Positions 1 to 64,000 of a DNA stretch of 64,000 nucleotides are shown one piece after another. The position numbers were made by a program, and so were the translations under genes. The stretch lies in assembly GCA_963780185.1 (NCBI GenBank), contig CAWABA010000004.1, positions 64,001-128,000 of the forward strand, given 5' to 3'. Source of the stretch: Candidatus Bathyarchaeota archaeon. Its GTDB lineage: Archaea; Thermoproteota; Bathyarchaeia; Bathyarchaeales; Bathycorpusculaceae. Within the stretch, counting starts at the first letter, position 1. Each line of letters starts with the position of its first letter. The notes below the pieces were generated by a model. The model did not search any database, had not been told where the DNA came from, and saw only the letters and a list, made by a program, of their open reading frames with translations.

Positions 1-84
1 GATAAAGGAAAAACCGCCATCCGCACGCATCTGGAAACCATGCGCCGCCTAACCACAAAGTACCTGCCCGAAAGCCAACCATGA
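1..84 (+). CDS. 3' end of a probable winged-helix transcriptional regulator (partial)
   Basis: Frame 1 reads DKGKTAIRTHLETMRRLTTKYLPESQP*, resembling the C-terminal helix of ArsR/PadR-like wHTH proteins; truncated by the window edge. Confidence 0.45.
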   Translation, partial: DKGKTAIRTHLETMRRLTTKYLPESQP

Positions 85-113
85 AGTTTCAAGCTGTTCA
101 GGCGTTTGATGCT

Positions 114-500
114 TTAGATCCAGGCTGTTTCTATTTCTTTGATTTGCTTGAAGTGTGGGTCGTCTGTAATGCAGACTGCCTTGAGCATAAGTGCTGTGGC
201 GGCGATTATGCTGCCACCCATGGACAAACGGTATTTGTGTCTTAACTCTGCGGAAATTTGGGCAATCTGCTCGTCAACAAGAACCACCTCAAATTCCCCC
301 AGAATACCGGCAATTTGAGTTTTTACCGTTTCTCGGCTTCTCCTTGAAAGTGCAAAGTTATAGAATTCGTGGATTACAACAGCTGATATGTATCTACCTT
401 TTCGGATATTTTGTGACCGCATTTTGTTTAGCAGCGACTTGTTTTCCGAGTAGTAATAGTCTACGAAGAACCTAGTGTCAAAGACTGCTTTGTTCGTCAT
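114..500 (-). CDS. vapC: PIN-domain VapC toxin
   Basis: AVFDT...IHE...LSMGGSIIAATA...ITDD PIN pattern; overlaps the upstream AbrB-type gene. Confidence 0.85.
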   Translation of the reverse strand: MTNKAVFDTRFFVDYYYSENKSLLNKMRSQNIRKGRYISAVVIHEFYNFALSRRSRETVKTQIAGILGEFEVVLVDEQIAQISAELRHKYRLSMGGSIIAATALMLKAVCITDDPHFKQIKEIETAWI

Positions 501-828
501 CTGGGTCTACTTCATGTCTCATTTTGTCAAGTTCTGCTTTCACTTCTTCGACTGTGGCCTGACCTGCGTAAGCTCCAGCCATATCCCAGAAGGTCTTCTT
601 CCTCTTCAAAAGGACACCATCTCCTGTGTCGATTACCTCGAGCTTCGTGCCCTCTTCAATTTGGTATTTTCTGCGAAGCTTGACAGGAATCGTTGTCTGT
701 CCTTTTTTTGTTACAACGACCACGACTTCCTTGACTTTGCTTCTTTTTGGAAAACTGATTTCCTCAAGCCTTATTTCCGATTCTTCCGTCAATGGGCTTT
801 CTGCTGCTTTTGGCTCTAACTTTTCCAA
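478..828 (-). CDS. AbrB/MazE/SpoVT-type antitoxin (true start probably downstream of 828)
   Basis: VTKKGQTTIPVKLRRKYQIEEGTKL swapped-hairpin motif; directly upstream of vapC. Confidence 0.85.
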   Translation of the reverse strand: MEKLEPKAAESPLTEESEIRLEEISFPKRSKVKEVVVVVTKKGQTTIPVKLRRKYQIEEGTKLEVIDTGDGVLLKRKKTFWDMAGAYAGQATVEEVKAELDKMRHEVDPDDEQSSL

Positions 829-952
829 CTTTTTTCGCCGTATTACTTTTAGTTTGTATTACCTTTAAGCGTTGCGGAATAACTTGCAAATTGCCGCCTG
901 GGGGTGCGAAGGCTTTTTAGCGCAAACCACCCAATAACACACGTGAACCCAA

Positions 953-1489
953 ATGAGCCTACTTGACGCATCCGACTTCATCATCCAAAAGAAAATCCTC
1001 AGCGCTTACGAACACTACGATTTTTTGGACCTGCAAGGAAACAAACTGGCGGAAGCCGACGGCAGCCTCATCCAAATCCCACCCAAATTCGAAGTCAAAG
1101 ATACCCACCAAATTGAACTCCTCCACATGCAAGGCAAAACCCTCAGCCTCCACCACGAATTCACCCTCTATGGCACAACTGGGGAAGAGTTGGGAACCAT
1201 AAAAAAGAAAATCGCAACCTTTGGGCACCAAGAATACTGGATCGAAAAAAACGGGCAAGAATTCATGCGCATCTACGGCGACTTCACCTGCCACGAATAC
1301 CAAATGGAAACAGCCGGGCAATCCGTCGCCGCCGTACATAGGAAATGGGTTTCGCTGCGAGACCAAATGGGAGTCTCCATAACAGGCAACGTAGACCACC
1401 GAATAATCATAGGCGCAGTAATCGTAATAGAACATGTTGAAGCCACAGAACAACACTCTTCTTCGGGCACAGTCAACGTTAGATTTTGA
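953..1489 (+). CDS. LURP-one/Tubby-C (scramblase-like) family protein
   Basis: FIIQKKILS...GTIKKK...RIYGDF...VAAVHRKWVSLRD pattern. Confidence 0.75.
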   Translation: MSLLDASDFIIQKKILSAYEHYDFLDLQGNKLAEADGSLIQIPPKFEVKDTHQIELLHMQGKTLSLHHEFTLYGTTGEELGTIKKKIATFGHQEYWIEKNGQEFMRIYGDFTCHEYQMETAGQSVAAVHRKWVSLRDQMGVSITGNVDHRIIIGAVIVIEHVEATEQHSSSGTVNVRF

Positions 1490-1544
1490 AGCCATTGAAA
1501 ATATCAGCAGAATTAAATGATAAAACAACAAGAAGTAAAACCCT

Positions 1545-1728
1545 ATGGAAGAAATGACCTACCTAAACAAGGCAACAACCAAAAACGAATCCCTAAGAAC
1601 AACCATTCCAAGAAGCATAGTACAACAATTCGGCTTAACAGAATATGATATGCTTGAATGGATTCTAAAAGCGGAAGGTGGAGAACTGAGTTATTAGTGT
1701 GAAGCCTAGAAAAGGGGAAGTCAGGTAA
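1545..1728 (+). CDS. Small AbrB-like DNA-binding protein with one frameshift near 1689 (not in the ORF track)
   Basis: ATG1545 MEEMTYLNKATTKNESLRTTIPRSIVQQFGLTEYDMLEWILKAEGGEL; removing one base continues VISVKPRKGEVR* to 1728. Confidence 0.65.
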
Positions 1729-1730
1729 AA

Positions 1731-2366
1731 TTGACGAAGGCTATCTACCCACTAAATTTTGAGTGCCAAAAAAATGAAGCTGTATTCTATAATCATTTAC
1801 TTTATCCATCCTCCCTAAATAGGGCACGAATTGATGTACTTCAACGAATGGCACATTACTTTGAGCATTTAGACAAGAATGATGATAGGCTCCTCGTTTT
1901 AACGGCAGAATTATTGTTAGAAAATGCAATCGACAGATATTTGTCCGAATTAATGCCTTCTTATAAAAAGAATCTGAACGATAAGAAAGAATTTACTTTT
2001 TCCCTAAAGATTGCGGTAGCAAAATCACTCAAATTGTCACCACCACAGTTTTTTAACAGCGCAGATTTGATACGGAGAATAAGAAACCAATTTGTTCATC
2101 AGTTGGAAATCACAAAGTTTGAAATGCTTAACTCTAAGATACAGAAAGAAATAAGCGACAATTTGCTACTTTATATTCCGAAAGAGAAACTTGCTGAAAA
2201 AACATTGCAAGAACGTTTCAGGTCTCTTTCTTTGTATACTTTTTACGGCATGAACCGTCAAATTGAAAACGTGCATTCTCTTAATGTTTTCATAAGAGAT
2301 GATGGATTTCTGAGCAACTTGACAAAATTTTTTGCTCAAAAAGGAATATGTACCCCCACTAAGTGA
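1731..2366 (+). CDS. MtlR-like/HEPN-fold protein
   Basis: DDRLLVL...LLENA...FTFSLKI...IRRIRNQFVH contains an RxxxxH motif; AT-rich. Confidence 0.55.
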   Translation: MTKAIYPLNFECQKNEAVFYNHLLYPSSLNRARIDVLQRMAHYFEHLDKNDDRLLVLTAELLLENAIDRYLSELMPSYKKNLNDKKEFTFSLKIAVAKSLKLSPPQFFNSADLIRRIRNQFVHQLEITKFEMLNSKIQKEISDNLLLYIPKEKLAEKTLQERFRSLSLYTFYGMNRQIENVHSLNVFIRDDGFLSNLTKFFAQKGICTPTK

Positions 2367-2480
2367 CGAAATGGCTAAAATTGGCATCCCTTGAAAGTTT
2401 ACGTGGAGAGCTATCCCTTAGAGACTTTACAGAACCCAAAATAGCAACCATTAAAAGTTAGAGTTGCAAAAATAAGCGGT

Positions 2481-2812
2481 TTATTTTTTGCGTATGTTGC
2501 ATTGGAGTACTTTGGGGCAGATTAGGCATTCGTCTTGTGTTAGCATGCTTTCTCCTGGCATGTGGAGTAGGCTGCTGTAGTGGGCGCATTTGGCGGTGAG
2601 TCGAAGACGGTTGGGTATTCGGTGGGTTTGACTTCGATGACTCGGTTTTTTTCGGTGATGAGGTTGAGTTTGCTCATGCAGTAGGGGCAGGCGAAGTGGG
2701 TTTGTCGTGGGATGGTGTTGGTGTCGGTTATGACGGTCGGCTTGTCAAATACTTTTTCGCATCCTTTGTAAGGGCATTTGAGTTTTTGCTCGTGCCCATG
2801 GAAAAGCTGCAC
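2481..2812 (-). CDS. Cys-rich zinc-finger protein with one frameshift near 2596
   Basis: CPYKGC...CPYC; the shifted frame continues AKCAHYSSLLHMPGESMLTQDECLICPKVLQCNIRKK* to 2481. Confidence 0.65.
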
Positions 2813-3091
2813 GTCATTCGCCTCCCATGTTTATTTAACATCGAGTGTAGCAATATTTAATAAACTTTATCGACTAACGCTTCCTCCGTCTAATTGCACA
2901 ACAGAAATACACAAACGCCAAACCCCATAGCGACAAATGCAAAGCCTTTTAGACAATAACCAATCAATACCACATCACAGCCCGTTGAAATTATGCTATT
3001 TATGCAACATTTCACAACAATTATGAACAAATCTCAACCACCCTTATATCGCCTAACGACCCATCAATATCAAAAAAGAACGGTGAAAAAA

Positions 3092-3154
3092 ATGGAAAAA
3101 CCATCCCCAAAAAAAGCAGCCCCAAAAGAAGTCCTGTACTTCCCGCATGTATAG
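3092..3154 (+). CDS. 20-aa micro-ORF MEKPSPKKAAPKEVLYFPHV
   Basis: GGTGA Shine-Dalgarno shortly upstream of ATG3092. Confidence 0.35.
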   Translation: MEKPSPKKAAPKEVLYFPHV

Positions 3155-3164
3155 GTGACATGAA

Positions 3165-3314
3165 ATGTTTGCGGAGACAAGTATGCCCATATTTGTGCTG
3201 TGCACAAGCTCGCTGACGGCAGCCTTCGTGTACTATAATCTGAAATACCGAAAGTTCCTCAAAGAAAACCCAAGCTTAACCAACCCATCCACAGAGCAAA
3301 ACAGAAGGAGGTGA
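3165..3314 (+). CDS. 49-aa single-TM small protein
   Basis: AGGTGA SD; MFAETSMPIFVLCTSSLTAAFVYYNLKYRKFLKE... is a hydrophobic stretch followed by basic residues. Confidence 0.45.
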   Translation: MFAETSMPIFVLCTSSLTAAFVYYNLKYRKFLKENPSLTNPSTEQNRRR

Positions 3315-3430
3315 ACCAGAAGACAAAACGAAAAAATGCAAACACATCAACAAGCCAATTCCGCGCCCACCCGCCCAACAGGAATTTGGCTTCCCCTTTT
3401 TCTTTTTTTTAACGTCAAAGTTTTTATCCT

Positions 3431-4084
3431 CTATGCGAGGACTTTATGGCAAGTGATATTCTTGGTTGAAATTTTGACGGGTAAGATGGTTTCAATAGTA
3501 ACGAAGACCATGTTTCCAATGGTGGATAAGGTGGTTTCTGAATTTGCGAGCTGATAGAAATCTGAAAAACGACTTGGAAGCTCTAAAAAGATGTTTTCCT
3601 CGGTTTTCTTGATGGGTACAACCTCTTTTGAAAGTGATGTGCCATTCCACTCCGCTATTTCCCGATCAGCAACCCCGACGGTTGACCTTGAAAGCGCATA
3701 AACAAATGCTTTTTCGCCCCAAAGGTCAAAGTTTACCATCTCGCGAGGTATCTCAACCTGATTAATCGGTCGTTTCTGGAAGTCCTTTGGGTAAACTGTC
3801 TTGACGAGCACACCTTTTTTCAAATTATGTTTTATTGAGGCTTTGTTTTCGGCTAATAGGCGGTTTACGCTTCCATCTATTTTGCCGTTTGTGCACTGAA
3901 GGTTTTCAGCGATTTCTGAAATTGTTATGCCGTGCTTCTTCATGATTTGCTGCAGGACGGCTGCGTCGGTTGATTGCCCTTTTTTGTGCATTACGACGGG
4001 TGCTCCTGAAAGACGGCTCATATCATCACATTGCCTGTGGAATTGATGAGTGTTAGTTGCTAATAAGCGTTTAGAAGCTTCCAA
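3431..4084 (-). CDS. Winged-helix domain protein with a beta-rich C-terminus (likely start 4021)
   Basis: GITISEIAENLQCTNGKIDGSVNRL HTH. Confidence 0.6.
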   Translation of the reverse strand: MEASKRLLATNTHQFHRQCDDMSRLSGAPVVMHKKGQSTDAAVLQQIMKKHGITISEIAENLQCTNGKIDGSVNRLLAENKASIKHNLKKGVLVKTVYPKDFQKRPINQVEIPREMVNFDLWGEKAFVYALSRSTVGVADREIAEWNGTSLSKEVVPIKKTEENIFLELPSRFSDFYQLANSETTLSTIGNMVFVTIETILPVKISTKNITCHKVLA

Positions 4085-4125
4085 ACGACTATTAAATTAA
4101 CACAAAAAACCCATAAGTCTACGAC

Positions 4126-4374
4126 ATGACCAAGGCAGTGCTCATGAGCCCTACAGCCTACAGGTGGCTACAAAGACACCCATTCGTCTCAGAAGAAGCC
4201 ATAATAGGCATAATCCTAAACTGCCCGACAAGAGAGCGCAAGTACTTTGACGATGAGAGATTCCAAATCACCTTCAAAAGAAGAAAAAACGGCAAATTCG
4301 TAAACATCACACTATGGATACATGAAAGACAGGACTCGTTTTACATAGGCAAAATGCATTCAGAAAAAGCGTAA
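4126..4374 (+). CDS. Small basic hypothetical protein, possibly with a RelE/BrnT-like fold
   Basis: 82 aa; helix-helix followed by beta strands ending ...IGKMH. Confidence 0.5.
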   Translation: MTKAVLMSPTAYRWLQRHPFVSEEAIIGIILNCPTRERKYFDDERFQITFKRRKNGKFVNITLWIHERQDSFYIGKMHSEKA

Positions 4375-4414
4375 GGCAAACTGCCCTTTGAACCAACATT
4401 GTTGGGATTGGGGT

Positions 4415-4431
4415 GTGGAGCCTCGAGCGGG
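4415..4431 (-). repeat. tRNA-Thr 3'-end duplication (att-like copy 3)
   Basis: GTGGAGCCTCGAGCGGG is identical to 6820-6836. Confidence 0.8.
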
Positions 4432-4548
4432 AATTAATCATTTGGGATGTAAAGCACTCTGGAGTTTTGCATATCCGAAGATTTCGTAGAAACCCCAATT
4501 TTATTATTTAGGCGCTGACATAACTGTGAATCAGGGGAAGATTACTGC

Positions 4549-5229
4549 ATGAAGGTTTTCGAAAGACCCGGTCCCGTAAACACTGATAGCGTCATAGATA
4601 TTGCAAGTGAGGCTGCATCCAGAGCTGATTTTGTCGTTGTGGCGTCGGTTACGGGCAGCAGCGCCGTGAAAGTAGCTGAGAAAATACGGGACAAACCCGT
4701 CGTCTGTGTTACCTGTCCTCAAGGCATGTTCTGGCAAGTTAACGAGATGAAAGACGACCTCTTCGCCAGAATCCCTGAACTGAGAAGCCGACGCGACGAC
4801 TGGGTCAACAAAGGCTTAGAAAAGGTTCCCATGTTTGTAACGGAGGAAAACAAAGCCAAGCTGGACAGTTTAGGCGTCAAGATTGTTCGAGGAACCATCC
4901 CCCTGTTTGGTCCAAGCTTCTCCATGAGAACCCACCTCAAAAAAACAACTTCACTGGATGTAATCGCGAAGACGTTGGAGTTGATTTCCACCGGAACGCT
5001 GGTTTGCATGGAAACCGTTCTGATGGCAACCGACGCAGGCGTCATTCCTGAAGAGAAACGGGTTCTTGCCTGTGCAGGAACAGAAATGGGTTTAGACACC
5101 GCGTGGATTCTGAGAAACAGCGCGTCGGCGAACCTGTTTCATCCCGAGAGAGGCTTCAGGTTCGTGGAGCTGCTGGCAAAGCCCGGGGTTGCACTTACTC
5201 CCAAAGTAGACATTAAATACCTAAGATGA
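4549..5229 (+). CDS. Pyruvate-kinase C-terminal-like protein (MTH1675/COG1751 family)
   Basis: FERPGPVNT...VVVASVTGSSA...VCMETVLMATDAG...GTEMGLDTA. Confidence 0.8.
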   Translation: MKVFERPGPVNTDSVIDIASEAASRADFVVVASVTGSSAVKVAEKIRDKPVVCVTCPQGMFWQVNEMKDDLFARIPELRSRRDDWVNKGLEKVPMFVTEENKAKLDSLGVKIVRGTIPLFGPSFSMRTHLKKTTSLDVIAKTLELISTGTLVCMETVLMATDAGVIPEEKRVLACAGTEMGLDTAWILRNSASANLFHPERGFRFVELLAKPGVALTPKVDIKYLR

Positions 5230-5275
5230 ACCGCATAATCCGAAGAGCATTTTTGGGTAAGGCTTAGCCTTGCAA

Positions 5276-5297
5276 AGGTGGAGCCTCGAGCGGGCTT
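5276..5297 (-). repeat. tRNA-Thr 3'-end duplication (att-like copy 2)
   Basis: AGGTGGAGCCTCGAGCGGGCTT is identical to 6818-6839. Confidence 0.85.
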
Positions 5298-5485
5298 TTG
5301 TTTTTATCAGGCACCGGGAGTTAAGGTACCTGTTCGCAGGAAGGGAAGCGGGAGCTATTAGTACACCGTTTAAAGGAAGAAGAAGTTGAAGGACAAGGAA
5401 TCAGCTCATCCGTCTTCTTTTGACAAAATTCACTTCAAGACTTCAACTCAGAAATTGCCTTTTGCCAACTGCTAAAACGACAGTT

Positions 5486-6037
5486 TTACTTGTGATTTGA
5501 AGGCGGCTTCTCGTTTAATTCACGGTATCTTTCCATCGCGTAAGTTACGATTTCAGCTGCTTCACACGCATTCTTCCATGCACGTACTTTCACCCATTTG
5601 TGAGGTTCAAGCCGCTTGTATGTCTCGAAAAACTCTTGAATTTCAACTAGCCGATGCTTATGAACATCGGTAATATCCTTGTAGCCTTCGAAGCGGGCAT
5701 CATTGACAAGCACTGACAGAATCTTTGCGTCAAGCCCTTCTTCATCTTCGATTATTAACGCCCCTATAACGCGGACTTTAACGATACAGCTTGTCGTCAA
5801 AGGAGCATAGCTAAGCACCATTATATCCAATGGGTCTTCGTCATCAAACCATGTTTGAGGAACAAAACCGTATTCTACAGGGAAAACAACCGATGAAGGA
5901 ATAATCCTATCTAAAACGAAACCTTCCCACTTTAAACTGTACTCATACTTATCTCGAGAACCGCTTGAGACTTCAATAACCATATTTAGTTGTTGAGGCG
6001 GGTTATCTCCGGCAGGGATGTCTTTCCAGAAGTTCAT
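5486..6037 (-). CDS. ppa: Family I inorganic pyrophosphatase
   Basis: KYEY...DR...YGFVPQTWFDDEDPLD...DAKIL...FFETYK. Confidence 0.95.
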   Translation of the reverse strand: MNFWKDIPAGDNPPQQLNMVIEVSSGSRDKYEYSLKWEGFVLDRIIPSSVVFPVEYGFVPQTWFDDEDPLDIMVLSYAPLTTSCIVKVRVIGALIIEDEEGLDAKILSVLVNDARFEGYKDITDVHKHRLVEIQEFFETYKRLEPHKWVKVRAWKNACEAAEIVTYAMERYRELNEKPPSNHK

Positions 6038-6105
6038 CTTTTATCAACTTTTACCAAACTCTAATCCAGCGATTTAAACATAACCAACATTAAAAATGGA
6101 AGTGT

Positions 6106-6154
6106 TGGAGGCTCGAGCGGGCTTCGATCCCGCGGCCTGCAGCTTACAGTAGCC
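6106..6154 (-). repeat. tRNA-Thr 3'-half duplication from the anticodon arm to CCA (att-like copy 1)
   Basis: TGGAGGCTCGAGCGGGCTTCGATCCCGCGGCCTGCAGCTTAC matches 6821-6862 with 3 mismatches. Confidence 0.9.
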
Positions 6155-6194
6155 TTATATCGATTTGTATACATATTAAACTAATCGTTTACAG

Positions 6195-6428
6195 GTGTGT
6201 ACTATGGAAACAGAGGTCCTGTCTGTCAGAGTTAAGAAAAGCCTCAAAAAAGAAGCAGAAAGGATGGGTATTGATATAAAAGCTGCTGTAGAAGAGCGTC
6301 TCGAGGAACTTGTGGAGGAAAAGAAAGCGAAAGCCAAAAGACGCGCGGAGGAGCTTCGTCGCGCTATGGGAAACGTTACTGTGGAGGAGTGGGTAAAAGA
6401 CGTCAAAGAGACAAGGCAAGAGATGTAA
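6195..6428 (+). CDS. VapB/CcdA-like ribbon-helix-helix antitoxin (likely start 6204)
   Basis: METEVLSVRVKKSLKKEAERMGIDIK...EEWVKDVKETR. Confidence 0.8.
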   Translation: MCTMETEVLSVRVKKSLKKEAERMGIDIKAAVEERLEELVEEKKAKAKRRAEELRRAMGNVTVEEWVKDVKETRQEM

Positions 6429-6801
6429 ATACCTACTAGACGCATCCTCATTGTACCCCCTACTGCTTTCTGGAGAAGCCTTCGACTTTGAGCAATGTGC
6501 TGTAAGTACCCTGACGGAATATGAATTAGGCAACGTACTTTGGAAAGAAACTAGGAGAAAGAGAATCGACTTCAAGCAGGCATCGCAAACTTTTTCGGAT
6601 GCTCTGTCAGAGCTAAAGAAAATCGGCATCGGCAGTATAGACGATATTTTGGTATTAGCACTGGAGAGAAACCTTACCTTTTACGATGCCTCATATGCTT
6701 ACCTCGCTGAAAGGGAAGATATGAAACTAGTTACCGAAGATGTTGATTTGATTAAGAAATGTAAGTGTGCCATCCACACAAAAGAGATGGAGCCAACTTA
6801 G
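6400..6801 (+). CDS. vapC: PIN-domain VapC toxin; the conserved N-terminus lies upstream of the TTG6451 call, so ACG6400 is the likely start
   Basis: KYLLDASSLYP...EYELGN...LTFYDASY...LVTED. Confidence 0.8.
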   Translation, partial: TSKRQGKRCKYLLDASSLYPLLLSGEAFDFEQCAVSTLTEYELGNVLWKETRRKRIDFKQASQTFSDALSELKKIGIGSIDDILVLALERNLTFYDASYAYLAEREDMKLVTEDVDLIKKCKCAIHTKEMEPT

Positions 6802-6820
6802 CTTGCTTGTTTGAATGAGG

Positions 6821-6897
6821 TGGAGCCTCGAGCGGGCTTCGGTCCCGCGGCCTGCTGCTTACGAGGCAGCCGCTCTACCAGGCTGAGCCATCGAGGC
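6821..6897 (-). tRNA. tRNA-Thr(CGU) with encoded CCA
   Basis: GCCTCGA/TCGAGGC acceptor, GCTC/GAGC D stem, GCTGC-CTCGTAA-GCAGC anticodon arm, GCGGG/CCCGC T stem, discriminator U then CCA; TTTAAAAA TATA-like box upstream (~6933-6940). Confidence 0.93.
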
Positions 6898-7006
6898 GCA
6901 CCGTTTATGTTTGCTAATCAGTGAAGCCCAAGTTTTTAAATGTTTTATCGCAGAGGTGCATGTTGAAAAGCGCCATTCCACATAGAAAAGTGCATGTGTC
7001 GAATGT

Positions 7007-7194
7007 ATGTTGAAGTATGTTGTTTCATATTTGGAGCCTATTTGGTGCATCTAGTTGACGGAGGGGGTAGATGTTGCATTCAAACATAAACGGGGTTCAG
7101 GCGCTGTTCTTTGTGTCTATTTGGCTCATCTAGATGTCCCTATTTGGATCCTATAGAAAACCGTAGGGAGGCTGGGTACGAAAAAATAAAAACC
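7007..7194 (+). repeat. ~190-bp non-coding dispersed repeat, copy A
   Basis: Reverse complement of 14559-14748. Confidence 0.9.
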
Positions 7195-7312
7195 CGACGG
7201 GGAAGACACCGATTTACGTGACCAAAACTCAGCCCAAACACGGCTTAAGCGTCAATCTTAAAAGGTTTAACCAGCTTATCTTGATTTGTAGTTTTAATTC
7301 AGAGGCGATTAC

Positions 7313-8338
7313 GTGAGCAACGAAAAAGCAGGAAAAACTCCAGCCCGAGACGGCGCAGGTATCGGCGAACGAAGGATAATTGACATTATCGCCAGCCACC
7401 TTGAAGCCATGCCTAACCTGCCCGTGCCCTTCGGAGACGACGTGTCCGCCGTCAACATAGATGAAAAACAGGTTGCCGTGCTCAAAACGGACATGCTTGT
7501 AGGCAAAACCGACGTGCCCCCAAATATGAGCCTTTGGCAGGCCTCACGCAAAGCAGTTGTCATGAACATCAGCGACTTCGCTTCCAAAGGTGTGCAGCCA
7601 ACAGCCGCGCTTGTATCCCTGGGGTTACCTAAAGGCTTCATGCAAAAAGACATTGAAGAAATCGCGCGGGGACTAAACGCGGGTGCAAGAGAATATGGGG
7701 CATACATCGTCGGCGGAGACACGGGTGAAGCCTCAGACCTCATAATTTCAATCAGCCTCTACGGTACAGCAGAGAAAACGAGCCTGATACTGCGCAACGG
7801 AGCTAAGCCAGGAGACGTTTTGGCTGTCACAGGGTTCTTCGGCAAATCAGCCGCTGGACTACGGTTGCTGATGGATAACTGTTCAGCGTCTGCTCATCTT
7901 CGGGATGTTTTGCTTGGGGCGGTTTGCATGCCTAAGGCGCGGCTAAAAGAAGGATTAGCCCTTAGCCGTTCGGGTGCAGCGTCAGCTTCGATCGATTCAA
8001 GCGACGGCTTAGCTTGGAGCCTGCATGAAATCGCCAAAATGAGCAACGTCGGCTTTGTCGTTAACACCGTTCCCGTCTCCGACGAAGTTAGACGGTTCGC
8101 GGAATTCAACCATCTCAACCCCACGGAACTGGCACTTTACGGCGGCGAAGAATACGAACTAGTCGTAACCATCAAGCCAGACAAATGGGTCGAAGCGGAA
8201 GACGCAATTGAAGCCGTCGGCGGATGCCTCCTGCCCATTGGAAAAGCAACAAGGGACACGCAGATGCTCTTAGACGTTGACGGCACGAAGCGCCCTGTTG
8301 AAGCCCGCGGCTGGGAGCATTTCAAGAGCAAGATTTAG
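7313..8338 (+). CDS. thiL: Thiamine-monophosphate kinase
   Basis: GDDVS, KTDMLV, MNISDFASKG, GGDT, DSSDGL, GGEEYEL, GWEHF. Confidence 0.95.
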   Translation: MSNEKAGKTPARDGAGIGERRIIDIIASHLEAMPNLPVPFGDDVSAVNIDEKQVAVLKTDMLVGKTDVPPNMSLWQASRKAVVMNISDFASKGVQPTAALVSLGLPKGFMQKDIEEIARGLNAGAREYGAYIVGGDTGEASDLIISISLYGTAEKTSLILRNGAKPGDVLAVTGFFGKSAAGLRLLMDNCSASAHLRDVLLGAVCMPKARLKEGLALSRSGAASASIDSSDGLAWSLHEIAKMSNVGFVVNTVPVSDEVRRFAEFNHLNPTELALYGGEEYELVVTIKPDKWVEAEDAIEAVGGCLLPIGKATRDTQMLLDVDGTKRPVEARGWEHFKSKI

Positions 8339-8891
8339 CTTTGCAGTCAAGCAAATAATTGATGATTGTAATACACGAAGCCGCCAAATAAGGCTGTTTG
8401 CCTAAACTGATTTTTTCGCCAAACCTGAGGGCGAACCTTTCCACGTTTCTTGGCAACCCAACATGGTCACCAAGAACGAAAACGGCGTCGTCCGCAAGCT
8501 CGATGTCAGCAACGTTTTTTCCGCCCTCTTCCAAAACGTAGACACGATGAGTCTGGGCTTCAGATTTTAGCAAGGCTTCAAAACTTGTCTTGTCGACGCT
8601 GATGCCTGGGTGAGATTTGCCAGCGATAGTTTTTCTTAGGATTTGCTGCCATGTGTCAACGTCTGTTCGCACATCATAAAGTTGTTCTCCGTCGATTTTT
8701 ATGTGCAGCGGAGGATTCGGAGGGCCATTCAAAACGGCGTGGAAGAACACGTCTCTGCGTAAGCCGTGAGAAAGGAAAAGGCTGGTTACTATGCATTCGT
8801 ATGCGATGTCTAAGCGTCCTGCATCGTGGAGGTTGTGGAATGACGGGTCGGTTTTTCCTAAACGTGAGAACAGGATGAATTGTCTTGGCAA
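8322..8891 (-). CDS. trmY: tRNA (pseudouridine54-N1)-methyltransferase, SPOUT family
   Basis: AGRLD...LFLSHGLRRDV...FVLGDHVG...ISLG...CITIINYLLD. Confidence 0.9.
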   Translation of the reverse strand: MPRQFILFSRLGKTDPSFHNLHDAGRLDIAYECIVTSLFLSHGLRRDVFFHAVLNGPPNPPLHIKIDGEQLYDVRTDVDTWQQILRKTIAGKSHPGISVDKTSFEALLKSEAQTHRVYVLEEGGKNVADIELADDAVFVLGDHVGLPRNVERFALRFGEKISLGKQPYLAASCITIINYLLDCKAKSCS

Positions 8892-8966
8892 CGGGGTTCA
8901 CATTTTACTGCTGTGCAAACTTGCTTTAAAGCACTTCCCAAATAGCCTGCTTTTGACTTACAGATT

Positions 8967-9398
8967 TTAGACAATTACGTGCGTAAGGACAAGGATGTTG
9001 TTTACTACAACCGCGGCAAGGAACACAACGATAGTTAAGTAAGCCATCTTTAGCGTTTTCAAAGCAATTCTGAAAGAGTTGGAGCTGTGGTCAGAAGTCC
9101 GCATTAGCGTTTTTTGCGCCAGAACAAAAATCAAACCAACGGAAATTGTCACAACTAATTTTATAACCACAAAACCCGACAGATTAGTGCTAACTAACCC
9201 TGCAAGTACAGGATTCAATTCTCTTGTGCCGAAAAACACAGCGCCCACGACCGTGGTAAGGCAATCCATTGAGCCCATAAAAATCAGAAGCAAACAACTT
9301 GAAAAACTTTGGGGACTCTGCAAAACTTTTTCTCCTTTCCCATTCAGAAAACTAACGCTACAGTTGAGAGACGTACTCGAAAAGTCAAGGGTTGCCAA
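8967..9398 (-). CDS. DUF5658-like membrane protein
   Basis: MGSMDCLTT...G.RELNPV motif, 3 TM segments, VVVNN. Confidence 0.7.
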   Translation of the reverse strand: MATLDFSSTSLNCSVSFLNGKGEKVLQSPQSFSSCLLLIFMGSMDCLTTVVGAVFFGTRELNPVLAGLVSTNLSGFVVIKLVVTISVGLIFVLAQKTLMRTSDHSSNSFRIALKTLKMAYLTIVVFLAAVVVNNILVLTHVIV

Positions 9399-9550
9399 AA
9401 TCAGTGGTCTTCGGCTACAGACTTAGAATGCGTGTAGCTTTCAGCATAGTTATTGTTGAATGTGTTTTTATATGTTCACTGTTTCGAGTGATGCAATAGG
9501 GTGGTATGGGTAACTTGGAAACTTTGACAAGTTAAAGCCGTGCTACTTGT

Positions 9551-9949
9551 TTAGACTAGAACTCTCTTGATTATCGATGAGTGATTCACGGTTTTTTCCA
9601 TGAACACGCTGATTTTGTTGCCGCCGATCTTCATGAAAAGCACTTTCAGGGTTTTGCCTTCAACCAAAGCGCTTTCAATTTCGGAAACACTTAGCTGTTT
9701 CGCAATATCCAAGCAGGACTCGTACAGTTGATAGGACAGAAAGGCGTATTGGCTTATTTTGTCGCTTTCAGCTAAATCCAGCACAGCCGAAGTGTTGCCT
9801 CTCATGATGTAGCCTAATACACCGTTGAGTTTCCGTATTTCAGCCAAGCTCGCGCCTAAACTTGCGTAAGCGGGGTCTTCGCCGTCTACGGCTGTTATCG
9901 CAACCACGTTAGTCAACGCCGTTTCCGTTTGCCTGACGGTTGTGGTCAA
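9551..9949 (-). CDS. Roadblock/LC7 domain protein
   Basis: LAEIRKLNGVLGYIMR...IESALVEGKTLKVLFMKIGGNKISVFMEK. Confidence 0.7.
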   Translation of the reverse strand: MTTTVRQTETALTNVVAITAVDGEDPAYASLGASLAEIRKLNGVLGYIMRGNTSAVLDLAESDKISQYAFLSYQLYESCLDIAKQLSVSEIESALVEGKTLKVLFMKIGGNKISVFMEKTVNHSSIIKRVLV

Positions 9950-10770
9950 TTTTTCGCCTCCGACGACGTGGGGATAACGGGCTTAACCATCACCAGTTTG
10001 CCTTCGCCTGTGCGCAAAGTCTGAAGAATCCTTTCAGGAATCTGAATTACCCCCTTCGCCTTGCCATCTGCCTCGCGTATAGGCTTGAATTTACACATGA
10101 CTGATTTGCCCTCTAAGGTTTCAACGTTCACCAGCAAAATTTCCCTGTCACCGTAAAGGTCGCTCCACTTGGCTACGACGTCGGCGTCAACCCGCACCAT
10201 GTCCGAAGCAACCAGCAACCCCCCGATTTTCTCAACCATAAACTGGTTCACAGGCGGCTTAGGAAAAACCTCTTCGGGAGGTGAGGGCGACGTGTCTGTA
10301 AATTGATCCGTTAACGTAGGTTCTTCAGGCGGCTGAACGGTTTCTTCAACCTGTTTAACCCCAGACGCAGCAACGTCTGATGATGGGTTGTCGATGCTTG
10401 CGGGAGAAACTTGATCCAGAAGCCTGATGATGGTTGGCACGATAACGCAGGTTAACGCTTTAACCATTTTTTCATCTGCCGCCCGAGAAGAAACGGTTGC
10501 TAAGTAGCGGCTGTTGGTGGATGTTATGTCTAGTTGGCTGCTTACGCCTTGGATAGTTAGGTTTTCTACGCCGCCTATGGCTGCCGCTTGGTTGGCTATT
10601 TCGTCGTAGGCGTCTGCGAGTTTTTTTGCTTGGTCCTCGGCTACGTCGTCTTCGTTGGCAGCTAAGATTTGGCCGTCTTTTTTGAAAATTATGGCTTTGG
10701 TCAGTTCTGGGCTGATGTTTCGAAATTCGGCTAGAACTGTCTGCAGCGTGGTTGAGGAGGCTTGGGTCAC
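9946..10770 (-). CDS. Roadblock/LC7 domain + Pro/Thr/acidic linker + beta-barrel-like C-terminal domain
   Basis: LAEFRNISPELTKAIIFKKDGQILA...GVENLTIQG roadblock pattern; GTG10770 avoids overlap with the upstream gene. Confidence 0.65.
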   Translation of the reverse strand: MTQASSTTLQTVLAEFRNISPELTKAIIFKKDGQILAANEDDVAEDQAKKLADAYDEIANQAAAIGGVENLTIQGVSSQLDITSTNSRYLATVSSRAADEKMVKALTCVIVPTIIRLLDQVSPASIDNPSSDVAASGVKQVEETVQPPEEPTLTDQFTDTSPSPPEEVFPKPPVNQFMVEKIGGLLVASDMVRVDADVVAKWSDLYGDREILLVNVETLEGKSVMCKFKPIREADGKAKGVIQIPERILQTLRTGEGKLVMVKPVIPTSSEAKN

Positions 10771-10790
10771 CTTTGCTGCCTGCCTCTGGG

Positions 10791-11216
10791 TTATGTTATT
10801 TTGAATAGGATTCGCTCTGGGATGCCTTCGTCCTGCAACACGAGGTACCGTAGTCCTTCGGTGTCGCCGAGTTGATCCAGCCACTTTAATGCTTCCCGCA
10901 CTTTCTGCAGCACCAACAGCCGCTCCTGGTAGCTGCGCACGACCGCTTCTATGGCGGTTAACTCGTGGAATGCGTTGGCGTCAAGAACGATGTTTAGGGT
11001 GCCGACTGTGATTTCGCTTGGGTTCTCCGCGGTTGCTTTTTTGCCCGCCAGCTTCATCACGACTTCGCGAACCTTCTTTGACTTCTCAGCCAAAGTGCGA
11101 ATCTCATCCAAACGACGCAGGTACTCACCTAAGACACTTTTGGTCTCAGACAATTCCTTGTCGAGGGCATCCGCTATTGCCTGCGCTGAATTGTATTCTT
11201 GTATTTGAGTTACCAT
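10791..11216 (-). CDS. Coiled-coil hypothetical protein (helix-hairpin-helix)
   Basis: Two long amphipathic helices flank SEITVGTLNIVLD; GGAGGGT SD. Confidence 0.75.
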   Translation of the reverse strand: MVTQIQEYNSAQAIADALDKELSETKSVLGEYLRRLDEIRTLAEKSKKVREVVMKLAGKKATAENPSEITVGTLNIVLDANAFHELTAIEAVVRSYQERLLVLQKVREALKWLDQLGDTEGLRYLVLQDEGIPERILFKIT

Positions 11217-11313
11217 ACTTTTTTACCCTCCAAGAGGAAACGAAAGAGAAAAGGAAAAAGGTGGTGAAGCAAATTTCACCTTACCCCCAATTTTCAAACT
11301 AAAGCTTGCGCGC

Positions 11314-11800
11314 TTATGGACCAGTGTATGATGCTTGGGTTGTAAGTGTAGTTGCCTTTTGCAGTCATCAGTGAGATTGTGTACTGTGCACTGTTGCTAG
11401 CGAACGGAGTGTCGGTTGTACGTCGTGAGTGTCTACTGCAGCTGCTTTGACGTAATTGGCAACTTGATTAGGCCAAGCGTCATGCCAGTGCACTGGTAGC
11501 GCAGCCTATTATGCTGTTTTTCCATCGACAGTTACTAGAGTTTATCGTGACTGACGCTGAACCTGTGTTAATTGATAGAGCAATAACAGCTGACCATCCT
11601 CCGCCTTCAGTGTTGGCTAATACTACGTTTGTTATTTTTGCCTGCTCCGAATTACCCATGAAACCGATAGTTAATGCTCCCATCCATGCTGCTACGACAA
11701 CGCTGACTGCTACGGTGACGGCGATCAGTATGATTGTTGCGATTACGGGGCTTAGTGCTTTTGCGCTTTTCCTAAATTTCCTGAGTTTCTTGAAATTCAA
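11314..11800 (-). CDS. Archaeal type IV pilin/archaellin-N domain protein with several indels in the C-terminal half
   Basis: Class III signal KKLRKFRKSAKA|LSPVIATIILIAVTVAVSVVVAAW; fragments VTVDGKTA, QYTISLMTAKGN and TQASYTGP* fall in different frames. Confidence 0.8.
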
Positions 11801-11857
11801 TTTGTTTTTTACCCTCCTTTGGGTTTCTGAATATACGTTCCACGCACAATGCTAATA

Positions 11858-11883
11858 AATATTATGACTTAATACATAATATT
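11858..11883. promoter_or_regulatory. Palindromic operator upstream of the pilin gene
   Basis: AATATTATG-N8-CATAATATT, a perfect 9-bp inverted repeat in the promoter region. Confidence 0.55.
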
Positions 11884-12006
11884 ATAGATATGTTAAACAC
11901 AACTACAGCCAGCAACCAAAACCCTCATCTACAGCCGCATCTGTCTGACGATTTATTGTGTAAAAAAGATGAAGGGCGAGTACAAAAAAACTTTGTGAAT
12001 TTACAC

Positions 12007-12339
12007 TTAAGATTCAAGCTCGCCGAAAAATCCGAGAAGAAGCTTCGCAACTTTTTCGCCGAGTTCGGTTTTCAGGTAGTATTTTTTGAGCGGGTCGATT
12101 CGTTCGCTTTTGGCTAGGCCCAGCGATTCGATTTCGATCATTCTTGCCCTGAATGTGCCGTCGCTTAGTGTGAGTTTGTTTTTGCGCATGAAGTCTTTTG
12201 CTTCTTTCCATTTGCCTCGGCTTGCGTAGAGTAGTAGTAGGCAGTCGATGGCGTGGTCTTTTTCAAGCATGGTTTTGACTGCGGATAGTTTGGGGTCGGT
12301 TAGGATGTGTTTGATCTTCTCGTCCTCGTTTTTTGCCAT
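12007..12339 (-). CDS. Winged-helix transcriptional regulator (HxlR/MarR-like)
   Basis: LSDGTFRARMIEIESLGLA...YYLKTELGEKVA. Confidence 0.7.
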   Translation of the reverse strand: MAKNEDEKIKHILTDPKLSAVKTMLEKDHAIDCLLLLYASRGKWKEAKDFMRKNKLTLSDGTFRARMIEIESLGLAKSERIDPLKKYYLKTELGEKVAKLLLGFFGELES

Positions 12340-12701
12340 TTTTTTTTAACACCTTTCCTTTATTTGTTATTAAACCAAAAGTTAGCGTCTTACGCTTTTA
12401 AATCATATTGCGAATTGTGAAACATATCTGCAGACGCCTTCCTTCAGAAAACAAGTATAGAGCGTAACTTACTTATAAATTGTTACCAGACGTGTAAAAA
12501 ATGATTGAGGTTAAACATTCAGCTTTAAAATGGAATTGAAATCAATAAAGCTCTGATTTTTTTTGGAGATTGACGGTTGGTTTGGCTGTGCATTTCGGCA
12601 GGGTAAGCGATGTCGATGCCGATTTGGGAGGGGTGTGGTTTGGGAGGGTTAAACTTAACTAAGGACGCTTGCAAATCAATCGTTTAGGTGAGGTGTAATC
12701 C

Positions 12702-13295
12702 GTGGTTGCTGAGGTTGAGTATGAAGTTCCAACGTGGAGTCAAATCTACGGCATGCTGCTTAGCCAAGCCCGCAAAATCCGCGGTGACCACTACCTGCCG
12801 CAGGTCATCGTGGGTGTGGCGCGGGGCGGGTTGGTGCCTTCATGTGTCTTGGCGGATCTGCTGCAGACGCGTGAGCTGGCGGTAATCACCATTGAATCCT
12901 ACGTCGGCATCGCGCAGACCACGGCGCAGCCCATCCTAAAGCAGTGCCTCCAAACTGACTTGGCGGGCAGGAGGGTTTTGTTGGTTGATGACGTTTCCGA
13001 CAGCGGCAAAAGCTTGCAGCTTGCCAAAAAACACCTCCAAGACCTCGGCGCCCCCCAAATCAAGACCGCCACCCTCTACAGCAAACCCGGCACCGCAACA
13101 ACCCCTGACTATTTTGAGAGTCAGACAAGCCGCTGGATTGTTTTTCCATGGGAAGCTATGGAAACCTTGACGCGCCTAAGCTGCCGAGCAGAGGGCAAAC
13201 GGGCGATGGCTAAAGAAGTCTCCAACCTGGTGCGGTCAGGCTTCCCCAAGGCTTTGGCTGAGAAACTGCTCCAAGACGGCGGTGCCAACCCCTAA
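12702..13295 (+). CDS. Purine phosphoribosyltransferase (type I PRTase)
   Basis: IVGVARGG, VLLVDDVSDSGKS, WIVFPWE. Confidence 0.9.
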   Translation: MVAEVEYEVPTWSQIYGMLLSQARKIRGDHYLPQVIVGVARGGLVPSCVLADLLQTRELAVITIESYVGIAQTTAQPILKQCLQTDLAGRRVLLVDDVSDSGKSLQLAKKHLQDLGAPQIKTATLYSKPGTATTPDYFESQTSRWIVFPWEAMETLTRLSCRAEGKRAMAKEVSNLVRSGFPKALAEKLLQDGGANP

Positions 13296-13861
13296 TGCTG
13301 CATCAGATAGAAGAATTCGGCGTCTACTTGGAAATCGCCGGCTTTAGAGGCGTAAAATTCGGTGACACAGAAGCTTTCCTCAAAGAAAATCGAAAAAAAA
13401 GCCGCCTCGGTCTTGAGATGCAGTTTTTCGACGCAGACTTAATCGCCACCAGCAGACACCTCTACTTCGCCGTCCTAAACGCCCTGCAAGCCTTCCACGG
13501 CAAAACAAACATCTCCAAAAGCCTAGCCGTCGAAACCATGCTCTACGCCTCCGCTCAGAGGCAAATACAGCGGGCCATCCAACGATGCGGCATCAAACCT
13601 CAAACCCAAAACATGGCAGCCACCATAATCGGAGAAAAACCCGCAGAAATCCACGCCTTGCTCAGGGAAATCAGCCGCTGCGTCGGCGCGGAACCCGATG
13701 AAGGCGTTCTGGAAATGTCTGCGCTCAAGCTTGAACGAATCGAAGAAGCCTTCCAAATCAAAGCAGAAGAGGTTAACTCTGTGATGAACGGTGGCAGCTT
13801 GGACGCGGCGGTTGTCAGCCTCGTCGTGGAACGCGTAGCCCTCTTGTCGACGCAGCTCTAG
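13295..13861 (+). CDS. cgi121: KEOPS complex subunit Cgi121
   Basis: QFFDADLIA..HL..A..NAL...KSLAVETMLYASAQRQI..AI...GIK. Confidence 0.9.
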   Translation: MLHQIEEFGVYLEIAGFRGVKFGDTEAFLKENRKKSRLGLEMQFFDADLIATSRHLYFAVLNALQAFHGKTNISKSLAVETMLYASAQRQIQRAIQRCGIKPQTQNMAATIIGEKPAEIHALLREISRCVGAEPDEGVLEMSALKLERIEEAFQIKAEEVNSVMNGGSLDAAVVSLVVERVALLSTQL

Positions 13862-14389
13862 CTACATCATTTTTTCTTTCATGACCGATATGACGTCGCT
13901 GGGTTTTAGCAGCGCGATGCCTGTTAAGGCGCCAAGAACCTCGATTTGCAGGATACGGTCAGGATTATTCATATCTGCCCTGCGTTTAACGCCGTTGGCG
14001 GCTGCCTCCACGATTTCTTGCGTATGCAGTGCAGTGAAACGTTTCTCCACCGTAACCCGAAAAGACTCAGCTTCCCCGATTTTGGCAGCCAACTCCTGAG
14101 CTACCCGCCTAATCTCCTCCAAATCCGTGGGCACAACCCGCTCGATAGGCACAATGCGTAGGGCGTAGCGGAACTCATAGGGGCGCTCTTTGAGAATGGC
14201 ATGCAGTTTCTCGACGGCGACGAAGGGGTCCAGCGTGGTTTTAGCCACGATTAAGCCGCGGATTTTGGTTTTGCTTGTCTGCGGCTCTGGGTCGCCCAAC
14301 TGGTCTTTAAGCAGGTAGAGCAGCTCGTTGCACATTGGGCGTTCATTTCCCCGTGAAGTCGTCGCCACCAAATTAAAGTCACTAATCAT
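13862..14389 (-). CDS. THUMP domain RNA-binding protein
   Basis: RIVPIE...SFRVTVEKR...NPDRILQIEVLG. Confidence 0.88.
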   Translation of the reverse strand: MISDFNLVATTSRGNERPMCNELLYLLKDQLGDPEPQTSKTKIRGLIVAKTTLDPFVAVEKLHAILKERPYEFRYALRIVPIERVVPTDLEEIRRVAQELAAKIGEAESFRVTVEKRFTALHTQEIVEAAANGVKRRADMNNPDRILQIEVLGALTGIALLKPSDVISVMKEKMM

Positions 14390-14558
14390 AACAGTTCCCA
14401 GAAATGAAAATGCAGGCAGGTTATTTCTGCCTTTAGCTTAGCCGCAGAAATTTTGGCTTCACTGCGTCGTTTACTCGTCATTTTTGAAAAATGAGGAAAA
14501 TACCCCATGAATCATCGCCACAACATAATTCGCAGACCCGCTTGCCCTGATTATCGCC

Positions 14559-14748
14559 GGTTTTTATTTTTTCGTACCCAGCCTCCCTACGGTTTTCTAG
14601 AGGATCCAAATAGGGACATCTAGATGAGCCAAATAGACACAAAAACCACCCGCAGGGCACCTCGTCTATGTTTGAATGCAACGTCTACCCCCTCCGTCAA
14701 CTAGATGCACCAAATATGCTCCAACTATGAAACAACATACTTCAACAT
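14559..14748 (-). repeat. ~190-bp non-coding dispersed repeat, copy B
   Basis: Reverse complement of 7007-7194. Confidence 0.9.
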
Positions 14749-15078
14749 GGGAAAGGATGCGCAAAATTGTATGTTGAATTGTTGTTTTTAGCATGTAAAT
14801 CGCTGTTTTTTCATGGAAGAACCGATGAAAAAGGAAGTATGTTTCGCCTTTTTTGGGTCAGCGTTATTTGACGTTTTCTCACAGCGTAAGCTCGAAGCCG
14901 TCGCCTCACATCATCCCGCCATCAATGTGGGTCTGCGGAAATTTATTCATTTTGTTGCTGAAAAGCAACCGAGGAAAAACTGGTTTTCCCTTTGGCCTTG
15001 ACATTTCTTGCGGTGGTATGTGGGAGTTGGCTTTAATAATTTCTTTTCCCATTGCGAGGTATTCAAGAGGTCACTTAA

Positions 15079-15903
15079 ACGTTCGCAATTGGCCACTTTG
15101 CCTTGGGATACTTAGCTGGGAAGGGTTCTTCGAAGCTTGCCAAAGTCAAAGTGAACTTGCCCCTCCTGCTTGCAGCTTCAGTGCTCCCCGACGTAGACCT
15201 CCTGCTAAGGTTCCTAACGCACAGGGGACTAACACACTCACTAATCATCATAACCGCGCTGATGATTCCGTTTTTTGTGGTTTACCGAAAACAAGCCATA
15301 CCATACTACGCGGCGTTGCTATCCCACATTCTCATAGGCGACTTTTTCACTGGAGGAATCCAACTTTTTTGGCCTCTATCTCAAACAAAGTTCGGCATTC
15401 TAAACCTCAACGTGTCTAGCTGTGCCGACGTGACAGTGGAGCTTGCCCTGTTCTTGGTAACTTTACCCATTATGTATAAACTGGGCGATTTGCAGACTCT
15501 TCTAAAACCGCACAATAAGAACTGGGTTCTAGTAATTCCTTTTGTCGCAGTTCTAGGGCCTATGCTTTCCCTTGTTAAAAACTCGATGATAACGCCTCTG
15601 AGTCTTCTTTTTGTTCCAAGCTTGTTCTATCTGGGGCTGTTTGCTTTTTCCATCCTTGTTGATCTAAGAAGTACGCTCAATAAGACTGAGTGCAAGCTAG
15701 ATTCAGGCAACACTTCTCTAACAAGTTCTGCTAAGCTTCTCTGCAATGAAAACAGGAAAGATAAGCGTGCAAGCGTTGTTTCTACGTTAATTGGTTTACG
15801 AGTTCTTGGGCTCTTGTGTCGAGGTTTTCGGTTTGCCCAATTTTCACTACGACGGCATCGGACAGTTTACCGTTGGTTCCGAGTGCTGACACAGAGTTCT
15901 TAA
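15079..15903 (+). CDS. YdjM-like membrane metal-dependent hydrolase (probable ACG start at 15079; 3' end uncertain)
   Basis: (M)FAIGHFALGY...LPDVD...HRGLTHS...SHILIGD. Confidence 0.75.
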   Translation, partial: TFAIGHFALGYLAGKGSSKLAKVKVNLPLLLAASVLPDVDLLLRFLTHRGLTHSLIIITALMIPFFVVYRKQAIPYYAALLSHILIGDFFTGGIQLFWPLSQTKFGILNLNVSSCADVTVELALFLVTLPIMYKLGDLQTLLKPHNKNWVLVIPFVAVLGPMLSLVKNSMITPLSLLFVPSLFYLGLFAFSILVDLRSTLNKTECKLDSGNTSLTSSAKLLCNENRKDKRASVVSTLIGLRVLGLLCRGFRFAQFSLRRHRTVYRWFRVLTQSS

Positions 15904-16372
15904 GCATTGACACGTCGCTCGGGGTTGTTGCGCCTGACCCGCTTCCGAACACGCCAACTTTGGTGCCTTGGTCGGGTTTGAGGTTGTTTAGGCAGTCTTT
16001 GACGGAAGCGGTTAATGAGCCTGCGTAGGTTGGTCCGCCTACGACTATTATTGCGTAGCCTGAGGTGTGTGATGCGGCTGAGCTTTTTATGCCTGCCAAA
16101 GTGACAGTATAGCCTTTTGCCTGCAAATCACTTGCAATTTTGTCAGCGACGCCTTTTGCAGCTCCAGACAACCCAGGATCATAAAGAACCAGGGCTTTTC
16201 CCGTTGAAGCCCCCGTGGGAGTTAACGTTTTTGATCCAGTTGCCGTGTAGGCAGCCAAATCCAAGAAGATTAATGCGCCAAAGGCGGCTACCAAAATAAT
16301 TATGACAGCAAACACTGCCAAGATAATTTTGAATACTTTCCTCATTTTAATGCCCGCTTGCCTATTCCCCAT
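15782..16372 (-). CDS. Membrane-anchored flavodoxin-like protein
   Basis: N-terminal TM; KALVLYDPGLSGAAKGVA...IIVVGGPTYAG...VGVFGSG. Confidence 0.8.
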   Translation of the reverse strand: MGNRQAGIKMRKVFKIILAVFAVIIILVAAFGALIFLDLAAYTATGSKTLTPTGASTGKALVLYDPGLSGAAKGVADKIASDLQAKGYTVTLAGIKSSAASHTSGYAIIVVGGPTYAGSLTASVKDCLNNLKPDQGTKVGVFGSGSGATTPSDVSMLKNSVSALGTNGKLSDAVVVKIGQTENLDTRAQELVNQLT

Positions 16373-16558
16373 TGCGATATTTAAGAGTAATCCATTCTCA
16401 GTCGGACTTCGAGGAAAATTTTGTGGAAAAATTTGTGCACGAACATGTTTAGCCCTAAATTATCATGTGAGATTAACGACATTTGTCGAATCTAAATGTT
16501 TAAACTGACGCGAGAGTAGGGTAGATTGTACGGCGTTATTTGGAGGTGAAAAAGAGAT

Positions 16559-16627
16559 ATGATATTCGAAGAGGAAGATGAATGGGAAGAAGGCGAAGAC
16601 GAAGAATGGGAAGAAGAAGAATGGTAA
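16559..16627 (+). CDS. 22-aa acidic Trp-spaced micropeptide MIFEEEDEWEEGEDEEWEEEEW
   Basis: Perfect GGAGGTGA SD at 16542-16549; T-rich tract downstream. Confidence 0.65.
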   Translation: MIFEEEDEWEEGEDEEWEEEEW

Positions 16628-16782
16628 ACAGATCGTTAAACTCCAACTTTATTGTATTTTTCTTTTGAGCCAATTTTTGGTAGCGACTTGTTTTTGCTTG
16701 CGGGTGCCTCTGTTGCACGTAGTATGGGCATATTTGGATAAAGTTTAAAGGCATATACCCCCAGTATATACGATGAGAGTAT

Positions 16783-17040
16783 ATGCAAGAAACTTTAAAC
16801 CCGCCTGCACCTTCAAGCAGCCAAACGGTAATTACAGTAAAAATACCCGCAAAAATGAAAAAAGAAATGAAGAAAGCGGGTATTAACTGGAGTGAATACA
16901 TTCGGCAATGCATTCAAAAGAAAATCAATCAGCAGAAAATGAAAGAAGCATCCGATGAGCTCGATGAAATACGGAAAAGCACGAAGCCAACATCAACAGA
17001 AGAAATAGTAGCTTGGATTAGAGAAGACAGGGAGAGATAA
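16783..17040 (+). CDS. RHH antitoxin (VapB-like)
   Basis: VITVKIPAKMKKEMKKAGINWSEYIR...IVAWIREDRER. Confidence 0.85.
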   Translation: MQETLNPPAPSSSQTVITVKIPAKMKKEMKKAGINWSEYIRQCIQKKINQQKMKEASDELDEIRKSTKPTSTEEIVAWIREDRER

Positions 17041-17058
17041 AGTTCAACGCTGCTTTAC

Positions 17059-17478
17059 GTGCTAGATGCTAGCGTCGCAGTTAAATGGGTATTATCAGGC
17101 GAACCTTTAGAAGAAAACGCCACTAAGCTCAAGGCCGACCTAATGTCTGGAAATGCTGAACTATGTGCTCCTTCTTTCCTAATACAAGAAATAACAAATG
17201 CAATTTGGCGTGCTATTAAACTGAGAAGAATCACTCCTGAAAAAGCAGAAAGAGCCCTAATACGACTTGACGATTTAGCGATTACTTTTTATGATTTTAA
17301 CTGGAAAGACGCCTGTGAAGAATTGGTTATAGCGACAGAGCTAGACTTGACAATTTACGATGCCGCATATATTTTCCTTTCCAGAAAACTAAATGCCAAA
17401 CTAATTACGGCTGACGAAAAAATGTACCAAAAAGCAAAAAGCACTTTTCACGTACTTCACCTTAAAGATTACCTGTAA
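17059..17478 (+). CDS. vapC: PIN-domain VapC toxin
   Basis: VLDASVAVKW...QEITNA...TIYDAAY...ITAD. Confidence 0.9.
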   Translation: MLDASVAVKWVLSGEPLEENATKLKADLMSGNAELCAPSFLIQEITNAIWRAIKLRRITPEKAERALIRLDDLAITFYDFNWKDACEELVIATELDLTIYDAAYIFLSRKLNAKLITADEKMYQKAKSTFHVLHLKDYL

Positions 17479-17540
17479 AGCCTTATTTCTGGTTTTTAAA
17501 TTTATTACTTAGTTGTTACCTTGATAGTGAGAGTTTAGCC

Positions 17541-19346
17541 ATGACGAGAATCGCTGTCCTCAACCAAGACAAATGCAAAGTCAAAAAATGCAACCAAGTC
17601 TGCGTAAGCTTCTGCCCAATGGTTCGCAGCAGAGTAGAAGCCATAAGGATAGAAGGAAACAAAGCACTCATATCCGAGGCTCTTTGCAGCGGCTGCGGAA
17701 TCTGCGTCAAAAAATGCCCCTTCAAAGCCATCAGCATCGTCAACCTACCCGACGAGCTGGAGAAAGATTGCAGCCACCGCTTCAGCGAAAACAGCTTCAA
17801 ACTTTTCCGTCTACCCATGCCTTCACCTGGCACAGTGCTGGGTTTACTTGGACAAAACGGCATCGGCAAAACTACGGCGCTTAAGGTTTTTGCAGGCGAA
17901 ATCAAACCCAACTTCGGCAGGTTCATTGACCCGCCTGATTGGTCAGAGATTATTCAGCATTATCGGGGTTCCAGCCTTCAAGATTATTTTCAGAAAATGA
18001 GTGAGAAAAAGCTCAAGGTTAGCAGTAAACCGCAGTACGTTGATAAAATTCCGAAGGCGGTCGCTGGGAAAGTCGGCGATTTGCTGGAAAAGGTTGATGA
18101 GAGAAAACAGTTAAACGCGATTGCCGAAGAGCTTGAGCTAACAAAGGTGTGGGATAGACCGTTAGATGTGCTTAGCGGCGGGGAACTTCAGCGTGTTGCG
18201 GTTGCCGCTGCGCTTAGCCGTGAGGCGGATGTTTACCTTTTTGATGAGCCGTCAAGCTACTTGGATGTGAAGCAGAGGCTTGTGGTGGCGAGGGCGATAC
18301 GCAGCCTCAAGGAGCAGCAGAAAACAATCGTTGTAGCTGAACACGACTTAGCCATAATCGACTACCTCTCAGACCAAATCTGCCTCTTCTACGGTGAACC
18401 AGCCGTCTACGGAGTGGTTTCCCACACGCATGGCGTCCGAACAGGCATTAACATTTACTTGCAAGGTTACATCCCAGACGAAAACATAATGTTCCGTAAA
18501 GAAGCGATCGTTTTCCATGAGAAGCCGCCGACTGCAGGGTCAAACGTTGGGGAACCCATCTTAAAATGGGACAACATGGAGAAATCCTTCAATGAATTCA
18601 AACTTTTCATAGAACCTGGCGAAATCAGAGTCGGCGAAATCGTTGGCATTCTAGGTCCAAACGGCATCGGAAAAACCACGTTTGTAAAGATTCTTGCTGG
18701 CGTTGAGGAAACGGATGACAAACGGAAGCTTGGCGAGTTAACGGTAAGCTACAAACCCCAGTATATAGCACCCGACTACGCAGGCTCGGTTCAAGAACTG
18801 CTGATGAGTGTTGCTAAAGAGAACTTTACGTCAAGCTGGTACAAAACCGAGGTTGCTCAGCCTCTGAGGCTTCAGGTTTTGATGGATAAGAACGTGATGG
18901 AGCTCAGCGGTGGAGAGCTGCAAAAAGTCGCCATCGCCGCCTGCCTCAGCCGCAAAGCTGACCTGTTTCTGCTTGACGAGCCAAGCGCCTACTTAGATGT
19001 TGAAGAACGCTTAAACATGGCTAAGACACTTCGGCGGGTTGTTGAAGCACACGGCATCCCAGCCTTCGTGGTTGAGCATGACGTTGTAACCCAGGACTTC
19101 ATCGCCGACCGATTAATGGTCTTCAACGGTGAGCCTGGAATAAGCGGTACTGCTCATCCGCCCACAAGCCTGAGGAAAGGCATGAACACGTTTCTTAAAG
19201 AAATGGACATAACCTTCCGCAGAGACTCAATCACTTTCCGCCCCCGAGTAAACAAGGAAGATTCCCAGATGGATAAGTTCCAAAAAGGCATAGGCGAATA
19301 CTACTACACCAAAACAACCAAACCCGAAGCCCCACCCAAAAAGTAG
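17541..19346 (+). CDS. rli1: Ribosome recycling ATPase ABCE1/Rli1
   Basis: N-terminal 2x[4Fe-4S] Cys motifs and two ABC domains (GQNGIGKT/GPNGIGKT, LSGGELQ). Confidence 0.97.
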   Translation: MTRIAVLNQDKCKVKKCNQVCVSFCPMVRSRVEAIRIEGNKALISEALCSGCGICVKKCPFKAISIVNLPDELEKDCSHRFSENSFKLFRLPMPSPGTVLGLLGQNGIGKTTALKVFAGEIKPNFGRFIDPPDWSEIIQHYRGSSLQDYFQKMSEKKLKVSSKPQYVDKIPKAVAGKVGDLLEKVDERKQLNAIAEELELTKVWDRPLDVLSGGELQRVAVAAALSREADVYLFDEPSSYLDVKQRLVVARAIRSLKEQQKTIVVAEHDLAIIDYLSDQICLFYGEPAVYGVVSHTHGVRTGINIYLQGYIPDENIMFRKEAIVFHEKPPTAGSNVGEPILKWDNMEKSFNEFKLFIEPGEIRVGEIVGILGPNGIGKTTFVKILAGVEETDDKRKLGELTVSYKPQYIAPDYAGSVQELLMSVAKENFTSSWYKTEVAQPLRLQVLMDKNVMELSGGELQKVAIAACLSRKADLFLLDEPSAYLDVEERLNMAKTLRRVVEAHGIPAFVVEHDVVTQDFIADRLMVFNGEPGISGTAHPPTSLRKGMNTFLKEMDITFRRDSITFRPRVNKEDSQMDKFQKGIGEYYYTKTTKPEAPPKK

Positions 19347-19576
19347 CCAACGCCCCAATTTACTCGCCAATTAAAGCCAAAGTCTTCCTAAAGCGGGTAA
19401 CGCGTGAAATAGGGTTTATTTTACATTTTTAAGGCAAAAAGAACCATTTCCCAGCAGCAGCGCCCTGTCAAAAGCAAAGGTTTTCTTCTCTGGGTGCAGT
19501 TAACTTAAAAAACAAGCAGCAAATATACTAAGCACTCTACAGGGAGATAACAGGGAAAAAGTGGGGTAAGCAGCAA

Positions 19577-21202
19577 GTGGCTCAAGCAACCTTCGAAGAG
19601 ATTTCCGCCAGTGACTTTTTTTACAGAAACAGAGACATCGCTGGCTTCACCAACCCATCCAGAGCCATATTCGCAGCAATCCGAGAGCTAGTTGAAAACT
19701 CTTTAGATGCCGCGGAAAGCCAAAAAATCCCTCCTGAAATCTATGTGCGCCTCTCCTTTGAGGGAGAAGCCAGCAAAGACACCCAAATTTACAAGCTGCG
19801 CGTGGAAGATAACGGCAGCGGAATCCAGCCTCGCTTTATACCGTCGGCTTTTGGGCAAGTGCTTTTCGGCAGCAAGTACAAGCTCAAGCAGATGCGTGGG
19901 ACGTTCGGTTTAGGCGGCAAGATGGCTGTCCTCTACGGGCAAATCACTACACACCAGCCAGCGTTCGTTACTTCCAGCACGGGTCAAGCGAAAATTTACA
20001 GCTTCAAGTTGATGATTGATATTCAAAGGAACCGCCCGATAATTCTTGACCGCAAAGTCCTAATCAACAAGGATAACTGGCGTGGAACTATCGTTGAGTT
20101 CTCTTTGGAAGGCGACTACCTGAGGGCGATGCCTAAAATCCTCGATTACTTCAAACAAACAGCCATGGTCAACCCCTACGCCAACCTGACTTTTGTCGAC
20201 CCCAAAGGAAGGCTATACAAGTTTACCCGCGCAACCACCGAGATGCCGGAGCCCCCGAAAGAAACGTTGCCTCACCCCTACGGCGTAGACGTGGAGCTGT
20301 TGCAGCGTCTCATAACTATTACGCCTTACAATAACATGACTGATTTCTTGACGGGACACTTTCACCGTGTCGGCGCCATTACAGCGCTTAAATTCTTGAT
20401 CTTTAGCGATTTAATAACGTTCACATGCGCGGAGCATGGCAAAATTCCAAGTGTCCAGATAAAATTGGTTGACAACAAACCCGTCTGCCCCACTTGCGGC
20501 AAGGAAACGACGTCAACCACAAAGAACCCCAAACGCCTATCCCACGAAGAAATCGTGCGTCTAATGCAGAACCTCAAGAAATACAAGGAATTCCTGCCGC
20601 CTGACGCCAGCTGCCTTTCACCACTGGGCGAGGAGCTGCTGAAAGCAGGCGTTCAAAAAGAGCTAAACCCTGAGTACCTTGTCGTGGACCAACGCAAGCC
20701 ATCCACTTATGCGGGTCACCCCTTCATTGTTGAAATGGCCATAGCCTACGGCGGCGGAGTGCCAAAGAGAGGCAGCTTCGTGATTTACCGTTTCGCAAAC
20801 AAAATCCCCTTGTTGTACGATGAGGCAAGCGACGTTTCTTACCGTGTTATCTCAGCCATGAACTGGCGCCGCTACAAAGTCGCGCCGGATATGCCTATCG
20901 CCATCGTTATTCACATTTGCAGCACAAAAGTGCCCTACAAGACGGTTGGAAAAGAATTCATCGCTGACCGCCCTGAAGTCCGTCGTGAAGAAGCAAACGC
21001 GATCCGCGAGGTTGCCCGTCAACTGCAACATTTCCTTTCACGTCAAGAGCACGTGCACATGGAGAAGAAGCGGCTGGGAATCTTCAGCAAATACCTGCCT
21101 AAAATCGCCCAGTTCTCAGCAACTTTAGCTGGGCAAGAACGTGTTCCTGACATAGATAAATTGTTAAAGAGTGTACAGAAGTATGGCGCAGAAGAAAGCT
21201 AA
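19577..21202 (+). CDS. top6B: DNA topoisomerase VI subunit B
   Basis: GHKL motifs ELVENSLDA, DNGSG, RGTFGLG; RFANKIPLL; KVPYKTVGKE. Confidence 0.96.
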   Translation: MAQATFEEISASDFFYRNRDIAGFTNPSRAIFAAIRELVENSLDAAESQKIPPEIYVRLSFEGEASKDTQIYKLRVEDNGSGIQPRFIPSAFGQVLFGSKYKLKQMRGTFGLGGKMAVLYGQITTHQPAFVTSSTGQAKIYSFKLMIDIQRNRPIILDRKVLINKDNWRGTIVEFSLEGDYLRAMPKILDYFKQTAMVNPYANLTFVDPKGRLYKFTRATTEMPEPPKETLPHPYGVDVELLQRLITITPYNNMTDFLTGHFHRVGAITALKFLIFSDLITFTCAEHGKIPSVQIKLVDNKPVCPTCGKETTSTTKNPKRLSHEEIVRLMQNLKKYKEFLPPDASCLSPLGEELLKAGVQKELNPEYLVVDQRKPSTYAGHPFIVEMAIAYGGGVPKRGSFVIYRFANKIPLLYDEASDVSYRVISAMNWRRYKVAPDMPIAIVIHICSTKVPYKTVGKEFIADRPEVRREEANAIREVARQLQHFLSRQEHVHMEKKRLGIFSKYLPKIAQFSATLAGQERVPDIDKLLKSVQKYGAEES

Positions 21203-22283
21203 GATTATTGAGAGAAGAAACGAAGTTCTTGCCGGTTTACAAAAGTTCGGTGCTAAAATGTACAGTCAGTTGGATCAAGGTGTTTTTCCAACCATTGACA
21301 TGCCTAGCCGCGGAACCGACAACATCATGTATGATGCGGCTCTTCGTCAATACATCCTTGGCGAAAGAAACGTCAGTCGAAGCGCCCGAAACATACGCCA
21401 CATTAAACCGTTCACTCAGCTGGCGTGGGCAGCCATGTTCAGCAACGAACTTACCAGCCAACGCAAAACCAGCACCCTAAGAGACGTCTACTACTCCGCG
21501 CAGGCTTACGAGATGACATTCACGGACCAGCAGGAATCCAACAACATCATCACCGACCTGGAAACCTTAACTGGTTTTGCCCGAGAAGACTTTCATATTT
21601 TCCCTGAAGAACGCAGCGCCATCTTCGGCGACTTAGACATTGGCTACACAGTACCCGGCTACGAAGGAAAAACCCTGAATTTAACCAGCCACCCCGACGG
21701 CGTCTTGATTGGCCCCGCTTTGACTTCATCCGAACTGATCCACACGAGAGCCGACAAGGTAATCGCCATCGAAAAAGGCGCCCTTTTCACAAGATTCATC
21801 GAAGAAAACGTACACAACAAGCACCATGCTCTGTTGATTTCGTGCGGTGGACAAGCGCCAAGGCAAACCCGAAGCTTCATTCGGCGACTCCACGACGAAC
21901 TTAACCTGCCAGTCTACATCCTAACCGACGGCGACCCATGGGGAATGCACATTGCACAAGTCATCATTTCAGGTTCAGCCAACGCTGCCCACTTAAGAGA
22001 GCTTAACACTCCTGACGCGGTTTGGAGCGGAGTTTGGGCAAGCGACATAGTTGAATACAAGCTGCCGACTGACCCGCTGGATGAAGTAGACATAAAACGC
22101 CTGTACGAGCTACAGAAAGACCCCAGATACCAGAATGACCCTCTTTGGCAGAGAGAAATCAAGCTTTTCCTAAAAATAAAGCGCAAGGCAGAGCAAGAGG
22201 CTTTCAGCCGCTACGGATTGACCTACATAGTTGACGAGTATTTACCGACGAAGCTTGAAGCCAAAAGTGAAAAGAAAAAATAG
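21183..22283 (+). CDS. top6A: DNA topoisomerase VI subunit A
   Basis: STLRDVYY, IAIEK, TDGDPWG, KAEQEA. Confidence 0.96.
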   Translation: MAQKKAKIIERRNEVLAGLQKFGAKMYSQLDQGVFPTIDMPSRGTDNIMYDAALRQYILGERNVSRSARNIRHIKPFTQLAWAAMFSNELTSQRKTSTLRDVYYSAQAYEMTFTDQQESNNIITDLETLTGFAREDFHIFPEERSAIFGDLDIGYTVPGYEGKTLNLTSHPDGVLIGPALTSSELIHTRADKVIAIEKGALFTRFIEENVHNKHHALLISCGGQAPRQTRSFIRRLHDELNLPVYILTDGDPWGMHIAQVIISGSANAAHLRELNTPDAVWSGVWASDIVEYKLPTDPLDEVDIKRLYELQKDPRYQNDPLWQREIKLFLKIKRKAEQEAFSRYGLTYIVDEYLPTKLEAKSEKKK

Positions 22284-22460
22284 GTAGGCAACTAAGAAAC
22301 CCTCTTTTTTGGTTTTCGCCTTTCTATCGAGTTTACATCATTAGCGCTTCCATTAAGTCGCCTGTTGAGGGAGACGAAATGGGTGGGAAGAACAAATAAT
22401 TTAAAATACCCCTCTTGTTTAATGTAGCCATTAACACGGAGAAGTAGGGCGCAAACAACT

Positions 22461-22664
22461 ATGAGTGAACAAGGCGACACATTCTGGGTATCGCTTGCCG
22501 AAAAATTCTTCGGCTTGATAGTAATAGTAATCGGCGGAGTACTGCTCTACTTGACAGCTACAAGCACCAGCCAACTTGGGCAGTTCAGCCTGTTTTTCGG
22601 GGTAATAAGCGCAATTTTGCTTGCCATCGGCTTGTTTATGCTGCTTGTTAGACCTTCAGAATAG
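22461..22664 (+). CDS. Small 2-TM membrane protein
   Basis: Two hydrophobic segments in 67 aa. Confidence 0.7.
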   Translation: MSEQGDTFWVSLAEKFFGLIVIVIGGVLLYLTATSTSQLGQFSLFFGVISAILLAIGLFMLLVRPSE

Positions 22665-22807
22665 CATATTTCACCATTATTTCTTCAGTTAAAACTCCAC
22701 GTGCGGGCAAATCTAAGCTTGACGGCTTTTGCTTCAGTTTCCAGCATTCATTTATAAACTATAAAAACATTAAACTCATGGATAATTTGTAACGGAAGCG
22801 AAAAACA

Positions 22808-24595
22808 ATGCCCACACGCCAACCCATTGTATGTGTCTTAGGACACGTAGACGCAGGCAAAACCTCACTTCTTGACGAACTACGAAAAACCAGCGTGCAA
22901 GCCCGAGAAGCCGGAGGAATGACCCAGCACATCGGCGCAAGCTTCTTCCCCGTTGAAACACTCAAACAGCTCATCGGGCCGCTGCTGTCTAACTTCAAAA
23001 GTGGCATTGAGATTCCGGGGTTGCTGATTGTTGATACGCCTGGGCATGAAGCTTTCACGAATCTGAGGCGTAGAGGCGGAAGCGTAGCCGACATCGCCAT
23101 CTTAGTTGTTGATGTTTTGCGGGGTTTTGAGGCGCAAACCTACGAATGTATAGAAATCCTAAAGGCACGTAAAACACCGTTCCTCGTAGCCGTCAACAAG
23201 ATTGACCGTGTTCCCGGTTGGAAGCCGCAGCAGTCGATGCCTTTTTTGCAGTCCTACGCGTCCCAATCGAGCTTTGTTCGTGAGGAATTGGATAACCGTC
23301 TGTACAATATTATGGGTTTGTTTAGTCGGCAAGGTTTCAAAACCGACCGCTTTGACCACATCCGAGACTTCACAGTAAACGTGGCTTTGGTGCCGACCAG
23401 CGCCAAAACAGGCGAAGGCCTATCCGAGCTAGTTATGGTTCTGGTTGGGTTAAGCCAGCAGTTCCTTAAGAAACGGTTGCAGACCACTGAAGGCGCAGCT
23501 AAAGGCTCCGTTCTCGAAGTAAAAGAGGAACCAGGCTTAGGCTTAACGCTAAACACGATTATTTACGACGGCACCCTGCATAGAGATGACTTGATCGTTG
23601 TCGGCGGACGCAACGGACCGATTTCTGCTCGCGTACGGGCGATTTTGGTGCCGAAACCACTGGATGAAATGAGGGATCCCCGAGACAAATTCACGCCAGT
23701 AGAATGCGTTTTTGCCAGCGCAGGAGTAAAAATTGTTGCACCCGATTTGGATGGAGCTTTGGCTGGTGCGCCCCTGTTTGCAGTGCCCACAGGCGAAGAC
23801 CCTGCAAAGTACGCTAAACTTATCACTGAAGAAATAGGCAGAATCCGAATTGCCAAAGAGATTGAAGGCGTCATCGTTAAAGCTGACACGCTGGGTTCAT
23901 TGGAGGCAATGGCTGAGATTTTGAAGGCAAACAACGTGCAAGTGCGTATTGCCGACGTCGGCGACATCAGCAAACGTGACGTAATCGAAGCATCAGTAGT
24001 GAAGACCCGTGAGCCACTGGTGGGCGCAATCTTGGCTTTTGGCGTAAAAACCTTACCTGACGCCGCGGAAGAAGCAGCAGCTAACGGCGTCCCAATCTTC
24101 AACCAACCCATCATCTACAACCTCATAGACGCGTATCTGCAGTGGGCTAAAAACAAACGTGAAACGAAGAGTGAAGCTGAATTTGAAGCGTTGGTTAAGC
24201 CGGGCAAAGTTACGGTTTTGCCTAACTGCATTTTCCACAGGGCCAAACCATTGGTCGTGGGTGTGGAAGTGCTGGCTGGACGGTTAAAGCCGAAGTATGG
24301 GCTTATGCGCAAAGAAGACGGAAGCGACCTAGGCGAGGTTGACCAGATTCAGGACCAAGGCAAAGCAGTAGCCGAAGCTAAGGTAGGAATGCAGGTGGCG
24401 ATTTCAATGGACAAACCCATTGCAGGCAGGCACGTTTTCGAAAAAGACGTGTTATACGTGAAGGTGCCCGAGAAAGACGCACAGGCGCTGTTGACGACGC
24501 ATGCCGATGATTTGACGGCTGACGAGCAAGAACTGCTCAAAGAATACGTCAATTTGATGCGCAAAAAGATTCCCTTCTGGGCAGGCGTCATGTAA
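22808..24595 (+). CDS. infB: Translation initiation factor aIF5B (IF-2)
   Basis: RQPIVCVLGHVDAGKT, TQHIGA, DTPGHEAF, NKID, KADTLGSLEA. Confidence 0.97.
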   Translation: MPTRQPIVCVLGHVDAGKTSLLDELRKTSVQAREAGGMTQHIGASFFPVETLKQLIGPLLSNFKSGIEIPGLLIVDTPGHEAFTNLRRRGGSVADIAILVVDVLRGFEAQTYECIEILKARKTPFLVAVNKIDRVPGWKPQQSMPFLQSYASQSSFVREELDNRLYNIMGLFSRQGFKTDRFDHIRDFTVNVALVPTSAKTGEGLSELVMVLVGLSQQFLKKRLQTTEGAAKGSVLEVKEEPGLGLTLNTIIYDGTLHRDDLIVVGGRNGPISARVRAILVPKPLDEMRDPRDKFTPVECVFASAGVKIVAPDLDGALAGAPLFAVPTGEDPAKYAKLITEEIGRIRIAKEIEGVIVKADTLGSLEAMAEILKANNVQVRIADVGDISKRDVIEASVVKTREPLVGAILAFGVKTLPDAAEEAAANGVPIFNQPIIYNLIDAYLQWAKNKRETKSEAEFEALVKPGKVTVLPNCIFHRAKPLVVGVEVLAGRLKPKYGLMRKEDGSDLGEVDQIQDQGKAVAEAKVGMQVAISMDKPIAGRHVFEKDVLYVKVPEKDAQALLTTHADDLTADEQELLKEYVNLMRKKIPFWAGVM

Positions 24596-24635
24596 AGGCG
24601 AACCGTTCTTGATTTAGCTTTGAAAAGGTATTCAG

Positions 24636-25154
24636 TTATTTTTTGAAGAATTTTTTGAGCACCAAGTCTAGATTGAAGAGGTAGTCTTCTTCTGGTCTAA
24701 GGTACGTTTGAACCAGCAACAAAGCCCGTTCTCTGATTTGGTCTTCTGAAACCTGTCCCTTGTTGATGCAGGTTTCTATGTCTTGCATATCTCTCGCGTT
24801 TAGTCTGCCAATTTTTGTTACGATTATGTCGAGCGGTTGAAGGGCTCTGAGCGATATGCGGCTAAAATCTTTTATTTTGATGCTCCGTTCCAAGTAATCG
24901 CTCGGTAGTGTCTGGCAGAAAATACGTCCATCTATCCATCGGTCGACTTTGTAGCCGGGTGGATTGTTTTTCAGAGCTAGCTCAAAGTATATCATGTCGC
25001 TGCTTGGAATTGTGAAGTCAATATCCAATGTAGAGGGCTTTAGGTCAAGCAGAGTCATTGCTGTCCCGCCTACAGCAACAAGAGTGATCTTCTTGGTCAG
25101 GTCCTCGTCTAACACGCTTAGAAAATCGAAGAGCGCAGTTTTGTCACAGGGCAT
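24636..25154 (-). CDS. DUF6036/AbiEii-like nucleotidyltransferase
   Basis: VAVGGTAM...STLDIDF...TKIGR...RDMQDI. Confidence 0.75.
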   Translation of the reverse strand: MPCDKTALFDFLSVLDEDLTKKITLVAVGGTAMTLLDLKPSTLDIDFTIPSSDMIYFELALKNNPPGYKVDRWIDGRIFCQTLPSDYLERSIKIKDFSRISLRALQPLDIIVTKIGRLNARDMQDIETCINKGQVSEDQIRERALLLVQTYLRPEEDYLFNLDLVLKKFFKK

Positions 25155-26196
25155 TGTATAGCTCCAACTTTTGTCTTATGCTTGATTCATCTGCAGGAAG
25201 TTCTTTTTGATCAATAGCCTCTAAAAACTTGATGGTTCTGTCAATTTCTGGTTTTGAAATGGTTTGCCTTAATATTTTTAGTATCCCGAGCAATCTTGAC
25301 GACGTCAGGTACTTTTGGCTCAAGAAAAACAGGAGGTTGCTGTTGAAATTGTTTTTTGCAAGAATAACTGCTGCGGCGTCTATTCCTCGTGCCTCTTCTC
25401 TGAGAAGCAAAGAGACAGTAATGTATTCAACACAGATTTTTCTTCCTTGAGCAAAAATGGCGCCGAACTCGCTGTACCCAAATCTATTGAGATTAAACGT
25501 CAAGTCTGAATCAGAGATGTTAAGGAGTTTTGTTTCCGAGCTAATAGTTCGAATTTGGTTTTTTTGAGCGATTTCCTTAATCTCGCTCCAGAATGCTTGA
25601 GGATTATAGAGAGCAATTTGTTTGCTTAAAGCTTCTCTAACTGGATTAATTTCATCCGACGTTAATAGATCATAAAAATCGCGCTTGTCAAGAATTAAGT
25701 TGTTGATTTTGAGGTTATTTTTCTTCTGCAGGTTTTGCATTTCTTTACAGAGCGCAATGGTCTGTTTTGGAAAATCAGTTGTTTCGCGAAGCAGAAAGAG
25801 CAATTCAATTCGGTTAGCTTTTATGTTCCTTAATGGATTGAATGCAATAATTGATTTTACGGAGCCCCTTTCAGTCAAGAATTTATCCATTTCAATAAAG
25901 AAGGAGTAAAGGTTGGTTCTCTTGGACAGAAACTCCAATTTCTTTTCTATTTCCATTTCGGCTAACGTGTCGATTAGAAGGTAATTTTGAAAATCCAGGC
26001 TAATGCTCGAGGACCTGCCTATCGGCTCTATATCGAGTAAGCCTTCGCTTTTCAGTTTCTGCAATTTTTTATAAATATTTGCGTAATAGGCTGATCCGTA
26101 GTTGTCCTTGATTTTTTCAGTGAGTTGGTTGATTGATAAAGAATCACCTATGCTCGATGATATTGTTTCTAAGATTCGAAGTGTAGGTGTATCCAT
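25144..26196 (-). CDS. wHTH + degenerate nucleotidyltransferase-fold protein (putative antitoxin/regulator)
   Basis: SINQLTEKI...YANIYKKLQKLKSEGLL wHTH; central RIELLFLL; overlaps the DUF6036 gene. Confidence 0.6.
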   Translation of the reverse strand: MDTPTLRILETISSSIGDSLSINQLTEKIKDNYGSAYYANIYKKLQKLKSEGLLDIEPIGRSSSISLDFQNYLLIDTLAEMEIEKKLEFLSKRTNLYSFFIEMDKFLTERGSVKSIIAFNPLRNIKANRIELLFLLRETTDFPKQTIALCKEMQNLQKKNNLKINNLILDKRDFYDLLTSDEINPVREALSKQIALYNPQAFWSEIKEIAQKNQIRTISSETKLLNISDSDLTFNLNRFGYSEFGAIFAQGRKICVEYITVSLLLREEARGIDAAAVILAKNNFNSNLLFFLSQKYLTSSRLLGILKILRQTISKPEIDRTIKFLEAIDQKELPADESSIRQKLELYNAL

Positions 26197-26220
26197 TCTA
26201 ATGTTTTCTTCCCACCGCCA

Positions 26221-26256
26221 TTATAGCAAATTCAATATATATTAAATTTACTATAA
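26221..26256. promoter_or_regulatory. 36-bp imperfect palindrome over the promoter of the 25144-26196 gene
   Basis: TTATAGCAAATTCAATAT|ATATTAAATTTACTATAA, 2 mismatched pairs. Confidence 0.65.
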
Positions 26257-26338
26257 CATCATAGCATTTTTACTATAATTTAAGCCAAAATTGGTTTAAG
26301 AGACGTCGGGTGAGATATTAAATTAACCAATGATGCGG

Positions 26339-26935
26339 CTAAGGCTTCTTTTTATAGCACATCGTTAGCATGCCGTCGATGCAGAAAGGCGACAGCTCCC
26401 CCTCCGAATCCTGCCTAATACACAGCGGCTTCATATCGCATTTCGGGCACACCGCACTTCTAAGCTGAGCCCCCGTGGTTGCCAGGAGACTTTTTTCTTT
26501 AAGCGTCTCGTAAGCGAACTTTAGGTATTTGCCTTCAGCTATGCGCGGCACGTCATATTTGGCTGCTTCGACGCCTGCGTCAAGCGCGAAGTACTCGTAG
26601 AGCCTTCTTGCACCCTTCGACGAGTTGCAGCTTTTACAGATCCAAACAAGATTCTTCTCAACATTAGGACCATGATACTTCTGCGGCAACAAATGCTCCA
26701 AAGTCAAATTTGCAGTCGCACCACAGAAACCGCACAAGTTCCCCGTTTGCCGTTCTTTGATGTACTCGCGGATTTCGTTCCAGCTAATGTCACCCGCCTT
26801 GAGCTCTTTGAACTTATTCATGATAAAACCGTAATCTTTCTTTCCCATGCCAGCAGAGTCAGCGATAATTTTCGCGTACTGCCAATAAATCAAGTCCCTA
26901 ACAGTTTTAACCACAGCTGGAGGCATAATGCTCAC
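26339..26935 (-). CDS. HNH endonuclease with an additional Cys-rich C-terminus
   Basis: CGFCG...LTLEHLLP...NLVWICKSCNSSKG; CPKC..PLC...C. Confidence 0.85.
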   Translation of the reverse strand: MSIMPPAVVKTVRDLIYWQYAKIIADSAGMGKKDYGFIMNKFKELKAGDISWNEIREYIKERQTGNLCGFCGATANLTLEHLLPQKYHGPNVEKNLVWICKSCNSSKGARRLYEYFALDAGVEAAKYDVPRIAEGKYLKFAYETLKEKSLLATTGAQLRSAVCPKCDMKPLCIRQDSEGELSPFCIDGMLTMCYKKKP

Positions 26936-27061
26936 CTGTAAGTTCTATGAAAGATAACTTTGTTATTAGAGCAGGTTTACTTTTTAGGGTTTACTGAAAT
27001 CCAACCTTTTTCTTTGCAAAAGACCGCTTAACTGAATGTTAGAAAGGGTCATTGATTTTTG

Positions 27062-28420
27062 TTAGTGGCTTTTTCGGTGCCTTGCATAGAGCAGCACCAA
27101 TAACGAAGCAATTGCAGCCAACAAAATCGCCACAACAGTTACGAAAACAGTTGCTGGCACGGAAAAAGCTAAGGGACCAGCGGGTTTTGTGGTTGATGCT
27201 GAAGTCGAGGAAGGCGTCGGGCTGGAAAAAGAGAGTGCTGGAGAGGGACTTGGAGAAGCTGTTGGGATAGGTGTAGAAGTTTGAGTAGGAATTGTTGGCG
27301 CTTGGGGGTTTGGCGCGGTTAAGAACGGAACAAATGTTACTGTGCCTAAGTTGAAATCGTCCTTAGAGTCACGAATGGACTGGCTGATGACTGATTGATT
27401 AGTTGTTCCCCACCAGTTATTGGCTGCATTAATATTGTTCGGTGTTTCACAGTCAATCAAGTATCTGGATATTTCCTCAAAGTTGTTGTTAGCAAGAGTC
27501 AGATTACCTGTCATAGTTGAATCTACCAAGATTCCAGTAGAACTGCCTACGACCGTGTTGTCTTGAATGGTGATGTCTGATTGAGGTCCTGAGGCTTTTA
27601 TTCCAACTAAGGAAGACTGAATTAGCAGTAGGTTATTTTGGATTGTCGCTTCTCCTGAAGCAATAATACACATATTATAATTTCCTGTAATTGTGTTGCC
27701 GCTGACAAATGATACGTCGGTTTCATCCAAAGCGTACCGGGAACCTAAGGCAATTGCAAAGTTGCCGCCTCCCGTTATGGTGTTGTCTGTTATTGTTGGT
27801 GAACCAGCTGAGACTGTGACTCCGGAGCCTAATGTGTTTCCAGAAATAGATGGAGACCCACCCCACTCCAAGATGGAAAGATGAGAATTATCGGAGATTA
27901 CCGAAGAACCGCCTTCAATCAGTAACGCCGCTCCTTGAGTGTTTGTTATTTTGGAAGAGGCGTCTATCGCGATTTGGGTCGAGTTAAAAACCGCGTTGCT
28001 AATTATGCAGCCTGATCCATCTTGTTCATTCCAGCTGGTACTCGATGGGTAGAAGGTTATTCCGGCTGGAGTAAATGGACCGAAAGGATTATTCACATCC
28101 ATAGAGCTGCCGCCGCTTATTTGGATTGGATTTGCGTTTGTACCTATAGCGATAAGGGTTCCGTTAACTTGCATGTAATAACTGTTCAGGTTCACCATGG
28201 CTCCAGGTTGGATTGTCAATGTAATGCCTTGAGCGACAGCAACCGGGCCAGTGAGACTGTACGGACTACCACCTCGGGTCCAAATAGCATCAGAAGATAT
28301 TATGCCATTCTCAGTTGTCCCATTTTGAGCCAACCCGTACGGCATGGACCCAACCAGTGCAATTCCTGCTAAGACAGCCAAAATGAGAAGAATCCCCAAG
28401 GTCTTGTGGAAATGGCTCAT
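27062..28420 (-). CDS. Secreted right-handed beta-helix (NosD-like) surface protein with a Pro/Thr linker and C-terminal TM anchor
   Basis: Signal peptide, W...SPY, I..N.I repeats, NAANNWWG, PTPS tail, TM+RHRK. Confidence 0.85.
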   Translation of the reverse strand: MSHFHKTLGILLILAVLAGIALVGSMPYGLAQNGTTENGIISSDAIWTRGGSPYSLTGPVAVAQGITLTIQPGAMVNLNSYYMQVNGTLIAIGTNANPIQISGGSSMDVNNPFGPFTPAGITFYPSSTSWNEQDGSGCIISNAVFNSTQIAIDASSKITNTQGAALLIEGGSSVISDNSHLSILEWGGSPSISGNTLGSGVTVSAGSPTITDNTITGGGNFAIALGSRYALDETDVSFVSGNTITGNYNMCIIASGEATIQNNLLLIQSSLVGIKASGPQSDITIQDNTVVGSSTGILVDSTMTGNLTLANNNFEEISRYLIDCETPNNINAANNWWGTTNQSVISQSIRDSKDDFNLGTVTFVPFLTAPNPQAPTIPTQTSTPIPTASPSPSPALSFSSPTPSSTSASTTKPAGPLAFSVPATVFVTVVAILLAAIASLLVLLYARHRKSH

Positions 28421-28445
28421 AATCCAGTCTGAGGAATTGATGGCG

Positions 28446-28500
28446 ATAAAAGCATTCTCGTAAATTTATCTTGACTAAGTTAAGTCAAGGTTTCTTGACT
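28446..28500 (-). promoter_or_regulatory. Operator-promoter module A (TTGACT-N6-AGTCAA plus an extra half-site, BRE/TATA)
   Basis: Aligns without gaps to 31947-32001. Confidence 0.7.
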
Positions 28501-28504
28501 GGAA

Positions 28505-28801
28505 TTAGCCGCCGCCTACTGGAGGCAGAATCGCTAATACATCCCCGTCCCGAAGCTCCGTTTCCAAGCCGTTCATGGTTGAGGTGCTGTTTCCGTTGAC
28601 GAGGAACTGCAAGAAACTTTTAGGCTGCCCAGTTGTGCCGTCATAAACGTAATCCTTGAAGGCAACGCCATATTTTTCTGAGAGCATTTTGAGGACAGAG
28701 TCAACCGTTGCCTTCGTGCCCGTGGGGAGAGTTAGGGTTTCTTCTCTTTTGTTCACGATTTCCCGCAGGGAAGTGAAGAAGCGAACTTTAACCTCGACCG
28801 T
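28505..28801 (-). CDS. Ubiquitin-like SAMP/MoaD-ThiS protein (probable ACG start at 28801)
   Basis: (M)VEVKVRFFTSLREIV...LVNG...LRDGDVLAILPPVGGG. Confidence 0.9.
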   Translation of the reverse strand, partial: TVEVKVRFFTSLREIVNKREETLTLPTGTKATVDSVLKMLSEKYGVAFKDYVYDGTTGQPKSFLQFLVNGNSTSTMNGLETELRDGDVLAILPPVGGG

Positions 28802-28876
28802 TTCGATTCACCGTTACCTACTAATGCGAAAACCTGAAAAATAACCGTTGCGCCAAACGCAACCATTCAAACTTGA

Positions 28877-29021
28877 TTAACCAGAGACTACCCCTGAATC
28901 GCCGTGTCCGAGGTTGATGAGAAATCTTGGCTGAGGCTCTGGAAAATTTAAGGAAGAAAAGACGGACATGGGGAATTGCAGTATATCCATCTCGGTGAGT
29001 TTAACCAGAGACCTCAGCCAA
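28877..29021 (-). ncRNA. Candidate structured RNA (unknown family)
   Basis: Long stem 28927-28942/29005-29021, 12-bp direct repeat TTAACCAGAGAC, BRE-TATA (GGAAAAATAATATAT) ~25 nt upstream on the minus strand. Confidence 0.5.
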
Positions 29022-29240
29022 TAATTAGGAAGTTGCAGCTAGTTACATATATTATTTTTCCTTCTACGAGCATAAATGTTACAAAAATGAAGTGAATTGT
29101 TTAGAAGCATTTAAAAAAAGGCTCAAAACCACTTGGAAAATAGCGGAGTTTTTTTGTGGAAATTGGTTGATGTTTTCCATCGGACAGTATTTGCAATCTT
29201 AGCAAAGCAACAGTTTATAAAAAGCTAATTAGGGATAGCC

Positions 29241-29714
29241 ATGTGGGGAGACAATAAGCCCATGCTGATCGAAACCGCAACCATCGACGATGCTACAGAG
29301 ATATTATCTCTTCAGAAGCTAGCTTACCTAGGCGAGGCAGAGATATACAACGACCTTTCTATTCCGCCGCTAGTTGAGTCTCTCAACGAGTTGAAGCAAA
29401 TTTTTAAAAGCCACATCTTTCTGAAAGCAACGGTTAATGGAAAAATCGTCGGGTCAGTCAGGGCATTTGAGAAAGACGGCACATGCTACGTTGGCAGGCT
29501 AATGGTTCACCCCGACTTTCAGAACAAAGGTAACGGCACGAAGCTTCTGCTGAAAACTGAGTGCGTATTTGCTTCTTGCCTCAGGTTTGAGCTTTTTACA
29601 GGAAGCAAGAGCTTCAAGAATATTCACCTGTATGAGAAGCTCGGTTACAAGGCATTTAAGACTGAGGAAGTCTCGGGCAATTTAAAGCTTGTATTTCTTG
29701 AAAAGCTGAAATGA
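29241..29714 (+). CDS. GNAT N-acetyltransferase
   Basis: IVGSVRA...GRLMVHPDFQNKGNG...LYEKLGY. Confidence 0.9.
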   Translation: MWGDNKPMLIETATIDDATEILSLQKLAYLGEAEIYNDLSIPPLVESLNELKQIFKSHIFLKATVNGKIVGSVRAFEKDGTCYVGRLMVHPDFQNKGNGTKLLLKTECVFASCLRFELFTGSKSFKNIHLYEKLGYKAFKTEEVSGNLKLVFLEKLK

Positions 29715-29756
29715 ACCGACTTGTTTATCTCTTAAGCACATTTTAGAGTACTTTAA

Positions 29757-30545
29757 ATGCAGAGGCTCAGCGGTATGAAGTTAAGTTTGTCTAACGGATT
29801 ATTCAGTAAGCTACGCTTGGATGGGAACTTCGCGGCTGTTAAGCAACTCGGGTTTGAAAACATCGAGTTTAACATGAAAGCCATAAAGAAAGAGCACGAC
29901 AGAGACGTTTACCGGGAACAGAAGGCGTTGGCGGCTTCGGGGCTGAACTGCTTAACTCTTCACTCAGCTATTCTGCACGTGAAAGACCCCATCGAGGTGC
30001 ATCAAGCGGTTTACTATGGCAAAATCTCGCTTGAATGTGCCCGCGCACTTGGCGTTTCACTTATGACCGTGCATTCAAACGTTTCAAAGAAGCTTCCCCG
30101 CAACGTCAGAGAAAGATGCCTCAACGAGATTTTTAATGATGAAATCAAACCTTTCGCGAAAAAGCTGGGCATAAAGTTGGCTTTGGAAAACCTTTCCTAC
30201 ACGTCAACGGGGTTTGGCAAAAACGTTGAGCAGCTTGAAGAAATCCTATCGGTCATAGACGACGAAGGTACCATGGGGATAACGTTTGATTTGTGCCACG
30301 CGTTGGAAACCAAGCAAACGGACAGTCTTCTTGAGAAGTATGGCAGCCGCGTCTGCAACGTTCACATGGCAAACAAAGCACATCAACCGTTCACCGAACC
30401 CAAACCCGAACTCCTATCCTTTCTGATAAAGTTACACTGCTTCGGCTACGATGGCCCCATAACGCTGGAGCTTGTGCACGACACGTCTATGGAAGAAATT
30501 GCAAAAAGCAAAGCCCTCTTTGACAGGCTTCTAAGCGAGTTTTAG
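29757..30545 (+). CDS. Sugar-phosphate isomerase/epimerase (AP endonuclease 2 TIM barrel)
   Basis: GFENIE, LALEN, TFDLCH, NVH, GYDGPITLE. Confidence 0.85.
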   Translation: MQRLSGMKLSLSNGLFSKLRLDGNFAAVKQLGFENIEFNMKAIKKEHDRDVYREQKALAASGLNCLTLHSAILHVKDPIEVHQAVYYGKISLECARALGVSLMTVHSNVSKKLPRNVRERCLNEIFNDEIKPFAKKLGIKLALENLSYTSTGFGKNVEQLEEILSVIDDEGTMGITFDLCHALETKQTDSLLEKYGSRVCNVHMANKAHQPFTEPKPELLSFLIKLHCFGYDGPITLELVHDTSMEEIAKSKALFDRLLSEF

Positions 30546-30804
30546 GGTTCAGGCAGGTTTTGGTTCACTCTATGGTGCAACAGCGGCAGACGCATTTTGC
30601 GCGTTTATAAGCGTGGGCTCCCTTATGTAGGCTGAAGAGTTTCTTTTGTTCTCTGGGTAATTGTCCAGTCACTGATTCTTTTCTGAGATAAGGAGAAGAA
30701 GGGGTAAAAAAACATGTATTTTATGGTTGGAGCATGGGCTCTGGAAGAAAATCTGCGGGAAAATTCCTGCAAAACAAGAGTCGCGCAAACGGGGGATTCA
30801 GTTT

Positions 30805-31011
30805 ATGGTTAATATAGGCGACGCGATGAAGTGCCCGGAATGTCAATCGTTAGGGTCCGTTGTCTGGCTCTCGCTTGACAAAAAAACGATGGGTGTGCGG
30901 TGCCACATGAGCCATCGGGAAGCGATTAGACCAGCATCTAAATACGGCGGAAAAGTAGCTGTCTCAACCAAGTCCAGAAAAAACGTGGTTTTCATAACGG
31001 CTGTAGGCTGA
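30805..31011 (+). CDS. Small zinc-ribbon protein
   Basis: MVNIGDAMKCPEC...RCHMSH. Confidence 0.6.
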   Translation: MVNIGDAMKCPECQSLGSVVWLSLDKKTMGVRCHMSHREAIRPASKYGGKVAVSTKSRKNVVFITAVG

Positions 31012-31091
31012 ATTTAGCGGACTTGAGCGGCTTTTTTCTGCTCTTTTTTTAAATCGCAATCATCGGGGATCGAACATAATTGTTTTCGTTG

Positions 31092-31403
31092 TTATAGAAC
31101 GTAGACGTCTTGTATGGTTACTAACCCGTTGTCCCCGACTATCCGTTTTAGCTCTGGCAGAAGCGGTTCAAGCTTTGACTGCTCATCAATCACTTCAACT
31201 ATTATAGGCATGTTAACCGTAACGCCTTCAAGCTTCAGAGTGGACTTACCCCGTTTACCAAACCCGTCCACACCCGTCCAAACGGTGGCGCCGCTGACTC
31301 CAGCTTTGGTCAAAAGGTCTATGACGAGGGGTTCAAGCCGTTTGCCGCCGACCTCATCGTTCCGTTTGAATCTTACCGTTAAACTCCACATTTTAAGCCT
31401 CAC
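31092..31403 (-). CDS. DUF190 PII-like protein
   Basis: GVSGATVWTGVDGFG...PIIVEVID; overlaps crcB. Confidence 0.9.
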   Translation of the reverse strand: MRLKMWSLTVRFKRNDEVGGKRLEPLVIDLLTKAGVSGATVWTGVDGFGKRGKSTLKLEGVTVNMPIIVEVIDEQSKLEPLLPELKRIVGDNGLVTIQDVYVL

Positions 31404-31789
31404 CTTACTATCCGCTCCATCAACTCGTTCCCCACCACTTTCCCACCTAGCACCGCGCCTAAAGACAATCCAACATTCGCTAAAATGTTCAGCGCAACTA
31501 GGATAAAGCGGTTGCTATCCATGAGGTTGCTGGTTTCCAGCGCGAAGGACGACATTGTTGTGAATGCTCCGCAGAACCCAGTGGCGACAAGCAGGGTGTA
31601 GTTTGAATCCAAGTTCAAGGCAACAGCGAGAACGGAGAATAACCCAAGGATGAAGCTGCCAAGAATGTTTACAGCTAAAACGTTGACGGGCAAGCCGCCG
31701 ATGGTTTTGGGTGAAGCAACCATTACGTAACGGAGAAAAGCGCCCACTACTGCGCCAGCCGCCAGCAATGCGAATTCTATCATTTTCAT
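31400..31789 (-). CDS. crcB: Fluoride channel CrcB/FluC
   Basis: GAFLRY, VNILGSF, TGFCGAFTTMSSFALE. Confidence 0.93.
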   Translation of the reverse strand: MKMIEFALLAAGAVVGAFLRYVMVASPKTIGGLPVNVLAVNILGSFILGLFSVLAVALNLDSNYTLLVATGFCGAFTTMSSFALETSNLMDSNRFILVALNILANVGLSLGAVLGGKVVGNELMERIVR

Positions 31790-31812
31790 GTGTGCCTACC
31801 TTGTTTTCGTTT

Positions 31813-31878
31813 GGGTAGGCATTATCAGCGTCCATCGGAGCAGTTCTGACCAGGCGGTCAAGGCTAATGCCATAGCGC
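31813..31878 (-). ncRNA. Fluoride (crcB) riboswitch, variant
   Basis: GCTATGGCATTAGCC-TTGACCGCC...GCTGATAATGCCTAC; P1 GCUA/UAGC, pseudoknot GGCAUU/AAUGCC; ~25 nt upstream of crcB. Confidence 0.85.
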
Positions 31879-31946
31879 AGATTTAGCTCAAAAATACGGC
31901 TGAAACATTTAAGCCTATTGGGCTGCCTCAAGCGTTTTTGTTGGTT

Positions 31947-32001
31947 AGTCAAGAAAATTTGACTGAGTTTAGTCAAGAAACCTTAACGAGAACCCTTTAA
32001 T
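31947..32001 (+). promoter_or_regulatory. Operator-promoter module B
   Basis: AGTCAAGAAAatTTGACTgagtTTAGTCAAGA...ACGAGAA..CTTTAAT. Confidence 0.7.
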
Positions 32002-32025
32002 GGTAAATCGCCCCCAAACCAAACC

Positions 32026-33016
32026 ATGAGCCCCTTGAGTAAGATTCTCCCGTTTACTTATTGTTCTCTTGTTAGTAGCCTGCAGTTTAATTGCGGCTAA
32101 GCCAGCTTGCGCCCAGTTGCCGACGCCATCTCCGCCCCAATTCACTGTCAGATACGTCGGATTACTCTTATGATGTGCCGCCGACTTATGCGATTGACCA
32201 GTACACGGGACAAAACATAACCACAAGCGCTGGCTACCAAGTGGACAACAGAACCGTCGAATTCACAATCAGCAACCAACCCTATGTACCCAGCACTGAC
32301 ACGAACGGAAACACAATAGGGTTATACTACAACTTCCGATACAAAGGACACTACAGCCTCGACTGGAACTACTACCCATTCACTTACTGGACCAACAACC
32401 AAGTGACCACAATGCAGACCACCCACTCCTACGGAGCATACTCAGGTGGCTTCTTCCAACCCTACTCAGCTTCAAACACAGCATACACCGTCATAACGGT
32501 CCCACTGTACGACTTGACAAGCTATCCAGGCGGCCCACAAATTCCCAGCGGGGCCAAGTTGACTTCGAAGTACAAGCACAGTTGGGGTACATCTGCGACA
32601 TACCTTCAGGCTTGCTGGCAGGAGACTTCTACAATTTCACGGGGCAAACAAGCCCATGGAGCGACCTGCAGACACTAAACATCGGGCAAACCAATCCAAG
32701 CGCAACCCCCGCTACGCCGACAAACCAGACAGCCTTAGTTATTGATGCCCCGATTCCCACAGATACGCCCACACCAACACCTGCATCAACCGCCACGTCG
32801 CCCACTTCAACATCAGGCAACCAAGACGCAACGCAGGCACCAAGCCAGCCCAGCCTCTACTCAACAGCGACTAAACCAAGCTTCAACTGGATTGAAGCCG
32901 TCACGGTCGCCAGCTTAGGCGTTTTCGCCATATTAGCAGGCATCATCGTTTACATGCGGAGAAGAATTCGGGTTTTGGAGAACAAGATTGGGAATTCGAA
33001 TCGAAGGGGAGATTGA
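32026..33016 (+). CDS. Secreted surface protein with a Pro/Thr linker and C-terminal TM (frameshifted in this sequence)
   Basis: ATG32026 signal peptide; YDVPPTY.IDQYTG, YYNFRYKGH, GQTSPWSDLQTL fragments across frames. Confidence 0.7.
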
Positions 33017-33019
33017 CAG

Positions 33020-33923
33020 ATGAATTTGGCTCAAGCATGTGGCGTGCTCTTGGTGGCTTCGATGGTTGGCGGGTTGGCTTTAGGCATCAATTTTGGCTTG
33101 GTGCAGGGTCAATCCGCTATACCTACGCCTTCTGTTCCCAGTTTTGCACTCTACTACGTTGATCATCCATATGACGTTGCGCCAGTGGCGCCGACTTACA
33201 CGACAAACCCCTACACGGGAGAAACACAGCAGACCAGCCCAGGGTCGCCAGGATACCATGTGGACAACACGTCTATTGAGTTGTGGATTTTGAACCAACA
33301 GTATATTTACTATTCAAACTACCACCTTTACTACGACGTCAGAACAAGAGGCCATTTCGAACAAAATTGGACAGACGTTTACCCAACAGAACAACGAATG
33401 CGAACCGCAAACTGGACTGATCTACACCATACATCCAAAATCCCACCCCAATGCAATCAAACTCCCTATACACTGTCCTCTCGTTTTCAGCCACCTCATC
33501 ACCTGTCAATGTCTATCCGCAAACTTACTATCCGCCAAACGCCACGATCGATTTCCAAGTCGCGGCATTCGTGGGACACGATTCAAAATCTTTCCAAAAC
33601 GAACACATCATGACATTCCCATAGGTGAATACATTGCAGCGGTCGCATTTGACACCCAAAGTGACTGGAGCACAATTCAGACCCTAACCATATCAAACGA
33701 CTCCCTCACAACCGCTACACCAGACAACCCAACGCTGCCTCCAACACCAACCCCGATACCGCTTTCAACTCCAACACCGCAAATAACAGCGCCGCCAGCG
33801 ACAATCACACCAACACCAACTTCCACCGCTTCTGTTCCCGAGCTTTCCTGGCTGATAATCTTGCCTTTGCTCGCTCTCACTCTGTCTTTTGCGGCTACCA
33901 TTAGACTTAAGAAGTGGGCTTAG
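33020..33923 (+). CDS. Paralogous secreted surface protein (frameshifted in this sequence)
   Basis: IPTPSVP.F...YDV...NPYTG...YYDVRTRGHF; SDWSTIQTL; PT tail; VPEL+TM. Confidence 0.7.
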
Positions 33924-34025
33924 GCACCCTAACGCAAAGTCGCCTACCTCTCTTTCAAGAAAGAGGGTTTTCCGAAACCTAAAATAAGCTGGCAACAAAA
34001 TTGTACCCATCTGAGGTTTAATGCC

Positions 34026-35280
34026 GTGTCATCCATCATCGAAGACCTCATTGCAGGAAAGTTTTCAACAACCGCGGAGAAGAAACCATAGAGGTTGACG
34101 TAATCACCACAGGCGGCTTCGGACGTGCCGCGGCTCCCGCTGGAAAAAGCCGTGGGAAAGCTGAGGTGGTTTATTACCCACAGGGCGGAGTCGAAGCAGC
34201 CATCAAAAAAGTTGACGACTTAATTGCCCCTGAACTTGCGGGTTTGAACGCGGATTTCCAAGAGGAAATCGACAGCACCCTGCATGAAGTGGATGGGTCA
34301 ACCGATTTTAAGAACATCGGCGGAAACACAGCCTTCGCCATCTCACTTGCCAACGCCGAAGCAGCCGCCAACAGCCACGGGCTTTTGCTATTTCCAGTTT
34401 CTCGGTGGAAACGCCGCGACCACGCTGCCGTACCCGCTTGGCAACTGCATAAGCGGCGGTCAACATGCACGGGGCAAATGCGCCAGACATTCAGGAATAT
34501 CTTGCGTTGCCGAGTGGCGCTGAAACCTTTGTTGAGGCGCAGACGGCGAACACTCAGATTCACCGAAAAATCGGGGATTCACTCAAGAAGAAAAGTACAA
34601 CTTTTAACGGCGGCAAAAGCGACGAGGGCGCATGGATAGCTAACATTGACACGACTGACGCGTTTGAAGTTATCGCGAAAGCCTGTGAAGAAGTCGGCAA
34701 CGAACTTGACTTTGAATGCGGCTTCGGCATAGACGTCGCTGCGTCTTCGCTTTGGAAGCCAAAAGAAGAAAAATACGTGTTGGAAAGCGAAGGCAAAAAA
34801 CTTGAAACAGCCGAGACAGCTGGAGTTCCTGCTTGAATTGATCGAAAAATACCATCTCGCCTACGTGGAAGACCCGTTCCACGAGGAAGACTACGAAAGC
34901 TTCGCTGAATTAACCCGCAAATCCAAAAACTGCCTTAATCTGCGGCGATGATTTATTCACAACTAATACTGAAAGGTTAAATAATGGAATCAAGATTAAC
35001 GCTGGAAACGCTATCATAATAAAAGTCAACCAGATAGGCACTCTTAGCGATGCGGCTCAAACGATTGAAACAGCGCAGAGGCACGGGTACGACCCTGTTG
35101 TTTCGCACCGTTCAGGAGACACATGCGACTGGCACATTGCCCATTTAGCCGTCGCGTACAGTGCCCCTCATCAAAACAGGCGTCGTGGAAGGCGCACGCA
35201 TAGCTAAACTCAATGAGCTCATAAGGATCGAAGATTTCCTTGGGAACAGAGCCAAAATGGCTGATTTAAAAATACGCTAA
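34026..35280 (+). CDS. eno: Enolase (several single-base indels in this sequence)
   Basis: [58 protein letters not shown] found across frames. Confidence 0.9.
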
Positions 35281-35296
35281 CAGAGAAAGTGAAAGT

Positions 35297-36120
35297 ATGT
35301 CTGAAGACGAAGTAAAAGATAATCAACCAGAAGAAAACGAAGAAGAAAACCCAGAGGAACCCGTAGAAGAGGAAGCTGCCCCAGAAGAACAGCAAGTTGA
35401 GGAACCTGCAACAGAAGCAGAAACTGAGGAAGAAACTCAACCAGCTGAAGGCGAAGAGGCCGAGGAAGCGGAGGCACCCCGACTCCAGAAGCAGCGCCAG
35501 GAGAAGAGTTGCTTTTGCCACGCGACACATTGCTGTCAGCAGGCATCCACATCGGCACCCGAATGAAAACCCTGGACATGGAGCCATTCATCTACCGAGT
35601 CCGCCCAGACGGGTTATTCGTACTTGACGTTAAAAAAACGGACGACCGAATCAGAGTCACCGCCAAGTTCCTGTCACGTTATGAACACGCCAAAATCTCC
35701 GTGGCAGCAACCAGACTTTACGCGCAGGAACCAATCAAAATGTTCTGCAAACTCACAGGCGCAACACCGCTTATCGGCAGATTCATTCCTGGGCAACTGT
35801 CAAATCCGCAGTATCCAGGCAGAATCGACCCTGAAGTCATCGTTGTCTGCGACCCACGTGCAGACGCGCAGGCAGTCAAAGAAGCCAGCAACGTCGGCAT
35901 CCCAATCGTCGCGTTATGCAGCACCGACAACGAATTCTCAGGCGTAGACCTCGTCATCCCAACCAACAACAAAGGCAGAAGAGCATTAGCCGTCATATTC
36001 TGGCTTCTGGCAAGGCAAGTGCTCCGTGAAAGAGGAGAACTTGGACCAGACAAAGACCCACCAGTAACCATCGATGACTTTGAAGCTAAAGTGACACGCG
36101 AAGAGGAGGAGGAACCCTAA
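35297..36120 (+). CDS. rps2: 30S ribosomal protein uS2 with an acidic N-terminal extension (one frameshift ~35480)
   Basis: LLSAGIHIGT...GRFIPG...DPRADAQA...PTNNKGRRAL. Confidence 0.93.
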
Positions 36121-36125
36121 AGCAG

Positions 36126-36977
36126 TTGCCGACCCTTCGGCGCCCAACCGTCGCAGGACAATTTTATGAAGCCGACGCCGAAGAGCTCAGAGCACAAATT
36201 AAAAGTTGTTTCCTCCGCAAACTTGGTCCGCAGAAACTTCCAGAAGTAAACCTTAGTTCCCACCCGCGAAGCATCGTCGGGTTAATTTGCCCCCACGCGG
36301 GCTACATGTATTCAGGTCCCGTGGCTGCATCTGCTTTTTACGAGTTAGCCCAAGACGGCAAACCTGACACCGTGGTTCTTTTAGGCCCAAACCACACAGG
36401 CTACGGCAACGCGCTTAGCATGATGAGGGAGGGTGTTTGGCAGACCCCGCTTGGCAAAGTCGAAGTAGACACGGCGTTGGCTGACCAGATACGACAAGAA
36501 ACCAGCCTCATCGACATAGACGAAGCCGCCCACCGCTACGAGCACTCCCTTGAAGTGCAGTTGCCGTTTCTGCAATTTCTCTATGGAGACGAATTCAAGA
36601 TTGTTCCCATCTGCTTTCTGATGCAGGATTACGATTCCGCTTTTGAGGTTGGAAGCGCGCTTGAAGAAGCCTTGGACGCAACGAACACGGTGGTTATCGC
36701 TTCTTCGGACATGACGCATTATGAGCCGGCAAAGTTGGCTGCTGAAAAAGACCAAGCGGCTCTCAAAGCCGTGACGGATCTGGATGCCAAACGCTTCTAC
36801 GAAACCGTTGAGGCAAAAAACATCACGGCGTGCGGCTACGCGCCGATAACTGCCTTAATCACTTATGCTGGCGGCGTCTGCGCTAAAGCGCAACTGCTGA
36901 GCTACCATAACAGCGGCGACATAACAGGCGACCACTCCAGCGTAGTAGGCTACGCAGCAGTAAGCTTCAGAAAATAA
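36126..36977 (+). CDS. MEMO1 family protein (AmmeMemoRadiSam protein B)
   Basis: RRPTVAGQFY, PHAGYMYSG, GPNH, EHSLEVQLPF, ASSDMTHY, VVGYA. Confidence 0.93.
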   Translation: MPTLRRPTVAGQFYEADAEELRAQIKSCFLRKLGPQKLPEVNLSSHPRSIVGLICPHAGYMYSGPVAASAFYELAQDGKPDTVVLLGPNHTGYGNALSMMREGVWQTPLGKVEVDTALADQIRQETSLIDIDEAAHRYEHSLEVQLPFLQFLYGDEFKIVPICFLMQDYDSAFEVGSALEEALDATNTVVIASSDMTHYEPAKLAAEKDQAALKAVTDLDAKRFYETVEAKNITACGYAPITALITYAGGVCAKAQLLSYHNSGDITGDHSSVVGYAAVSFRK

Positions 36978-36993
36978 GGGTAAGCAGCGGTTT

Positions 36994-37645
36994 TTAGATG
37001 GAGTCCCATCGGGTGAGGGCTTCTTGCCTTTTCTTCTCGCTTTTAAGCCGCTGAATCTGGTCGTAAATTTCGCTTGCCTCCACGAACTGCACATCATACT
37101 GCCGAATAGTATCCTGCATTGCATCTGTCCAGTCTAAGAAGGTGCGGGTAAAGCGGGGTTATCCCGTGGCTGCCTTCTCGTTCAAACCAGAATTCAAAGT
37201 ATGTGCCCGTGTAGCCGCTGGCTGTCACGCGGAAACCAAATTTCTCCAACACAACCCCCAAACGCCCCAGTACACGCCGCACGGCTCGGTCAAGAACCTC
37301 AGGGAACTTGTCAGCTACCTGCCTGTAGCGTTCGATGGATTCGTGCAGATGCGGCTCCAGATGCCACCATAGTGCGGGGTTGTCGAGTTCCGCCTGCACC
37401 GTTTTTTCCGCGTTCCTAACTAATTCGTTGACGTGGGCTTTCATGGAGGCTATTTTTTCTTCAGTTAAACTTAAGGTGACTTCAGGGTTTTTGGTGATGT
37501 ATTCTTTCGCGGTTTTTCTAAACCACTCCGACGCAAAAGCCGCCGTTTGCTTCGTGAATTGCGTTTTAAGTTCATCCATGCGTGAGAGAAGAGGCGAAAG
37601 CTCAGCTTCTTTTCTTTCAATTAAAGCATCTATTTCTTCACTCAT
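36994..37645 (-). CDS. Helical hypothetical protein (frameshift ~37138)
   Basis: ORF 37094-37645; the shifted frame continues LDWTDAMQDTIRQY...RWDSI* to 36994. Confidence 0.6.
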
Positions 37646-38140
37646 GCCGCGGAATCCTCAGCCATTCCCTCTTAGACCTGTTTGCCTGATGTCTTTATGC
37701 GGTTAGGTGAAAAAAGATTCTGCAACTGCAATTCACATTCAAATTCCTGATTTATGCTCCATTCAAAGCCGAAGCAGAAAACGTCGACAAACGCCGAGGC
37801 AGGTTGGGCAAGCGAGGCAGAGCTCTATATAACCAAGCGGTTGTGACTTCAAAATGTAACAACATTATCTTATATCTTATTCCTGTGTAGAATGCTTGAG
37901 CGAGAAAGGAAAAAGCAAGGGATTGCCAACAACAGTTAGGCGGTCTGGCTGCTAGCAAGGCGACGAGGCATCTTTGCCCAAAAAATTTTTTGCCTGTCCC
38001 ATGCTAACACAAGGCTTGAGCGCCTAACGCTACTTTTCCCCCACTAACCAAACTTGCCCAACCAAATATTGTTCAAGATATCGTTTAATTTTGGCTTTGC
38101 GAAAAAAAAAGAAAAAATAGAGATTGAAAAATATTTAGCT

Positions 38141-38329
38141 TTACAGTTTCTTCTTTACTTTTGTAGCTGCTTTCTTGGCATCTTCAGCCGCTGCTTTCCC
38201 GACTTTTTTGGCGTCTACAGCAACTTTTTTAGATTCTTGGGCAACTTTTCCGCCCACTTTCTTAGCATCTACCGCAAGTTTCTTTGCGTCTGCTTCTACT
38301 ACTTTTTTCGCGTTTTTTATAGTTGGCAT
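38141..38329 (-). CDS. Small Lys/Ala-rich repeat protein
   Basis: Repeated (D/E)AKK(V/L/A) units; TTTAAATA promoter upstream, T-tract downstream. Confidence 0.65.
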   Translation of the reverse strand: MPTIKNAKKVVEADAKKLAVDAKKVGGKVAQESKKVAVDAKKVGKAAAEDAKKAATKVKKKL

Positions 38330-38583
38330 ATTGTTAACCAGCTTAAGTCTTGGATGTCCATATTTAAAAAGTCTCTGTTTTTCACTCCTCTTCAGAAAAG
38401 GCTCTTGAAAAAAACTTCGTTTTTATTTCTAAACTCAGGCTTGCGAGGAATGCACTAACGGCTTTTATCTCGGCATAAACGTGGAAAATCGGCTGATTTT
38501 TCGTTTTCTCAAAACGACACTTTGATAAAAGAATGTTTTTATTATAATTGGCGTTATAGCTACCTTTCAAGGTGTAAAACTGT

Positions 38584-39525
38584 ATGGGTAAGGGGTCAGG
38601 TTACGGGAAAGTAATTTTGTTCGGCGAACACTTCGTTGTCCACGGGGCACCCGGCGTCGTCTCCGCGATTGATTCCACAACCGACGCAGAAGTCAAAAAA
38701 GCAGCAAAAGGAATCAACGTAAAGGACGAACGGAAAACCGCTAAAGGCTACAGCGAAGAAAAACGTCTCCAGCAAATCGAATCCATCGAGAATATGCTAA
38801 GAACCATGGGCGTCGACCCTAAAATCGGGCTTGACATCTGGATCGGCGGCACCCTTCCAGCCTTCAGCGGACTGGGCGCTTCCGCGGCAAGCAGCGTCGC
38901 CATCGCAAGAGCCATCGCGCAGGAACTTGGCATGCAATTCTCCGAGGAAAAAATAAATCAAATAACCTACGAAGCGGAGAAAGCTTACGCTGGCAACCCC
39001 TCAGGCATCGACAACACCGCTGCAACCTACGGCGGCTTGATGTGGTTCAAAAAAGATGCGGCTGGTGGACCCGACAAGATTGAAAAACTGCATGTGCGGA
39101 GACCAATTGAAATTGTCATAGGCAGCACGGGCAAAGTTGCAAACACCAAAGCCATGGTGGAAGGCGTTGCTGACCGCAAAAAGAAAAACCCAGCGAAATA
39201 TGACCCAATCTTTAAGCAAGCTGAAAACGTCGCCTTTGCAGGGCGGAAAGCGCTTGAGACATATGACCTAAAAAAGGTGGGTGACCTCATGAATGAAAAC
39301 CACCGTTTGCTCCAAGAAATCGGGGTATCCAGCACGGAACTTGACATGCTTGTTGATTTAGCCCGAAAACAGGGCGCTTTCGGCGCGAAGCTTACAGGCG
39401 GAGGCGGCGGAGGATGCATGGTCGCGCTTACTCCAGGAAAAGAATTGCAGGGCAAAGTTTTGAGCGCCATCAAATACTTGGGTTTTGAAGTTCTGAGCAC
39501 AAAAGTCGGCGTTGAAAAATATTAA
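38584..39525 (+). CDS. mvk: Mevalonate kinase
   Basis: GKVILFGEH, SGLGASAA, PSGID, GAKLTGGGGGG. Confidence 0.93.
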   Translation: MGKGSGYGKVILFGEHFVVHGAPGVVSAIDSTTDAEVKKAAKGINVKDERKTAKGYSEEKRLQQIESIENMLRTMGVDPKIGLDIWIGGTLPAFSGLGASAASSVAIARAIAQELGMQFSEEKINQITYEAEKAYAGNPSGIDNTAATYGGLMWFKKDAAGGPDKIEKLHVRRPIEIVIGSTGKVANTKAMVEGVADRKKKNPAKYDPIFKQAENVAFAGRKALETYDLKKVGDLMNENHRLLQEIGVSSTELDMLVDLARKQGAFGAKLTGGGGGGCMVALTPGKELQGKVLSAIKYLGFEVLSTKVGVEKY

Positions 39526-40846
39526 GGTGGATGGCAAATTGGGTTTGAGAAGTTTCATAGAAGTTCTCGATAAAAGCGGAGAATTAACCAGGATTAAGAA
39601 GCCTGTCTCCACCGAGTATGAGTTAGCTGGCATAATAGATGCTTTGGGCGAGAAGCCAGTGTATTTTGAGAAAGTTAAGGAATCAGAGTACCCTGTCGTT
39701 GCGGGGCTTTTGTCGTCCAAAGAGTTGATTGTGAGGTCGCTTGGCATAAGTAAAGACCAGTTGTTGCCTAAGCTGTCCTCCGCCATTGAGCATCCTGTGC
39801 CGCCGCAACTCGTTGAAAAAGGAGAATGCCAACAAGTAGTGGAAAACAATGTTGATTTAACTAAACTTCCTATAATGCGGTACACGGAAAAAGACGGCGG
39901 AAAATACATCGCGTCAGCCGTCACCATAATCAAAGACCCGCAGCTGGGCAGAAACATGTGTTTCCACCGCCTCATGCTCAAAGACAGAAACCACTTCGTC
40001 GCCCGAATCGTGGAGCACCGCGGCACCGACACCGCCCTCGCAAAAGCAGGAGGCGAACTGGACATCGCAATCTGCATCGGGAATTCCGCGGCGGTTCTGG
40101 TCGCAGCCGCGACGACTCTGCCCATGGGCGTTGACGAACTGGGGATGGCGAACGCGCTAGAGAAAACCGAGCTGGTGAAATGCAAAACCGTCGATTTGGA
40201 GGTGCCTGCCGCCAGCGAATTCGTGCTGGAGGGACGCATCACAAAGGAAAAAGCAACGGAGGGACCTTTCCTGGATTTGACAGGCGTCGTCGACCGAGTG
40301 CGGCAGCAACCTGTCCTCGAAATCAAATGTGTCACACACCGCCGCAGCCCGATTTACCAGACGATTCTCGCGGGCAAGAACGAGCACAAATTTCTCATGG
40401 GCATGCCCAAGGAGCCTACGATTTTCAACGAAGTTAACAAGGTTTGCCAATGCAGGGACGTCTACATCACGCCCGGCGGATGCAGCTGGCTCCACGCCGT
40501 CGTCCAAATCAAAAAGCAGAACACGGATGATGGGAAAAAAGCGATTGCTGCGGCTTTCGAGGGGCACAAGTCGCTTAAGCATGTGGTTGTCGTCGACGAA
40601 GACATTAACATTTACGACCCCCATGAAGTCGAATGGGCGATTGCGACGAGGTTCCAAGCCGACAAAAACACGGTCATCCTAAGCAACCAACCAGGCAGTT
40701 CGCTTGACCCTTCGGGCGACCTGAGCGAAGGCAAAAAAGCCACAACCGCCAAAGCAGGGTTGGACGCAACCATCCCACTCGTTACCACGGGCAAAGGCTT
40801 CGGCAAGCAGGAATACGTCAAAGTAGACTTAAACAAGTATCTGTGA
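39512..40846 (+). CDS. UbiD-family anhydromevalonate phosphate decarboxylase
   Basis: DLTKLPI...DGGKYI, HR, EGPFLD, VVVDEDI...VEWAIATR; cluster context. Confidence 0.85.
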   Translation: MKNIKVDGKLGLRSFIEVLDKSGELTRIKKPVSTEYELAGIIDALGEKPVYFEKVKESEYPVVAGLLSSKELIVRSLGISKDQLLPKLSSAIEHPVPPQLVEKGECQQVVENNVDLTKLPIMRYTEKDGGKYIASAVTIIKDPQLGRNMCFHRLMLKDRNHFVARIVEHRGTDTALAKAGGELDIAICIGNSAAVLVAAATTLPMGVDELGMANALEKTELVKCKTVDLEVPAASEFVLEGRITKEKATEGPFLDLTGVVDRVRQQPVLEIKCVTHRRSPIYQTILAGKNEHKFLMGMPKEPTIFNEVNKVCQCRDVYITPGGCSWLHAVVQIKKQNTDDGKKAIAAAFEGHKSLKHVVVVDEDINIYDPHEVEWAIATRFQADKNTVILSNQPGSSLDPSGDLSEGKKATTAKAGLDATIPLVTTGKGFGKQEYVKVDLNKYL

Positions 40847-40852
40847 CCCAAA

Positions 40853-42052
40853 ATGCAGTTGACTAAACAAGAGCAAAAGATGTTGGAAGGCGCTGAAGGC
40901 TACGCCGTGCGGAAAAGCATGGAAATCCTCGTTGCACTCGGCGAGATTTACGGCGCAAAAAGCCTCATAGAGGTAGGCAGCGTCCAAGTGGCAGGAGTCT
41001 CATACAACAACCTCGGCGACGCCGGGTTAGAATTTCTCGACGAGTTGGCAAAAGATGGCAAAGTCCGTGTTCTCACAACACTGAACCCAGCAGGCATGGA
41101 TTTGGAAAACTGGCGGCAACTCGGCATCAGCCCAGAATTCGCTGAAAAACAAAACCTCGTCATCAAAGCCTTCGAGAAAATGGGCATCCTCATCAGCTGC
41201 ACCTGCACACCCTACCTAATCGGCAACCTACCGCTTTACGGAGAACACATTGCGTGGTCAGAAAGCTCAGCCGTCACCTTCGCAAACTCGGTGATTGGCG
41301 CAAAAACAAACAAGGAAGGCGGACCATCCGCTTTGGCGGCGGCTTTCGTCGGCAAAACGCCCTGTTACGGGCTGCATTTGGATGAGAACCGAGTTCCCGA
41401 CGTCCATGTTGAGGTGAAGGCTGAGTTGAAGAAGCTTTCGGATTGGGGCGCGTTGGGCTACGCGATAGGGAAGAAGGCGGAAAACAAAACCCCGTTCATC
41501 ACGGGAATTAAAGAGGCTAACTTAGACGAACTCAAATCATTCTGCGCCTCCGTCGTGACTTACGGCGCCAAACCACTCTTCTACATCAAAGGTATAACGC
41601 CCGCTTCAGAGCAGCAAAAAATGCCGAGCCAAACAGTAACCATTGAAGCAGCCGACATCAAAAACGCCTACGACAACATCAACGACCAAGTAAACGAAAT
41701 AGAACTCGTCTGCGTCGGCTGCCCACACTGCTCAATCAACGAAATCGCCAAAGTCGCGGAGCTTGTTGAAGGAAAAAAGGTCGCGGCGGGCACGGAGTTT
41801 TGGGTAGCAACCTCACGAAGCGCCAAGCAACTTGCAGACAAACGAGGCTATACGACGACTATTGAGGCGGCTGGCGGCAAATTCGCATGCGACACATGCA
41901 TGGCTGTTGCGCCGCTGAAAGGCAGGTTTAAGTCGTTGGCGACAACGTCGGCGAAAGGCTGCTTCTACTCGAGGCAGAACCTGATGAAAACCAAGATGGG
42001 AAGCATTGAAGAATGCGTTCAGGCGGCGGTGACTGGGAAATGGAACAGTTGA
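40853..42052 (+). CDS. Aconitase X / phosphomevalonate dehydratase large subunit
   Basis: TTLNP, CTCTPY, WSESSA, GCPHCS, DTC. Confidence 0.88.
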   Translation: MQLTKQEQKMLEGAEGYAVRKSMEILVALGEIYGAKSLIEVGSVQVAGVSYNNLGDAGLEFLDELAKDGKVRVLTTLNPAGMDLENWRQLGISPEFAEKQNLVIKAFEKMGILISCTCTPYLIGNLPLYGEHIAWSESSAVTFANSVIGAKTNKEGGPSALAAAFVGKTPCYGLHLDENRVPDVHVEVKAELKKLSDWGALGYAIGKKAENKTPFITGIKEANLDELKSFCASVVTYGAKPLFYIKGITPASEQQKMPSQTVTIEAADIKNAYDNINDQVNEIELVCVGCPHCSINEIAKVAELVEGKKVAAGTEFWVATSRSAKQLADKRGYTTTIEAAGGKFACDTCMAVAPLKGRFKSLATTSAKGCFYSRQNLMKTKMGSIEECVQAAVTGKWNS

Positions 42053-42426
42053 AAGGCAGAATAATCTACAAAGGCAAAGCGCAGGGAGAAGCGCTCGTTA
42101 CTAGCCAACCTATTTCGTTCTACGGCGGAGTAGACCCGAACACAGGCGTCATCATCGAGAAAGGGCATGAACTTCAGGGACAAAGCGTCAAAGGCAAAAT
42201 ATTGGTTTTCCCAACGGGCAAAGGCTCAACCGTTGGCTCCTACACATTGTACCGCATGAAGAAGAACGGCGCCGCACCCGCAGGCATGATCAACAGGGAA
42301 TGCGAAACCGTGGTTGCAGTCGGAGTCATCATCAGCGAAATCCCATGCGTCGACAAAATTGACATCTCAAAAATAAAGACAGGCTACAAGGTCAACATAG
42401 AAAACGATACAGTCAGCATAACATAA
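42040..42426 (+). CDS. Aconitase X swiveling domain / phosphomevalonate dehydratase small subunit (DUF126)
   Basis: ISFYGGVDP.TG, GKGSTVGS. Confidence 0.9.
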   Translation: MEQLKGRIIYKGKAQGEALVTSQPISFYGGVDPNTGVIIEKGHELQGQSVKGKILVFPTGKGSTVGSYTLYRMKKNGAAPAGMINRECETVVAVGVIISEIPCVDKIDISKIKTGYKVNIENDTVSIT

Positions 42427-42571
42427 AACCCTCAGTTTCCAAAATCAGCGGTTTCTGCGTCCCAGCAGGCTTTTTGAGACGCCTAAAAAATCGCTTCTTT
42501 TCTGGCACGAGATAGAAAAAACTGGGAGCGTGATTTAGGTGTTTTCGTAGTTTTGCCGCTTGCAACCATTT

Positions 42572-42895
42572 TTACGTGCTGGCTTTGGCGTCTTTGTCTC
42601 CGACGTTGACAGTTACGTTTTGCTGAATGTTTTGAGGAGTTTTTTTGTCAGATCGGTAGGTCACTATTGTGAATACTAGCCAGACGATGAAGCCATAGAT
42701 AACTGCATTAAAGATTGCCTTTATCAGGACGTCTCCGTAGATTGCGCCGCCTACCTTGTACGTCGTTGTCTCAATGGGTAGCTTTAGCATGTTGTATAGA
42801 GCTTGCCCCGGAGGAATCGTGGTTGCGCCGATGCATACCAAAAGGACGATTACGAACACTGCTAAGAATACAAGTGCCCCTTTCATTTTTCCCAA
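42572..42895 (-). CDS. Small membrane protein
   Basis: 2 TM segments; IPPG and FNAVIYG motifs. Confidence 0.7.
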   Translation of the reverse strand: MGKMKGALVFLAVFVIVLLVCIGATTIPPGQALYNMLKLPIETTTYKVGGAIYGDVLIKAIFNAVIYGFIVWLVFTIVTYRSDKKTPQNIQQNVTVNVGDKDAKAST

Positions 42896-43086
42896 ATACC
42901 CCGTGGATTTTTATCAGATGGATCGCAATATAAGCCTTTATGAAGTTCACGCAACCATAACGAGCACGCACGACATCTTTATGCAACCATAAATGCAAAA
43001 GCTACAGAATTTTGCCTTCGCTTAGAGACAGCAATCTGCCTCAAAATTTATGTTTTCTTGACCGACAACGCTTTGGGCTGTTTTTC

Positions 43087-43539
43087 TTAGTCTATGGGTT
43101 TTGTCCATCCGCCGTTGCTGAACCGTGCTAGGCACCCGAAGGGAAAACACAGCAGCAGGTCAATTACGGCTATGGTAGGCAGGAACGGCAGGTTGAAGGT
43201 TACTCTCAGGACGAGGTTCAGGGTGGAGAAGGCAAGCAGCAGGAACAAACCGTTTAGCCAGAAGCCCACTTGCCAGCCACGGGTTTTATGCAGGCTGTTG
43301 ATCAAGGCGATGTTTACTACGCCAAGTATGAGGGGCTGCGCAAAATAGGTGATAGCAAGCAGGAACGCGAATCCCAGCGGCGGCATGTAGCTCATGAAAG
43401 ATTGCTGCGTGGAGTCAAGCCAAGCTTGAATCACGATTAAGATGATGACTGTTACTAAGCCTTGCAGAAACAGTTTTTCTGCTAGCCGAAGATTTCTGAA
43501 GTGATTAAGCATTTTGTTTTCACTTAGCATTTTCTGCAA
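43087..43539 (-). CDS. 4-TM membrane protein
   Basis: Hydrophobic throughout; overlaps the upstream GH gene. Confidence 0.7.
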   Translation of the reverse strand: MQKMLSENKMLNHFRNLRLAEKLFLQGLVTVIILIVIQAWLDSTQQSFMSYMPPLGFAFLLAITYFAQPLILGVVNIALINSLHKTRGWQVGFWLNGLFLLLAFSTLNLVLRVTFNLPFLPTIAVIDLLLCFPFGCLARFSNGGWTKPID

Positions 43540-44449
43540 TCCAGTTACCTACCGCTGTCTCTGTCTGTGTCCCGCGGATCCCGTAGTTATCGTAAGCGCT
43601 ATTCCAATACACGATCCAGCAGCCTTTTAGCCCCATGCTTTTAAAAAGGTTAAGCCCGTTGATGATGTAGCTGGTTTGGGCGACGCTGTCACTTGTGGAC
43701 ATGCCAAATTCGGTGATGACCACGTTCTTATGAGTTATCTGAGCCAAGTTATTTACGAAATGCGGGGACAAAACAAGAAATGAATTCATGAAAATGTCAA
43801 AGCCCACGAAGTTAAGTTTCTTGCTGAGATCAATTGGAATGTTACTTCTTACTATGTAGCCGATTCCAAAGTTGGTGTAGTATTGAACGGGCAAGTTGTG
43901 GGCTGCAACTGTTGCATACATAGTGTTAAAGTTAGAGATAATTTCGTCATCAGAATACAATGCACCGATGTCCCAACCCGAAGAAGTTTCAGGCTCATTC
44001 ATCACTTGGACATATTTCAGATCGTTCCCCCAGCGGTCCAGGTAATAATTGATGGTGTCGGTTGTCTCATAGTTCTGGATTACAAGAGCCACTGCTAGCC
44101 CATAATGGGAAGTGGCGGAAAAAAACATGTCTGTTTTCTGATTGTTTATGTCATTTGGATTAAGCGGGTTGCAGACAAGGTTGATTCGGATAACTTTGAA
44201 GCCTAAATCGTGGATCTGTGTGACTTGCGCATAAATGTCAGTCAGGTTATCCTGCTCGTAAACGTAGTGTATGCCGACTTGGAAGGCGGAGTTGGAGTTT
44301 CTCTGACCAGACGCGTAATAGTCGTAGGAGTAGAAAATCTGGATGAAGAGGAACATAACGCATAGCGTGATGACAATGAGGTTCTTAACCAAGCTCTTGT
44401 TAGTAAACCTGGCTAACCCTTGAACAAGGTTCGAAGCAGGCTTCCCCAT
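43520..44449 (-). CDS. Membrane-anchored clan GH-A glycoside hydrolase
   Basis: LGFKVIR, MNEP acid/base, VVITEFG nucleophile, N-terminal TM. Confidence 0.8.
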   Translation of the reverse strand: MGKPASNLVQGLARFTNKSLVKNLIVITLCVMFLFIQIFYSYDYYASGQRNSNSAFQVGIHYVYEQDNLTDIYAQVTQIHDLGFKVIRINLVCNPLNPNDINNQKTDMFFSATSHYGLAVALVIQNYETTDTINYYLDRWGNDLKYVQVMNEPETSSGWDIGALYSDDEIISNFNTMYATVAAHNLPVQYYTNFGIGYIVRSNIPIDLSKKLNFVGFDIFMNSFLVLSPHFVNNLAQITHKNVVITEFGMSTSDSVAQTSYIINGLNLFKSMGLKGCWIVYWNSAYDNYGIRGTQTETAVGNWIAENAK

Positions 44450-44564
44450 AGCCTACCATGTACACCATTGCTCTTTTAAGGTTTAATGAAACACGAACGA
44501 TTTTTCTTCGTTACATACAAAAGTAATTTATATTTTAAGAGCACATAGCCCAAGCAGGGTTACC

Positions 44565-46103
44565 ATGAAACGCCTCGCCTGCATCCTTCTAATTGCAACT
44601 ATTTTGGTTAGCGGGCCATTTCTCTTCCAAAACACCCATGCGCAAGTTTACAGCAACTTGACGATTGTGAACAACACGGAATGGACAACCGCACAAAGCC
44701 CAATCAACTTCAACGGAACCGTTATCGTGTCCAACAACGCCACTTTAACCATCGACCCAGGAGTCACCGTTAGCATGGGGTACTATGCATTCGACATCTA
44801 CGGCACTTTAATCGCGCAGGGAACCCCGGGCAACCAAATCGTTTTTACAAGCGTTGGCAACCAGACCGTGCAAAGCGGTTCCACCACCCCGATTTACCTT
44901 GGACAATACAACTATGGGGGCAGCAGTTCGAGTGGTCCAGCCTCGATTTTTCAATACGCCACTTTTAACGGAGTAATCATAAGCCAAATAGGAGGGTCAT
45001 CGCCTGAAATAGACAGCTGCGTTTTTAATTTTGGAGCGTCATATCAGACTGCCATCGCCGTCAACGCAGGTTCACCTCAAATCTCCAACAACGTTATAAA
45101 CTTCAACAGTCAAGGTGCCAACGGCGCCATAAACGGCATAGGCGTATTCGGCGGAACCCCTCAAATAACCAACAACCAGTTCGAAGGAACACTCTCAAAC
45201 CCAACCTACGCTGGCACCCCCAACGCATGCATCGAAGTTTCTTCGGGGGCTGCAGTGATAACAGGCAATACTTTTGCAGCCCAATTTGTCAATAACAGCG
45301 ACGGCGTGGAGGTAACCTCGGGCAGCGCGCAGATAAGCAACAACCAATTCCAAGGCAACGGCTGGCTTATCGGCGTAGATGACTTATCTTCCTCTTGCTT
45401 CACTGTTTCGAACAACGTGTTTTCAGGCTGTTACATGGGTGTAATCGCCAAAACAGGAAGCACATTGACGGTTCAGAATAACCAGTTCGTGGAGGGAACC
45501 GACGGAGTCGACGCCTCAGGCACCGCACAAGTAACAGTCACGGACAACTTGATTGACGGCAACTCCCGATACGGAATCAACGGAGGTGGAACCATAAGCT
45601 CCAACACAATTACCAATAACCAAATAGGAATACACAATCCAATAAGCGGCGTCATAAGCGAAAACAACATTGTAGGCAACACCGAAAACAGCATAACCGC
45701 AACCAACGTGGATATTGATGCGCAAAACAACTGGTGGGGAATAGCGGACACGGCAACAATCAACCAAACAATCTATGACTCAAAAACGGACTATCACCTT
45801 GGAACCATAACATTTGTGCCCTTTTTGACTCAGCCTAGCCCGTCAGCTCCAGCTATTCCCGGCAATACGCCAGTTATCACTCCCGTCCCAACTTCGACGA
45901 CGGTGACACCTGCGCCAACCGCTGTCATCCTGGAAACGCCGACACCTACACCATACGAATACTCGAAAACATTCGTTTACCAAACAGGCACACTGTTGAA
46001 CTTGAACTTGATAACAACCGCCACAGCGATAATACTGGTTCTCGTTTGGATAATAGTGATATTGGGTTACTCAGCCAAGAAAGTTTTAAGAAAAAAAGAC
46101 TAA
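44565..46103 (+). CDS. Secreted right-handed beta-helix surface protein
   Basis: Signal peptide, SPQISNN repeats, DAQNNWWG, PT linker, C-terminal TM. Confidence 0.85.
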   Translation: MKRLACILLIATILVSGPFLFQNTHAQVYSNLTIVNNTEWTTAQSPINFNGTVIVSNNATLTIDPGVTVSMGYYAFDIYGTLIAQGTPGNQIVFTSVGNQTVQSGSTTPIYLGQYNYGGSSSSGPASIFQYATFNGVIISQIGGSSPEIDSCVFNFGASYQTAIAVNAGSPQISNNVINFNSQGANGAINGIGVFGGTPQITNNQFEGTLSNPTYAGTPNACIEVSSGAAVITGNTFAAQFVNNSDGVEVTSGSAQISNNQFQGNGWLIGVDDLSSSCFTVSNNVFSGCYMGVIAKTGSTLTVQNNQFVEGTDGVDASGTAQVTVTDNLIDGNSRYGINGGGTISSNTITNNQIGIHNPISGVISENNIVGNTENSITATNVDIDAQNNWWGIADTATINQTIYDSKTDYHLGTITFVPFLTQPSPSAPAIPGNTPVITPVPTSTTVTPAPTAVILETPTPTPYEYSKTFVYQTGTLLNLNLITTATAIILVLVWIIVILGYSAKKVLRKKD

Positions 46104-46252
46104 GCGCCAATTTTTCGGTTTCAAAATAACGCGATGTTTTAAGCAAGCTTTTTAGTCCTAAAACAGTATGAGAGTGAAGCAAGCTTTCAACCATTAGTCA
46201 TGAAAGGGCAGAGTAAATCAATTGAAGCTGTTTACAAGTTTGAAAAGAAGAA

Positions 46253-47863
46253 TTGGGGTTGGTTTCCTATGCAGTCTGGGTGCGTCGGCTTGATAGGTGG
46301 CGCATTTGCTTAATAGTGCTCGCGGTAGTCTACGGCTGCATCTTAACAGTAAATCTGTCCTCTGCGTCCATGGAGTGGGATGAAGTCACTCACTTCACAG
46401 GAGGGCTCCTCTTATCCAGAGGTCAAATTGGATTGTGGGTGACGACAAACTCGCTTTACCCACCGATATACGACATATTTGTAGCAATTTACTACATTGC
46501 GATCGGACCAAGCGTCTTTGCGGCTAGACTAGTAGCCGTCACTTTTTCGGCGCTATCGCTTTTTGTGATTTTTGAACTCGCAAACCGACTGTACAACAAG
46601 AAAACTGCCTTGGTTTCAGCCCTGTTGTTCAGCGTTATGCCTGGAATAATATGGCTTTCCAGGATAGCCATGATTGAAACCATGTTAATCTTCATTTTTT
46701 CGGTTTCTATGCTTTTTTTCTTCAGTTGGTTAATGACTAACCGTGAAAGAGACCGCATGATAAGTATAGCCGCATTCGCAGTTGGCGTCGCGGTGAAGTA
46801 TCAAGTGCTCGTCGTGGTTCCCTTAATCATGCTTCTGAGCTTGTTCTTCTGGAAAAGAGATTACCTGAAAACTCAACTAAAGAGTTTGATGCGACTTCCA
46901 CGGTTGGCAGTTGTCGTGTTGGTGATTGGAGTTGCTGCAATCGTACTGTATCTGCTTTCATCGTCAGGGCTTTTGAGTTTGTTGCTTTTCACCATCCGCG
47001 AAGGCACGGCGCAAAAGGCGTTTTATAGTCGTCAGTACCCTGCGCCGATTTTTTACTTTGTTGAGATGACATGGTTCAACAATGTAGTCCAGCCTATTTC
47101 ACTTATTTTGTACGCGATAGCGATTGCGGGATTGGGGTTAATGGCGTATAGGCGGAAACGTCAAGACAAGTTTTTGCTTCTCTGGTTCATCGTTGTGTAT
47201 TTCGTTTTTACGTTGATCCCGAACAAGGATTGGCGGTATGTTACGATTGCGTTCCCGGTTTTAGCTATCTCAGCCGCCAACCTTCTGATAGCGACTTTTG
47301 AAGGGCTTTCGAAAATCGTGCGGACAGCCAAAACAAGCTTAACCAGGAAGTTAGGAGCAAAAATTATAGGCGGGCTTCTCGTCGCCTTGGTCCTAACTGG
47401 AGTCTACTACAGTTTTGTTAGCGCCTATAATTGGCAGGTCCAAACAGGATTTCAAGTGCCCGTGGAACAGGCGACTTTCTTCGCATCGCAAAACTTGAAT
47501 CAGAATCAAAGTCTCGTTGTCGCCTGCCCGGTTAACAGCTTTAACGAGCAAATGGTTTGGCTTTACATGTCTATGAAGAATCCAAACCAGAGGTATAATC
47601 AAATCTTGCAATACCCTGCATTGGCGGCAGATGCCTACTCGCCAGACTTCAACATTTCTCAGTTTGTAATCCTCTGTCAACAACACAATGCGAAATATGT
47701 CTTAATTTATGAATTTGGCGATTTGCAATACTTTAGCTCAACCCTTACACAACAACAAGTCTGCAGCAGCCTTAACCGAACAGGCGAATTCACATTGCAA
47801 GCAACTTTCGGAACTCAACCTAACCGAGTATTCGTTTACTCATATTTTCCACAAAAAAGTTGA
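46253..47863 (+). CDS. GT-C (PMT/ArnT, GT39/83-like) membrane glycosyltransferase
   Basis: WDEVTH, YPPIY, AARL, AMIET, VKY, KDWRY; multi-TM. Confidence 0.85.
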   Translation: MGLVSYAVWVRRLDRWRICLIVLAVVYGCILTVNLSSASMEWDEVTHFTGGLLLSRGQIGLWVTTNSLYPPIYDIFVAIYYIAIGPSVFAARLVAVTFSALSLFVIFELANRLYNKKTALVSALLFSVMPGIIWLSRIAMIETMLIFIFSVSMLFFFSWLMTNRERDRMISIAAFAVGVAVKYQVLVVVPLIMLLSLFFWKRDYLKTQLKSLMRLPRLAVVVLVIGVAAIVLYLLSSSGLLSLLLFTIREGTAQKAFYSRQYPAPIFYFVEMTWFNNVVQPISLILYAIAIAGLGLMAYRRKRQDKFLLLWFIVVYFVFTLIPNKDWRYVTIAFPVLAISAANLLIATFEGLSKIVRTAKTSLTRKLGAKIIGGLLVALVLTGVYYSFVSAYNWQVQTGFQVPVEQATFFASQNLNQNQSLVVACPVNSFNEQMVWLYMSMKNPNQRYNQILQYPALAADAYSPDFNISQFVILCQQHNAKYVLIYEFGDLQYFSSTLTQQQVCSSLNRTGEFTLQATFGTQPNRVFVYSYFPQKS

Positions 47864-48012
47864 ATCGCATAAATTGATTGTTGACCAAATCCCTGAGCGT
47901 TAAGTTCTTTCACAGATAGCCGTTTTTGATCAAATGACGTAGAGGCTTCTTTGGTGTTTCGGTAATGCTTTTCAAGGAGTGATTTGATACTTCATGTAAA
48001 GGTGTATGAATA

Positions 48013-48813
48013 TTGAACGTGGCGAAACCAGTAATCCTAAAAATCGGCGGCTCAGCCATCACCGACAAAACAGAACAGTTAGCCGCAAAAACAGAAATCA
48101 TCAATCGTCTAGCGGAAGAAATCAAGCGGGCAGACCTTGACAACCTAATTATCGTTCACGGCGGCGGCAGCTTTGGGCATCCGACTGCGCAAAAGTACGG
48201 CATAAAAGAAGGATACAAAGAGGACCCAACGCAGAAACTTGGTTTCGCAGAAACCCACCATGTGATGACCGTGTTAAACGGGTTGGTTATGGACGCGCTT
48301 ATTTGGCATGAAGTTCCAGCCATAAGCATAGCTCCATCAGGCTGCATCTTAACTAACAATGGCAGGATAAGGTTTTTTGACGAAACCGTGCTTAAAGCGA
48401 TGGAGAAAATGTTGTTTAAGCCTGTCCTGTACGGCGATGCGGTTTTGGATGATAAGTTAGGCTTCACAATTCTCTCTGGCGATCAACTGGTTGCGTATTT
48501 GGCAATCAGGTATAATGCTTCAAAAATCGTCGTGGGCGTTGATACCGACGGCTTGTTTGACTGCGACCCGAAAACTAACCCAGAAGCTAAACCCTACAAA
48601 CACTTGACGCTGGCGGAGCTTAAGCAGATTCAGCCTAAACTCGGCAAAGCAGCAGGCGCAGACGTCACAGGCGGCATGGCGGGTAAAATAGCAGAGCTTA
48701 TCCCAGCAGTAGAAGCAGGCATTCATGTTACGGTTACTGGAGCCACAAAGGGATTATCGATTTACAGGGCACTAACAGACCAAAGTGTTTTAGGTACGGA
48801 AATCGAGAAGTAA
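48013..48813 (+). CDS. ipk: Isopentenyl phosphate kinase
   Basis: LKIGGSAITDK, VHGGGSFGH, ILSGD, DVTGGM.GK. Confidence 0.93.
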   Translation: MNVAKPVILKIGGSAITDKTEQLAAKTEIINRLAEEIKRADLDNLIIVHGGGSFGHPTAQKYGIKEGYKEDPTQKLGFAETHHVMTVLNGLVMDALIWHEVPAISIAPSGCILTNNGRIRFFDETVLKAMEKMLFKPVLYGDAVLDDKLGFTILSGDQLVAYLAIRYNASKIVVGVDTDGLFDCDPKTNPEAKPYKHLTLAELKQIQPKLGKAAGADVTGGMAGKIAELIPAVEAGIHVTVTGATKGLSIYRALTDQSVLGTEIEK

Positions 48814-48817
48814 CGGT

Positions 48818-49918
48818 ATGGCTGAAAAAACGGAAAACCGCAAGGCAGACCACATAAGGATTTGCCTCGAGCAAAAAGCTCAAGCAAAAAAAACCACCTC
48901 AGGCTTTGAAGACATTCAGTTCATCCACCGCGCCCTCCCAGAACTTGACCGCGAAAAAATCAGCTTATCCACTTCTTTTTTCGGCAAAAAACTTTCAGCG
49001 CCCCTAATCGTAGGAGCCATGACAGGCGGAACAAAAGAAGCCACAAAAATTAACGCTTCAATCGCCCTCGCCGTAGAGAAGCTACATTTAGGCATGGGCG
49101 TCGGAAGCCAAAGAGCAGCCATCGAAGACAAAAAACTCGAAGACACCTACGCGGTAGCACGCAAAAAAGCGCCAACCGCCTTCTTAATCGCCAATATCGG
49201 CGGAGTCCAACTTGCACACGGCTACGGCTTAAAGGAAGCAAAGAAAGCAGTGGAAATGATAGATGCAGACGCGTTGGCAATCCACATGAATCCGCTGCAG
49301 GAAGCCATCCAACCCGAGGGACAAACCAACTTCAAAGGTGTCCTCGCAAAAATCGGCGAAATCGCCTCTGAACTAGACGTGCCCGTTATCGTTAAGGAGA
49401 CGGGCTGCGGCTTTTGTGCGGAAGACGCAAAAGCTTTGGAAGACTCTGGCGTAAAAGCCATTGACGTCGGCGGAGTCGGCGGAACAAGTTTCGCCGCTGT
49501 TGAATTTTACCGTTCAGTAGACGGCAAAACTATGGGTGAAGCGTTCTGGGACTGGGGAATCCCAACCGCTGTAAGCCTGATTGAAACAACTCAAACCGTA
49601 AAGATTCCAGTGGTCACTTCAGGCGGAATACGAAACGGCATAGACATTGCGAAGTCAATCGCGTTGAACGCAAGTTTAGCTAGCCTAGCCCAACCCGTGC
49701 TTGAAGCCGCCGTGAAAGGAGCCAAAGAAACTGAAGAGTTGCTTTCCTGCTTAACCAATGAAATGCGCACCGTCATGTTTCTTGTCGGCGCCAAAAACAT
49801 TGAATCCCTCGCAAAAGTGCCTGTTGTCGTGACAGGAAAAACCGCAGAATGGCTAAACATTCGAGACTTCGACACAGCAAATTACGCCCTCAGGAGAAAC
49901 GTGACGTTTGAATATTGA
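48818..49918 (+). CDS. fni: Type 2 isopentenyl-diphosphate delta-isomerase
   Basis: RKADHI, AMTGG, GVGSQR, NPLQE..QPEG, VKETGCG, GGTS. Confidence 0.95.
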   Translation: MAEKTENRKADHIRICLEQKAQAKKTTSGFEDIQFIHRALPELDREKISLSTSFFGKKLSAPLIVGAMTGGTKEATKINASIALAVEKLHLGMGVGSQRAAIEDKKLEDTYAVARKKAPTAFLIANIGGVQLAHGYGLKEAKKAVEMIDADALAIHMNPLQEAIQPEGQTNFKGVLAKIGEIASELDVPVIVKETGCGFCAEDAKALEDSGVKAIDVGGVGGTSFAAVEFYRSVDGKTMGEAFWDWGIPTAVSLIETTQTVKIPVVTSGGIRNGIDIAKSIALNASLASLAQPVLEAAVKGAKETEELLSCLTNEMRTVMFLVGAKNIESLAKVPVVVTGKTAEWLNIRDFDTANYALRRNVTFEY

Positions 49919-50978
49919 AAAGTTTCTTGAAGAAAAGGCACCCTTAATCGATAAAGCCATCGAAAAATATGTTCCCAGAAAATTCACTGAAGATTCGGTT
50001 CTTTTCAAAGTCGATCCGCCGATGTACAGCTACAACTTGCAGCCGCTTAACAAGGCAATCGCGGATCCGATTTGGGACATGCTGGACCGCGGCGGAAAAA
50101 GGTGGCGCCCAGCCCTCTTCCTGCTGATATGTGAAGCACTTGGCAACAGCTCCGATTATTGCTTGGACTTCTCCATTATCCCCGAAGTTATCCATAACGG
50201 CACGCTGGTGGTTGACGACATCGAAGACGCCTCAGAGCTTCGCCGTGGCAAACCATGCACCTACAAAATCTTCCAGATGGACATAGCGGTTAACGCTGGA
50301 AACGCCATGTATTACCTTCCCCTTCTGCCGCTGATGACGCAGAAAGCAAAGATGGCGCCTGAGACGCAGCGGGACATTTACGAGGTTTACGTTCAAGAAA
50401 TGATTAACCTCAGTTTGGGGCAAGCCATGGACATCGCGTGGCACAGCGGCTTAGCCAACGCCGACGAGCTGTGTGAAGAGGATTACCTGCAGATGTGCGC
50501 TTACAAAACAGGCACGCTTGCGCGGATGGCGGCGAAAATGGCTGCAGTTCTCGCAGGCGCGAACAAACCGCTTGTAGATAAGCTTGGGCGTCTGGCTGAA
50601 AGCATCGGGGTGGCTTTTCAGATGCAGGATGACATTTTAGATTTGACTGGTGTGGACTTCGCGAAAAAGAAAGGCGGCGTCGGACAAGACATAACAGAGG
50701 GCAAACGAAGCCTAATGGTTATTTACACACTTGGAAAGGCTAACAGCGTCGATAGGAAGCGGCTTATTCAGATTCTTAACATGCATACTTCCGAGCAACC
50801 GCTGCGAGATGAAGCTATCGCCCTGATGCAGAAGTACGGCGCCATAGGACACGTCAAAGCCACCGCGGAGCGAATGGTTGAGGAAAGCTGGGTTGAAACT
50901 GAGAAGCTGTTGCCGACGCCTCAAGCTAAGGAAAAATTAAAAGCGTTCGCTGAATTCTTGATTAAAAGAAACAAGTAG
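49908..50978 (+). CDS. Geranylgeranyl diphosphate synthase (polyprenyl synthetase)
   Basis: GGKRWRP, DDIED...RRG, GQAMD, KTG, FQMQDDILD. Confidence 0.93.
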   Translation: MNIEKFLEEKAPLIDKAIEKYVPRKFTEDSVLFKVDPPMYSYNLQPLNKAIADPIWDMLDRGGKRWRPALFLLICEALGNSSDYCLDFSIIPEVIHNGTLVVDDIEDASELRRGKPCTYKIFQMDIAVNAGNAMYYLPLLPLMTQKAKMAPETQRDIYEVYVQEMINLSLGQAMDIAWHSGLANADELCEEDYLQMCAYKTGTLARMAAKMAAVLAGANKPLVDKLGRLAESIGVAFQMQDDILDLTGVDFAKKKGGVGQDITEGKRSLMVIYTLGKANSVDRKRLIQILNMHTSEQPLRDEAIALMQKYGAIGHVKATAERMVEESWVETEKLLPTPQAKEKLKAFAEFLIKRNK

Positions 50979-50981
50979 TTT

Positions 50982-52748
50982 GTGAGCGTTACGGATTTGG
51001 CATTAGAAAAAGATAATGACTTAAAGGAATTCATACGGAAAGCCGCGTTGCTGAACGCTGTTTCCCATGACGGAAAGGCTCAAGCAGGCGCTTTAGTCGG
51101 CAAGGTTCTCGGCGAAAAAGCGGACCTGCGCTCAAAAGTGAAGGAGCTTTCAGGCGTAATCAACACCGTCGTAAACGAAGTTAACAACTTGTCTTTTGCG
51201 GAGCAAAAGGCGATTGTGGAGAAGAATTGGCCTGAAACGCAGAAAAAAGAGAAACCTGAAGAAAAACGTCTCTCCCCCCTGCCAAACGCCGACAAGTACC
51301 CGTCGATAGTGACCCGTTTCTCCCCGAACCCCGACTGCGTCCTGCATCTGGGTTCCGCAAGAGCCATCCTTCTTAGCCACGAATACGCCCGCATGTACGG
51401 CGGCAAATTTATCCTGCGTTTCGAAGATACAGACCCCAAAGTGAAGAAGCCGTCGCTGGTTTTCTACGACAGCATCAGGCAAGATTTGAAGTGGCTCGGC
51501 TGCGCAGTCGACGAAGAATACATCCAAAGCGACCGACTCCCCATATACTACGAATACACAGAGAAGCTAATCGAAGACGGCAACGCCTACGTCTGCGAAT
51601 GCCCCGCTGAAGAGTTCCGCAAAAAAACCATAGAAAAACAAGCCTGCCCATGCCGCAACCTGCCTGCAGCGGAACAGCTGGAACGCTGGAAACGCATGTT
51701 AAGCGGCGGATACACCGAAGGACAAGCAGTGGTCAGAGTTAAAACTGACATTGAACATCCAAACCCAGCCGTCAGAGACTGGCCAGCGTTAAGGATTATT
51801 GACACGAAAAAATATCCGCATCCGAGGGTGGGAAGCAGATACATTGTTTGGCCGCTGTACAATTTGGCTGCGGGCTTAGATGACCACCTGATGGGTATGA
51901 CCCACATCATCCGAGGCAAAGAACACTACACCAACATGGTCCGCCAAAAATACATGTACCAACATCTATGCTGGGAATACCCTGAAGCCATACACTACGG
52001 CAGACTCAAAATCACAGGCGCGTTCTTGAGCAAATCAAAAATCGTTCAAGGCGTAAAAGACGGCTGCTACACAGGCTTTGACGACCCACGCCTAGGCACC
52101 TTCGCCGCACTTAGGAAACGCGGCATAACTCCTGAAGCCATCAAAAAAATGATAATTGACGTAGGAACAAAATCAAACGACGTGACGCTAAGCTGGGAGA
52201 ACCTGTTCTCGTACAACCGCAAAATTCTAGACGCCGCAAGCAACCGATACTTCTTCGTTGACGACCCAGTCGAACTCAAAGTTTCGAAGGTGCCTAAAAC
52301 CTTTAACGCCAAACTCCCCTTGCACCCAGAGAACCCTGAACGCGGATTCAGAGAATACACCGTGACTCCCGAAGGTCAAGAGCAAGCAGCGAGTTTCTGG
52401 GTTTCAAAAAAGGATGCTGAGGCTTTGGAGCCTGGCAAGATTGTGAGGCTGATGGAGCTTTTCAACGTTAAAGTCGAAAGCAAAACAAGCGACTCGGTGA
52501 CGGCGACGTACGCAAGCGAGTCATACGACGATGTCAGAAAAATTAAGGTCCAGCTTATCCAGTGGATTCCAAAAGGCGCAGAGTTCCAATGCCAGGTTGT
52601 TATGCCAGATGCCTCAGTTACCGAGGGGTTTGCTGAGAGCGCCTGCAAAAACTTAAAGCCAGACACCATAATACAGTTTGAACGTTTCGGATTCACCCGA
52701 ATAGACCGGGTAAACCAGAAATTGGTCGCGTACTACGCTCACAAGTAA
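50982..52748 (+). CDS. gltX: Glutamate--tRNA ligase
   Basis: RFSPNPD..LHLG, RFEDTDP, THIIRGKEH, LSKS, QFERFGF. Confidence 0.96.
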   Translation: MSVTDLALEKDNDLKEFIRKAALLNAVSHDGKAQAGALVGKVLGEKADLRSKVKELSGVINTVVNEVNNLSFAEQKAIVEKNWPETQKKEKPEEKRLSPLPNADKYPSIVTRFSPNPDCVLHLGSARAILLSHEYARMYGGKFILRFEDTDPKVKKPSLVFYDSIRQDLKWLGCAVDEEYIQSDRLPIYYEYTEKLIEDGNAYVCECPAEEFRKKTIEKQACPCRNLPAAEQLERWKRMLSGGYTEGQAVVRVKTDIEHPNPAVRDWPALRIIDTKKYPHPRVGSRYIVWPLYNLAAGLDDHLMGMTHIIRGKEHYTNMVRQKYMYQHLCWEYPEAIHYGRLKITGAFLSKSKIVQGVKDGCYTGFDDPRLGTFAALRKRGITPEAIKKMIIDVGTKSNDVTLSWENLFSYNRKILDAASNRYFFVDDPVELKVSKVPKTFNAKLPLHPENPERGFREYTVTPEGQEQAASFWVSKKDAEALEPGKIVRLMELFNVKVESKTSDSVTATYASESYDDVRKIKVQLIQWIPKGAEFQCQVVMPDASVTEGFAESACKNLKPDTIIQFERFGFTRIDRVNQKLVAYYAHK

Positions 52749-52761
52749 GAGATGACCCAGC

Positions 52762-53064
52762 ATGAAGAAACTCGATAAAGCAATAATTTGGCCAATCTAC
52801 TTTGACGCCAACAAACCAAGAAGAAAAGGACGCCGAGTACCCAAAAACTTAGCCGTGCAAGCGCCGAAAATCGACGAAGTTAAACAGGCAGTTGACCGAC
52901 TGGGCTTAAAAAACGAGGTCCGACTTGAAGCCCACTTCCCCAGAATTCCATGGGCTAAGACTGGAATGTTACTTGTTGAAAAGAAAGAACCGAAAGAAAA
53001 GATAATCCAGAAAATCGCAAAACAACTATTAAAGATAAGAAGCGTACCTGCGAAACCGCAGTAG
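52762..53064 (+). CDS. srp19: Signal recognition particle protein SRP19
   Basis: IIWPIYFD...GRRVPKNLAV. Confidence 0.92.
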   Translation: MKKLDKAIIWPIYFDANKPRRKGRRVPKNLAVQAPKIDEVKQAVDRLGLKNEVRLEAHFPRIPWAKTGMLLVEKKEPKEKIIQKIAKQLLKIRSVPAKPQ

Positions 53065-53065
53065 C

Positions 53066-53461
53066 TTAAGCTTTTTCTTTAGTGATGAGAACCGCGTTGA
53101 TTACGCCGTCGTTTCCTGGGCGACTGGTAACTTTTGCCAAGCCTAGGGAGGTTTCGATTTCTGCGCCTTTAGTGATGACGCCTCTGCGGTTGTAGTCTAC
53201 GTTTGCGCCGTTGCGGACGACACGGGTGATTTCTGTTTTAGCAGTTTTGCCCGTTTTCGGGTCGGTGACTGAAACGAACTTGTCGCTCAAAACTCTAACT
53301 TTGGTGTTGCCGCCCATGCCTCGAGTGGTTTTCCTTTTAGGTTCACCGAGGACTGTCTCAGCTGGGTAACCGCCTTCCTCATATTTTTTCTTGACGCGGT
53401 AAGCTCTTTTTTTGCCGCCTGAAAGTTTCCGTTTACGTAAAGTGCCATGCCAAACAGACAT
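53066..53461 (-). CDS. rps8e: 30S ribosomal protein eS8
   Basis: RKLSGG...RGMGGN...RRGVITKG...VTSRPGNDGVINA. Confidence 0.96.
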   Translation of the reverse strand: MSVWHGTLRKRKLSGGKKRAYRVKKKYEEGGYPAETVLGEPKRKTTRGMGGNTKVRVLSDKFVSVTDPKTGKTAKTEITRVVRNGANVDYNRRGVITKGAEIETSLGLAKVTSRPGNDGVINAVLITKEKA

Positions 53462-53667
53462 TATTCCACATTTCCTAACGAATATCTAATTCGAGCATTC
53501 ACTAAAACATTGGATTTCCATATAAACGTATCCGTTTCAAGCCTTATCTTCCTCAACCAAGATGCTTATGCGTTCTCGTTTCAAGCCTATTTTGCCCTCT
53601 ACAGAAGTATATGGCTTGGTAGATTGTCGCATTAGAAAAAGTTGCCAGCATAGTTTGTTGAGAATAA

Positions 53668-54012
53668 GTGTCAAACCTTAAAAAGGAAAAAGTGTTAGTT
53701 ACTTTGTCTACGATGAAGTCCTTGGAAGAAATAAAGGCTCAGTTAGAAAAACTCAAGCCAATTCTCAAAGAAAAGTATCAAGTGGAAACGATAGGCGTGT
53801 TCGGTTCGTACTCGCGAGGTGAACAGAAGAACAAAAGCGACATTGACATTCTCGTCACTTTCTACGAACCAAACGACATCGACCTTATCGACTTCATCGA
53901 AATAAAGCAGTTCCTTAGCAACAGACTGAAGACAAAAGTTGATCTGGTAAAAAAGAGCGCTTTGAAGCCTTTAATTAAAGACAAAATTCTTGGAGAGACG
54001 ATCTACATTTGA
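53668..54012 (+). CDS. MNT nucleotidyltransferase antitoxin (likely start 53713)
   Basis: GVFGSYSRGEQ...SDIDIL...VDLV. Confidence 0.9.
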   Translation: MSNLKKEKVLVTLSTMKSLEEIKAQLEKLKPILKEKYQVETIGVFGSYSRGEQKNKSDIDILVTFYEPNDIDLIDFIEIKQFLSNRLKTKVDLVKKSALKPLIKDKILGETIYI

Positions 54013-54353
54013 CCAGAAGCATGAAACTCTACCTTCAAGACATCTCTGACGCCATCAAAGAAGTTGAAGAATTCATGACAGGTCTTTCTTTTGAAGATTT
54101 TTCCGAAAACAAGCAAGTAATTCGAGCAATAACAATGGATTTCATAATAATCGGAGAAGCATCTAAACATTTGCTGACGGAGACCCGCAAAAGATATCCT
54201 CAAATTCCTTGGCAAAAAATTGTCGGGATGAAAAATATTCTCACACACGATTATCCTGAAACAGATAACGAAATCCTCTGGAAAACAGCCAAGAAAAGAT
54301 TACCAGAATTAAAGATCGTAATCGATGAAATCCTCGAGGAAACGTCTGAGTAA
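54009..54353 (+). CDS. HEPN/DUF86 (HepT-like) toxin
   Basis: IIGEASK...IPW..IVGMKNILTHDY. Confidence 0.88.
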   Translation: MTRSMKLYLQDISDAIKEVEEFMTGLSFEDFSENKQVIRAITMDFIIIGEASKHLLTETRKRYPQIPWQKIVGMKNILTHDYPETDNEILWKTAKKRLPELKIVIDEILEETSE

Positions 54354-54458
54354 ATAATAGAAGATTTTCAGTTAAGTGTTTGATTAATAATTGATTACAA
54401 AAAATCCGTTACACGCAGAAAAAATTTTGACCCCCAGAGTAAGATCTGTAAAGGAAGA

Positions 54459-55061
54459 TTACTGTTGGTCCTTTTCGTCTTTTAATGATTCGCCAAAAAT
54501 CTTTTTCAAATTCCTTTTCATTTCGGTTATGTCGTTGGGTAAGCCGAAGTAGTCGGCGAAGTCAGCCGTGGTTTTCAGCATCATGGAGCGCCCGCTTTTT
54601 TCAGCCATAATCAAATGGCTCTCTTTTAGCTCCTTAATATGACCGTACGCGTGTTGTCCCCTAACATCGATGACTCGTTTCTGGCTGATAGGCTGCCTGA
54701 TTGCAATGTAAGAAAGCGTTTTGAGGGGACCTGAAGAAAGCAATGGGCGATTCACCAGTTTCTGGATTAAATGAGTGAAATCTGCTTTGACCTGCAGCAC
54801 GTAGCGTTCGTCTTTTAAAGCCAATATCTCAAGCGCCGTCTTCCTCGCATTGTACTCCTTCATCAGGGTGTCTGCGTATTTTTGGGCTTTCTTTTTTGAT
54901 CGACTACCGATGACTTGGCACAGCTCGTTCAAGTCTAAGGGTCGCCCGGCAACAAAGAGGGCGGCTTCTATGAGCACCATGCAATGAGCTTTACGCTCTT
55001 CATCCTGCGCTTGCTCCGCATCAGGGTTTAATTCAACTGGTGTTTCCTTCGGCTTTTCCAA
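54459..55061 (-). CDS. scpB: SMC-Scp complex subunit ScpB
   Basis: IEAALF, TLSYIA.RQPI, TTADFADYFGL. Confidence 0.92.
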   Translation of the reverse strand: MEKPKETPVELNPDAEQAQDEERKAHCMVLIEAALFVAGRPLDLNELCQVIGSRSKKKAQKYADTLMKEYNARKTALEILALKDERYVLQVKADFTHLIQKLVNRPLLSSGPLKTLSYIAIRQPISQKRVIDVRGQHAYGHIKELKESHLIMAEKSGRSMMLKTTADFADYFGLPNDITEMKRNLKKIFGESLKDEKDQQ

Positions 55062-55749
55062 CGTTCAGTTTCCCCACAGCAATGTATAATTCTTCAGTTT
55101 CCTCATTCTGCCAAAGACTTACCAAGCCATCCTGAGCTAAGAACAGCAGGTAAATGAATGTTCTCAACGCTTCAATCCGAGTCATGCCTTTAGTGAGGGT
55201 TGAAAAATCAATTATTCCCGAACCCCCAACCTTCTCAGTTAAGACACCGTATAAATTGTTGATTTGCAACTCGATTTCTGCCATAAACTTGTCAAACTGC
55301 GGAAGCAAATCTGTCACGGAGGGCAAAATCGGATGCTGCTCAACCACGTGGTTCAGGTTAAGCAGTCTTTCGCCTTTGAGCACGTCATCTAAGACTTCAA
55401 GCAGGTGCTGAATGGTGGTTGAAGTCAATTCGTGCCTAAGCGGCAGAAACAGAGGCGGCGGAACATAATCCGTGACTCCCCGAGGCGGCGGCGGAGGCGG
55501 TTCCTGCAGAGTAAGCAGCAGCTTGGATTTCATCAGGTAAATCAGGGCGGAAGAATCCAACGCGACGCCTGAAGCTCGGAAATCCGTTTTCTCGGTTCGC
55601 TCCATTTCAGTCAGAAACGACCGTAGAAGGTAGGCTATGTTAACGTTCCAGGGCGTGAGTTTCTCTAGCTTGCTGATTTCAAACAGGATGTTCCAGGGTG
55701 GACGCAGATAGAACGGTTTTCGCATCGGCGATGTTGTCTCTGTCGCCAT
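55033..55749 (-). CDS. scpA: Kleisin ScpA
   Basis: PWNVNI...SSALIYLMKS...TFIYLLFL...LWQ; lies between smc and scpB. Confidence 0.88.
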   Translation of the reverse strand: MATETTSPMRKPFYLRPPWNILFEISKLEKLTPWNVNIAYLLRSFLTEMERTEKTDFRASGVALDSSALIYLMKSKLLLTLQEPPPPPPRGVTDYVPPPLFLPLRHELTSTTIQHLLEVLDDVLKGERLLNLNHVVEQHPILPSVTDLLPQFDKFMAEIELQINNLYGVLTEKVGGSGIIDFSTLTKGMTRIEALRTFIYLLFLAQDGLVSLWQNEETEELYIAVGKLNVGKAEGNTS

Positions 55750-58700
55750 TTTAGCTGGGCTGCCTCCGCTGGGAACTTTGCTGTCACAACGTTGGAGATT
55801 CCGTTGCGTTCGTAGACTCCGTAAACTTTCTGCGCCCGGTTCACCATTTCGGGTCTAAGACTGATTACTATGAACTGCATTTTTGCGGCTTCGTCCAAAA
55901 GTAGGTCGGCAAGCCTGCGCCGTGTGGTAAGCGTCCAAGTGCGCGTCGACTTCGTCGAGGATGTAGAATGAGGCTGGCGTGAAGTCTTTAAGCGAGAAAA
56001 TGAAAGCAACCGCCGTAATTGAACGTTCACCGCCGCTGGCTCCGCTGACCACGATTGAAGGCTTATTCGGGAACTGAACAATCATGTCTATACCGCCAGC
56101 GAAGGGTTCATCAGGGTTTTCAAGCTTAATCGTAGCTTCGCCGCCGCCGGTGAGTTTAGAGAAGTAAACTTTGAGGCTGGTGTTGATTTTTTCGAATGCA
56201 TCCATGAAAACCTTGCGTTTCTTAGCTTCAATCTCATCCATAAACTGCACAATGGCTTGCTTTTCTTTTTCCAACTCGTTTAGCCGCACTGAAAGTTCTC
56301 GGTAACGTGAAAGCTGGTCGGCGTAGTGGGAAAGGGCAAGCTGGTTTATGGCGCCGATGGTTTCTATTTCGAACTGCATCATCCGAATAGTGGTTTGCGC
56401 CTCTTCAACCTGCTTCTGGGTTGTTTCCAGCGGCTGATCATACCCGAACTGGCGAAGTTGACTTTGAAGCTGCTGCAAACGCAGTTGATTCGTCTCCGTG
56501 CTAAGTTGCAGTTGATTCAGCAAACGGTCAGCTACCTCATACTCGGTGTCGAGCAAACGCAGTTCAGCGTCGATAGAGTCAATTTGCGCAGTGAACTTTT
56601 TGGATTCTTCCCTGGCGGAAAACACGGCTTTGGAAAGTTCAACCCGGCTCTTCTCTTGCTCTTCAAGTTCCTTCTTGACGCCGTCGCGTTCCAGCAGTGC
56701 GTCTGCGACTTCTTTTTCCAGTTTTTTCTGCTGCTGCTCAACCCGAACGATCTGAATCTTTATGTTTTTGTATCCGTTGCGAAGAACCCTGTCGAACTGG
56801 GATTGGTAAGTTGAAATCTCCGTCTGCGTTGACCCCGAGTTCTGCTTAAGCGTGTTGACTTCTTCGCCGAGTTTTTCTCGTCCGACCTCAAGCGCCTGGA
56901 TGTTCTTAACGTCAGTTTTCAACCTTAAATTGGCGATTTCGCCGCGAAGCCTCTCGTCTTCCCTGCGCATGCTGTTGCGTTCGTTTCGGTAAACCTCCAT
57001 GCGTCCCTTGTAGGATGCGGCTTCACGTTCAAGTTTGCCGCCGTATTTTTCTGTGTAGCGGATGTTGAACTGGGTTCTTTTGACGCCTCGTTTGATTCTC
57101 ACTATTTCCCTGTCCAAAGTAGCGATGCCTTCTACGAGACGGGTCATCTCGATTTTTGACTGCTCCACCTCTTCTTCAAGACCCGTAATGTCGGTTCCTC
57201 TCTGGGTAAGATGCGTCTGCAATGCGTTGACGGCTTCATCCAAGCTTTTCAGGGCGTTTTCGCTTGGGATAATCGTTGAGAAATCTATCGGTGCACGGTA
57301 ATACCCGCTTTCGAAAGCGCCCGACTCGTACAGGTCGCCGTTGACTGTGACAGCGCGGTAGCCTTCGTTTGAAAGCGCAAAAGCCACCTTATCGTTCGAA
57401 ACCACCATGGTGTCTCCGAAAACATAGTTCACCGCCAACTCCCACGTTGCTATCGTACTTCATGAAGCTGGAAAGCGCGCCGACTACGCCTTCGCGGTTG
57501 GGAACAGGTTTGTTTTTGACGTTTATGTATCCCTGCAACGGGATAATTTTGATTCTGCCCAGCTTCATACGTCTGAGCGTTTCGGTGCAGGTGAAGGCTG
57601 AGTCAAGGTTCGCCACAACTAACGCGTCAAGCCAACCAGTCGCCGCTGCCTCAATGGCTTTCTTGAAGTTCTTATCAATCTTTATTAAATTGCGGAGTCT
57701 ACCGTGGATTCCGTTGATTGCGCCGACATTTCCCATTTCCTCAATGCTTCGAAGGGCTTTCTCTTCAGAGGCAATGGTTGCGGCAAGGTCTCTCTGGGTC
57801 GCGAATTCTATCACGGCGTCTTTGGCGGAGCTCGCGATTTTTTCGGCTGCTTCGATTTCTTTTTCAACGGTGTCTTTCTGCGTTTTTTTGCGTTCGATGG
57901 TTGCTTCAAGGTTTTTAAGCTGGATTTTCTGGTCCTTTTGAACTTGCTCCAGCTCAGAAAGTGACTTTTCAATTTCCGCCAGGTTGGCGCGGAATCTTTC
58001 TTTGCGCACGGTTAAGTTTTTGATTCTTCCAGTGCAAAGGCGAAGGGCTCCTTTTTCTTTGGTGTATTCCGAACGCAAATAGGCCATGCGTTTAACGTGA
58101 TTGTCGATTTGAGTCTGCTTTGCACGTATTTGCTCGTTGTTGCTGTCAAGTCCACCCCAAAGCTCAGCGGTCTGCTGCGCCAACACCTCGTGTTCAGACA
58201 CCTTTTGAGCCATTGCAACCTGGATTTTCGCGAGTTCATTTCGGAAAACCCTGATTTTGAGGCGGTTTTCCCGTATTTCACTTCGAATATTTTCCTGCTG
58301 CGCCAAGTTGTTTTCTCGTACCCGCTTGAGGCTTTCGAGGCTGCCTTGCCCAGAATTGATTTTTGTGTTCAACTCGGATAATTTGGATTTTAATTCGCCG
58401 ATGGTAATTTGGACTTTGAGAACTTGGGAGCCGCCTTCTTCGAGGTTTTCGCCGCTGAGTTTGCGCCATTCGCCTTCAACGTCGTGGCGTTTGCCCCTGC
58501 GTAGGTCCCGTTGCTCTTTGAGCTTGTCAACTCTTGCTTGGACTTTTTCGTTTTGGCTTTTGGCTTCGTTTAGTTTGGCGTTTATTTGGGTGATGTCGCT
58601 TGAGATTTTGATGGCTTGAAACTTTTTGGTTTCCGCTTGGATGAAGTTGTATCGTAAGAGCTGGTTGCGTTCGCGTTCCAAATCGTCGAGGCGCTTCTGG

Positions 58701-59305
58701 ACTTCATCGATTCTTCCCATGGCAGTGCGGATGGAAATGTCGGCTGCACGGAGTTTTTCTTCGGCTTCAACCTTCTCCGAGTCGTATTGGCCTATCCCGA
58801 CGAGGTCTTCGATTATTTTTCGTCGCTCCAAAGAGTTAATTTCAGTGAGCCTTGTGAGTGTGCCCTGCGGGATGATGTTTTGGCTCATGCTGCTTATTGA
58901 GCTCATGGAGAGGGTTTCTGTTATGTATGCGCGTGACATTCTTCTGCCGTTTAAACGGTAGACGCTTTGCCCGTTCTTGAAAACTTCCCGTGAAATAGTC
59001 ACCGTGGTTGTGTCCACAGGCATTGTGCCATCTGTATTGTCAAATTGGATAACTACCTTCGCCATCTTCGCCTTTTCTTGCCCCGCCTTGTCTGAACCGT
59101 GAAAAATCAGGTGCGCCGCATTTTCAGCGCGAAGCCTTCGGGTGCTTAATTCGCCAAGGGCGAAAAGCACGGCGTCGATGATGTTGGATTTTCCGCTTCC
59201 GTTCGGACCCGTCAGGGCCGTGAATCCTTTGTCTAAGGATATTTTGATGGTCTGCGGCCCAAACGATTTGAAACCTTTTAACTCAATTTTTTTTATGTAG
59301 GGCAT
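55750..59305 (-). CDS. smc: Chromosome segregation protein SMC (indels near 57440 and 55920)
   Basis: GFKSF, GPNGSGKSN, hinge GIHGRL...LGR, ASGGERS, ILDEVDAHLD, QFIVISL. Confidence 0.95.
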
Positions 59306-59609
59306 TCAGCCTGTATCCTCACGGCAAACGGTCACGCTATTTTAACATCTCATCACCATACGTATAAAAGCTTATAGATACGCTACCGAGTTTACACGAA
59401 TACTTTTGAGACGCGAAAACTTGGGCATTAGAGAATCTTTTTGGTTATTGACAGAAATGAACTCATATTGAACCATTTTATTAGAATAGCCAACTGCCGG
59501 GACAAGCTCTTGATACTGAGGCGCCCATCTTTCCGGGGCCTCATTCAAGCGTTTAGCAGGTAAACTTTGCTAACTTATGATCAGGGTTGAATCAATTAAA
59601 AATACTTCA

Positions 59610-60374
59610 TTAAGCTGGTTTTGCAATGACTAATATGCCGGTACACATGTTTTTTGATATTTTTTCAAGAAACTTGAAGCCTTTCCAATTTTCAAGTCCG
59701 AAAGAGTTGATGACTTGGAAACCATTGTCTTGCAATAAATCGCATAATGAATAAATTGTGAAGGGACGAATGTGACCTGCAGGTTTCCATTGGTCCATCC
59801 GGTTTTTCAAAGAGTTAATCCTGTAGCCGTAACTTAATTTTTGAGTTGATACTTCAGTGTTGAACGGTTGTATCCCTAAAGGTACTAAAATTCGGTTTTT
59901 CCAGCAAACCACATTCAAAGTTGTTATTAACAAAACTCCGTCATTAGAGATGCTTTTCCTTATCGAGGCGAGGAAAAAATCAGTGTTAAAAATGTGTTCT
60001 ATGGTTTCAAAAACCGTTATCACTTGGCACTCTTTGGGCAAGAGGGAATCAGAATTAAAATCCGAACAAGAAAATTGTATCCCCTGACTTTCACATGCGT
60101 TTTGGCATTCTCTCGATGCATCGGCACCAACCGCTTCTACGGGCATATTTGAAGCTTCTTGAATAAACAAAGCAAATTTTCTTGTTCCTACGCCGCTTCC
60201 GCAGCCAACGTCCAGATACTTAATTGATTCCCGATTCTTTTTCCACTCTTGTGCTAAACTAAAGAAAAGTTCTTTTACAGACTTTTTGGACATCAATTCC
60301 CCATATCTGTCGGGTGTTTGCTCGAATCTTTCCCTTTGGTTATAGAAGGCACCCGTTTTTTGCTGATTTGTCAT
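59610..60374 (-). CDS. Class I SAM-dependent methyltransferase
   Basis: YLDVGCGSG, FETIEH, HIRPFT. Confidence 0.9.
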   Translation of the reverse strand: MTNQQKTGAFYNQRERFEQTPDRYGELMSKKSVKELFFSLAQEWKKNRESIKYLDVGCGSGVGTRKFALFIQEASNMPVEAVGADASRECQNACESQGIQFSCSDFNSDSLLPKECQVITVFETIEHIFNTDFFLASIRKSISNDGVLLITTLNVVCWKNRILVPLGIQPFNTEVSTQKLSYGYRINSLKNRMDQWKPAGHIRPFTIYSLCDLLQDNGFQVINSFGLENWKGFKFLEKISKNMCTGILVIAKPA

Positions 60375-63217
60375 TTGTTGTTACCTTTTTTCATTTTAGA
60401 TTTTATGTTGTTGGCAAAGTGTGTGTAGACCGTTGGTTTTATAATGTACAGGAGCATGGCGTCAGTAAAAACGATAGATAGTATGGTTAGACTGTAAGAT
60501 AGGTCTTTGTCTTGTACATCAATTGATATTTTCTGGTTTACCAATGTTTGGGTTGGGTTGAAAATCCAGCCTTTGAAGAAGACGTTGGCTTGAAAACTAC
60601 TTGTGTCTAGAGATGTTTGGGGGTTCTTCAAGTTGTTGTAGAGGTACTGCGAGACTACTGCGAAGTTCGTTGCATTAGTTGACACCATTAAGGAAGACTC
60701 TTCGGAACTGTCTTCCAAAACCTTGTATGGTATTTGGTTGAAATCTTGACGCATCGCAAACAACCTTATCGGATTGCTTCTAGTCACGGTTATTTGAGAG
60801 AAACGTGAGACTGATTGTTCGGAAACCAAGGAGATGTTTGCCAGCTGGGGTGAAATTGGGAAAGTCATGCATAAGTTGCCGTTTACATAAACATCGACTT
60901 GATCGATTAGGCGAGTGACATTAACGTTAATTGATTGGGCTGGATTTCGAAGGCTGTAGCCGACATATTGATTGATTACCGATGAATGGAAAACGCCGTT
61001 TTGTTGAATTGCCAACTCAACATTACCGTCGTCGTGAAAAATAATATAGTACCCTTGGCTGCCTGTATCGATAATAACTCGAGGGCTCAGAAAGCTCAGC
61101 AAACCATTTTGTAACACATTAACCTTGAAATCCAATGAGAAGCTTCCAGATGTGCCTAGTGAAAGCGCAGTTGAATTTAGTGTTACATCTTCAAATCGGC
61201 TTGTTTGCGCTGTTTCTGTCCCTACAGCTTTAACTGTATCTCCCGGCGACAAGGAAGTTATGGTTGAAAAATCGTTCAATAGATGTTCAATGCTTTTCTG
61301 CTGAAGCTCAACAGTCCTTGACTTGCCGCCGTTAGTTATGTCAAGCGTTAAATTGTTTGTAGTACCGTTTGGCAAGCATAGTGCATGTACCGCGTAGGTT
61401 CCTTGATCGCAAGAAAAGGGGACATTGAGTTGGGAGATTGAGTTCCCCTGATTTATGAAAACAGGTAAGTCGGCAAAGTTGACATAGTCAAAAGCGTATT
61501 TTAGTGTACCTACGTCATCGTAGAAGACATAATTGTTTGAAGCATAAAGCAAAGGTAAAGCGTTCGGATTGTTGTACAGGTCGTAATCTTGTGACTTGCT
61601 GACAAGGGTTAGACCGCCGTCATTTCTAACTTGCTGAAGAGAATTATTCATGTCATAAGTGGTTGGAAATATTAATTCATCGTTGGCGTCATAACCATTC
61701 ATCACCGCCAAAGATTTTATTGAAAACATGCCCAGAGCTTTGCTCCAGGAGAAGCTTCCGTCTGATATTAATTCAGCGGATGGCCCGTTTAATGACGAAA
61801 CAAGTTGGAAGATACGGGAATTAGGGTCGGAATAAAGTTCTACTTTGTGGGTGTAAGGCAATATTATTCCTCGCTGATTCTGAGACGCTTGATCTAATTG
61901 GGTTGCTATGTTCACGTATGTTTGGTTGTAAAGACTGCCCCACTTTGCCGCATCAGACACTTCTTGAAGAGTTGTTTGACCAGCATAATCGACTAACCAT
62001 GGGCTATTGTAAACTACTGTCCCAACGATTAACAGTGTCAAGGCTAAACCAAAAAAGAATTTCTTCTTACCTCTTATGGCCGAAAACTCAACAATTCCAA
62101 AAAACCCAAGCAAGGTACTTAAAACAGAAATGAGCATGACCACCCTTAACTTGACAGGAGTCTCCCAGGTCTTAAGTATTAAAGACAACAATCCGTTGCT
62201 AAGTAAGCCAGAATTGAGGGTTTGCATTAGCAAAATTAAAACTAAGGCAACTCCGAATAGGAGTATGCTCTGGTAAAAGAATAGCCTATCTTTGTTTAAT
62301 CTGTTCTTTGGCAAAAAAAGAGCTAAAATTGATGCGGCAAAAAACGCAAACAGGATGTACCCAAAATAATTCGTGACGGCAGTCGAATCATACCAAGCGT
62401 TAACTCCCAGCCCTGATCCGGCATCGCCCCCAAACCTAAGAAGATTGACCAGATTAGAGTTATGGTAAGCGTAGCTTATTGTTAGAAGAAAACGTGAGGA
62501 CGAGGGGCCCTGAAAATAAGTTGCCAAAGGAGCGCTTTGGATATTAAATTGCGAAATGATAAGAGGCAAACAGACTACAAAAAACATTAACGCAAAGATC
62601 GAGAAGTTAACAGCACAAAGCTTCAAGAATTTTTTTGTTAAGCGGTACCTCATGAATAAAGCAACTGCGAAGGTAACCACTAAGAAGACAGTTACTAAAG
62701 CAACAGATAGGATGAATTGTTCATTGGCTGAAACTGTTAAAGCCAGAAACAACGAGGCAAATCCTAAGTTTTTCACTACGCCGGGTCTCTTTTGCGATTG
62801 CAGCTCCCGTAGTGAACGTACAAAGAATTTTAGCCCCAAAGGCAACAGGACTAAAGAAAAAGCGTTGATAATCGAGGCATAATAGTAAGGCGTTACAGGA
62901 TTAACAAGGTAAAGAACTGAAACCAGAATTCTTAGACTTTCACTTTTTAGGAACCCCTTTGAAAAAAAGTAAAACGAAACCATTGTGAGAACGTAGAATA
63001 AAAAGGGATAAACAATCGTTGAAGGAAGTTTAAGCAAAGAAAGAACATAAGTTAAAGGGAATAGAAACCCAGATTTGAAGGTCGAAAGAACCCCAATGTC
63101 GCCCATATAAGATGAACGAACAATTTTTGGTCCTATAATATCGACAACATTGCTCTGAGTCCAGCGAAAATTGTCGCCGATGACCAGAGTGGGCAAAAAA
63201 ATAACGCTAAAAGTCAA
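60371..63217 (-). CDS. Large polytopic membrane protein (GT-C/AftD-YfhO-like) with extracellular beta domains; N-terminus probably extends to ~63270
   Basis: ~12 TM segments, LYLVNP motif, LYNNPNALP, beta-sandwich region, C-terminal TM. Confidence 0.6.
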   Translation of the reverse strand: MTFSVIFLPTLVIGDNFRWTQSNVVDIIGPKIVRSSYMGDIGVLSTFKSGFLFPLTYVLSLLKLPSTIVYPFLFYVLTMVSFYFFSKGFLKSESLRILVSVLYLVNPVTPYYYASIINAFSLVLLPLGLKFFVRSLRELQSQKRPGVVKNLGFASLFLALTVSANEQFILSVALVTVFLVVTFAVALFMRYRLTKKFLKLCAVNFSIFALMFFVVCLPLIISQFNIQSAPLATYFQGPSSSRFLLTISYAYHNSNLVNLLRFGGDAGSGLGVNAWYDSTAVTNYFGYILFAFFAASILALFLPKNRLNKDRLFFYQSILLFGVALVLILLMQTLNSGLLSNGLLSLILKTWETPVKLRVVMLISVLSTLLGFFGIVEFSAIRGKKKFFFGLALTLLIVGTVVYNSPWLVDYAGQTTLQEVSDAAKWGSLYNQTYVNIATQLDQASQNQRGIILPYTHKVELYSDPNSRIFQLVSSLNGPSAELISDGSFSWSKALGMFSIKSLAVMNGYDANDELIFPTTYDMNNSLQQVRNDGGLTLVSKSQDYDLYNNPNALPLLYASNNYVFYDDVGTLKYAFDYVNFADLPVFINQGNSISQLNVPFSCDQGTYAVHALCLPNGTTNNLTLDITNGGKSRTVELQQKSIEHLLNDFSTITSLSPGDTVKAVGTETAQTSRFEDVTLNSTALSLGTSGSFSLDFKVNVLQNGLLSFLSPRVIIDTGSQGYYIIFHDDGNVELAIQQNGVFHSSVINQYVGYSLRNPAQSINVNVTRLIDQVDVYVNGNLCMTFPISPQLANISLVSEQSVSRFSQITVTRSNPIRLFAMRQDFNQIPYKVLEDSSEESSLMVSTNATNFAVVSQYLYNNLKNPQTSLDTSSFQANVFFKGWIFNPTQTLVNQKISIDVQDKDLSYSLTILSIVFTDAMLLYIIKPTVYTHFANNIKSKMKKGNNK

Positions 63218-63361
63218 GAAGCACGATATCGCCAGAAAAACAAGCAGGGGAAAAAAGCGCTTACCTGCTGTTTGTTTAGTTTTGTCATCAGATGGAAACT
63301 TTAGAAAAATGTAATCACCTATAAGCTATCCATTGGCTGATTAGATAGTGTTTGGCATTTT

Positions 63362-64000
63362 TCACTGATAAGCTTTATTGTAGATGCTAACGTATAGATC
63401 GGCAATTTCTTTCCAAGATAAAATCTTACTATTATCCGTGTTAGCGATGAGCCTGTTTCTTAGAGTTGGATCAGTCAGAATTCTAATGATCGCACAGCCT
63501 AATTCTTCAGCGTTTCCCGTGGGGACAAGCAGCGAAGAGTCAGTTTTGATTATCTCGACTGAAGATGGAGTATCAAATGCTACAACTGGCTTATGCATCA
63601 TTAAAGCTTCCAGCAAAACTATGCCAAACGGTTCTTGAAGAGAAGGAAAAACAACAACTTCCGACTGTTCATAAAGGCACGCCTTGCTTTCATCATCTAT
63701 CCAACCGATTAATTTGACGCTTTTTGAAAGACCCCGCTTTTTAACCAAATCCTCTAGAACCGACTTATACGATCCAGATCCAGCGATCAACGCTAAAGCA
63801 TCCGGGACTTTCGCTAATACAGTTGGCATGGCATCAATAAGAAATTGAAAACCCTTCGATTCACTCAGTCTTCCAACAGCAAAAATAACTTTCTTGTTTT
63901 CCAAAGAATACTTTTTTTCTACAAAGCTCGACACGTCGGGGTTCACTTTCGATAAGATAGCGTTGGCGCTGTTGGGAACAACTATTGTTTTTTTGTTAAC
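63362..64000 (-). CDS. GT4 glycosyltransferase (partial)
   Basis: AVGRL..SKG, PS..EPFGIVLLEA; open to the window edge. Confidence 0.92.
   Translation of the reverse strand, partial: VNKKTIVVPNSANAILSKVNPDVSSFVEKKYSLENKKVIFAVGRLSESKGFQFLIDAMPTVLAKVPDALALIAGSGSYKSVLEDLVKKRGLSKSVKLIGWIDDESKACLYEQSEVVVFPSLQEPFGIVLLEALMMHKPVVAFDTPSSVEIIKTDSSLLVPTGNAEELGCAIIRILTDPTLRNRLIANTDNSKILSWKEIADLYVSIYNKAYQ

Follow-up and report, generated by a model that had tools for sequence, protein, structure and literature searches.

How does a tRNA gene come to be followed by three partial copies of its own 3′ end, with only a gene or an operon in each interval? The question is raised by a 64,000-nt stretch of contig C4 of a Candidatus Bathyarchaeota genome (the window), in which tRNA-Thr(CGU), the only tRNA found by ARAGORN, points its 3′ end towards lower coordinates. 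The original prediction that this end recurs three times in the same orientation held up: a scan of the window with the 17-mer GTGGAGCCTCGAGCGGG, allowing up to 3 mismatches, returned four matches on the plus strand, at positions 4415-4431 (0 mismatches), 5278-5294 (0), 6105-6121 (2), and 6820-6836 (0), against 0.04 expected from shuffled sequences, with none of 100 shuffles reaching four. A repeat search recovered a 22-nt family at spacings of 863, 827, and 715 nt, along with a 51-nt pair (6097-6147 vs 6812-6862). The three copies (B, C, and D; Table 1) share one orientation and are direct repeats, not imperfect palindromes.

Table 1 Features of the tRNA-Thr(CGU) locus, in window coordinates.
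Feature	Position	Strand	Evidence	Remarks
Small Cys-rich gene	2540-2812	minus	conserved	backbone anchor
Unit S/W	3431-4414			HTH protein 3431-4084 minus; 82-aa ORF 4126-4374 plus
att copy D	4415-4431	minus	17-mer scan	
Junction motif right of copy D	4432-4459			12-nt spacer, then inverted T-arm-like stretch
Unit E1	4432-5275	+	PDB 1t57, 8.1e-19	MTH1675-like gene 4549-5229
att copy C	5276-5297	minus	17-mer scan, repeat search	
Unit E2	5298-6104	minus	PF00719 2.7e-49; extent of homology	ppa
att copy B	6105-6147	minus	17-mer scan, repeat search, relatives' alignment	
Unit E3	6148-6820	+	Pfam CcdA 8.3e-5, PIN 1.1e-6; 4-genome alignment	vapBC module
tRNA-Thr(CGU)	6821-6897	minus	ARAGORN; RF00005 57.9 bits	intact target, attL side
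AIR-synthase-related (ThiL-like) gene	7313-8338	+	Pfam AIRS/AIRS_C; synteny	anchor on tRNA 5′ side

Copies C (22 nt) and D (17 nt) are exact, as predicted and as read directly from the sequence. The first consists of 19-20 nt of tRNA plus AGG past the CCA end, with its boundary inside the T-loop, and the second of 16 nt of tRNA plus 1 nt past the CCA end, with its boundary at the T-stem/T-loop junction. Copy D adjoins the end of unit S/W, the place taken in G019 by the tRNA 3′ end beside S/W; the junction motif to its right has a homologous counterpart in G087, where a decayed att lies beside it, and one IMG/VR contig shows a similar arrangement, with no other match at up to 3 mismatches in 120 genomes of the genus. 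In copy B (from 6105 or 6106), 42-43 nt align with the 3′ part of the tRNA at 3 mismatches, in line with the prediction, which had nevertheless placed its end at 6154, about 7 nt too far. At the inner edge, about 33 nt present in G087 are missing from it, and it is the remainder of a 48-nt copy running from the anticodon loop to CCA. Copy boundaries across genomes fall into two classes, one in the anticodon loop (48 nt, in G087 and G099) and one in the T-loop (16-23 nt, five copies: C, D, G099 f21, G088 f23, and G020 f16), both of them sublocations that the passages drawn on here describe for tRNA-targeting integrases (10.1101/2020.11.02.365908). The originally noted shortening of repeats with distance is explained by these two crossover classes and not by age or decay: the distal repeats are shorter since crossover took place at the T-loop in the distal events and at the anticodon loop in the vapBC event. 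Gene-to-att spacers show no conservation between genomes.

Pfam and PDB matches bear out the predicted gene content, namely vapBC, ppa, an MTH1675-like gene, and a wHTH/small-protein pair beyond the last copy. Unit E3 carries a gene pair (6195-6801) for an RHH/CcdA-like antitoxin (vapB, 6195-6428; 23.3 bits against a cut-off of 22.4) and a PIN-domain protein (29.6 bits against 23.6), whose frame is open from 6397, has its first canonical start at 6451, and ends at 6801; no canonical start precedes the conserved N-terminal motif. Such an arrangement, a PIN-domain gene behind that of a small DNA-binding antitoxin, fits a putative VapBC type II toxin-antitoxin module, and homology to units at this tRNA in G087, G099, and G004 covers the whole of E3. 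The ppa gene (5486-6037, minus strand) encodes a full-length family I inorganic pyrophosphatase, matching PF00719 over profile positions 1-152 of 153 (167.4 bits, cut-off 23.5). About 60 nt of native sequence are kept upstream of it, and the 188 nt on its 3′ side had no homologue in the genomes searched. Described at first as a housekeeping-type gene, ppa is instead accessory here: the genome also encodes a membrane H+-PPase, and ppa is patchy in the genus, where it occurs in at least six different contexts. Units E1, E2, and E3 measure 0.67-0.85 kb, each of the three in succession holds a single gene or operon, intact, its non-coding sequence amounts to only 63-255 nt, and the array genes occupy both strands.

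All the genomes are MAGs, and comparison with relatives places the array in a conserved backbone. ThiL-anchored loci of Bathyarchaeia MAGs share the order ThiL-like gene, tRNA-Thr(CGU), ~110-140 nt, Cys-rich gene, and tRNA-Pro, with tRNA-Thr(CGU) detected in 34 of 43. The site is empty in G021, G022, and G024, where the tRNA and the Cys-rich gene are no more than those ~110-140 nt apart, and it is also unoccupied at many of the more distant loci; the distance from tRNA-Thr to tRNA-Pro is 576 nt in G022 vs 15,585 nt here. Sequence past the CCA end varies among 16 aligned genomes, and the tRNA-Thr(CGU) 3′ end is an insertion hotspot. Despite variable DNA after the tRNA in most of them, 15 of 15 relatives have no extra copy of at least 14 nt, and 32 of 34 loci have none at up to 2 mismatches.

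Comparable arrays occur in four other assemblies, and a direct repeat or the target gene bounds each unit here and in G087, G088, and G099. From the tRNA outwards, G087 carries vapBC, a 48-nt copy, and TauE+DUF1634; G099 carries 260 nt without a convincing ORF, a 21-nt copy, vapBC, a 48-nt copy, and S/W; G088 carries S/W, a 23-nt copy, the MTH1675-like gene with M29, a ~33-nt copy, and HEPN/MNT; and G019 carries S/W and a decayed repeat (~30 nt) as the distal bound of S/W. Unit S/W thus adjoins the tRNA in G019 and G088 and the 48-nt copy in G099, and the G088 layout puts the MTH1675-like unit on the opposite side of S/W from its position here. That unit is larger in G088 (2.1 kb, att-bounded, with a split M29 peptidase gene). 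Between our genome and G088, identity reaches 94.5% over 928 nt for S/W and 91.6% over 758 nt for the MTH1675-like unit, compared with 76-83% in the hotspot flanks and 78-88% in 20 kb of neighbouring core. A single deletion removed most of S/W and the 48-nt copy in L184, and inversions with one breakpoint at the tRNA are seen in G088, L152, L176, and L184. Across the Bathyarchaeia tRNA-Thr(CGU) loci, gene order is therefore not identical, with units found alone or reordered; because units stand separately elsewhere and their copies fall into two crossover classes, the intervals are not remnants of one large element, as the original prediction had also held.

Together these results favour, with a rough probability of 0.55, the site-specific tandem accretion of integrase-less, CIME-like mini-elements. 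On this reading, the tRNA-Thr(CGU) 3′ end is a recombination hotspot for tRNA-targeting tyrosine-type integrases, and the three partial copies are att scars of successive site-specific insertions, each of which rebuilt the target and left the stretch from crossover point to CCA duplicated. Crossover at the anticodon loop gave the 48-nt copy of the vapBC unit (copy B), and crossover at the T-loop the 16-23-nt copies of the ppa and MTH1675-like units (copies C and D). Since the units are tiny and free of any recombinase, and each consists of a single gene or operon plus the upstream region belonging to it, we describe them as integrase-less and CIME-like; as in CIMEs, integration and transfer genes are absent and attL and attR are kept. 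They would have arrived as small circles on which an integrase whose gene lies elsewhere acted in trans. The S/W pair probably arrived first, followed by vapBC at the tRNA and then by the MTH1675-like and ppa units, for which parsimony over the relatives suggests entry into the internal 48-nt copy B and not, as originally proposed, at the tRNA itself; later small deletions trimmed the locus. Serial insertion at the tRNA would yield the same final structure, so it is parsimony alone that sets this order.

The lack of an integrase in the array, noted originally, is confirmed: PF00589 has three matches in the genome, every one of them on contig C7 and none on C4. SSV-type (suicidal) integrases are split into int(N) and int(C) halves that read through the att copies. 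Searches with PF00589, a model of the catalytic domain only, detected no integrase fragment in the array and no such split remnants beside the copies, and no resolvase-type (serine) recombinase was found in the genome. The original prediction also suggested looking for an orphan tyrosine recombinase; the candidate, of 403 aa, belongs to a 14.7-kb element that our genome carries at tRNA-Thr(GGU). Its own att lies on tRNA-Thr(GGU), with an acceptor end that differs from that of CGU. Relatives of this enzyme occur in 13 of 120 genus genomes (E ≤ 1e-20), with none near tRNA-Thr(CGU/UGU) 3′ ends among the matches and ends listed, and no match in the array-bearing G087, G088, and G099. A broken integrase adjoins tRNA-Leu(UAG) in our genome. 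In the only public runs, whose contigs were fragmentary, no excised circle, empty-site variant, or joint was seen, and no donor or attP form of E1, E2, or E3 was found.

A sister unit makes the predicted movement of mini-units in trans plausible. This 0.55-kb HicAB unit, found in 38 of 120 genus genomes, stands in tandem with the integrase-bearing element at tRNA-Thr(GGU); its loci (n=30) adjoin tRNA-Thr(GGU) in 12 cases, tRNA-Thr(CGU) in four, and tRNA-Thr(UGU) in one. HicAB units are homologous over most of the att-to-att interval and of similar extent (0.52-0.57 kb) at all three tRNA-Thr genes, with their own att carried along. At the two scar-retaining CGU sites examined (G003 and G046) and at the UGU site (G020), the distal scar is a hybrid whose anticodon/T arm is of GGU type and whose acceptor end is of CGU/UGU type. 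Presence at three tRNA-Thr genes with hybrid att scars therefore means that such mini-units can move. The original prediction proposed to look for other tRNA-end arrays in the genome. Of its 40 intron-less tRNA genes, 11 have same-strand 3′-terminal fragments downstream, 15 in all, compared with 2 matches on the opposite strand, and five further mini-units encode vapBC, HicAB, HicB with a membrane protein, Fic, and an AAA ATPase.

The most serious alternative, which we consider possible though not probable, is that the units are decay remnants of larger autonomous, integrase-bearing elements (virus, plasmid, or island), trimmed by deletions that spared both att copies. Each element would have integrated by itself at the tRNA or an att copy; the addictive nature of toxin-antitoxin modules would account for their survival, and chance or selection for that of other genes. 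Deletion does operate at these loci, as L184 and the missing ~33 nt of copy B illustrate, and the larger G088 unit with its split M29 gene, the ORF-less 260-nt unit of G099, and the many loci with variable post-tRNA DNA but no copy are all as expected of decay. So are the broken integrase at tRNA-Leu(UAG) and the over-representation of toxin-antitoxin or similar genes among mini-units, and one account of integrated archaeal elements, in the sections drawn on here, ascribes the lack of an integrase to post-integration gene loss (PMC8371274). However, three consecutive units each retain an intact gene or operon with little else, PF00589 picks up no piece of an integrase in the array, and independent trimming is unlikely to have produced matching HicAB extents, att included, at three tRNA-Thr genes.

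It is far less probable that no integrase was involved, and that the array reflects homologous or illegitimate recombination, local duplication, or an artefact of MAG assembly. Circularised DNA from relatives could, for example, have entered by Campbell-type insertion through the tRNA sequence; repeats of 17-48 nt could allow rare homologous recombination, and the inversions with a breakpoint at the tRNA would fit. Against this, boundaries recur at two canonical integrase sublocations in independent genomes, the contents of the units are mutually unrelated, and comparable arrays are seen in the other assemblies, while the repeats are too short to break or chimerise an assembly this contiguous (13 contigs).

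Least probable is a true integron-like platform, with a dedicated integrase, the tRNA as attI-like site, and promoterless cassettes bounded by attC-like sites under a common promoter, because despite the serial array of short repeat-bounded units and their variable order, the tRNA on C4 is flanked by the ThiL-like gene and by no recombinase gene, relatives of the intact integrase are absent from the listed tRNA-Thr(CGU/UGU) 3′ ends in the genus, the repeats copy the tRNA end directly, the genes face both ways, and vapBC and ppa retain their own upstream promoter regions, conserved with the genes in other genomes. What stands of the earlier interpretation is the reading of the copies as integration scars between separate integrase-less units, with movement in trans plausible; the integron label, a shortening of repeats by age or decay, the housekeeping role of ppa, and entry at the tRNA only are not supported.

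A broader reading of the tandem accretion may be entertained tentatively. On it, tRNA 3′ ends and leftover fragments in this Bathyarchaeia genus could act as multi-entry landing pads for single-gene, integrase-less cassettes. Integrases that are rare and transient, acting in trans, would insert, excise, and reorder these cassettes, toxin-antitoxin pairs and also metabolic genes such as ppa, and the system would be a functional counterpart of the integron in archaea, with tRNA fragments in place of attC sites. If ~0.6-0.8-kb mini-units truly move, the lower size limit of an archaeal site-specific integrative element would drop to a single gene, and tRNA fragments, normally taken for dead scars, would function as active secondary attachment sites. 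Toxin-antitoxin modules and accessory metabolic genes could then be exchanged one gene at a time by a simple route, and some of the patchiness in gene content among genomes of this abundant, uncultured lineage of sediment and soil would find an explanation. If the units are trimmed remnants only, the locus is an ordinary though tidy case of island decay at a tRNA hotspot.

In integrons, intI adjoins the primary site, attC sites are imperfect inverted repeats, and mostly promoterless, co-oriented cassettes share a common promoter and are shuffled by excision and re-insertion. As in integrons, a chromosomal site here gathers short gene units serially, in an order that can differ between strains; unlike integrons, the array has no intI, attI/attC, or common promoter, its orientation is mixed, and its repeats are tRNA-end copies. 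Closer parallels are the archaeal integrated elements at tRNA genes, for which She et al. (2001) reportedly described 'gene capture'. They likewise use tRNA 3′ halves as att sites, form arrays at one site, and become trapped with subsequent loss of the integrase. Tandem integration in archaea has been noted (PMC6563490, PMC8371274), and the smallest element given in the consulted part of a Thaumarchaeota survey measures 2.6 kb and retains its integrase (PMC6563490), so that the units here are 3-4 times smaller and lack one. Tandem accretion of integrative elements and CIMEs at tRNA/tmRNA genes is described for ICESt1/ICESt3-related arrays of Streptococcus (PMC5704250), and tandem ssrA genomic islands with crossover in the T-loop for Dehalococcoides (PMC3146451), which uses a serine recombinase, a type not found in our genome. 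In these accounts, as far as their cited portions go, serial direct repeats of the target 3′ end delimit islands as they do here, some islands without integration genes keep attL and attR, att copies are re-used by new insertions, and content is strain-specific. Those islands are multi-kb, whereas the units here, in an uncultured Bathyarchaeia host and an array without a helper element, measure 0.55-0.85 kb and comprise a single gene or operon each. The locus is thus a known kind of genome patchwork in unusually miniature form.

The 3' end of tRNA-Thr(CGU), the sole tRNA gene of the window, recurs as three partial direct copies (B, C and D), which we regard as att scars (table). A 17-mer of the tRNA end, searched at up to 3 mismatches, occurs four times in 64 kb, where 0.04 occurrences are expected; none of 100 shuffled sequences reached four. 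Direct reading of the copies and this shuffle test confirm the original prediction of tRNA 3'-end copies with intervening units, except that the end of copy B had been placed at 6154, overshooting by about 7 nt. The 82-aa ORF past copy D had no match in Pfam, NCBIfam or PHROGs and returned only sub-threshold leads from the Atlas, including a DUF4258 cluster at rank 11 (score 0.84). The flanks of copies B and D share the motif AACCAACATT, which may be chance; a likeness of the copy B flank to the tRNA flanks of genus genomes G001 and G006 was rejected, as it reflects A-rich sequence only.

Features of the tRNA-Thr(CGU) locus (window positions), short units at other tRNA genes of this genome, and arrangements in genus relatives (G-numbers)
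Feature	Position	Orientation	Details
Cys-rich gene	2540-2812		backbone anchor
HTH protein + 82-aa ORF (S/W unit)	3431-4414		past copy D; HTH matches Sta1/Lrs14-type, weak, under cut-off
Copy D	4415-4431	same as tRNA	17 nt exact, 1 nt past CCA included
MTH1675-like protein	4549-5229		PDB 1t57, 8.1e-19; unit 4432-5275
Copy C	5276-5297	same as tRNA	22 nt exact, 3 nt past CCA included
Family I pyrophosphatase (ppa)	5486-6037	minus	full-length; PF00719, 2.7e-49; unit 5298-6104
Copy B	6105-6147	same as tRNA	42-43 nt, from just 3' of anticodon to CCA, 3 mismatches
RHH/CcdA-like antitoxin + PIN protein (vapBC)	6195-6801		unit 6148-6820
tRNA-Thr(CGU)	6821-6897	minus	
ThiL-like gene	7313-8338		backbone anchor
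Short unit, this genome			tRNA-Lys(CUU) / vapBC / 24 nt
Short unit, this genome			tRNA-Leu(CAG) / membrane protein + HicB / 32 nt
Short unit, this genome			tRNA-Ser(GCU) / Fic / 44 nt
Short unit, this genome			tRNA-Gly(CCC) / AAA_14/DUF4143 ATPase / 56 nt
G019			tRNA / S/W pair / decayed repeat, ~30 nt / Cys-rich gene
G099			tRNA / 260 nt / 21-nt copy / vapBC / 48-nt copy / S/W
G087			tRNA / vapBC / 48-nt copy / TauE + DUF1634 genes / decayed copy / Cys-rich gene
G004			tRNA / vapBC / contig end
G088			tRNA / S/W / 23-nt copy / MTH1675-like gene + split M29 peptidase gene / ~33-nt copy / HEPN/MNT pair

The backbone was sampled at 43 loci found via the neighbouring ThiL-like protein, with record titles mostly of Candidatus Bathyarchaeota/Bathyarchaeia MAGs; these overlap in part with the genus sample, and counts from the two are not additive. 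Across both, the order ThiL-like gene, tRNA-Thr(CGU), small Cys-rich gene and tRNA-Pro(UGG) is widely conserved, with tRNA-Thr(CGU) detected at 34 of the 43 loci. The tRNA and the Cys-rich gene are only about 110-140 nt apart in G021, G022 and G024, which represent the unoccupied site, and the sequence directly past the CCA end varies among 16 aligned genomes. Judged from these comparisons, the tRNA 3' end is an insertion hotspot, with some 4 kb of inserted DNA separating the tRNA from the Cys-rich gene in this genome. The tRNA-Thr to tRNA-Pro distance is 576 nt in G022 vs 15,585 nt here. The stretch of this genome from the Cys-rich gene to S/W yielded no decayed att copy, its alignment score falling below the shuffle mean.

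Past the Cys-rich gene lie a second PIN/MazE-AbrB-like pair (window 114-828, minus) and a LURP-one-related protein (953-1489), both of which recur in hotspots of relatives. A dispersed MITE-like repeat of ~190 nt with internal CTAGATG..CCAAATAG motifs is present at 7007-7194, between tRNA-Thr(CGU) and the ThiL-like gene, and at 14559-14749; blastn gives 23 matches to it here and numerous ones in G088, G099 and G019. Inversions with one breakpoint at tRNA-Thr(CGU) were seen at four loci. In L184 (about 5751 and 13665), two inverted tRNA-Thr(CGU) copies flank the ThiL segment, each with a vapBC unit and a Cys-rich-gene region; in L152 and L176, the tRNA and Cys-rich gene are inverted ~6 kb past ThiL; and in G088 (L106) the inversion begins ~380 nt upstream of the tRNA.

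The units behave as modules: the same blocks recur singly or in new combinations in five relatives (G019, G099, G087, G004 and G088; table). The MTH1675-like unit, for example, lies on opposite sides of S/W in G088 and in this genome. Between these two genomes, identity reaches 94.5% over 928 nt of S/W and 91.6% over 758 nt of the MTH1675-like block, above the 76-83% of the hotspot flanks and the 78-88% of 20 kb of neighbouring core, which suggests that exchange of the two units was independent of the backbone. Scanning 120 genus genomes for the pattern identified at least five (this genome, G020, G087, G088 and G099) in which at least two copies lie on the same strand within 3 kb; copies of at least 14 nt were not found at the loci of the first 15 relatives. 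Near-full-length or complete tRNA copies also occur: at L163, a pseudo-tRNA-Thr of nearly full length closes a different vapC-like unit at tRNA-Thr(CGU), and in G087 (L105, 5849-6525) a whole tRNA serves as the att copy, a pair of identical full-length tRNA-Thr(GGU) genes lying 523 nt apart with only a HicAB unit between them.

Evidence for movement of such units comes from HicAB, a 0.55-kb HicA/HicB unit located after tRNA-Thr(GGU) in this genome (contig C7, 4511-5064) and closed by a 35-nt copy. Its DNA is present in 38 of 120 genus genomes, with homology spanning most of the att-to-att interval. Among 30 retrieved loci, the unit adjoins tRNA-Thr(GGU) at 12, tRNA-Thr(CGU) at four (G003, G046, G096 and G130) and tRNA-Thr(UGU) at one (G020); a tRNA-Thr lies 338-1230 nt away at three, and at ten there is no tRNA in the 1.5 kb upstream. 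In G003 and G046 (CGU sites) and in G020 (UGU site) the distal scar is a hybrid, in which a decayed GGU-type anticodon/T arm is joined to a CGU/UGU-type acceptor end, as would be left by recombination of an element-borne GGU-type att with a different tRNA-Thr gene. No recognisable scar was found at the CGU sites of G130 and G096. Contigs of four public sequencing runs from one study (word share at most 0.21) matched window 2400-7500 only as short pieces without joints, and so do not bear on excision.

An alternative is that the units are trimmed remnants of larger elements, with decay acting at the locus. Several observations point in this direction: a deletion in L184 after which the HTH gene survives as its final codons alone, joined to the left end of vapBC, and the 48-nt copy is gone; the ~33 nt missing at copy B; the G088 unit with the MTH1675-like gene, which measures 2.1 kb and bears the split M29 gene; the 260-nt unit of G099, which has no convincing ORF; a broken integrase beside tRNA-Leu(UAG) in this genome; and gene-to-att spacers that differ in length and sequence. 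The hybrid HicAB scar, however, is hard to obtain by independent trimming of large elements. Taken together, the evidence for movement and the evidence for decay indicate that small-unit insertion and trimming are both at work, and either may account for the larger share in the vapBC, ppa and MTH1675-like units of this genome.

Insertion at the locus falls into two crossover classes. The vapBC unit shows end-to-end homology in four genomes, and comparison of these genomes identifies copy B as the 48-nt copy of this unit minus ~33 nt at the inner edge. Copies C (19-20 nt of tRNA) and D (16), along with fragments f21 of G099, f23 of G088 and f16 of G020, have their boundary at or inside the T-loop. 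The anticodon loop and T-loop are described as the two symmetric sublocations of tRNA-targeting integrases (10.1101/2020.11.02.365908), and the insertion point of Dehalococcoides ssrA islands is likewise placed in the T-loop (PMC3146451). Repeat length, and with it the shortening with distance, therefore reflects the class of event (anticodon-loop copies of 48 nt vs T-loop copies of 16-23 nt) and not age. In G099 vapBC and its 48-nt copy adjoin S/W, and they did so in L184, where the flanks are most similar to those here (85-88%), until a deletion there. In addition, vapBC divergence tracks the backbone (for example, an unbroken 85% alignment from window 6150 to 12000 vs L184). On these grounds parsimony would place S/W first and vapBC, at the tRNA, second; the MTH1675-like and ppa units would have entered the internal copy B last, with a short distal copy left by each. 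We infer this order tentatively, as serial insertion at the tRNA itself would be expected to yield the same final structure.

The ppa gene had been taken for a captured housekeeping-type gene, to be compared with a second copy if there was one. It proved to be the sole family I pyrophosphatase of the genome, which also encodes a membrane H+-PPase. It was detected in 9 of 24 relatives of a first genus sample and in roughly half of the 119 other genus genomes among the DNA matches listed, occupies at least six different contexts in 10 genomes, and was not found in the closest relatives (G088, G099, G019, G087 and G020). The H+-PPase, patchy occurrence and varied contexts thus mark ppa as an accessory, wandering gene in this genome. 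Homology to other ppa loci spans the coding sequence and in some genomes also ~60 nt upstream, to within 8-10 nt of copy B. For the 188 nt past the other end of the gene, no homologue turned up in the genomes searched. Searches for a donor returned best matches of 79% nucleotide identity in the genus and 88% amino acid identity in JGI metagenomes, and none qualified. At the 10 best genus loci, the DNA within 1.5 kb of ppa contains neither a tRNA nor a fragment of one, and a tRNA-Thr 16-mer (up to 2 mismatches) was absent from all 80 metagenome ppa loci; locus L190 has a tRNA-Ala 745 nt upstream, with no repeat. A tRNA-Leu-like 3' fragment (this genome, C9:14820-14893; RF00005, 21 bits) recurs ~640 nt upstream of ppa in G012 (L094, 7325-7364) and on metagenome contig L193 (1-29); it may represent an atypical tRNA that escaped detection or a further att scar.

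The vapC gene has no ATG, GTG or TTG ahead of its conserved PIN N-terminal motif KYLLDASS (window 6421-6453); the motif lies in frame, overlapping the vapB stop (ATGTAAATAC...). This start-less arrangement is kept in G087, G099 and G004 with synonymous changes, and in the unrelated vapBC at tRNA-Lys(CUU) (C5:48020-48090) the PIN N-terminus is likewise in a frame that overlaps the vapB stop and lacks any canonical start codon. Such a pattern suggests non-canonical initiation or re-initiation, not a lesion.

A PF00589 profile search of the whole genome (2.75 Mb, 13 contigs) gave three matches, all on contig C7, with none in the array or elsewhere on the window's contig C4; no resolvase-type enzyme was found in the genome. 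The only intact non-Xer-like tyrosine recombinase, of 403 aa (C7:14742-15950), resides in a 14.7-kb element at tRNA-Thr(GGU) that is bounded by a 23-nt T-loop-class copy and stands in tandem with the HicAB unit, making it the obvious candidate helper. Its relatives are rare, however (13 of 120 genus genomes, E<=1e-20), with no match in G087, G088 and G099, and among the matches listed none lies near any of the tRNA-Thr(CGU/UGU) ends listed. Genome-wide, 40 intron-less tRNA genes served as queries; 11 of them are followed within 20 kb by fragments on the same strand that contain the tRNA 3' end (15 in all), against two hits on the opposite strand. Four short units of this kind are listed in the table. 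At tRNA-Gly(CCC) (C1:11551-14314), a 35-nt 5'-part copy 1.3 kb upstream and a 56-nt 3'-part copy 1.3 kb downstream suggest insertions on both sides.

In a search for attP or donor elements, a 19-mer of the tRNA end had no exact match in IMG/VR, and a 16-mer matched 16 contigs. Most of these were rejected, being identical matches within coding sequence of unrelated high-GC DNA, and so was one that matches in a tRNA gene. A resemblance to the window junctions is seen only in L122 and perhaps in L121 and L124. The junction right of copy D (4416-4459) comprises 16 nt of att, an 11-12-nt spacer and then an inverted T-arm-like stretch. It has a homologue beside a decayed att in G087 (L104, about 5587-5630), and 38 nt of it had no match at up to 3 mismatches in the 119 other genus genomes. 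A look-alike lies at about 11300-11364 of L122, which also bears large ORFs; no integrase was seen in the part examined.

Our preferred reading is that integrase-less mini-elements accreted site-specifically at a tRNA hotspot to form the array, with decay as a co-factor. The integron-like reading of the original prediction is set aside, no integrase gene adjoining the tRNA and no attC-type sites having been found. A keyword search of open-access text returned no description of such arrays in Bathyarchaeia. Among known systems, the closest is tandem accretion involving integrase-less cis-mobilizable elements at tRNA/tmRNA genes (PMC5704250; PMC3146451), and two further papers note tandem integration and integrase loss in archaea (PMC6563490; PMC8371274). 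What is unusual is that the units here are miniature and single-gene, a tRNA fragment is apparently used as a secondary target, and the same mini-units recur at different tRNA genes and positions within one genus.
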